The notes under the pieces were generated by a model. That model saw only the letters and a program-made list of their open reading frames with translations, was not told the DNA's origin and searched no databases. A stretch of DNA of 31,433 bases from positions 1-31,433 of the IMG/VR virus record IMGVR_UViG_3300010234_000045. One strand, given 5' to 3'. Source of the stretch: a virus. Taxonomy: Duplodnaviria > Caudoviricetes. This document shows positions 1 through 31,433 of this stretch, piece after piece. Numbering within the stretch: position 1 is the first letter of the stretch; every line of letters begins with the position of its first letter. Made by a program: the position numbers and the translations under genes.

Positions 1-36
1 ACAGAAGATAAGACAGAAGATAAGACAGAAGAAAAG
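1..36 (+). repeat. 12-bp coding tandem repeat ACAGAAGA(T/A)AAG x3 (TEDK-TEDK-TEEK)
   Basis: Seen directly; it may extend beyond the window start. Confidence 0.85.
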
Positions 37-813
37 AAAGACGAATTAGAAGTTTACAGTAAAGATGTGCAAAGACGAATTGCCAAACTAACCAAAAAAT
101 GGAGAGAAGCAGAACGTCAAAAAGAAGAAGCTATTAATTATGCAAGAACCCAAAAGGAAACTGCAGAAAAATTAGGTAAAAAATATTCTTCTTTAGAAAC
201 TAACAGCTTAAAAGATAGAGAATCTAAATTAGCGGCTGCCTTAGAAGGTGCTAAAGCTAGACTGGCTCAGGCGCGAGAATCGAATGATGTTAATTTAGAA
301 GTAGATATCCAAAAAGATATTTCTCGTCTCGGTTACGAAGAAGCTAGGTTGTTAGAACAAAAAGCATATAAAGAGGAACAAGATACTATTATTCCTACTA
401 TGGATAATTTAGATATCCCTCAACAACCAAAAAGAAACGTACCCGATGAAAAAGCAGAAGGCTGGGCCGCTAAAAATAGATGGTTTGGTTCGGATAAAGC
501 AATGACGTATACTGCTTTTGATCTGCATAAGACCTTAACCGAAGAAGAAGGTTATGATCCTCAAAGTGACGAATATTATGTTGAAATTGATAAAAGAATA
601 AGACTTGAATTTCCCCATAAATTTGATACTAATGAGGAAACGGCAAAAACTAATACGACTAGGCCGACACAACAAGTAGCTTCAGCAAGGCGAAGTGTAA
701 ATTCTAGTCGCAAAACTGTCAGACTCACCCCTACTGAAGTTGTAATTGCTAAAAAATTAGGAGTGCCATTAGAAGAGTATGCGAAACAAAAAAAATACAT
801 GAAGGAGGTATAG
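1..813 (+). CDS. Putative capsid scaffolding protein (5'-truncated; frame open from base 1)
   Basis: Frame 1 is open upstream of the GTG at 67 (TEDKTEDKTEEKKDELEVYSKDVQRR). The protein is charged and coiled-coil-like, ends in a short helical tail (VRLTPTEVVIAKKLGVPLEEYAKQ) and lies upstream of the capsid genes. Confidence 0.65.
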   Translation, partial: TEDKTEDKTEEKKDELEVYSKDVQRRIAKLTKKWREAERQKEEAINYARTQKETAEKLGKKYSSLETNSLKDRESKLAAALEGAKARLAQARESNDVNLEVDIQKDISRLGYEEARLLEQKAYKEEQDTIIPTMDNLDIPQQPKRNVPDEKAEGWAAKNRWFGSDKAMTYTAFDLHKTLTEEEGYDPQSDEYYVEIDKRIRLEFPHKFDTNEETAKTNTTRPTQQVASARRSVNSSRKTVRLTPTEVVIAKKLGVPLEEYAKQKKYMKEV

Positions 814-817
814 GCAT

Positions 818-1276
818 ATGGAAAACGATAAAATGAAGACCCCTCGTGCGAGCCAAAGCAGAGATTCTGAAAAGAAACCTGTAACTTGGACTCCACCATC
901 AAGTTTAGATGCACCCGCGCCAAAGGACGGATTTGTCCATCGTTGGTTGAGAACTGAAATCTTAGGAAACGACGATACGAAAAATATCTCGAGCAAACTA
1001 AGATCAGGTTGGGAATTGGTGAGAGCCGATGACTATCCAGAAGGATCTTATTCCACGGTTAAAGAAGGAAAATACGCAGGTGTTATTGGACATGGTGGCC
1101 TAGTGCTGGCTAGGATACCCAAAGAGGTTGCAGATGCACGTACGAAATATTACGCGCAACAAACGCAAGACAGAGAAGAAGCTGTCAACAACGATCTCCT
1201 GAAGGAACAGCACCCAAGTATGCCTTTCAATAGTGAGAGGCAGAGTCGTGTAACTTTTGGTGGTTCTAAAAAGTAA
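818..1276 (+). CDS. Phage hypothetical protein of the head module
   Basis: 152 aa ORF with GGAGG upstream (804-808), located between the scaffold-like and capsid genes. Confidence 0.8.
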   Translation: MENDKMKTPRASQSRDSEKKPVTWTPPSSLDAPAPKDGFVHRWLRTEILGNDDTKNISSKLRSGWELVRADDYPEGSYSTVKEGKYAGVIGHGGLVLARIPKEVADARTKYYAQQTQDREEAVNNDLLKEQHPSMPFNSERQSRVTFGGSKK

Positions 1277-1332
1277 TTTTTTAGTAATTCCAAAAAGAAC
1301 GCGGTATTATTAAACTTAAACAAGGAAAAAAA

Positions 1333-1920
1333 ATGGCAAATAAAGACGCAGCGTTCGGTTTTAGACCGATCGGAAAAGTGGGTCAGAATGCTGACAACCA
1401 AGGTTTAAGTGAATATAATATTGCTGCAAGTTCAGATGCAATTTATCAAAATGACCCAGTGCAGTTCGCTGCTACTGGTTACATTGCGGTAGCTGCAACT
1501 ACATCTGCGGTTCTATTAGGATCACTTAATGGTGTTCAGTACACTGATGCTTCTAACCAAAAACCAAGATGGGCAAATAATCTAGCAGCTGGTAATACAG
1601 CTACTGATATCGTTGGATTCGTATCCGATGACCCATATGAAAGATTTGAAGTTCAAGCGGACGGAACTTTAGCAATAGCGGATATCGGATTAAACACTGA
1701 TATCGTTTATGCTGCAGGTACTTCCCCAAACTTTGTATCTAAAGTAGAAATCGACTCGGATACGAGTAACGTTACTACAGCTAGCAAACAATTCAGAATT
1801 TTAGGTGTTGCAAAAGACATCGAAAACAGTGAATTGTCTAATGTTACGACATATGCAGCTAATGTAAACGTTGTTGGTATTATCAACGAGCATTTCTTAA
1901 AATCAACAACAGGCATATAA
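1333..1920 (+). CDS. Putative capsid decoration/cement protein
   Basis: 195 aa, Ala/Thr/Gly/Val-rich and beta-like, with an AAGGA SD, immediately upstream of the MCP. Function inferred from position. Confidence 0.55.
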   Translation: MANKDAAFGFRPIGKVGQNADNQGLSEYNIAASSDAIYQNDPVQFAATGYIAVAATTSAVLLGSLNGVQYTDASNQKPRWANNLAAGNTATDIVGFVSDDPYERFEVQADGTLAIADIGLNTDIVYAAGTSPNFVSKVEIDSDTSNVTTASKQFRILGVAKDIENSELSNVTTYAANVNVVGIINEHFLKSTTGI

Positions 1921-1934
1921 TAGGAGAATAAATT

Positions 1935-2849
1935 ATGGCTATATCAAGAGGACAACTAGTTAAAGAACTAGAGCCAGGATTGAATGCACTATTCGGCCTG
2001 GAATACAAAAGGTATGAAAATCAGCACGTAGAGATTTTCGACGGCGGTATTGAAACTTCTGACAGAGCTTTCGAAGAGGAAGTAATGTTATCAGGTTTCG
2101 CAAATGCACAAGTAAAACCGGAAGGTTCAGGTGTGACATTTGACAACGCTCAAGAAACATTTACTGCTAGATATACGCACGAGACTGTTGCTTTAGCGTT
2201 CGCAATCACTGAAGAAGCGATTGAGGACAATTTGTATGATAGATTAGCGTCTAGATATACAAAAGCTTTAGCAAGATCTATGGCGAATACCAAACAAGTA
2301 AAAGCAGCAGCTGTATTAAACAATGCGTTTAGTACTAGTTATGCTGGTGGAGATGGAAAACCCCTTTTAGCGGCAGACCATCCTACTATTGCTGGAACTT
2401 TCAGCAATACATTAGCAACTCAAGCGGACTTAAACGAAACTTCATTAGAACAATCATTGATTGATATCAGTGCATTTACTGATGAAAGAGGTTTAAAAGT
2501 TGCGGCTAGAGGAGTCAAAATGATCATTCCAAGTGAATTACAATTTACTGCGGAAAGATTAATGAAGTCTTCTCAAAGAGTTGGCACTGCAGACAATGAT
2601 ATCAACGCAATTGCGTCTATGGGAATGGTTCCACAAGGTTACTCTGTGAACAATTTCTTAACAGACCCTGATGCGTATTTTATCAAAACTGATGTACCAA
2701 ATGGTATGAAGATGTTTGTAAGAGCAGCAATCAAAACAGCTATGGAAGGTGACTTCGATACTGGGAATGTTAGATACAAAGCGAGAGAGAGATACTCTTT
2801 CGGTTGGTCTGACCCTAGAGGAATGTTCGGTTCTTCCGGCGCAGCTTAA
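1935..2849 (+). CDS. Major capsid protein (HK97 fold, Mu gpT-like)
   Basis: The N-terminus MAISRGQLVKELEPGLNALFGLEY and C-terminus GDFDTGNVRYKARERYSFGWSDPRG are characteristic of this MCP family. Strong AGGAG SD; followed by a terminator. Confidence 0.9.
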   Translation: MAISRGQLVKELEPGLNALFGLEYKRYENQHVEIFDGGIETSDRAFEEEVMLSGFANAQVKPEGSGVTFDNAQETFTARYTHETVALAFAITEEAIEDNLYDRLASRYTKALARSMANTKQVKAAAVLNNAFSTSYAGGDGKPLLAADHPTIAGTFSNTLATQADLNETSLEQSLIDISAFTDERGLKVAARGVKMIIPSELQFTAERLMKSSQRVGTADNDINAIASMGMVPQGYSVNNFLTDPDAYFIKTDVPNGMKMFVRAAIKTAMEGDFDTGNVRYKARERYSFGWSDPRGMFGSSGAA

Positions 2850-2875
2850 TACTTGATTTTAAAGTATTAATTATT

Positions 2876-2908
2876 AGAGAGGCCCCTTTACTGGGGCCTT
2901 TCTTTTTG
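2876..2908 (+). terminator. Rho-independent terminator after the MCP
   Basis: Stem AGAGAGGCCCC / GGGGCCTTTCT (one G-U pair), 6-nt loop, then a T run. Confidence 0.85.
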
Positions 2909-2924
2909 ATAGAAAGGACGAACC

Positions 2925-3161
2925 ATGATCAAACAATTTTTAGTTAAAATAAGTGCATACGGATATAAAGCAGAAACCACTATAGAAGCATTAGATACAG
3001 CGGATAGCGTTGAAAATGCTATCCTTGACAAAATAGGAAAAAAAGATATAAAGTTCACTCCTAATGGTAGTTCTAAAAAGAATTGTCATTTAACCTACGA
3101 GGAGATTGTACATGGAACACAATCAGATCAAGGATCTTTACCAAACCAAAAGATCGCTTGA
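2925..3161 (+). CDS. Small hypothetical protein
   Basis: 78 aa ORF with an AAGGA SD; its 3' end overlaps the next gene. Confidence 0.7.
   Translation: MIKQFLVKISAYGYKAETTIEALDTADSVENAILDKIGKKDIKFTPNGSSKKNCHLTYEEIVHGTQSDQGSLPNQKIA
3025..3054 (+). promoter_or_regulatory. Candidate intragenic sigma70-type promoter
   Basis: Perfect TTGACA (3025-3030), with TATAAA at 16-nt spacing or TAAAGT at 18-nt spacing. Confidence 0.45.
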
Positions 3162-3333
3162 ACTAAAGTGGGAGCAAGACCATATTAAAGAAGGTAGATA
3201 TACCTTGAATATGGTTAGGATTGATGAAGAGATTAAAAAAGTTATCAGTCAAATTAAAGACACTGAAACTAAAGAAATCTTACATCAAGTTAAAATAGAG
3301 TCCGTTGCTCCTGAGTTTTCTATAGCTGGCTAG
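3112..3333 (+). CDS. Small hypothetical coiled-coil protein
   Basis: The ATG at 3112 is preceded by GAGGAG (3099-3104) and is preferred over the TTG at 3106. Confidence 0.7.
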   Translation: MEHNQIKDLYQTKRSLELKWEQDHIKEGRYTLNMVRIDEEIKKVISQIKDTETKEILHQVKIESVAPEFSIAG

Positions 3334-3382
3334 TTAGTCAAGCTATTATCGCTGGAAAAAGCGTTTTTCCCATAAGGACATC

Positions 3383-3411
3383 TTGCACTTTATTCAAAAA
3401 TTCTATATAGT
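3383..3411 (+). promoter_or_regulatory. Sigma70-type promoter
   Basis: TTGCAC-17nt-TATAGT in an intergenic gap; predicted +1 near 3418. Confidence 0.7.
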
Positions 3412-3417
3412 TTGCTT

Positions 3418-3492
3418 ACTATACATAAAAAAAACTTTTACATAGACGCGGTATAGTCGACGGCCTAGAGACTATGTAAAAATAACTAGGAG
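3418..3492 (+). ncRNA. Candidate structured cis-regulatory leader RNA (double pseudoknot)
   Basis: 10-bp stem 3436-3445/3472-3481. Loop segment GTATAGT (3451-3457) is complementary to ACTATAC (3418-3424), and loop segment CCTAG (3464-3468) is complementary to CTAGG (3486-3490), which overlaps the SD AGGAG. Confidence 0.6.
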
Positions 3493-3501
3493 AATAATAC
3501 T

Positions 3502-4038
3502 ATGGCAAATACAACTTTTTCAGGACCGGTCATTTCTAAAAATGGCTTTATAACTACAGGCCCTGGAATAACAAAAGCAATTAATTCTACAGGCTTAGGT
3601 GCTCAAGGATTAAATTTAACAGTTAATGCTCACGCTGGAAGAATTTTACTTTCACAGGATGCAGATGGTATTTATACTTTACCGAGTATTAATACTAATG
3701 CTAATGGAGCAACGGCAGGTGAAACTGACTACAATAACCTAAATAACATTGGTGCTACATTTATGTTTTACATAGATACACTAGCAACTGATGTTCAAAT
3801 TCAAACAGATGGTGTGGATAAATTCACAGGCGCAGCTATGATTGCAGTGGATGATGGAGCTAAAAAAGCTTTCTTTCCTGCAGCAGCAAATGATGTTCTT
3901 TCTATGAATGGAACAACAACTGGTGGAATTGTAGGTTCAGTAATTACAGTTACTGCTTTAGAAGCAGCTCAATACTTGGTACACAATACTTTGATCTTAG
4001 GATCAGGAAGTATTGTTACACCATTTAGCGATTCGTAA
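3502..4038 (+). CDS. Putative minor virion/head-associated protein (MANTTFSGPV N-terminus)
   Basis: 178 aa, Gly/Thr/Ala-rich, AGGAG SD, inside the structural module. Confidence 0.6.
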   Translation: MANTTFSGPVISKNGFITTGPGITKAINSTGLGAQGLNLTVNAHAGRILLSQDADGIYTLPSINTNANGATAGETDYNNLNNIGATFMFYIDTLATDVQIQTDGVDKFTGAAMIAVDDGAKKAFFPAAANDVLSMNGTTTGGIVGSVITVTALEAAQYLVHNTLILGSGSIVTPFSDS

Positions 4039-4048
4039 TAACTAATTA

Positions 4049-4070
4049 GTGTGGGGCTTCGGCCCCACAT
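4049..4070 (+). other. Stable GC-rich hairpin with cUUCGg tetraloop (no U-tract)
   Basis: GTGTGGGGC-TTCG-GCCCCACAT followed by AAAAATTTT and then the SD of the next gene. Confidence 0.8.
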
Positions 4071-4092
4071 AAAAATTTTAAGGAGAATATAA

Positions 4093-4410
4093 ATGGGTTC
4101 ATATAAAGCAGACATACAAGCAACAAGAATTGCAGGAGCAACTGCCAGTGTAGTTGTAGCACCACCAGTTCGACTAAGAGGAATTATTGTTGCAGGTTTA
4201 GCAACGTCAGGTACTGTTATTTTAAAAACTACTAGTGCAACTGGAGACACATTATTCCAAGCGGATGTCCCTGCAGGAGATATTATTAATTTTTCATTTC
4301 CTGAAGATGGAATTTTATTTCCAAAAGGAATTTATGTTTCTACTTTTACAGTAGCTGCAGTTACTTTACTAACAGACAAATATTCAGGCCCCGGTTTAAC
4401 AGCAGGGTAG
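4093..4410 (+). CDS. Hypothetical structural-module protein
   Basis: 105 aa, beta-rich, AAGGAG SD. Confidence 0.75.
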   Translation: MGSYKADIQATRIAGATASVVVAPPVRLRGIIVAGLATSGTVILKTTSATGDTLFQADVPAGDIINFSFPEDGILFPKGIYVSTFTVAAVTLLTDKYSGPGLTAG

Positions 4411-4418
4411 GAGGCTAA

Positions 4419-5147
4419 ATGGCTAACACTACTTCTGGAACTTACGTTTTTGAAAAGAATTTTTCTATTGATGAAATCATAGAAGAGTCATACGAACGAA
4501 TAGGCTATACGCTTGCTTCGGGTTATGATTTAGTTTCAGCAAGAAGATCGTTAAATATTTTATTTCAAGAATGGGGAAATAGAGGACTTCATTATTGGGA
4601 AGTAGGAAATAATTCTATTACTTTAGTAGATGGTCAATCGGAATATACGATGTATCGTTCTACAGGAGATGGTACTTCTGATGCTACTGCTATTTATGGA
4701 GTAGATGATATTTTAGAAGCAGTATATAGAAATAGTTCAGGAGTTGATTTTTCTTTAACTAAAATTGGCAGATCTACGTATCAAGGTCTTTCTTCTAAAA
4801 CTCAACAAGGAACTCCTACACAATATTTTGTACAACGTTTTATTGATAAAGTAACCATCACTTTATATTTAACTCCTGGAAGTACAGAAGCAGGAAATTT
4901 TATTAATTACTATTACGTAAAAAGAATTCAAGATTCAGGAGCCTATACTAATGCAACCGATGTTCCATATCGATTTGTTCCATGTATGTGCGCAGGATTA
5001 GCTTTTTATTTATCTATTAAAAAAGCACCTGCAAGAACTCAAGAATTAAAATTATTGTATGAAGATGAATTACAAAGAGCGTTAGAAGAAGACGGATCTT
5101 CTTCTAGTACTTTTATAACCCCTAAAACTTATTATCCAAATGTCTAA
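4419..5147 (+). CDS. Putative head-tail adaptor/connector protein
   Basis: 242 aa with a GGAGG SD. Helical N-terminus (ARRSLNILFQEWGNRG), beta middle and helical C-terminus (VPYRFVPCMCAGLAFYLS), as in podovirus adaptors. Confidence 0.6.
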   Translation: MANTTSGTYVFEKNFSIDEIIEESYERIGYTLASGYDLVSARRSLNILFQEWGNRGLHYWEVGNNSITLVDGQSEYTMYRSTGDGTSDATAIYGVDDILEAVYRNSSGVDFSLTKIGRSTYQGLSSKTQQGTPTQYFVQRFIDKVTITLYLTPGSTEAGNFINYYYVKRIQDSGAYTNATDVPYRFVPCMCAGLAFYLSIKKAPARTQELKLLYEDELQRALEEDGSSSSTFITPKTYYPNV

Positions 5148-6000
5148 TTTATCAAGAGGAAGATTTGCACAATTTATTTCAGACCGAAGTGGAATGGCAT
5201 TTCCTTATAAAGAAATGGTAGTAGAATGGAATGGTGCTAGAGTTCATACTTCTGAGTTTGAACCAAAACAACCTCAATTAGAACCAAAACCAACGGTTGC
5301 AGATCCACAAGGATTACAATTTGCAAGACCTGCAAGATTAGAACCACCTACTGCAGATTTTTTAGAAATAAATCCTTTTAGTACACCAAATCTTCTTACT
5401 GTCGGTGCAACTTTTCAAGTATCTCAACCTAATAGCAGAATATTAGTTGGGGATTTTGTAAGATTAATGAGTATACCCCAACCTTTGTCATCAACAGGAT
5501 CTGCAAGTGTAATTTCTATTAAAGAACTAGAAATGACTACAACTTTATCGGCAAACATAACTGCTACAGATACTTCGATGGTAGTAACTGATGCAACTTC
5601 ATTTTACACTAACGGTGGATACCTAATGATTGAAAAAATTAATTCTACAACTGGACTATATGAAAATGAAGTCATACAATATGCAGCTTATAATTCTGGA
5701 ACAAAAACTTTATCAGGTTTAACTAGAGGAACTAACTCACCTTTTAGAGGTGAGACTTTTGCAAACACTACTGCCAGTGCTCATTCCGCTGGAGCAAATG
5801 TTTTTGGAGCAAGAGAAGTTTATTCTTTAAATACTACAACCTCTCCAAGCGGAGGTCAGCCCCCAACAGTTACTAATCAAAATGGCTATTATTTAAAAGA
5901 CAATGATGAAGGTTTCTCATGGGTTGCTAACTTTACAGGTGGAGGAAATGGTTGCCTTGCAGGTCCATTAAATGTTAATGTAACGGACGGAAGATCTTAA
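5140..6000 (+). CDS. Putative tail-associated protein
   Basis: 286 aa. Contains a TTLSANITATDTS...EVIQY...LSGLTRG...TTASAHSAGA module of a kind seen in phage tail proteins; overlaps both neighbours. Confidence 0.55.
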   Translation: MSNLSRGRFAQFISDRSGMAFPYKEMVVEWNGARVHTSEFEPKQPQLEPKPTVADPQGLQFARPARLEPPTADFLEINPFSTPNLLTVGATFQVSQPNSRILVGDFVRLMSIPQPLSSTGSASVISIKELEMTTTLSANITATDTSMVVTDATSFYTNGGYLMIEKINSTTGLYENEVIQYAAYNSGTKTLSGLTRGTNSPFRGETFANTTASAHSAGANVFGAREVYSLNTTTSPSGGQPPTVTNQNGYYLKDNDEGFSWVANFTGGGNGCLAGPLNVNVTDGRS

Positions 6001-6665
6001 TGACATATGCAGAATTAGTACAAAAAATCAGAGATTATTGTGAAGTAGATTCTAATGTATTTACCTCTACGATTGTAGATGGTTTTCTATTAGATGCAGA
6101 ATTTAGAATTTTAAGAGATGTAGATTCAGATAACAATAGACAATACGCGCAAGCAGATATTGTAGCAGGTCAAAGATATGTAAATACACCTCTTATAAAT
6201 GATCAAACATTAGTTATTCGATCTGCTCAAATCACTAATTCTACCGGTGGAGCAGATAACTCTAGCCGCTCGTTTCTAGAATACAGAGATACCAGCTTCA
6301 TGTCGGAGTATGACCCTACCGGAGTTCAAGGATTACCTAAATACTACTCTTATTGGGATGAAAACACGATTGTAGTAGCTCCTACTCCAGACATAAATTA
6401 TAACATGCAGATAAATTATATCTTGAAACCAGATGGATTATCGAGTACTAATACCACTACATATTTAAGTACCGAATTTCCCAACGGCTTAACATATGCA
6501 TGTTTAGTAGAAGCTTTTGGATTTTTAAAAGGTCCAGCGGATATGATCCAGTATTACGAAGGAAAATATAAGCAGGCTCTCGAAGGATTTACAGTTGAAC
6601 AAATGGGAAGACGAAGAAGAGATGAATACGATAGTGGTTCACCTCGACTTCCAAAACAACAATAA
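6000..6665 (+). CDS. Putative second adaptor / tail tubular protein A-like
   Basis: 221 aa, coupled by TAATG. MTYAELVQKIRDY start, GLPKYY...VAPTPD motif and helical C-terminus. Confidence 0.6.
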   Translation: MTYAELVQKIRDYCEVDSNVFTSTIVDGFLLDAEFRILRDVDSDNNRQYAQADIVAGQRYVNTPLINDQTLVIRSAQITNSTGGADNSSRSFLEYRDTSFMSEYDPTGVQGLPKYYSYWDENTIVVAPTPDINYNMQINYILKPDGLSSTNTTTYLSTEFPNGLTYACLVEAFGFLKGPADMIQYYEGKYKQALEGFTVEQMGRRRRDEYDSGSPRLPKQQ

Positions 6666-6675
6666 GGAGTAAACT

Positions 6676-7128
6676 ATGGCTATAACACAAGCGATTGCGA
6701 ACAGTTTTAAACAAGAACTACTAGAAGGGGAACATACGTTTCAATTTACTGGTGGTGATACTTTTAAACTTGCTCTGTATACTTCTGCGGCAACGTTAAA
6801 TTCTACTACTACAGTTTATCCAGGAGATAGTACAGGGGACCAAGTTCCTGATTCTGGACAATATACTCAAGGTGGTGGAACCTTAGTAAAACCAAATCCA
6901 AGTACTTCAGTCTCATCCGGTGTTGCGATTGTTGATTTTGCAGATTTATCTTTTACAGGTGTAACGTTAACAGCTAGAGGTGCTTTAATTTATAATACTT
7001 CATCGTCTGATAAGGCGGTGGCAGTTTTAGATTTTGGCGCAGACAAAACCGCAACTTCAGGAACTTTTACCATTCAGTTCCCAGCTTTTACAACCTCCGC
7101 TGCGATCTTAAGAATCGGCGACGCATAG
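6676..7128 (+). CDS. Putative tail structural protein
   Basis: 150 aa with FKLALYTS and ARGALIYN...AVAVLDFG motifs; AAGGAG SD. Confidence 0.6.
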   Translation: MAITQAIANSFKQELLEGEHTFQFTGGDTFKLALYTSAATLNSTTTVYPGDSTGDQVPDSGQYTQGGGTLVKPNPSTSVSSGVAIVDFADLSFTGVTLTARGALIYNTSSSDKAVAVLDFGADKTATSGTFTIQFPAFTTSAAILRIGDA

Positions 7129-7140
7129 GAGTAACCTCCT

Positions 7141-8256
7141 ATGGCCAATACTTGGGGATCCCTAGCGTGGAGCGTAGGTAACTTTGGTGAACAAAGTAAC
7201 GCCACAGTTGCGCTTACAGGTATCGGTTTAGAAGTTTCTCAAGGAAATGAAAGCATTACAGCTACCGTTGATTTTGGATGGTCTAATAATGCGTGGGGTG
7301 AAGTCTCTTGGAATACTAATGAAATTGATGCTGTAGCATTTCCTACAGGAATACAATTAAATACTACATTAGGTGATGAAACTGTTGCAGGAGAAATTAA
7401 TACAGGTTGGGGCAGATCACCTTGGGGAGAATTTGGTTGGGGTATAGCAGGAAGTGTTCTTACTACCGGTCAACAATTAGATTTAAATTTAAATTCAGTT
7501 ACCACAACTGCTGATGCAGTTATTATTCCAACAGGGTCTCAATTAAATTTTGAAGGTTTAGGAACTGTTACATTTGATATTGGTGCAACTATTGAATTAA
7601 CAGGTCAACAACTAGAATTAGATTTAGGTGAAGAAAATGTTACAGCTAACGCTGATGTAATACCAACTGGAATTGAATTAACTTCTGCTGTAGGAGATGT
7701 TGAATCTTATAACGAAATAGGTTGGGGCCGAGATGGTTGGGGAGAAGAAGCATGGGGTGGTTCAGGAATCTGGGTCACTGTTTCTTTAACCGGTATTGGT
7801 TTAGAAATCGCTCAAGGAGATGAAACCTCACAAGCAAATGCTAATGTTGATGCAACTGCTTTAGCATTAGAAATCGCTGAAGGAACTGTGGATCCTTCTC
7901 CAGATGCTACAGTCGTTGGTATTGGTTTATCTGCAAGTGTCGCTGTAGGATCGGTGGTTGGAGCAGATGCTAACGTTGCTATTACTGGTATAGGTTTAGA
8001 AATAGCTCAAGGTCAAGCAGAATTAGATGCAAATACTATTGCAGATATCACAGGAATAGGTTTAGAAAACGCTATAGGAACAGTGTTTGCAGGTGGATCT
8101 ACCGATGTATCTGTAACAGGTTTAGATTTAACTTTAGCCCTTGGAAATGAGGTATCTCAAGTGTGGACTATTGTTGACACAGGCACCTCTGTAGCATATA
8201 CTGAAGTTTCTACCGGATCTAATGTCACTTGGAATAATATTGACACGGCCGCATAA
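7141..8256 (+). CDS. Repetitive acidic tail fibre-like protein
   Basis: 371 aa with recurring TGIxLxxxxG units and Trp-Gly clusters; AGGAG SD. Confidence 0.6.
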   Translation: MANTWGSLAWSVGNFGEQSNATVALTGIGLEVSQGNESITATVDFGWSNNAWGEVSWNTNEIDAVAFPTGIQLNTTLGDETVAGEINTGWGRSPWGEFGWGIAGSVLTTGQQLDLNLNSVTTTADAVIIPTGSQLNFEGLGTVTFDIGATIELTGQQLELDLGEENVTANADVIPTGIELTSAVGDVESYNEIGWGRDGWGEEAWGGSGIWVTVSLTGIGLEIAQGDETSQANANVDATALALEIAEGTVDPSPDATVVGIGLSASVAVGSVVGADANVAITGIGLEIAQGQAELDANTIADITGIGLENAIGTVFAGGSTDVSVTGLDLTLALGNEVSQVWTIVDTGTSVAYTEVSTGSNVTWNNIDTAA

Positions 8257-8267
8257 ATAACTATAAA
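8240..8267 (+). promoter_or_regulatory. Candidate sigma70-type promoter overlapping a gene end
   Basis: TTGACA (8240-8245)-16nt-TATAAA (8262-8267). Confidence 0.45.
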
Positions 8268-8291
8268 TATTTAAAATAAGGATTAAAAATT

Positions 8292-8999
8292 ATGCCATCA
8301 AGTTATTCTACGGATTTAAAACTAGAGCTCATGGTCACGGGTGAAAAAGCCGGTCTATGGGGAGATATTACTAATACCAATTTAAACATTATTCAACAAG
8401 CCATTGCAGGTTATGAATCTGTTGCAGTTAATAATACTCAAGGAGTAACATTAACATTTACTAATGGTGCCCTTTCAGACGGTAAAAATTCTACTATAGA
8501 ACTTACAGGAACTTTAGCAACTACCTCTGTAAACGTAGTTGTTCCAGACGGAATTGAAAAAACATATAATATTAAAAACTCAGTTGATCATGCAGGATTT
8601 AATGTACAAGTAAAAACTGCTACCGGAACAGGTGTTCAAATAGCAGAAGGTAACTCGTATGTTTTATATTCTGATGGAACAAATGTTAAAAAAGTTTCAG
8701 AAGATAAAAACTGGAGAGCAGTATCAGCATCTGAAACAGTTCAAGAAGGTGCTCAAATTTTAGCAAATACTAACGGTGGTATTTTCACTTTGACTTTACC
8801 TGCTTCTCCATCTACAGGATCAGAAGTTTCAGTTATTGACCAAGGATATGATTTTAATACAAACGCACTAACAGTAGGAAGAAACGGTTCTAACATTGCC
8901 AACTCTGCAGCCGATCTAACCATCAACACACAAGGTGCTGGATTTACATTAGTATACTCAGGAGACGCAACTACTGGTTGGACTTATAAGGAGAAATAA
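8292..8999 (+). CDS. Putative tail fibre base/baseplate-wedge-like protein
   Basis: 235 aa. The C-terminal LTLPASPSTGSEVSVID...LTVGRNGSNI...LVY...GW domain resembles T4 gp9/gp10-like fibre attachment domains. Confidence 0.6.
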   Translation: MPSSYSTDLKLELMVTGEKAGLWGDITNTNLNIIQQAIAGYESVAVNNTQGVTLTFTNGALSDGKNSTIELTGTLATTSVNVVVPDGIEKTYNIKNSVDHAGFNVQVKTATGTGVQIAEGNSYVLYSDGTNVKKVSEDKNWRAVSASETVQEGAQILANTNGGIFTLTLPASPSTGSEVSVIDQGYDFNTNALTVGRNGSNIANSAADLTINTQGAGFTLVYSGDATTGWTYKEK

Positions 9000-9002
9000 T
9001 CG

Positions 9003-9602
9003 ATGGCTAATTATGAGGCTACGAAGTACGATTTCTCTGGTAGTAATCTATCAGGTATTCAAGGAGTTAACACAGGAATTATAGTTCCCTGGTCCAACGC
9101 TAGTGTTCCTAGTGGTTTCTTAGAATGCGCAGGTGCAGCAGTAAGTAGAACTACCTATGCAGCTTTATTTGCAGTTATTGCAGACACGTATGGTGCAGGA
9201 GACGGCTCTACTACTTTTAATTTACCCGATTTAACAGACAGAATAATTGTTTCAAAAAGTCCAAGTTTTGCGTTAGCTTCTACTGGAGGAGCCGATGCTG
9301 TTACAGCGACAGGGAACGTATCTGGAGGAGCTGATCCTACTGCGTTAAGTACCCCTACCATAGCTGCACACACTCATCCACAAGGAGCACGTACTGGAGG
9401 AGGAGCAGGACCTCGTTCATCTATGGGTCTTCCTGATGAAGGTGTCCCTACTTATCCAAATTGGAGCCCTAATGGAACTTTTACTACAATGGCCGCTGGA
9501 GGAGACGGTGCTCATACGCATCCGTTAGCAGCAACTTTTACAGGTGGATCAGACAGTGTGCTACAACCTTATTTAACTGTAATGTATATAATTAAAACAT
9601 AA
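9003..9602 (+). CDS. Tail collar domain protein / short tail fibre, paralogue 1
   Basis: GIIVPW...PSGFLECAGAAVSRTTYAALFAVI...YGAGDGSTTFNLPDL collar motif; HxH motifs; QPYLTVMYIIKT end. Confidence 0.9.
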   Translation: MANYEATKYDFSGSNLSGIQGVNTGIIVPWSNASVPSGFLECAGAAVSRTTYAALFAVIADTYGAGDGSTTFNLPDLTDRIIVSKSPSFALASTGGADAVTATGNVSGGADPTALSTPTIAAHTHPQGARTGGGAGPRSSMGLPDEGVPTYPNWSPNGTFTTMAAGGDGAHTHPLAATFTGGSDSVLQPYLTVMYIIKT

Positions 9603-10186
9603 TGGCAAATTACGAAGCAACTAGATATGATTTTGACGGTCAGTTTTTAACTGATGTAGAAGGAGTTAACACAGGTATTATTGTACCTTGGAGTGACTCT
9701 ACTCTTCCCAGTGGTTTTTTAGCTTGTAATGGAGCTGCGGTTAGTAGAACTACGTATGCTGCTTTGTTTTCTGTAGTTGGAACTAATTATGGTGCAGGAG
9801 ATGGATCTACTACTTTTAACGTACCTGATTTAACTGATAGGACTTGTTTAGGAAAATCTCCTGGTAAAGCTCAATTTTCTACAGGTGGAGCAAACACAGT
9901 AACTACTACAGGAAATGTTAGTGGCTCTTCAGGTAATACCACTCTTAGCACCGCTCAACTGCCTTCTCATACCCACCCTTCTGGAGGAAATAGAGGAAGC
10001 CCTGCAGGAACAACTGAAACTAATTCTCCAAGTGGGACTGGAAACACAGGAAGTAATTCAGGTGGAAACACAGGAAACGCAGGATCAGATGGAAGTCACT
10101 CTCATTCTTTTTCAGGGAATTTTACAGGTGGAGCAGATAGTGTACTTCAACCTTATTTAACTTTAACGTATATTATAAAAACATAA
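9602..10186 (+). CDS. Tail collar domain protein, paralogue 2
   Basis: Same collar motif; LPSHTH and HSHS motifs; TAATG coupling. Confidence 0.9.
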   Translation: MANYEATRYDFDGQFLTDVEGVNTGIIVPWSDSTLPSGFLACNGAAVSRTTYAALFSVVGTNYGAGDGSTTFNVPDLTDRTCLGKSPGKAQFSTGGANTVTTTGNVSGSSGNTTLSTAQLPSHTHPSGGNRGSPAGTTETNSPSGTGNTGSNSGGNTGNAGSDGSHSHSFSGNFTGGADSVLQPYLTLTYIIKT

Positions 10187-10740
10187 TGGCAAATTACGAA
10201 GCGACTAGATATGATTTTGATGCAGCAAACCTAACTGGTATTCAAGGGGTTAACACAGGTATAGTAATACCTTGGAGTGACAGTTCTATTCCTAGCGGTT
10301 TTTTAGAGTGTGATGGAACTGCGGTCAGTAGAACTACGTATGCAGATTTATTTTCTGTGGTGGGTACTACTTATGGAGTGGGAGACAATTCTACTACTTT
10401 TAACGTACCTAATTTACAAGGTAAATGTTGTCAAAATAATTCACCCTCTAAAGCATTAGCTAGTTCTGGCGGAGCTGCAACGGTAGCAGCCACAGGAAAT
10501 GTTTCAGGGGATTTAGCCTCTCATACTCTATCTGAGTCAGAAATTGCCTCTCATGCGCATCCAGCGACTGGTTTTGGAAATTCTAGTGGAGCCCCTGGAA
10601 GTGGTGGAAGTTTATCCGCTGGAGGAAGTATTGGTGGAGGCGGAGGACATGTTCATGCTGTAGCAGGGGCTGGTTTAACGGGAGACGCTAAATCGGTATT
10701 GCAAAAGTATATAACTTTAGTATATATTATAAAAACTTAA
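10186..10740 (+). CDS. Tail collar domain protein, paralogue 3
   Basis: Same collar motif; HAH and HVH motifs; TAATG coupling. Confidence 0.9.
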   Translation: MANYEATRYDFDAANLTGIQGVNTGIVIPWSDSSIPSGFLECDGTAVSRTTYADLFSVVGTTYGVGDNSTTFNVPNLQGKCCQNNSPSKALASSGGAATVAATGNVSGDLASHTLSESEIASHAHPATGFGNSSGAPGSGGSLSAGGSIGGGGGHVHAVAGAGLTGDAKSVLQKYITLVYIIKT

Positions 10741-10751
10741 AAGGAGAAAAT

Positions 10752-11174
10752 ATGAAACACGGAATTTGGACAGTAATCTTCCCAGACAAAAGAATTATCA
10801 AAAAAACAGATGATTTTAATATAGAAACAGGAAGAGGATATGTAATTAACGATGATGCATTTTGGAATCAATCTAAATTTTCAAACCTACATGCTATTCA
10901 ATTTACAGATGATAATACGGATAATGATCAAGTAGAGTATGCAGATACTAGTCCTAACGGTAGTTATGACGTTAACGTATTAGGAAATTTTTCTCAATTT
11001 ATAGAGAAATTTGATGTAGCTCATTTAGCACAAATTCAAGCGGAATGGGACGCTGATGTTTTCACTGTAGATAATGAAAACTTTGGACAGCCAGGAGAAC
11101 TGGCTCTTAGAGAAGAAACTACAGAAGAACAAATAACAAGAAAAGGACCAAGGCCTACTAGTTACTCTTCTTAA
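10752..11174 (+). CDS. Hypothetical protein, possible tail fibre assembly chaperone
   Basis: 140 aa, acidic, AAGGAG SD, directly after the fibre genes. Function inferred from position only. Confidence 0.45.
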   Translation: MKHGIWTVIFPDKRIIKKTDDFNIETGRGYVINDDAFWNQSKFSNLHAIQFTDDNTDNDQVEYADTSPNGSYDVNVLGNFSQFIEKFDVAHLAQIQAEWDADVFTVDNENFGQPGELALREETTEEQITRKGPRPTSYSS

Positions 11175-11183
11175 TTTTTGCAA

Positions 11184-11792
11184 ATGAAAGTTATAGATAC
11201 AGTCAAAAGATTTGATTCTTTAATACCTTCTGGTTGGTGTAATTTAGTCACTGATTTTATAGACAATAGAAATATCACCAATTTATCTATTGCTGCGGGA
11301 GAAAAAAAAGAAATCAGAAATGTAAAAGGTATTTCTTTTATTCCTAAAATTTATTCGTTACGTAATTGTTCTAAAAAAAATTTAATTAAATTAATCCCTA
11401 TGTGTATGTTTTCTTTACAAATAAGAAAACTACTAGAAGTACCTTTATTAAATTATAGTATGATGTTTCCTGGGTGTAACGTAAGTAAGATATTGCAAAT
11501 AGATTTTTTAAAATATCAAGAAGGTGGGAAATATGAAAGACATTCAGACAGGGGTAATGAATCTTCAGGGAGCATGGATAGATATATGTCCGTGATTATA
11601 AATTTAAATTCAAATTATGAAGGTGGAGAATTTATTTTTTTCAATCCTACAACGAGAAAAGAAGATGTAATAAGAGAAGAAAAATTAAAAGAGGGTTCTG
11701 TTTTAATGTTTCCTTCTAATTTTCTTTTTCCACATTCTGTGAAACCTATAACAAAAGGAACAAGGTATAGTTTGGTATGTTGGCTGGCATAA
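11184..11792 (+). CDS. 2OG-Fe(II) oxygenase (prolyl-hydroxylase-like)
   Basis: YERHSD...YEGGEF...FPSNFLFPHSVKPITKGTRYSLVCW. The ATG at 11184 is preferred to the TTG at 11178. Confidence 0.9.
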   Translation: MKVIDTVKRFDSLIPSGWCNLVTDFIDNRNITNLSIAAGEKKEIRNVKGISFIPKIYSLRNCSKKNLIKLIPMCMFSLQIRKLLEVPLLNYSMMFPGCNVSKILQIDFLKYQEGGKYERHSDRGNESSGSMDRYMSVIINLNSNYEGGEFIFFNPTTRKEDVIREEKLKEGSVLMFPSNFLFPHSVKPITKGTRYSLVCWLA

Positions 11793-12307
11793 GAGAACAA
11801 AAATATATTTATATAAATAATTTTTTTTCAAAAGAAGAGTTAAGTATTTTACAACCTTATTGTATAGATAGAACTGCAAAGGCTACTATTAAAGATTTAG
11901 ACGAACAAAGTTTGAATGCTCCTAGTTATTATAAAGATCCTATCATGGATATCATGTTAATAAACAAAATGAAAAAAGCAGAAGAGGTGTCTAAGTTATC
12001 TCTATACTCTACTTATGCTTATTGGAGAGGATATACGTACGGTTCTATTTTAGAGGACCATACAGATAGAGAATCTTGTGAGATTAGTATAACTGCCAAT
12101 ATAGATAGTTGTGGTATTTCATGGCCTTTACATATGGAACATAAGGATATAGAAGTTAAAACAGGAGATGCCGTAATGTATTTAGGATGTGATGTTTTGC
12201 ATGGAAGAAAGAATTATTTTAAAGGTGATTACATGGCTCAAGTTTTCTTTCATTATGTAGATCAAAATGGTCCTTATCGAAGTTTTAAAAACGATGAAAA
12301 AAAATAA
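11777..12307 (+). CDS. 2OG-Fe(II) oxygenase
   Basis: LEDHTDRESCEIS...GDAVMYLGCDVLHGR...QVFFHY. Confidence 0.85.
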   Translation: MLAGIREQKYIYINNFFSKEELSILQPYCIDRTAKATIKDLDEQSLNAPSYYKDPIMDIMLINKMKKAEEVSKLSLYSTYAYWRGYTYGSILEDHTDRESCEISITANIDSCGISWPLHMEHKDIEVKTGDAVMYLGCDVLHGRKNYFKGDYMAQVFFHYVDQNGPYRSFKNDEKK

Positions 12308-12905
12308 AAAACAAGTATATAGTATTAAAGATTTCATAGGTGTTTTTGATAATTTTATTGATGATCAAATATGCGATCAATTAATAAAAGGTTTCTTACA
12401 AGAAGAAAAATTTAAAAAAACATATGGAAGAGCACACGAAATTCAAGGGGCTCCCACACAAAAAAAAGATACCTCTTGCAACGTAGACAATCAAAATTTT
12501 GATATTACTTTTAAAAAGGTCAATCCTTTGTTTAAAATAGCCATGGAAAATGTCTTGAGTTTGTATTTGAAAGAAACGGGAATAGGAGAATTTTTACCAA
12601 AAGACATTAATTGGTGTCCATTTAAAATACAAAGAACTGAGCCCTCTGGAGGATACCATGTATGGCATGTAGAACGTGGTAACAAAGTAGATGATATGGA
12701 TCGCCTTTTGGTGTTTACAGTTTATTTAAATGATATTAAAGAAGGTGGAGAAACAGAATTTTTATATCAAAAACAAAGAGTATCTCCTAAAAAAGGAACT
12801 GCTTGTATATTCCCTGCGCATTTCCCATATGTCCATAGAGGAAACCCTCCTTTAAAAGGAACTAAATATATTGCCACTGGTTGGTTTGTTTCTAACTTTT
12901 ATTAG
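12294..12905 (+). CDS. 2OG-Fe(II) oxygenase
   Basis: GGYHVWHVE...VYLNDIKEGGETEF...HRGNPPLKGTKYIATGW. Start is uncertain (12267 or 12294). Confidence 0.9.
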   Translation: MKKNKKQVYSIKDFIGVFDNFIDDQICDQLIKGFLQEEKFKKTYGRAHEIQGAPTQKKDTSCNVDNQNFDITFKKVNPLFKIAMENVLSLYLKETGIGEFLPKDINWCPFKIQRTEPSGGYHVWHVERGNKVDDMDRLLVFTVYLNDIKEGGETEFLYQKQRVSPKKGTACIFPAHFPYVHRGNPPLKGTKYIATGWFVSNFY

Positions 12906-13476
12906 AAGGTAAATCCCATTCTCTAACACTATCTATATTTAGAACTAGATTGTATCTATTTTTTTTTGAAGTACTTGCTTCTACTCCATGTAGAATTTGA
13001 GGAGGAAAAAAATAATAATCACCAGGTTTAGGGTGAATTTTTAAATTTAACTCAGGTAATAATAAAGGATTTCCATCTGTTAAATACAAAATAGCATTAT
13101 ACGTTGAATGATGATGTGGAGTTACGTAATCTCCTTCTTTAATTTCTGTTCCCCATGCTTCTTTTATAAATTGTTTACTTAAAAAATTTTCAAAAAGATA
13201 AGGATGAGTGCTTTGGTGTTTTAGTATACAATGTTGGATAAATTTTGAAGTAAAGGAATGGTCTACAAAGGCTTTCCATGGCGTTTTTCCTCCTTTTACA
13301 TTGCTTTTATATGAATGTTCTTTTGATATTTTTTCTTTAATTTCTAATATAAAATTGTGTATATCTGCAAGGTGCGGATAATAACCATACAAAATATCAA
13401 CTGTTCTAGGGTATGTGATAACCAAACTTTGGCTATGAGAAGGGACAGGACTTGATTTGTCAATAAACTCAAACAT
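12892..13476 (-). CDS. Putative 2OG-Fe(II) oxygenase (HxH type, TIGR02466-like)
   Basis: EAWG...GDYVTPHHH...AILYL...FFPPQILHGV...RYNLVLN. Confidence 0.8.
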   Translation of the reverse strand: MFEFIDKSSPVPSHSQSLVITYPRTVDILYGYYPHLADIHNFILEIKEKISKEHSYKSNVKGGKTPWKAFVDHSFTSKFIQHCILKHQSTHPYLFENFLSKQFIKEAWGTEIKEGDYVTPHHHSTYNAILYLTDGNPLLLPELNLKIHPKPGDYYFFPPQILHGVEASTSKKNRYNLVLNIDSVREWDLPSNKS

Positions 13477-14161
13477 TAAAATATTCTTTCGGGTTATGTT
13501 TTAAATTATATTTTATTAAACTGAATAAGTCAAAAGGATCACATGGATTTTCCTGTAGCTCATAGGGATTTGCTTCTTTTTCTATTAAAGAAGGAGCTAT
13601 ATCTTTTAATTTTATAGAAACACCTGATCCTACATCAAAAGTTTTTTTCATTAAAGGTCGTTTTGACAATCTGTATATAATCTCACACACATCTTCTACA
13701 TGAATAAAATCTCTACTGTGTCCTTTGCTGATATACTGTAAGGTATTGTTTTTAAATTTATACCCAAATAAGTCTTCTTTACCTTCATACGTATCTGCAT
13801 ATAAATTGGTTAATCGTAAATTAGTTCCTAATTCGTTAAAATCTTCAGCTACTTTTTTTGTTGTGGCATAAGGATTTAACCACCATTGTTTTGCAGCGGA
13901 CGTAGAGGTGTAGATAGTAGGTATGCTATGTTTAAAAACTTGTTTACTTCCCTCTACATTAACGTTCCAGTATCCTTCAGGATTATGTATGCTTTCTCTA
14001 ACTCCTGGTTTTGCTGCTAAGTGTATTATTAAATCACAGTTACTAGGTGGAGTAAAATCTAATATGTTTTTATTTTGTTTAATATCATACTCAATAACAT
14101 CTAAGAAATATTTTTTTAAATGAGAACCTAACCAACCCGAGGAGCCTGTAATAACTATCAT
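13469..14161 (-). CDS. NAD-dependent epimerase/dehydratase (extended SDR)
   Basis: TGSSGWLG Rossmann motif, IHLAA, catalytic YATTK, RDFIHVED. Confidence 0.9.
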   Translation of the reverse strand: MIVITGSSGWLGSHLKKYFLDVIEYDIKQNKNILDFTPPSNCDLIIHLAAKPGVRESIHNPEGYWNVNVEGSKQVFKHSIPTIYTSTSAAKQWWLNPYATTKKVAEDFNELGTNLRLTNLYADTYEGKEDLFGYKFKNNTLQYISKGHSRDFIHVEDVCEIIYRLSKRPLMKKTFDVGSGVSIKLKDIAPSLIEKEANPYELQENPCDPFDLFSLIKYNLKHNPKEYFNV

Positions 14162-14835
14162 GTTAAATCTACTTGGTTTGTTTTTTGTCCAAACTTTTTA
14201 GGGAATACATTCATACTAAATGTATATCTATTATGTGTGCTTTTATTTTTTGTAACCATATGAAGCATAGAAGAAGGAAAGATAAGCACATTGTTTTTAA
14301 TGGTTGGTTCTTTATGTATAATAAAAGGTTGAAAGTTTTCTTGTATATGTTGTCCTTCTTCATCATACCAATCTAATAATTTAAAATTAAACGATGCTCC
14401 TGATGACCCTCCTCTTGGTCGCATTGGATACACATATAATTTTTGATCTACCCATTCATTAAGTCTATAAAATAAGGTATTACAATCTGCATCATTTAAA
14501 TACCATACACATGTTAGCATACAATTAGCATGATCGTGAGGAGAATGAAATTCTCCTTGTTTAGTACAATTGACTTGAGAATTGGTAATATGCAAGTCAC
14601 TAGCTTCAAAGCTATTTTCTTTTATTACTTGCTCCATTTGGTTTAAAATAATATCCGCTCCCTTTTTTATAGGGTCTTTAGTATGTAAAGTAAAATCTTC
14701 CGAAGTAGAATTAGGTCTAAAAAATCCTTTTTTAAATTTTAATTGTTCTACATAATTTAATGCTTCATCTGTAATGGTAGATGGCATTTTATACTTATAT
14801 ACATAAGACGGATTTATTAATTCTTTACTCAACAT
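14158..14835 (-). CDS. Putative 2OG-Fe(II) oxygenase (HxH type, TIGR02466-like)
   Basis: HSPHDHAN...CVWYL...LIFPSSMLHMV...RYTFSMN. Confidence 0.85.
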   Translation of the reverse strand: MLSKELINPSYVYKYKMPSTITDEALNYVEQLKFKKGFFRPNSTSEDFTLHTKDPIKKGADIILNQMEQVIKENSFEASDLHITNSQVNCTKQGEFHSPHDHANCMLTCVWYLNDADCNTLFYRLNEWVDQKLYVYPMRPRGGSSGASFNFKLLDWYDEEGQHIQENFQPFIIHKEPTIKNNVLIFPSSMLHMVTKNKSTHNRYTFSMNVFPKKFGQKTNQVDLT

Positions 14836-15280
14836 TTATTTTCCACACACATATTATTCTACTATCTTTACTATCCTTGAACACGGTACCTGTATGTTCT
14901 AGTTCTGCTTTAAATATAACTAACCTATTAGGTTTAAATTCTATATAGTTTGGTTTATCCGTCCAAATGATTGTACCGCCAAGCCATGATTTATCGTATA
15001 TTGGATTTACATAAAACAAAGCAGTATGAGTAGAGTTTTTATCTGCATGTATTTTTTGAATATCAGAGACATTTGCAAAAACTCCAACACTGTATGCTCG
15101 GTACAAAGAAACTTTTTTGTTTAATTTGCTTCCTATTTGTTTAGTGCAGTGCTTAGTGTAAAAATCATCTGTTAAATCTTTATATACACGACTTTGACGA
15201 AGCGACCATTTTACTTTAGACTCTGCAGTTATTCTTAAATAATCTTGCTCGTTAAAAAAATTATCAAATATTTCTATCAT
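14825..15280 (-). CDS. 2OG-Fe(II) oxygenase
   Basis: IHAD...ALFYVN...WLGGT...KPNRLVIF...HTG...RIICVW. Confidence 0.85.
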   Translation of the reverse strand: MIEIFDNFFNEQDYLRITAESKVKWSLRQSRVYKDLTDDFYTKHCTKQIGSKLNKKVSLYRAYSVGVFANVSDIQKIHADKNSTHTALFYVNPIYDKSWLGGTIIWTDKPNYIEFKPNRLVIFKAELEHTGTVFKDSKDSRIICVWKINVE

Positions 15281-16001
15281 TTCTAATAATACTACTTATA
15301 TCATTTATTAATTTTGGCAATGTAGTTGTATTGCCTTTGTTCCAAATTGGATAGTATTCTTCTGATTTTTTCCAAAAACCATAATATTGATCAGATCTAT
15401 TTCTTAACCATGAAGAAGGAAATGTTTTAAGGGATGCGCTATTAAAATAAAAACTAGCAGGTAGAAAAATTTGATCTCTTTTTTCAAATTTTTGCCACAT
15501 TTTCCACCAAGTGTTATTTATGTTTTCTACTACATCTGTTGTGGATCTTATAATCTGCCCTGCTAAAATACAAACATGTTTACTAAAATCATAATTTAAT
15601 TTTTTTAAATATTTGGTTGTTTTTATAATATGATTAGGAGTCATTCCTTTGGTCAAAAGAAAACAACACTCATCTAGATATGTTTTTCTAGTGTTATGTA
15701 AGGCTGTAGCAAAATCAGTTTCTTGAACACACTCATTTAACTTAATTTTTAAATCAGGTTTAAAAACAGTATTTGTATCAAAATAAACGTTTGGTTCATT
15801 AAATAGCTCATGGCTTAATATTTTATATTTACGCTGTGTATACAATTCATTTTTTTCTATAGGTATTTTTTTAAACTGCCATTGACCATGTTTGTTTTTA
15901 ATATCGTGCGTATGAAAAAAGATGTATTTAATACCTGTTTCAAACTGTTGTTGTTCAGGGATAATAGGATGATCTCCAGTTAAACAAGTATAAACAATCA
16001 T
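15264..16001 (-). CDS. Putative glycosyltransferase, DUF616 (TOD1/MUCI70)-like
   Basis: IVYTCLTGD start, RKYKILSH, VYFD, H..R..YLDE and WW...RDQI motifs. Confidence 0.7.
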   Translation of the reverse strand: MIVYTCLTGDHPIIPEQQQFETGIKYIFFHTHDIKNKHGQWQFKKIPIEKNELYTQRKYKILSHELFNEPNVYFDTNTVFKPDLKIKLNECVQETDFATALHNTRKTYLDECCFLLTKGMTPNHIIKTTKYLKKLNYDFSKHVCILAGQIIRSTTDVVENINNTWWKMWQKFEKRDQIFLPASFYFNSASLKTFPSSWLRNRSDQYYGFWKKSEEYYPIWNKGNTTTLPKLINDISSIIRNDRNI

Positions 16002-16474
16002 ATTAATCTTTTTGTTTTAAAAGCAAGTGTTATTCTAGGGATATTTTGTTTAGGGGGATTTCCTTTATGTAGTTTTGAAGCATCAAAATAAATCAAACGA
16101 TTAAATTTATATTGAATTTTTTCTTCATCTTTAATTTCAAAATGGCCTTCGTTCATATTTAATTTTTTAGAAGGCATATATAGAAAAGTAACATCCCCAT
16201 CATCCATATGAAAACTTCCTCCCATATTGTTGTAATGTAAGTTTGTGTATATTCGTAATACTTCAACAGGATAAATAAAATTTAATTTATATATTAAAAA
16301 ATCAGTCAATGGACTTAGAGGCACAGCGCCGTATAGAAAGGAAGAATTGTCTTCATGATTAGATCCATGACCTGTTTGATAAAGTATTGCTTTATATAAA
16401 TAATCAGATAAAAAGTTAGCTAATTGTGGTTCTAGCCAATTGTCGATTATAGTAGTAGGTGTATTCTTATTCAT
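15998..16474 (-). CDS. 2OG-Fe(II) oxygenase
   Basis: GSFHMDDG...TFLYM...YKFNRLIYFD...HKGNPP...RITLAFK. Confidence 0.85.
   Translation of the reverse strand: MNKNTPTTIIDNWLEPQLANFLSDYLYKAILYQTGHGSNHEDNSSFLYGAVPLSPLTDFLIYKLNFIYPVEVLRIYTNLHYNNMGGSFHMDDGDVTFLYMPSKKLNMNEGHFEIKDEEKIQYKFNRLIYFDASKLHKGNPPKQNIPRITLAFKTKRLI
16448..16474. repeat. 27-bp exact direct repeat, copy 1
   Basis: TATAGTAGTAGGTGTATTCTTATTCAT, identical to 17340-17366. Confidence 0.95.
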
Positions 16475-17340
16475 ATTTTTCTTTTTATAGTTTTAGGTTC
16501 TTGTGCTCTAGGTTTTGCATTATTAAAATTAGGACATTGAGTACAAAACCAACTAGGTTCATATTGAGTAGTGCAAAATTCTTTTAAGTCTTCTTGTAAA
16601 CTCAATCCATCATATTTTAAATAAGGTTTCCATTCTTCTGAGTCTAACTGATCTGTAGTTTTTAAAATATCTTTTATGTAAGCTGTTTGAGCGCATTTAT
16701 ATAGTCTTCCTTTATACAGTTGAGGATTTTCACAAATACAACCTTTTCTATAGCTTCCTTCTATGTCGTTAGAGTTATGAGGATATACTTTTCCATTTTT
16801 TTCTACCATAGAGTTTTTCCATAAATCTAAATAATCAATAGAATAAGCAATATGTTTTGATATATCCCAAAGATCCTTTTCTTCTGATATGTCCGATATA
16901 CTTAGACCTTGTTTTAAGGCTTCTTGTTTTAATAGTTTAGTATTTTTAATAATTAATTTTCCTTTTGGAGTATGTGGTAATTCATGAAGACTACATCTAA
17001 ATTTGGTTCCTCGTTTCATATGCATAATTATTTTATCTATATTTCTATGAATTAAAAGACCGTTGGTATAAAACCTAATTTGGCATTTATGTAAAAACAA
17101 TTTTTCTACTTCCGTTAAAAATTCACTCCAATTAGGTTCTAAAAAAGGCTCTCCTCCTAGAAGACTTATGTGGTGAGAGATGTCTATTTTTTTGTCAAAT
17201 TCTTTTAAATCTTCTAATAAGGTTTCTAGATTGATACGACTGTCGGCAGAAGCATATTGACTTAAATGACTACATCCACTGCAGCTTAAATTGCATCCAT
17301 TGATTATTTTAACATTTAATACGATTATTGTTTCTTTCAT
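16471..17340 (-). CDS. Radical SAM enzyme with C-terminal Cys cluster (SPASM/twitch-like)
   Basis: CNLSCSGC (CxxxCxxC), GGEPFL, YTNG, and C-terminal C...LYKC...CTQC. Confidence 0.9.
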   Translation of the reverse strand: MKETIIVLNVKIINGCNLSCSGCSHLSQYASADSRINLETLLEDLKEFDKKIDISHHISLLGGEPFLEPNWSEFLTEVEKLFLHKCQIRFYTNGLLIHRNIDKIIMHMKRGTKFRCSLHELPHTPKGKLIIKNTKLLKQEALKQGLSISDISEEKDLWDISKHIAYSIDYLDLWKNSMVEKNGKVYPHNSNDIEGSYRKGCICENPQLYKGRLYKCAQTAYIKDILKTTDQLDSEEWKPYLKYDGLSLQEDLKEFCTTQYEPSWFCTQCPNFNNAKPRAQEPKTIKRKI

Positions 17341-17366
17341 ATAGTAGTAGGTGTATTCTTATTCAT
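17337..17366 (-). CDS. 9-codon mini-ORF MNKNTPTTI (duplicate of the oxygenase N-terminus)
   Basis: The minus strand reads ATG AAT AAG AAT ACA CCT ACT ACT ATA TGA, and the stop overlaps the radical SAM ATG (ATGA). Confidence 0.5.
   Translation of the reverse strand: MNKNTPTTI
17340..17366. repeat. 27-bp exact direct repeat, copy 2
   Basis: Identical to 16448-16474. Confidence 0.95.
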
Positions 17367-17377
17367 TTATTTCTAAG

Positions 17378-17406
17378 TTGTACTTTACTAAAACTACCTA
17401 TATAAT
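17378..17406 (+). promoter_or_regulatory. Sigma70-type promoter, near-leaderless transcript of the tail gene
   Basis: TTGTAC-17nt-TATAAT; the ATG follows after 8 nt with no SD. Confidence 0.75.
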
Positions 17407-17410
17407 GCAA
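17382..17410 (-). promoter_or_regulatory. Candidate divergent promoter for the minus-strand enzyme operon
   Basis: Minus strand TTGCAT (17410-17405)-17nt-TAAAGT (17387-17382). Confidence 0.55.
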
Positions 17411-17414
17411 GATT

Positions 17415-19364
17415 ATGCCTTTACAAAAAGTACAATTTAAACCAGGTTTTAATAAACAACAAACAGAGACCGGTGCCGAAGGGCAATGGGTAGATGGGGA
17501 TAATGTTCGTTTTAGATACGGCCAACCTGAAAAAATAGGTGGTTGGCAAGATTTAGTAAATAGTACCATCTCAGGTCCTATTAGAGATCAACACACATGG
17601 ACTGGTTTAGATGGAAAAAAATATGCGGCTTTAGGCTCTGCTAAAGTATTAGTTATTTATTATGAAGGTGCTTTTTATGACATTACTCCTATTAATGCAG
17701 ATCAGACAGGGGTAACTTTTACTTCCACTAACGGCTCTGCAACGGTTACTATTAATTTAACTGCTCACGGTTTACTAATAGGTGATTATTTTAAACTTAA
17801 AACGGTTACGCTACCAGGAGGAGGAGTTACCGGTTACACCGATGCAGATTTTACAACTAATGTTTTTGAAGTAATTACACAACCCGATTCTGATACGGTC
17901 ACTGTCACCATGCCAAGTGTAGAGTCAGGTACTGGAATGACAGCAGGTGGTTCTGCAACATTAAATTCTTACGTTACCGTAGGACCTATTTTTCAAACTT
18001 CATCTTATGGTTGGGGAACAGCCGCTTGGGGATCAGAGGTTGGAGGAGAAGGTTGGGGAGAAGAATCAGATACAACCACCGTAGTACTAGATCCTGGCTC
18101 CTGGTCACTTGATAACTATGGACAATTACTGGTTGCAACTATTAGAAATGGTCAAACGTTCACTTGGAATCCAGCAGTAGTTGGAGCCTTAGACACAAGA
18201 GCAACGGTGGTAACCGACGCACCTACCAGTTCTTTACTAAGTTTAGTATCAGACAGAGATAGACATTTATTTTTAATGGGAACCGAAACAACTATTGGTG
18301 ATTCGTCTACTAGAGATCCAATGTTGATTAGATTTTCTAATCAAGAAGATATTAATACATGGAATCCTACCGCAACCAACACTGCAGGTACCTTTAGAAT
18401 TGATCAAGGAAATGAAATTATATCAGCGGTACAAGGAAAAGATTATGTTCTAGTATTAACCGATCAAGCCGCTTATCAAATACAATTTGTAGGTCCACCT
18501 TTTACTTTTTCTATTAGACAAGTAGGAAGTAACTGTGGATGTTTAGGACAACATGCAGCTGTGTATGCACAAGGTGCGGTGTATTGGATGGGATTTGGTG
18601 GTGGCTTCTTCATGTTCGATGGTACGGTGAAACAACTTCCATCCTTAGTGGAAGATTTTGTGTTTACTACTCAAGGAGATGCCTTAGGAATTAATTATAA
18701 TGCAAACCAAATTGCTTATGCTTATCATAATTCTTTGTATAATGAAGTGGGTTGGTTCTATGCAGCGAACGGCACAGATCAAATTAATAGAAACGTGGTA
18801 TATAATTTTATGGAACAAAGTTGGACCACTGGATCTTTATCTAGAACTTCTTATAATGATGCTCACACGTATGAACTTCCTTATGCTACAGAATTTACTA
18901 GTAATGGAACCCCTACTTTTCCCACTATTAATGGAGTGACCAATACTTTTGGATCTAGTAAATATTATGCTCATGAAACGGGAGTCAATGAAGTAGACGC
19001 TAATGGTAATGCAACTGCCATTTCTTCTTATATTTTATCAGGGGATTACGATATTTCTGAACAAGGGATTGCAGGAGATGGAGAAAATATTATGAGAGTA
19101 TCTAGATTTATACCCGACTTTAAAAACTTAAGTGGAAATGCAAAAGTAACTATGTTCTTTACTAATTATCCAGCCACGGATTCACAATCATCTGCTTCAG
19201 GATCTTTAATTACAGGACCGTTTACAGTAAGCACTACTACTAATTTTGTAAGTACTAGAGTTCGAGGAAGACAGGTTAGTTTAAAAATTGAAAATGAAAA
19301 TTTAAATGAAACCTGGAGATATGGCACCTTGAGATTAGATGTCCATGCAGGAGGAAGAAGATAA
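17415..19364 (+). CDS. Tail tubular protein B / nozzle (P22 gp10 stabilization-protein-like)
   Basis: 649 aa, beta-propeller-like. Motifs WVDGDNVRFRYGQPEKIGGW, IRFSNQED and C-terminal RVRGRQVSLKI...WRYGTLRLD; position upstream of the ejection-like genes. Confidence 0.7.
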   Translation: MPLQKVQFKPGFNKQQTETGAEGQWVDGDNVRFRYGQPEKIGGWQDLVNSTISGPIRDQHTWTGLDGKKYAALGSAKVLVIYYEGAFYDITPINADQTGVTFTSTNGSATVTINLTAHGLLIGDYFKLKTVTLPGGGVTGYTDADFTTNVFEVITQPDSDTVTVTMPSVESGTGMTAGGSATLNSYVTVGPIFQTSSYGWGTAAWGSEVGGEGWGEESDTTTVVLDPGSWSLDNYGQLLVATIRNGQTFTWNPAVVGALDTRATVVTDAPTSSLLSLVSDRDRHLFLMGTETTIGDSSTRDPMLIRFSNQEDINTWNPTATNTAGTFRIDQGNEIISAVQGKDYVLVLTDQAAYQIQFVGPPFTFSIRQVGSNCGCLGQHAAVYAQGAVYWMGFGGGFFMFDGTVKQLPSLVEDFVFTTQGDALGINYNANQIAYAYHNSLYNEVGWFYAANGTDQINRNVVYNFMEQSWTTGSLSRTSYNDAHTYELPYATEFTSNGTPTFPTINGVTNTFGSSKYYAHETGVNEVDANGNATAISSYILSGDYDISEQGIAGDGENIMRVSRFIPDFKNLSGNAKVTMFFTNYPATDSQSSASGSLITGPFTVSTTTNFVSTRVRGRQVSLKIENENLNETWRYGTLRLDVHAGGRR

Positions 19365-19528
19365 TGGCAAAAATTACAGCGGTCATTCCAGAACCAAGAG
19401 AAGAATATGATGTGTCTAATCAACGACAGTTGAACGAAGGGTTGAATACATTAAAGAATGAGTTAAATTTTGGTTATCAAAAGGATTTAAAAAATGAACA
19501 AACACAATTTGAATGGTTTCTTAGCTAA
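19364..19528 (+). CDS. Small hypothetical protein (54 aa), absent from the ORF track
   Basis: MAKITAVIPEPREEYDVSNQRQLNEGLNTLKNELNFGYQKDLKNEQTQFEWFLS; TAATG coupling at both ends; GGAGG upstream. Confidence 0.85.
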   Translation: MAKITAVIPEPREEYDVSNQRQLNEGLNTLKNELNFGYQKDLKNEQTQFEWFLS

Positions 19529-19863
19529 TGGCAAATTTTTATAAAAGCGAAACGTTTGATTTAACCACCACTAATTTAACTACCGTGTTAAGTATCAATG
19601 CTTCCTCTATTGCTATTGTAAAAACGGTGCAAGCAGTTCATGACACAGCTAGTAATGTAGATACTCATTTAGTTTTAACCAAATCAGGTGGTTCTGATGT
19701 AAAAGTGAGTTATCAAGAATTAAATAAAGCTACAGAAAATATGTTAAAAGGACCTTTGAATATGGAAGCGGGAGATGTATTAAAAATGCAGGCGGGTTCT
19801 GCAAATGAGATTACTGGACAAGTGACTTATCTTTTGATAGATAGATCACAAGAGAATGGATAA
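19528..19863 (+). CDS. Hypothetical tail-module protein
   Basis: 111 aa, beta-rich, TAATG-coupled. Confidence 0.75.
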   Translation: MANFYKSETFDLTTTNLTTVLSINASSIAIVKTVQAVHDTASNVDTHLVLTKSGGSDVKVSYQELNKATENMLKGPLNMEAGDVLKMQAGSANEITGQVTYLLIDRSQENG

Positions 19864-20035
19864 AATAGAGACCACAACCAAACACACCTTTAGAAGTAAG
19901 TCTACTAATAAGACTTATGAAACTAAGGAAGAATTTTTACAACATCATGCGGAAGACGATTTAGCAGTGGATACCGCAGTGACCGTTACCAATGAAGGAT
20001 TAAATCTTTTACAGAAAATAATGGGACAAAAATAA
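19856..20035 (+). CDS. Small hypothetical protein (59 aa), absent from the ORF track
   Basis: MDKIETTTKHTFRSKSTNKTYETKEEFLQHHAEDDLAVDTAVTVTNEGLNLLQKIMGQK; fills the gap exactly and is TAATG-coupled to the next gene. Confidence 0.8.
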   Translation: MDKIETTTKHTFRSKSTNKTYETKEEFLQHHAEDDLAVDTAVTVTNEGLNLLQKIMGQK

Positions 20036-20970
20036 TGCAGCCACTTGGTGGAACCGAACTGCAAATGCAGTTCTTAGAAAGACATGTAGATAAAGAACTA
20101 TTAAATCAAGTTCAAATTACTACTTCCGTTCCTGAAAAAATTCCTTTGTCTAAAGATAAAGTAAATATCTTATGGCAACACAATTCTTATGATCAAGCTA
20201 ATATTGCACCTTGGTTTAAAGATACCTCTAATCATTCTAAATACGATTGGTATGTATTTAATTCTCATTGGAACTATGAAAAATATAGAATGTTTTTTAA
20301 TCTTCCTACCGAACGATGTTTGGTTATTAAAAATGGAATTCCTACTATTACCCCTAGAAATTTAGTTTACCAAAAGGGGGATCCGATCAAGCTTATCTTT
20401 CAACCAACTCCTTGGAGAGGTTTAAACGTAATCTTAGCAGCCATGCAAATGATTCAAAATCCCCTCATCACTTTAGATGTATATTCCTCTACCGAAATTT
20501 ATGGAGATCAATTTAAACAAGCTAATAATAAAAACTTTGAAGCTTTGTTTGAACAAGCAAAACAATTACCTAATGTTAATTACATTGGTTATAAATCCAA
20601 TGAGTATATTGTAGATCAATTACAAAACTACCACATCTTTGCTTATCCTAGTATCTTTGAAGAAACCTCTTGCGTCTCGGCGCTCGAAGCGATGTCGGCA
20701 GGACTCTATTGTATTACTACCAATTATGGAGCTTTGTATGAAACTTGTGCCGAATATGCAGCCTATATTCCTTATCAAAAGTCTTACGATAATCTAGCCA
20801 AAAATTTTGCTTATGCTATTGAGCGAGCAGCGGGGAACTTGGATAATGAAGTAGTACAATCTCATTTACAAGATCAAATTAACTATACTAATAAATTTTA
20901 TAACTGGACTCGTATTGGTTCTTTATGGGATAACTTTTTGAAAGGAGCTATTAATGCAAGACCCAAGTAA
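20035..20970 (+). CDS. Glycosyltransferase, GT-B fold (GT4-like)
   Basis: N-terminal GGTE, PWRGL, and YPSIFEETSCVSALEAMSAG (E-x7-E) motif. Confidence 0.9.
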   Translation: MQPLGGTELQMQFLERHVDKELLNQVQITTSVPEKIPLSKDKVNILWQHNSYDQANIAPWFKDTSNHSKYDWYVFNSHWNYEKYRMFFNLPTERCLVIKNGIPTITPRNLVYQKGDPIKLIFQPTPWRGLNVILAAMQMIQNPLITLDVYSSTEIYGDQFKQANNKNFEALFEQAKQLPNVNYIGYKSNEYIVDQLQNYHIFAYPSIFEETSCVSALEAMSAGLYCITTNYGALYETCAEYAAYIPYQKSYDNLAKNFAYAIERAAGNLDNEVVQSHLQDQINYTNKFYNWTRIGSLWDNFLKGAINARPK

Positions 20971-21784
20971 ACCAATATGGATTAAGGATAAGAAAACAGA
21001 AGTACCTAATGTTAAAACATTACCTTCTATTTTTGTAGCCACCCCAGTGCACAGTGAATGTTCTATTCATTACACACAATCTTTATTAGCGTTCCAACAA
21101 AAATGTATGGTCAATGGAATTTTGGTTTCTTTTTCTTTATTAAAATCTTCTTTAGTAACGCAAGGTAGAAATTTATGTGTCAATGCGTTTATGGAAGAAT
21201 CTAAAAAACATGCTTATACTCACATGTTGTTTATTGATTCTGATATTGAATTTTCTTTTGATACTATTATGAAACTAGTAGCAGCGGAGAAAGATGTGGT
21301 AGCCGCTCCTTATCCTTTAAAAGATTTAGACTGGGGTAAAATTGCTAATAGAATTAAACATAAAAATATACAAGATGGGGATACTATGTCCAAGCAAGGA
21401 TTTACTTGGCCCTTGAAATTAGATGGTAAAAATCAAATAACCGCTATTAACGGAGTAGCGGAAGTTAGTCATGCTCCTACCGGATGTATGTTAATTAAAA
21501 GAGAAGTATTTGATAAAATGATTACCGAATTACCAGAACTAAAAATTAATCAACCTACCATTGTTAATGGTGAAATGATGGAGAAAGAGTTTATGTACAA
21601 CTTCTTTGATTGTTATCATGAACCCGAAACCAAGAAGTATTATGGAGAAGATTTTGGATTCTGTAAACGATGGTCTGAAATAGGTGGTAAATGTCACATT
21701 TTAGTAGATGAATATATCACTCATATAGGTGAGTACCGATATACCGGTAGGTTTATGGATGATCTTGATTTTAAAAAAGATTGA
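20954..21784 (+). CDS. Glycosyltransferase, GT-A fold (GT2-like)
   Basis: FVATP, GRN, LFIDSD (DxD), TGCMLIKR, GEDFGFC and HIG motifs. Confidence 0.85.
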   Translation: MQDPSKPIWIKDKKTEVPNVKTLPSIFVATPVHSECSIHYTQSLLAFQQKCMVNGILVSFSLLKSSLVTQGRNLCVNAFMEESKKHAYTHMLFIDSDIEFSFDTIMKLVAAEKDVVAAPYPLKDLDWGKIANRIKHKNIQDGDTMSKQGFTWPLKLDGKNQITAINGVAEVSHAPTGCMLIKREVFDKMITELPELKINQPTIVNGEMMEKEFMYNFFDCYHEPETKKYYGEDFGFCKRWSEIGGKCHILVDEYITHIGEYRYTGRFMDDLDFKKD

Positions 21785-21809
21785 CCTATACTGTAAAAAC
21801 AAGTAAAGT
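21781..21809 (+). promoter_or_regulatory. Sigma70-type promoter for internal virion genes
   Basis: TTGACC-17nt-TAAAGT; the -35 box overlaps the upstream stop codon. Confidence 0.65.
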
Positions 21810-21863
21810 ATGTATTTTCAGGACTTTTGTGCCTGCCTCATTACTAACAATATTTAAAGGATT

Positions 21864-22943
21864 ATGATATCTAGATCACAGATGAACAGACAATTATATC
21901 AAAACGGCGGAATTATGGGCGTAGCAAGAGAGAACTACGGAATAGGAAGCAGTATTAAAAAACGAATTAGAAAAATTATACCTAATGAAATAGCAGATAT
22001 TGCAGTGAAAGCTGCACCGTTTGTTGCACCTTTTCAACCAGGTGTTGCAGCGGCTATGAGAGGCATCGGAAGATTTGATCAACGAGGAAGTATCAGTGAT
22101 GCTGTGAAACAAGCGGGAGCAACGTATGCTTTTGGAACAGCAACTGGTGCAGATGGTTTAAATATACCAGGTAGAACAAGTTCTATTTTTGGAACTAAAC
22201 AAATTCCAGGAAATGAAATAGATGAATTACTTACAGTCGATAAATCTTTAGGAGATGTATTTGGAGGTATAGGTGATTCAATTTCAGGAGGGATTGAAAG
22301 TATTTCAAACGTACTTGGTAATATAGAAGTACCAGAGTTGGTTAAAGAAACACCTGGAAAAATTCTTGAATTAGCTAGAAACATTGTGCCAGATGACATG
22401 GCAGGTTTAGAAAAATTAATGAAAGCAACTACGTATCTTGCAGGAACTGTTATAAGTTACTTAGATCGACAAAGAATTAATGAAGCAAGAGAAGAAATTC
22501 AAAGAAAATATGAAGCAGCTAAAGCTGGTAAACGAGCTCAGTATACGCCAAGCGTAGCATCTGCTCCTAAAGCATCTTTTACTGCGGCCGATGTAGTACG
22601 AGCACCTGCTAGATATGGTGGAAGAATGAGTTATGCATATGGAAATTCAGTACAAGATGGAATTATGGCGGCTCCTCAAATAGCAGATCAAATGGGAATG
22701 CCGGTAGGTAATCCTAGACAAAATCAACAAGGAATTGCAGAACTAGATTATAGAGATCAGGGTGGTTTTGTTCCACCAATTGGTATAAAAGAAAAAGAAG
22801 ATGATATCCCTGCGATGTTATCTAATAATGAATTTGTGTTTACAGCCGATGCAGTAAGAGAAGCTGGTGATGGAGATGTTGATGAAGGAGCTAGAAAAAT
22901 GTACGCTATGATGAAACAACTTGAAAATGGAGGCATGGTTTAA
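21864..22943 (+). CDS. Putative internal virion/ejection protein
   Basis: 359 aa, Gly/Ala-rich, with C-terminal DDIPAMLSNNEFVFTADAV motif; position after the tail genes. Confidence 0.6.
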   Translation: MISRSQMNRQLYQNGGIMGVARENYGIGSSIKKRIRKIIPNEIADIAVKAAPFVAPFQPGVAAAMRGIGRFDQRGSISDAVKQAGATYAFGTATGADGLNIPGRTSSIFGTKQIPGNEIDELLTVDKSLGDVFGGIGDSISGGIESISNVLGNIEVPELVKETPGKILELARNIVPDDMAGLEKLMKATTYLAGTVISYLDRQRINEAREEIQRKYEAAKAGKRAQYTPSVASAPKASFTAADVVRAPARYGGRMSYAYGNSVQDGIMAAPQIADQMGMPVGNPRQNQQGIAELDYRDQGGFVPPIGIKEKEDDIPAMLSNNEFVFTADAVREAGDGDVDEGARKMYAMMKQLENGGMV

Positions 22944-23833
22944 TGGCTTATAACATTACGACTCCTGCTCCTTTTTTAGAGCCTGCGGGTGAACGAATAA
23001 CCGATCTTACCATCGAACAACTTAATCAACCAGCTAATATCGCTGGGATGGCGCCAAAGGTTGCTCAATTTAATCCTTTACTTCAACAAGCTCAACAAAG
23101 AGCTGCAACGCAAGCAGGACTGGGTTCTTTACAATTTTCTCCTCAAGGAGATGTAACTGGAGTAGGCGCTGGAACCGGTGTTGCAGCATATCAACCTTAT
23201 TTACAAGCAGCAGAAGATTTAGCTGCGCCAAGTGCATATCAATCGTATATGTCTCCGTATCAAACAGAAGTTATTGACGCGACTCAAGCACTATTAGACG
23301 AGCAGCGAGCAAAAGGGTTAAATACATTACGAGGAAGTCAATATGCGCAAGGAGCGTATGGACAAGGACGAGGACAAATTGGAGAAGCAGAATATTTAAG
23401 AGGTAGAGATATTTCAGATGCAGGACAAATAGCGGCACTCAGACAACAAGGTTTAACACAAGCACAAAGTTTACAACAACAGGCATTAAATAATCAATTA
23501 GGATTAGGCCGATCGCAAGAAGCATTCGAGACTGGAATTACCGGAGCATTAGGAGCAACGGGAGCAGGAGCTCAAACATATTCTCAATCTATTTTAGATG
23601 CGATCCAACAAGGAAATATTTTACAGGAACAATATCCACTACAACGTTTAGGGACTGCTGCAAATATATATGGAACAGTTGCAAGTGGTACACCAATTCA
23701 ACCTCAAGCACCTATTATGACTAGCCCTGCCTTGGCAGCAACACAAACGTTAGCTGGTTTATATGGAATGTTCAATCCACAATCAAGACAAAGAAGTGCT
23801 TACGGTGGATTAATGTCATTAATGGGTAGGTAA
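22943..23833 (+). CDS. Putative DNA pilot/ejection protein
   Basis: 296 aa, Gln/Ala/Gly-rich and helical, YMSPYQTEVID motif, TAATG-coupled. Confidence 0.6.
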   Translation: MAYNITTPAPFLEPAGERITDLTIEQLNQPANIAGMAPKVAQFNPLLQQAQQRAATQAGLGSLQFSPQGDVTGVGAGTGVAAYQPYLQAAEDLAAPSAYQSYMSPYQTEVIDATQALLDEQRAKGLNTLRGSQYAQGAYGQGRGQIGEAEYLRGRDISDAGQIAALRQQGLTQAQSLQQQALNNQLGLGRSQEAFETGITGALGATGAGAQTYSQSILDAIQQGNILQEQYPLQRLGTAANIYGTVASGTPIQPQAPIMTSPALAATQTLAGLYGMFNPQSRQRSAYGGLMSLMGR

Positions 23834-23835
23834 CC

Positions 23836-24663
23836 ATGCCTAATATATTTAAAAGACCTATGTTTCGAAAAGGAGGTTCTACTTCTGAAGGCACTGGTAT
23901 TACTTCTGGATTAACTCCTAGACAAAATTATCAAGATCAAGGAAACGTACAGAAAAAAGAACCTTACGAAATTCTGATTGAAAACCAATATCAAAAGATG
24001 CTTCCTAGCCAAGCAGATAGTATAAGAAATTATATAACTGGATTTGGTGCAAGTGCTTCTAAAGACCCTATGGCACTTCAAACGTTTGGAGGTGCTTTTG
24101 GACAAGCTTCAAAAATAGGTGCCGGTTTAAATGCACAACAAACAGCGCAAGCTGAAAAATTTAGAACCCAAGCGGGAATACAAGCAGTTAAAAATTTAAC
24201 TAAAGATGATAGAGATATTTTGGAAAAAAGAGCTGCCTTAGTAGCTCAACAAAGAAAAATACCTTACAATGAAGCATTAGGTTTAGTATTGGATAATTTT
24301 ATGAAAGAAAACTCTCCTTTCTTAAAAGGAGACTCGCCTGAAAATAGAATAATTAAAGCGGCAAAACAATATGAAGACGCAGGATATGATGAAATTGAAG
24401 CAATTAATCTAGCTAAATATAAAATAGCTCTCCAATCTAATAAAATACCGCCAGATCTAAGAGCAAAATTAGACGTAGGTAATACTATATTGGATACTAA
24501 AATAATTATAGTAGATCCTAAAACTGGAATAGGATCTTTTAAACCAGAAGCGACTGATAGTAAAAAAACTAAATATAGTCCTGGCAGAGCATACGTTAGT
24601 CCAGCTGACGGAAAAATTTATATATACGACGGAACAAAATTTGTAAAAGCACCAGGATACTAA
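23836..24663 (+). CDS. Putative internal virion protein
   Basis: 275 aa with IFKRPMFRKGG N-terminus; call based on synteny. Confidence 0.55.
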   Translation: MPNIFKRPMFRKGGSTSEGTGITSGLTPRQNYQDQGNVQKKEPYEILIENQYQKMLPSQADSIRNYITGFGASASKDPMALQTFGGAFGQASKIGAGLNAQQTAQAEKFRTQAGIQAVKNLTKDDRDILEKRAALVAQQRKIPYNEALGLVLDNFMKENSPFLKGDSPENRIIKAAKQYEDAGYDEIEAINLAKYKIALQSNKIPPDLRAKLDVGNTILDTKIIIVDPKTGIGSFKPEATDSKKTKYSPGRAYVSPADGKIYIYDGTKFVKAPGY

Positions 24664-24672
24664 GGAGGTTCC

Positions 24673-27600
24673 ATGGCGGAAGAATTTAATAATATAGAAG
24701 ACTATATCGAGTCCGATTACCAATTGATTCCAGAAGAATCAGAAAAAGAACCTAAAAAAATTATACAAGTACCAGAACGAACGGGAGAACCTACTCCTGT
24801 TTCCGATATTTTATTTGGACCTAAAAACGTAGAGTTAGCGGGAGATACTTTTTTAAAAGCTGGAAAAACAGCTAGAAGAATAGCAGAACGAGTACAAGGT
24901 GTTCCAGAAGATAAATTAACTCCTTTAGGAGATGTGGATCCTATTAATGGATTTGTAGCGGGAATTGTAGATCTTAGTATTAAAGTTCCTTACGGGGTAG
25001 TATCTTTAACTGCAGAAATTGCAGATGCTTTAGAAGATGAAGGAGTACCGGTGGATCAAGGAAAAGTGGCCGCATTAGAAAAATATTTTAGCGATACTGT
25101 ATTTGGTAAAATAGTACAAGGATCAGAAGATGTTATAAAAGACTCTGCGGTAGGAAAATTAACTTCTGCTTTAGGTCAATTATATGCTTTTGGAAGAGTA
25201 GGAGCAAGTTATGGAGTCAAAGCAGCAGTTAAAGCAAAACAAATTTATGGTAAATGGTCTAAGGCTGCTAAATTAAATAAAGTAGCAAGAGCTAATCCAG
25301 GGGCGGTGAAGGCTTCTATTAGTGCTAAAAATTTTAATAAATTATCAGGAAAACAAAATTTTGCTGCTGTTACTTTAGGAGGAGCTACGGGAACTGCTCT
25401 AGTAGCAGATTTAGAAGGAATTGGAACATGGGGAGATGTGTTAGGAGGACCTAGTGCTTTAGATAGAGACAAGAAATTTACGACACAAGATGAGGCACTC
25501 AGAAGATTATATAATCGATTTAAATTTGGAGCAGAAGGTGCAGTGGTGTCTGTTCCTATTGCCTATGGAATTAATAGAGTTGCAAAAAGAATATCTGAAG
25601 CAGGTAAAGATTTAAAGTACAGTGATGATCAATTAGATCGATTGATTGATAAATATATAGCACAACCTTTTAGACCTCGAGGGCCAAAAAGCCAAGCTTT
25701 GTTTGAAGGAGTTAAAAAAGTAGAAGGACAAATAGCAGCGGGTCAAATTACTGCTAGAGATTTAATTAAAGACATTGATAAAAGTTTATATAACATTGCT
25801 AAAGAATCAGGAATGTCTAATCGTAATCCTGCTTGGAAAAGATTAATAGGAAGATTAGATGAATTATTAACTTCTACGGATGATGTTATTCAAGGAGGCA
25901 ATGTGGTCTTTAAAGGATTTAATGGCAAACAATTAAATCAATTCTATGGTTTTTTAGATGAAATAGGACTTACTAAAAAACAAGGAAATGTTTTAGTGCA
26001 AGAAATGATGAAAGTTAGAAATCAAATGAATGTATTTAAAAATACAGTATTACAAGGAAAAAATATTAACGCGTCTAGTTCAGAGTTTTCTAAAATTATG
26101 AATGACCGAATGAGAAATATTTTTAACTCCGAATATAGAATAACAGAAGGTAAAAGTATTCTTCCTATGCTTAATTATAAACCTGCAGAATCTGCTATTA
26201 ACGAAGTCAAAGCAGTATTTAACCGATATGCAAAACAAAATAAAGTAAATCTAAGTCCTCAAGATTTGGATGACATTATAGATGATGTTTATAATAACAT
26301 TACATTTAATCCTCTTACTAAAACCCCAGAATTTCCTTTAACCATATTAAGTGTATTAGATGATAAGGCAACTCAACTTATTAACATTGCAGATAATGTT
26401 AAAGGAGGTGCTTTTAAACCTACTACTTTAATTCAATCTGAAAAAGATTTAAGAGCTTTTCAAAGATTTTTTGGTCAAAAAAGAGATATAAGAAATACTA
26501 TTATTAATACCATGAGCGATCTATCTACGTTGGCGGCTAAAGATAATTTTTATAATGGAGTCTTACAACAATCTAAAGAATTAATAAAAAGAGGAGAACG
26601 TGCTGCGGTGTATCCTACTCGTGTGGAAGCTATTAAAAATTTAAGAAATCAACCAGTCATTGCTAATCCACAAGGCATGCAAATAAAATCTCCTTTAGGG
26701 GAATCTGTTTATACCAATCCTTTAAACGGTCAGTTTACTACCAGAGAATTGCAGGACGCATTTAATTTTAGTGAAAAATTATTATTTGACGATATAGCAA
26801 AAACAACTATTTACAAAAATTTATTTTTAATTCCTAAAGGGTTAACTCAAATATCCAAAACGATGTTAGGTCCTTTTACTCATGCTAGAAACTTTACCAC
26901 TTCTGCTCAATTTGCATTAGGGACTGGTAATTTATTTAAAAACCCGGTTACCATGGTAAAAAATTTTAGACAAGCGTTTAACACAATTCAACCACAAATA
27001 TTATATCGTAATGCACCTAAAGATCAGGCACTGTATAAATTTTTATTAGAAGAACAAGTCGTAAGTTCCTCTGCTTCTGCAAGAGATATTGCAGGGTTAT
27101 TAGATGATATTGGAAGTGGTGGAGATGTGTATATGAAATTTTTTGGTAGGTTTGGAAAAGCCATGAAAAAAATATACGAGAAAGCAGCCGATGTATATGT
27201 AGCAGAAGATGATCAATGGAAAATATTTAATTTTTTAGGAGAATTTGACACTTATAAAAATGCGTACGCTAAAGCTTTGAAACAAGGTAAAATAAAAAAA
27301 ATGCCGGATGATCTTTCTATCATGCGAGAAGCTGCTAATATTGTTAGAAACACGGTTCCTAATTATGCATACGTAGGACAATTTGGACAAGCAAGTAGAA
27401 GATTACCTACTGGAAACTTTGTATCGTTTCCTATTGAAGTAACCAGAACTGCTGCTAATATTGCGGAGTTAGGATTAAAAGAAGCTCAAAATCCTATTTT
27501 ACAAACAGTGGGATTAAATAGATTAGTTGGATTTGGAGCTGCAACAGCAACGGCACCGGTAGTAGCTACCGCTATGGTAGCAGGAATGTATGGAATTACT

Positions 27601-28818
27601 AAAGAAATGATTTCTGCGGCTAGAGAATTTATTCCAGGTTTTTCAGAAACCTCTACTTTGTTTTTAACTAGAAACAAAGATGGTAGTTTTAATTACATAG
27701 ATGGAACCGGAGCTTTAGTTTATGATACTGTAGTCAATCCCTTTCAATCGGTTATTGCTGGGGTAAATTCAGAAGATGCGTTTAATCCGGATGCTCCCTT
27801 AACCGTAGGAGTTCTAAAAGGTTTTGCTAAAGGTTTGGGAAGATTTATTCGGCCTTATGTAGATGAATCTATTTGGTTCAACGTTATGAATAATTTAATT
27901 ATTAGAAATGGTCGAACTGCAGATGGAAGACAGCTATGGAATGATAGGGCTCCTTGGGGTGAAAAAATAGCTAAGGCTGCTAAGTATGCATTTATAGAAG
28001 TGGCTCCTTTATCGTATAAACAAACAGATCGATTAGTAAGAGCCATGGCAGAAATTCCAGGAAAACGTGGAGAAAAATATGACGTAGATAAAGAATTAGC
28101 AGGATTAATAGGATTAAGAGCTATTCCTTTAAATCCGATTAAAAGTCTTAACTATAAAATTAATGACTTTAAAGAAGGTATTAGAAAAACAAGAAGTCTA
28201 TTTACGTCAGATGTATTAAAAGGTGGTGCTATTGATGAAGATACTATTATTTCAAGATATTATGTAGCGAATCAACAACGTTTTAAAGAGTTTCAAACAT
28301 TAAAAAGAAAAATACAAGCTGCAGAAATATTAGAAGCAGATAGAAAAGATTTGTTTGGTTTGTTTAAAGAACGTCAGGAAAGTAAAAACTACAACGCTAT
28401 TCGTAGAGATAAATTTATTCCTTTTGATGTAACTAAAACAGCTAGAGAAAAATTTCAAGAACAAGAAGAAGCATTAAGAGAAGAGTTTAATGATCTAGAA
28501 ATTCCAGCTGGATTAAGTAGAGATACATTTAGAACCATTCAAGAAATGAGAAGAGATATGTTTAAGCTTGATTTAAATGACGATTTTAATATAGAGATGC
28601 CTTTAACCGATTACTTAAGCCAGGCCCCAGGAGCTAGCAGCGAGCAGCAAGTGACTATGGTTCCACCATTAGCTCCACAACCTCAACCAAATGCTCAAAT
28701 AGTAACGCCGCCTGCGCCTCCAATGGCAGCGTTAAATCAAGGATTGACACCAACGGAAAGTGCTTTATTAAGTCCTGATGAACAACAAATGCGTTTAAGA
28801 CAAAGAGGATTAAGTTAA
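24673..28818 (+). CDS. Large internal virion/ejection protein (T7 gp16-like position)
   Basis: 1381 aa, helical, AAGGAGG SD, last of the ejection-like cluster; Pro/Gln-rich C-terminal linker. Confidence 0.65.
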   Translation: MAEEFNNIEDYIESDYQLIPEESEKEPKKIIQVPERTGEPTPVSDILFGPKNVELAGDTFLKAGKTARRIAERVQGVPEDKLTPLGDVDPINGFVAGIVDLSIKVPYGVVSLTAEIADALEDEGVPVDQGKVAALEKYFSDTVFGKIVQGSEDVIKDSAVGKLTSALGQLYAFGRVGASYGVKAAVKAKQIYGKWSKAAKLNKVARANPGAVKASISAKNFNKLSGKQNFAAVTLGGATGTALVADLEGIGTWGDVLGGPSALDRDKKFTTQDEALRRLYNRFKFGAEGAVVSVPIAYGINRVAKRISEAGKDLKYSDDQLDRLIDKYIAQPFRPRGPKSQALFEGVKKVEGQIAAGQITARDLIKDIDKSLYNIAKESGMSNRNPAWKRLIGRLDELLTSTDDVIQGGNVVFKGFNGKQLNQFYGFLDEIGLTKKQGNVLVQEMMKVRNQMNVFKNTVLQGKNINASSSEFSKIMNDRMRNIFNSEYRITEGKSILPMLNYKPAESAINEVKAVFNRYAKQNKVNLSPQDLDDIIDDVYNNITFNPLTKTPEFPLTILSVLDDKATQLINIADNVKGGAFKPTTLIQSEKDLRAFQRFFGQKRDIRNTIINTMSDLSTLAAKDNFYNGVLQQSKELIKRGERAAVYPTRVEAIKNLRNQPVIANPQGMQIKSPLGESVYTNPLNGQFTTRELQDAFNFSEKLLFDDIAKTTIYKNLFLIPKGLTQISKTMLGPFTHARNFTTSAQFALGTGNLFKNPVTMVKNFRQAFNTIQPQILYRNAPKDQALYKFLLEEQVVSSSASARDIAGLLDDIGSGGDVYMKFFGRFGKAMKKIYEKAADVYVAEDDQWKIFNFLGEFDTYKNAYAKALKQGKIKKMPDDLSIMREAANIVRNTVPNYAYVGQFGQASRRLPTGNFVSFPIEVTRTAANIAELGLKEAQNPILQTVGLNRLVGFGAATATAPVVATAMVAGMYGITKEMISAAREFIPGFSETSTLFLTRNKDGSFNYIDGTGALVYDTVVNPFQSVIAGVNSEDAFNPDAPLTVGVLKGFAKGLGRFIRPYVDESIWFNVMNNLIIRNGRTADGRQLWNDRAPWGEKIAKAAKYAFIEVAPLSYKQTDRLVRAMAEIPGKRGEKYDVDKELAGLIGLRAIPLNPIKSLNYKINDFKEGIRKTRSLFTSDVLKGGAIDEDTIISRYYVANQQRFKEFQTLKRKIQAAEILEADRKDLFGLFKERQESKNYNAIRRDKFIPFDVTKTAREKFQEQEEALREEFNDLEIPAGLSRDTFRTIQEMRRDMFKLDLNDDFNIEMPLTDYLSQAPGASSEQQVTMVPPLAPQPQPNAQIVTPPAPPMAALNQGLTPTESALLSPDEQQMRLRQRGLS

Positions 28819-29456
28819 TGGCTGATATTTACCAAGCATATCAAGAATATTTAAATAACATAGGGGAGTATGTACCTTCGGCAAGTGATGTTTATAGTGG
28901 TATTGCTGGATTAACTTCTAGAGTTCCACAAGTTGCGAGAGATGTTCTTCTTCCTTCTGATAACGGAGATGGTGGAACAGGTGGAGGCGGAGGTAGAGGC
29001 GGCACAGGTGGTATTGGAGATTTATTGGATCGATATAATAAGTTAGGTTATATAGGAAGAGTAGCTGTTAATACGGGAATAGGTTTAGCTTTTCCACAAG
29101 CAGCAGGTTTGTTAGGAATGTATAATGTAGGTAAAGGTATTTATGATGCTGGTAGAGGTCTTCTTGGCTATAATGATCCTAGGGATCTTTATGGAGGATT
29201 AATTGATTTTAATGAACTACCTGATTATGATTTTGGACGATCTGGTGACGAGGTAGGATTTGGTGGAAACCAAGTAAGCGTTAAAGATGCAATAGATACG
29301 GGATTTGGAAATGTAAGAGGACCAGATGAGGATGTTAGTTTAAAAGAAAAAATGGAATATGAGGGTACAGATGGAGGTAACGAAACTGGTAGTGGATATG
29401 ATTCTAATGATGACACAGATTCAGGTTCAGGAACCCACGATGACCCAGGAGATTAA
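28818..29456 (+). CDS. Hypothetical Gly-rich protein with acidic disordered tail
   Basis: 212 aa, TAATG-coupled. Confidence 0.7.
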   Translation: MADIYQAYQEYLNNIGEYVPSASDVYSGIAGLTSRVPQVARDVLLPSDNGDGGTGGGGGRGGTGGIGDLLDRYNKLGYIGRVAVNTGIGLAFPQAAGLLGMYNVGKGIYDAGRGLLGYNDPRDLYGGLIDFNELPDYDFGRSGDEVGFGGNQVSVKDAIDTGFGNVRGPDEDVSLKEKMEYEGTDGGNETGSGYDSNDDTDSGSGTHDDPGD

Positions 29457-29458
29457 TT

Positions 29459-29674
29459 ATGGCTAACGGTAAAAAACCACGTACAACTGGAGAACCTATC
29501 GTACCTTCATCTGGTCATGTGACTGGTGTGAAAAAAGATGTAGACAATATTCGTTGTACCCAAAAACATATTCATGAGGACATAGATAAAATTCACGGCA
29601 AGGTAGATAAATTATTATACATTTTAATCGGTGCATTAGTTAGTGGAGTTATTGCATTCGTACAAATTAATTAA
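29459..29674 (+). CDS. Small membrane protein (coiled coil plus C-terminal TM; XhlA/holin-like architecture)
   Basis: 71 aa with hydrophobic LLYILIGALVSGVIAFVQI; GGAG upstream. Confidence 0.6.
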   Translation: MANGKKPRTTGEPIVPSSGHVTGVKKDVDNIRCTQKHIHEDIDKIHGKVDKLLYILIGALVSGVIAFVQIN

Positions 29675-29676
29675 TC

Positions 29677-30261
29677 ATGACAGAAGTGTTGGTACATAAA
29701 CATTTAATTGTTCGTGCCGAAGCAGTTAGTCCTCCTATGGATGAAACTTTTTTAAAAGAATGGTTGCAAGACTTCATTAAATGTATTAACATGAAGGTCT
29801 TGATGGGTCCTTATGTGATCTACCATAACGTTCCAGGTAATAGAGGTATTACCGGCGCAGCTATTATAGAAACATCACACATCGTGATGCATGTCTGGGA
29901 TGAACCTTCTCCAGCTTTAATGCAATTTGACGTATACTCTTGTGGGGTATTTGATCCAGAAGAAATATGCAACAAAATTAAAAAAGATTTTGACATCGTT
30001 AAGATTGAATATAAATATTTAGATAGGGAGGCAGAACTAAGAGATATTGCCGGAGGTAAAAGTATTACCAAACCACATCTGAAAGATTTTATAGCTAAGG
30101 AAAACGAAGATAAATTAAAAAAATTGACAGAAGAAACTCTTTTTAAAAGCAGAAAAGAGGTAGATATTAACGGGAATGGGACTACCGGTTATGTTATTAA
30201 AGAAGGGCCCCAAAAAGGGAAAGTTTTAAAACACATACAAATACCCACTAAAAATATTTAA
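29677..30261 (+). CDS. speD: S-adenosylmethionine decarboxylase proenzyme-like, with C-terminal extension
   Basis: HLIV...GITGAAIIETSHIVMHVWDE...QFDVYSCG matches the pyruvoyl AdoMetDC signature (SH.x.H.W; D.(Y/F).CG). Confidence 0.85.
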   Translation: MTEVLVHKHLIVRAEAVSPPMDETFLKEWLQDFIKCINMKVLMGPYVIYHNVPGNRGITGAAIIETSHIVMHVWDEPSPALMQFDVYSCGVFDPEEICNKIKKDFDIVKIEYKYLDREAELRDIAGGKSITKPHLKDFIAKENEDKLKKLTEETLFKSRKEVDINGNGTTGYVIKEGPQKGKVLKHIQIPTKNI

Positions 30262-30273
30262 TAAGGGGGTCGC

Positions 30274-30573
30274 ATGAATATTGCGGAGTTATTTAAGAAA
30301 AATTTTATATTAGTACCAGTCATTGCCTCTGTTTTGGTAGGAACATTTACTGGTGTTAAATACGTAGTTAATTTAACCGATACTATTAATGCATCGGAAC
30401 AACAAATTGTAAATATTAAAAGAGATTTGAGTGTTTCTAAAGATCAGATTAATGATTTAAAAACAAGATTGTCTGCAGCAGAAGCAACGTGGACGATGGC
30501 CGAGAACTTATACGAAGTGCTCGCCGACAAGGTACGAGAACATGACTACGATATTAAAGATCTTAACCGTTAG
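30274..30573 (+). CDS. Membrane-anchored coiled-coil protein
   Basis: N-terminal hydrophobic segment followed by a heptad-like region; AAGGGGG SD. Confidence 0.7.
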   Translation: MNIAELFKKNFILVPVIASVLVGTFTGVKYVVNLTDTINASEQQIVNIKRDLSVSKDQINDLKTRLSAAEATWTMAENLYEVLADKVREHDYDIKDLNR

Positions 30574-31012
30574 TTTTTTGTTAATTAGTTTCAAAGCAGA
30601 AGCTAGAAATGATTATCTTAATGATGGTGCTTCTAGATGTGGAGAAGTAGACCTTACTATTACAGGTAGACAAGATGATTATAATCAAAACGATAGCAGC
30701 TTTAATGATAACAACAGAAACTCAGAAGAATTGAGATTAACTTTTAGAAAATATTTAGGCACTGATTGCAAAACTTCAAAACAAAATGCCAAGCTTAAAC
30801 AGCAATTAGAGCTATACAAAAAGTGTGGTTCGGTTAATAAAAATTTAGCTCTAGCATCTAATAAAAACTTTTCTGAGTTAGTGCAATACTGCAAAGGCAT
30901 TGGTGAGGGAGAGAAAACTAGACCCACTGGTTCTTTGTGGGATGAATTAAAAGAAACCTATAAAAAAGAAAACCCTGACATAGTATTATATGGACCAAAG
31001 GAGAAAAAATAA
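30542..31012 (+). CDS. Putative exported protein (signal peptide, 4 Cys)
   Basis: KILTVSFLLISFKAEA resembles a signal peptide with an AxA cleavage site. Confidence 0.65.
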   Translation: MTTILKILTVSFLLISFKAEARNDYLNDGASRCGEVDLTITGRQDDYNQNDSSFNDNNRNSEELRLTFRKYLGTDCKTSKQNAKLKQQLELYKKCGSVNKNLALASNKNFSELVQYCKGIGEGEKTRPTGSLWDELKETYKKENPDIVLYGPKEKK

Positions 31013-31383
31013 TGAAAATAAGTGAGAACACAAATATAGGATTACCATTAAGAAATTTAATTGGTTTATTAATTGCGATAGTAACAGGTGCTTGGTTTGC
31101 TTTTGGAGTTATTGAACGACTAAACAAGTTAGAAACTAAAAATCAACTATTTGAAAAAGATTTACTAGAAGCTAGTGTTCAAAAACCTATAGACCAAGAA
31201 CAATTTATGCTCATAGAATATATGTCTAAACAATTAGAAAAACATCAAAAGTTATTGGACCAAAATATTCATACGGGAGTGATGTTAAAAACATTTGAAA
31301 AAGAAATAACTAAACTTAAAAAAGATGTGGAAAGATTAAAAGATTCAACAAGAGATATTAACTTCTCTAATGGGAAACACTAA
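31012..31383 (+). CDS. Membrane-anchored coiled-coil protein
   Basis: LIGLLIAIVTGAWFAFGVI TM segment followed by a coiled coil; TAATG-coupled. Confidence 0.7.
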   Translation: MKISENTNIGLPLRNLIGLLIAIVTGAWFAFGVIERLNKLETKNQLFEKDLLEASVQKPIDQEQFMLIEYMSKQLEKHQKLLDQNIHTGVMLKTFEKEITKLKKDVERLKDSTRDINFSNGKH

Positions 31384-31433
31384 TGATTGAAACAGTTATT
31401 GCTTTATTTATGTCTATGGCGGGAGAATTAAAA
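31383..31433 (+). CDS. Partial hypothetical protein (MIETVIALFMSMAGELK...), 3'-truncated
   Basis: TAATG overlap; the frame is open to the window end. Confidence 0.6.
   Translation, partial: MIETVIALFMSMAGELK

Follow-up and report, generated by a model that had tools for sequence, protein, structure and literature searches.

A three-armed, doubly knotted RNA at the ribosome-binding site of a predicted capsid-spike gene in pelagiphages

Mu-gpT-DE (Rfam RF03012) is an orphan RNA motif of 53 positions that reportedly originates from Weinberg et al. 2017. [quoted passage not shown] This 5′ leader pseudoknot is proposed to be bound by the product of its own gene (PMC10690425), and the same work lists six of its candidates as matching RF03012. 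In our literature search, the name Mu-gpT-DE was found in one work only, within a list, and no description was found of the knotted or permuted forms presented below; the knotted form may be among the unnamed IMG/VR candidates in files of PMC10690425 that lay outside the search. Compact pseudoknots that pair with or adjoin the Shine-Dalgarno (SD) sequence are also found in the preQ1 and SAM-II/SAM-V riboswitches.

We analysed a 31,433-base virus record, hereafter the window, whose source is a HTVC023P/HTVC027P-type pelagiphage. Phages of the HTVC023P type are highly prevalent in the ocean (PMC12753301), and little is known about how such phages balance the supply of virion proteins. Upstream of a predicted capsid-spike gene, the window carries a conserved RNA element of 75 bases, three-armed and doubly knotted, which overlaps the ribosome-binding site and is likely an off-switch for translation of this gene. 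The element is an elaborate relative of Mu-gpT-DE and not a member by score or helix layout. Three G-A-C strands surround one junction both in the window and in the RF03012 consensus line. The window element also lies downstream of a Mu gpT-like head gene (a criterion we read from the name; two small ORFs lie between), and it likewise ends at the SD and start codon of the next gene, with a helix meeting the SD. The helices themselves differ. The short outer helix of Mu-gpT-DE holds the SD in its 3′ strand, whereas the window P2, of 10 bp, stops 6 nt short of the SD; its inner hairpin has 5 bp without flank pairing, whereas the inner arm of the window has 2 bp with a pseudoknot. The knotted form as a whole has a P4 of 2-3 bp plus two added pseudoknots, and the Rfam structure line shows two helices and no third C-G arm. 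Like autogenous phage translational operators, the element is a structured leader at the ribosome-binding site of the downstream gene, but it differs from that of T4 gene 32 in having a three-way junction with two pseudoknots and in preceding the gene of a predicted capsid-surface protein.

Locus and architecture of the element

The capsid protein of the window is 82.5% identical to that of HTVC027P and 77.7% identical to that of HTVC023P, both Pelagibacter phages, and its matches to PF25209 and PF10124 both exceed the cut-off (20.1 for PF10124). Downstream of the capsid gene, a terminator-like hairpin is followed by two small ORFs, a promoter, the RNA element, the gene of a 178-aa protein and the tail genes (Table 1). 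Both promoter motifs and the spacer named in the preliminary description are present in the sequence; the site was absent from the output of a consensus promoter scan of the window. Among relatives, a -10 box lies 3-12 nt upstream of P1 in 259 of 296 cases, exactly 7 nt in 189, and TTG is found at -35 in 188 of the leaders. By the usual spacing from the -10 box, the transcript is predicted to start at A3418.

The core of the element is a three-way junction made of three G-A-C strands (G3445-A-C, G3459-A-C and G3470-A-C in the window), in which each helix opens with a C-G pair and one unpaired A stands between helices. The loops of two junction arms pair outward, one with the 5′ end (P1) and the other with the 3′ flank (P3). 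On re-checking the sequence, we found the previously given coordinates of P1, P2 (10 bp, enclosing a 26-nt segment), P3 and the SD to be correct throughout. The enclosed segment had been taken for a GC-rich loop; it is present but is actually a three-way junction, of which P4 and the lone P5 pair had been missed. Nearest-neighbour energy penalises the window junction (-3.3 compared with -6.9 kcal/mol for P2 alone), so the support for P4 and P5 comes from covariation.

Table 1 Features of the window around the RNA element
Feature	Position	Strand	Evidence
Major capsid protein gene, Mu gpT-like	1935..2849	+	phrog_371, E 1.7e-22; PF25209, 48.8 bits; PF10124 Mu-like_gpT, 29.3 bits
Terminator-like hairpin and T run, 3′ of capsid gene	2876..2913	+	Consensus scan
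Predicted sigma70 promoter: -35 TTGCAC (3383-3388), 17-nt spacer, -10 TATAGT (3406-3411)	3383..3411	+	Sequence and relatives
P1 5′ strand, begins at predicted +1 (A3418)	3418..3424	+	Complement in own loop; promoter-anchored register; blind set
Linker, A-rich in the window, variable among relatives	3425..3435	+	
P2 5′ strand; G3445 is the G of the first G-A-C	3436..3445	+	8/8 pairs with changes on both sides
Junction A1, unpaired	3446	+	A,A,A in 300/302 leaders (class selected for at least two junction As)
P4 arm: C3447-G3459 and G3448-C3458 close a loop holding the P1 3′ strand (3451-3457)	3447..3459	+	Covariation
Junction A2, unpaired	3460	+	As for A1
P5 arm: lone C3461-G3470 closes an 8-nt loop holding the P3 5′ strand (3464-3468)	3461..3470	+	C-G in 298/302, U-A in 4/302
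Junction A3, unpaired	3471	+	As for A1
P2 3′ strand	3472..3481	+	Covariation in MAFFT alignment
P3 3′ strand, covers AGG of the SD	3486..3490	+	Partner-swap test, relatives, blind set
Shine-Dalgarno AGGAG	3488..3492	+	Sequence, relatives
Predicted trimeric capsid spike/decoration protein, 178 aa, with conserved N-terminal arm and variable beta-sandwich knob	3502..4038	+	AlphaFold2, fold match, three-copy model
UUCG hairpin directly after spike stop, without U run	4050..4069	+	Sequence

The folding energy of the window was not above chance when compared with shuffles (MFE z = -0.37). An Rfam search of the window returned no match at gathering and chance-level matches only at E up to 10, with the window below the RF03012 threshold (49 bits). 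Polynucleobacter-1 (RF01718) was ruled out as a relative: it was matched neither by the window nor by the tested relatives, and the rows of its published alignment bear no relation to the element. Since neither the single-sequence fold nor Rfam gave a signal, the reality of the element rests on its relatives. A covariance model of the knotted form found no second copy in the window at E < 0.1.

Small size, a double pseudoknot and adjoining head genes would suit a self-cleaving ribozyme or a trans-acting packaging RNA, but we consider this highly improbable. Self-cleaving ribozymes (twister, pistol, HDV-like) gave neither an Rfam match nor a catalytic core in the window or the tested relatives, the element begins at its own predicted promoter, and the core tolerates permutation of its arms. 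Moreover, the consensus scan found no terminator between the RNA and the 178-aa gene.

Several further features of the window were noted. Two small hairpins (3322-3345 and 3354-3371) lie between the stop codon of ORF 3106-3333 and the -35 box and could serve the upstream message as a 3′ element or form a site close to the promoter; by eye, the hairpin arms read ATAGCT..AGCTAT in the window and GTAGCT..AGCTAC in relatives. The capsid gene is also preceded, within gene 1333-1920, by an 11/12 match to the sigma70 consensus (1391-1419), which may be due to chance or mark an internal promoter. Farther downstream are three tandem tail-collar genes (9003-10740), three 2OG-Fe(II) oxygenase-like genes (11178-12905) and an S-adenosylmethionine decarboxylase gene (29677-30261; phrog_3125).

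Covariation and gene linkage among relatives

Leaders were collected by four routes. The 178-aa protein gave 80 loci, of which 77 were read and three were omitted because their match started within the gene. Searching with one 14-mer from the RNA, which alone occurs in an estimated 3100 IMG/VR stretches, gave at least 120 loci. The remaining routes used the capsid protein and a gene-start pattern that is blind to the RNA. The pooled set comprised 405 distinct leaders. Among 66 capsid-selected loci, taken from 80 for sufficient downstream DNA, the covariance model of the knotted form matched 60; it matched one site in the window.

The nested helices were assessed in a MAFFT alignment of 56 diverse leaders that was not fitted to the structure. 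For P2, P4 and the lone P5 pair together, 97.5% of cells were paired with 245 double changes, compared with 22-39% in slid controls. The middle pair of P4 was UA in 24 of these leaders, GC in 12, AU in 10 and CG in 9, and the lone P5 pair was invariant (see Table 1 for the wider 302 leaders). The pseudoknots were assessed by swapping partners. For P1, 298 of 302 leaders (23 of 26 loop types) contain, in the 5′ flank, the exact complement of their own 5-nt loop core, compared with 1.5% in other types. For P3, at least five Watson-Crick pairs formed in 286 of 302 leaders (55 of 64 types), compared with 3.9% with swapped partners.

The junction ranking behind the 302 double-pseudoknot leaders included a pseudoknot term, and two blind checks were therefore added. 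When the 5′ strand of P1 was anchored on the promoter, the exact register was recovered in 208 of 252 leaders, covering 12 sequence types. A search with the core pattern alone gave 109 distinct loci, of which 9 were truncated and 100 were scored; of the latter, 93 had P1, 94 had P3 and 90 had both. Four of these loci resemble chance matches; beside the P2 closing pair, a mismatch is found in about a quarter. At 2114 P2 positions we counted 109 G-U and 6 A-C combinations, an excess that points to an RNA of the plus strand. The covariation analysis of homologues thus bore out all three helices of the preliminary description: P1, P2 and P3 covary in hundreds of phage relatives, and a real cis element with two pseudoknots sits where the transcript of a virion gene is predicted to begin.

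Selection by gene start gave 224 leaders, of which 11 were too short and 213 usable. Three perfect GAC anchors were found in 171 of the 213 and in 1 of 1065 shuffles. A script classed the usable leaders as double pseudoknot (114), pseudoknot-free (44), one pseudoknot (13 and 7), permuted (11) or none (24); by eye, 21 of the last group bear the motif with one deviation.

Two divergent loci were also observed. In phage 023Pt_psg01 (L210:3930-4031), every helix is retained, the GAC strands have drifted (AAC, GAT, TAA) and the protein arm has GN instead of GP. In Synechococcus phage MinM2 (L204:1530-1631), no GAC junction was found upstream of the orthologous gene; by eye, this leader holds an unrelated GC-rich hairpin whose loop could pair beside the SD.

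The element is found with one type of gene. The 14-mer leads into an SD-led ORF in 116 of 120 matches, of the MxxTTFxGP type in all among the matches listed, and the same gene type follows the element in 39 of 39 permuted loci and 90 of 100 core-pattern loci. Phages with the element infect SAR11, Roseobacter and freshwater gammaproteobacteria. In a search of 151 genomes from the family to which a Pelagibacteraceae genome belongs, which are incomplete and for which 26-35 candidates were scored per genome, no element was found before host or non-phage genes. It was found in one of these genomes, there again before a gene with the N-terminal arm. The same search gave one sub-threshold RF03012 match, at 25 bits.

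These data bear on a small-molecule or ion riboswitch, in which the junction cavity would bind a host metabolite and close the SD. The near-invariant unpaired As and the compact double pseudoknot at the SD are consistent with such a sensor, but we consider it improbable. Only three unpaired bases are invariant, and no riboswitch family was matched in Rfam. Since the element stays with one structural gene and was not found before a host gene in the 151 genomes, the linkage argues against a metabolite sensor. The phage S-adenosylmethionine decarboxylase gene has no shown link to the element. The preliminary description had treated the A-rich linker as a hallmark; among relatives, however, both its length and its composition vary, and the resemblance to preQ1 and SAM-II is superficial. 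Compared with preQ1 and SAM-II/SAM-V, the window element has no Rfam match, lacks their pocket bases, has another topology and precedes a non-metabolic gene. The earlier suggestion of a riboswitch or ribozyme-like RNA was not supported, as none of our observations indicated self-cleavage or a ligand of metabolic origin.

A competing 5′ hairpin in GC-rich freshwater leaders (L327, L332, L346, L384 and L439) would also suit a riboswitch. It was present in 18 of 21 leaders of the CCGGG type, a count weakened by the self-complementarity of CCGG, in 3 of 3 of the CCGAG type and in 3 of 8 of the CUGGG type. As a general switch, this hairpin was ruled out for the window subtype, where its frequency (15 of 184) did not exceed the 11.8% control, and it was kept only for leaders of the CCGGG and CCGAG types.

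Mu-gpT-DE, the permuted form and the ribosome-binding site

The pseudoknot-free leaders are Mu-gpT-DE, upstream of the same MxxTTFxGP gene. The preliminary description matched the element to no named family; this holds for the window, which has no Rfam match, but the same junction before the same gene is Mu-gpT-DE, and 3 of 20 relatives match RF03012 (L077-L079, 68-70 bits). RF03012 misses the knotted form in the window, and the knotted-form model misses the Mu-type leaders. Both forms occur within the cluster of proteins that share the knob of the window (80 double-pseudoknot and 11 Mu-type leaders). The knotted form is present in the cultured phages HTVC027P, HTVC023P and DSL-LC04, and the Mu-gpT-DE form, by eye, in CRP-902.

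Each form meets the SD in its own way. In the Mu-gpT-DE type, the outer helix ends in the AGG of the SD, 7-8 nt upstream of the AUG in 40 of 44 leaders. In the permuted form, all 39 distinct loci have the third GAC at most 3 nt from the AUG; the third arm carries the SD in its loop in 33 and partly in its stem in the remainder. Here the outer helix (P2) is reduced to a lone G-C pair in 34 of 39 loci; the lone pair moves from P5 to P2. Because the lone pair shifts between arms while the junction persists, we infer that the arms are interchangeable, as expected of a symmetric partner that reads the junction. In permuted leaders (L566-L685, e.g. L566 and L568), a 5′ CCC/CUC could pair with the SD loop.

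In the double-pseudoknot form, the extent of SD coverage depends on the subtype. In the CCUAG type, to which the window belongs, 189 of 194 leaders have three SD bases covered by P3; in other types it is mostly 0-1, so that the SD sequestration proposed in the preliminary description applies to this subtype and does not extend to the class. An overlap of at least 2 bases was found in 205 of 286 leaders (29 of 55 loop types), and in many non-window subtypes P3 adjoins the SD without covering it. Across the four main double-pseudoknot subtypes, the median distance from the P3 end to the AUG is 11-13 nt (range 4-17). This end position falls within the usual 30S footprint. Given this convergence of three architectures, the element likely controls the initiation of translation.

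A helix that in many subtypes ends right at the SD without covering it would also suit an enhancer or entrapment site to which a host factor binds (the 30S platform, S1 or another ribosomal protein), and the rpsO pseudoknot-S15 operator is a precedent (PMC3985624). We regard this as quite improbable, given that no ribosomal leader was matched in Rfam and that the hosts are diverse while the element is confined to a single phage gene.

The downstream gene and candidate roles of the junction

The AlphaFold2 model of the 178-aa protein, at a confident pLDDT of 89.6, shows an N-terminal arm and a beta-sandwich. PDB sequence, PHROGs and Pfam searches with this protein gave nothing significant. The best fold match was the capsid-spike knob of phage Pa223 (Foldseek E 3e-4; Z 9.7, rmsd 2.4, 99 aligned), effectively tied with phage baseplate and tailspike domains (Z 9.0-9.3); because of this tie, we place the protein on the capsid from the position of its gene. 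The orthologue in DSL-LC04 is annotated as a cement protein. The Pa223 spike gp52 (PDB 9NY6) has the same knob fold and is a trimer with an N-terminal attachment arm, both of which are predicted here, but identity is 13% and the window protein lacks the triple beta-helix stalk. In Pa223, the N-terminal domain anchors the trimeric spike at the three-fold axes of the capsid (bioRxiv 2025.06.11.659172).

The product is predicted to be a homotrimer. A three-copy model scored 0.94, compared with 0.00 for the best control, with pLDDT of at least 90 and agreement between runs in at least 95% of contacts. Of the solved pairs, 20 of 30 passed the mark, as did 1 of 23 solved single chains; these counts apply only roughly to three copies and to an alignment of our own making, and the pass here may stem from likeness to solved trimeric knobs. 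In this model, the three chains meet through residues 1-24. Only the N-terminal arm is common to the family; the knobs of 249 proteins divide into 26 unrelated clusters. In the set selected for an MxxTTFxGP-type start motif, position 11 of the arm is K or R in 64%, and residues 2-16 contain no K or R in 61 of 405.

Expression data are available for the orthologue gp62 during HTVC027P infection. It is a late gene, with TPM 3.0-4.0 times that of gp63, 11-15 times that of gp64 and 2.4-3.7 times that of gp60 at the last three time points (PMC12753301). According to Table S3 of that work, in which we read the time order as 9, 12 and 15 h, gp62 rises before the capsid gene (ratio 1.23, 0.67 and 0.38). 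This profile is compatible with a separate, stable message. Upstream of the promoter, the short gene gp61 reaches a TPM similar to that of gp62 (PMC12753301), so the expression step at the promoter is not clean. A stable hairpin lies within 50 nt of the spike stop codon in 73 of 106 relatives, and the UUCG hairpin of the window is likely the 3′ boundary of the message. Metatranscriptome contigs from four runs of four studies cover the motif and gene of a HTVC027P-like locus, which attests presence only: such contigs cannot give start, strand or level, their depths sum many phages, and two of them extend upstream of the motif.

A protector and attenuator of the message might account for the element. 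Here, the knot would need no ligand; it would shield the 5′ end from nucleases and set a fixed rate of spike translation, with the G-A-C strands as folding architecture. In the double-pseudoknot form, the predicted transcript enters the first helix at +1 or +2; in 28 of 44 Mu-gpT-DE-like leaders, this helix begins 7-8 nt past a -10 box. Both the hairpin after the stop codon and the excess of gp62 over gp63 and gp64 are in keeping with a protected message. However, any 5′ hairpin would protect the end, and the gp61 levels blur the promoter step. Such a structure also leaves unexplained why three G-A-C strands survive the rewiring of the arms at the frequency given above and why every form meets the SD. 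We consider it unlikely.

We give almost even chances to a translational operator that is locked shut by a trimeric phage protein. The symmetric junction, the interchangeable arms and the gene for a predicted trimer together suggest a trimeric protein ligand and feedback on spike supply. The junction would be marginally stable, with one arm a lone C-G pair, and the 30S subunit would open P3 and translate. As unassembled trimer accumulated, it would bind the pseudo-three-fold junction and fix P3 over or against the SD, and further synthesis would stop. Spike supply would then be matched to free capsid sites. P1 might in addition hide the 5′ end and stabilise the message. Within this operator reading, the binder would be the spike's own N-terminal face with roughly two thirds of the weight, and another conserved head trimer with the remaining third.

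In favour of a trimer-bound operator, three architectures retain the same junction and each places a helix on or beside the SD, the element is tied to one structural gene and is single-copy in the window, and the product models as a homotrimer, as would fit the three-fold anchoring of the Pa223 spike by its N-terminal domain. Autogenous operators of phage structural or ssDNA-binding genes provide a precedent (T4 gp32, PMC10690425). On the other hand, the N-terminal arm is at most weakly basic, a weak argument against autogenous binding, and the unrelated knob clusters leave only about 16 residues as a possible common RNA-binding surface. The RNA and the gene may simply happen to be neighbours, an overlap of at least 2 bases between P3 and the SD occurs in just over half of the loop types, and the role of the three As and the three C-G pairs could be architectural alone. 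The degenerate core in 023Pt_psg01 and the missing element in MinM2 also speak against an operator. A more specific version, which we find rather unlikely, is that the pseudo-symmetric three-fold junction mimics the three-fold docking site of the capsid and that the free spike trimer reads it through its three N-terminal arms. This would constitute an assembly-coupled feedback switch common to the most abundant ocean and freshwater phages, and would also explain the orphan Mu-gpT-DE.

With these relatives, an orphan Rfam motif widens to a family in which one symmetric junction is built into at least three architectures, with a candidate binder. Its function is directly testable, as the element is present in cultured phages, and a symmetric, doubly knotted junction of 75 nt is a tractable structural target. 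In one locus (L365), two MxxTTFxGP-arm genes stand in tandem, and the RNA is found before the first only.
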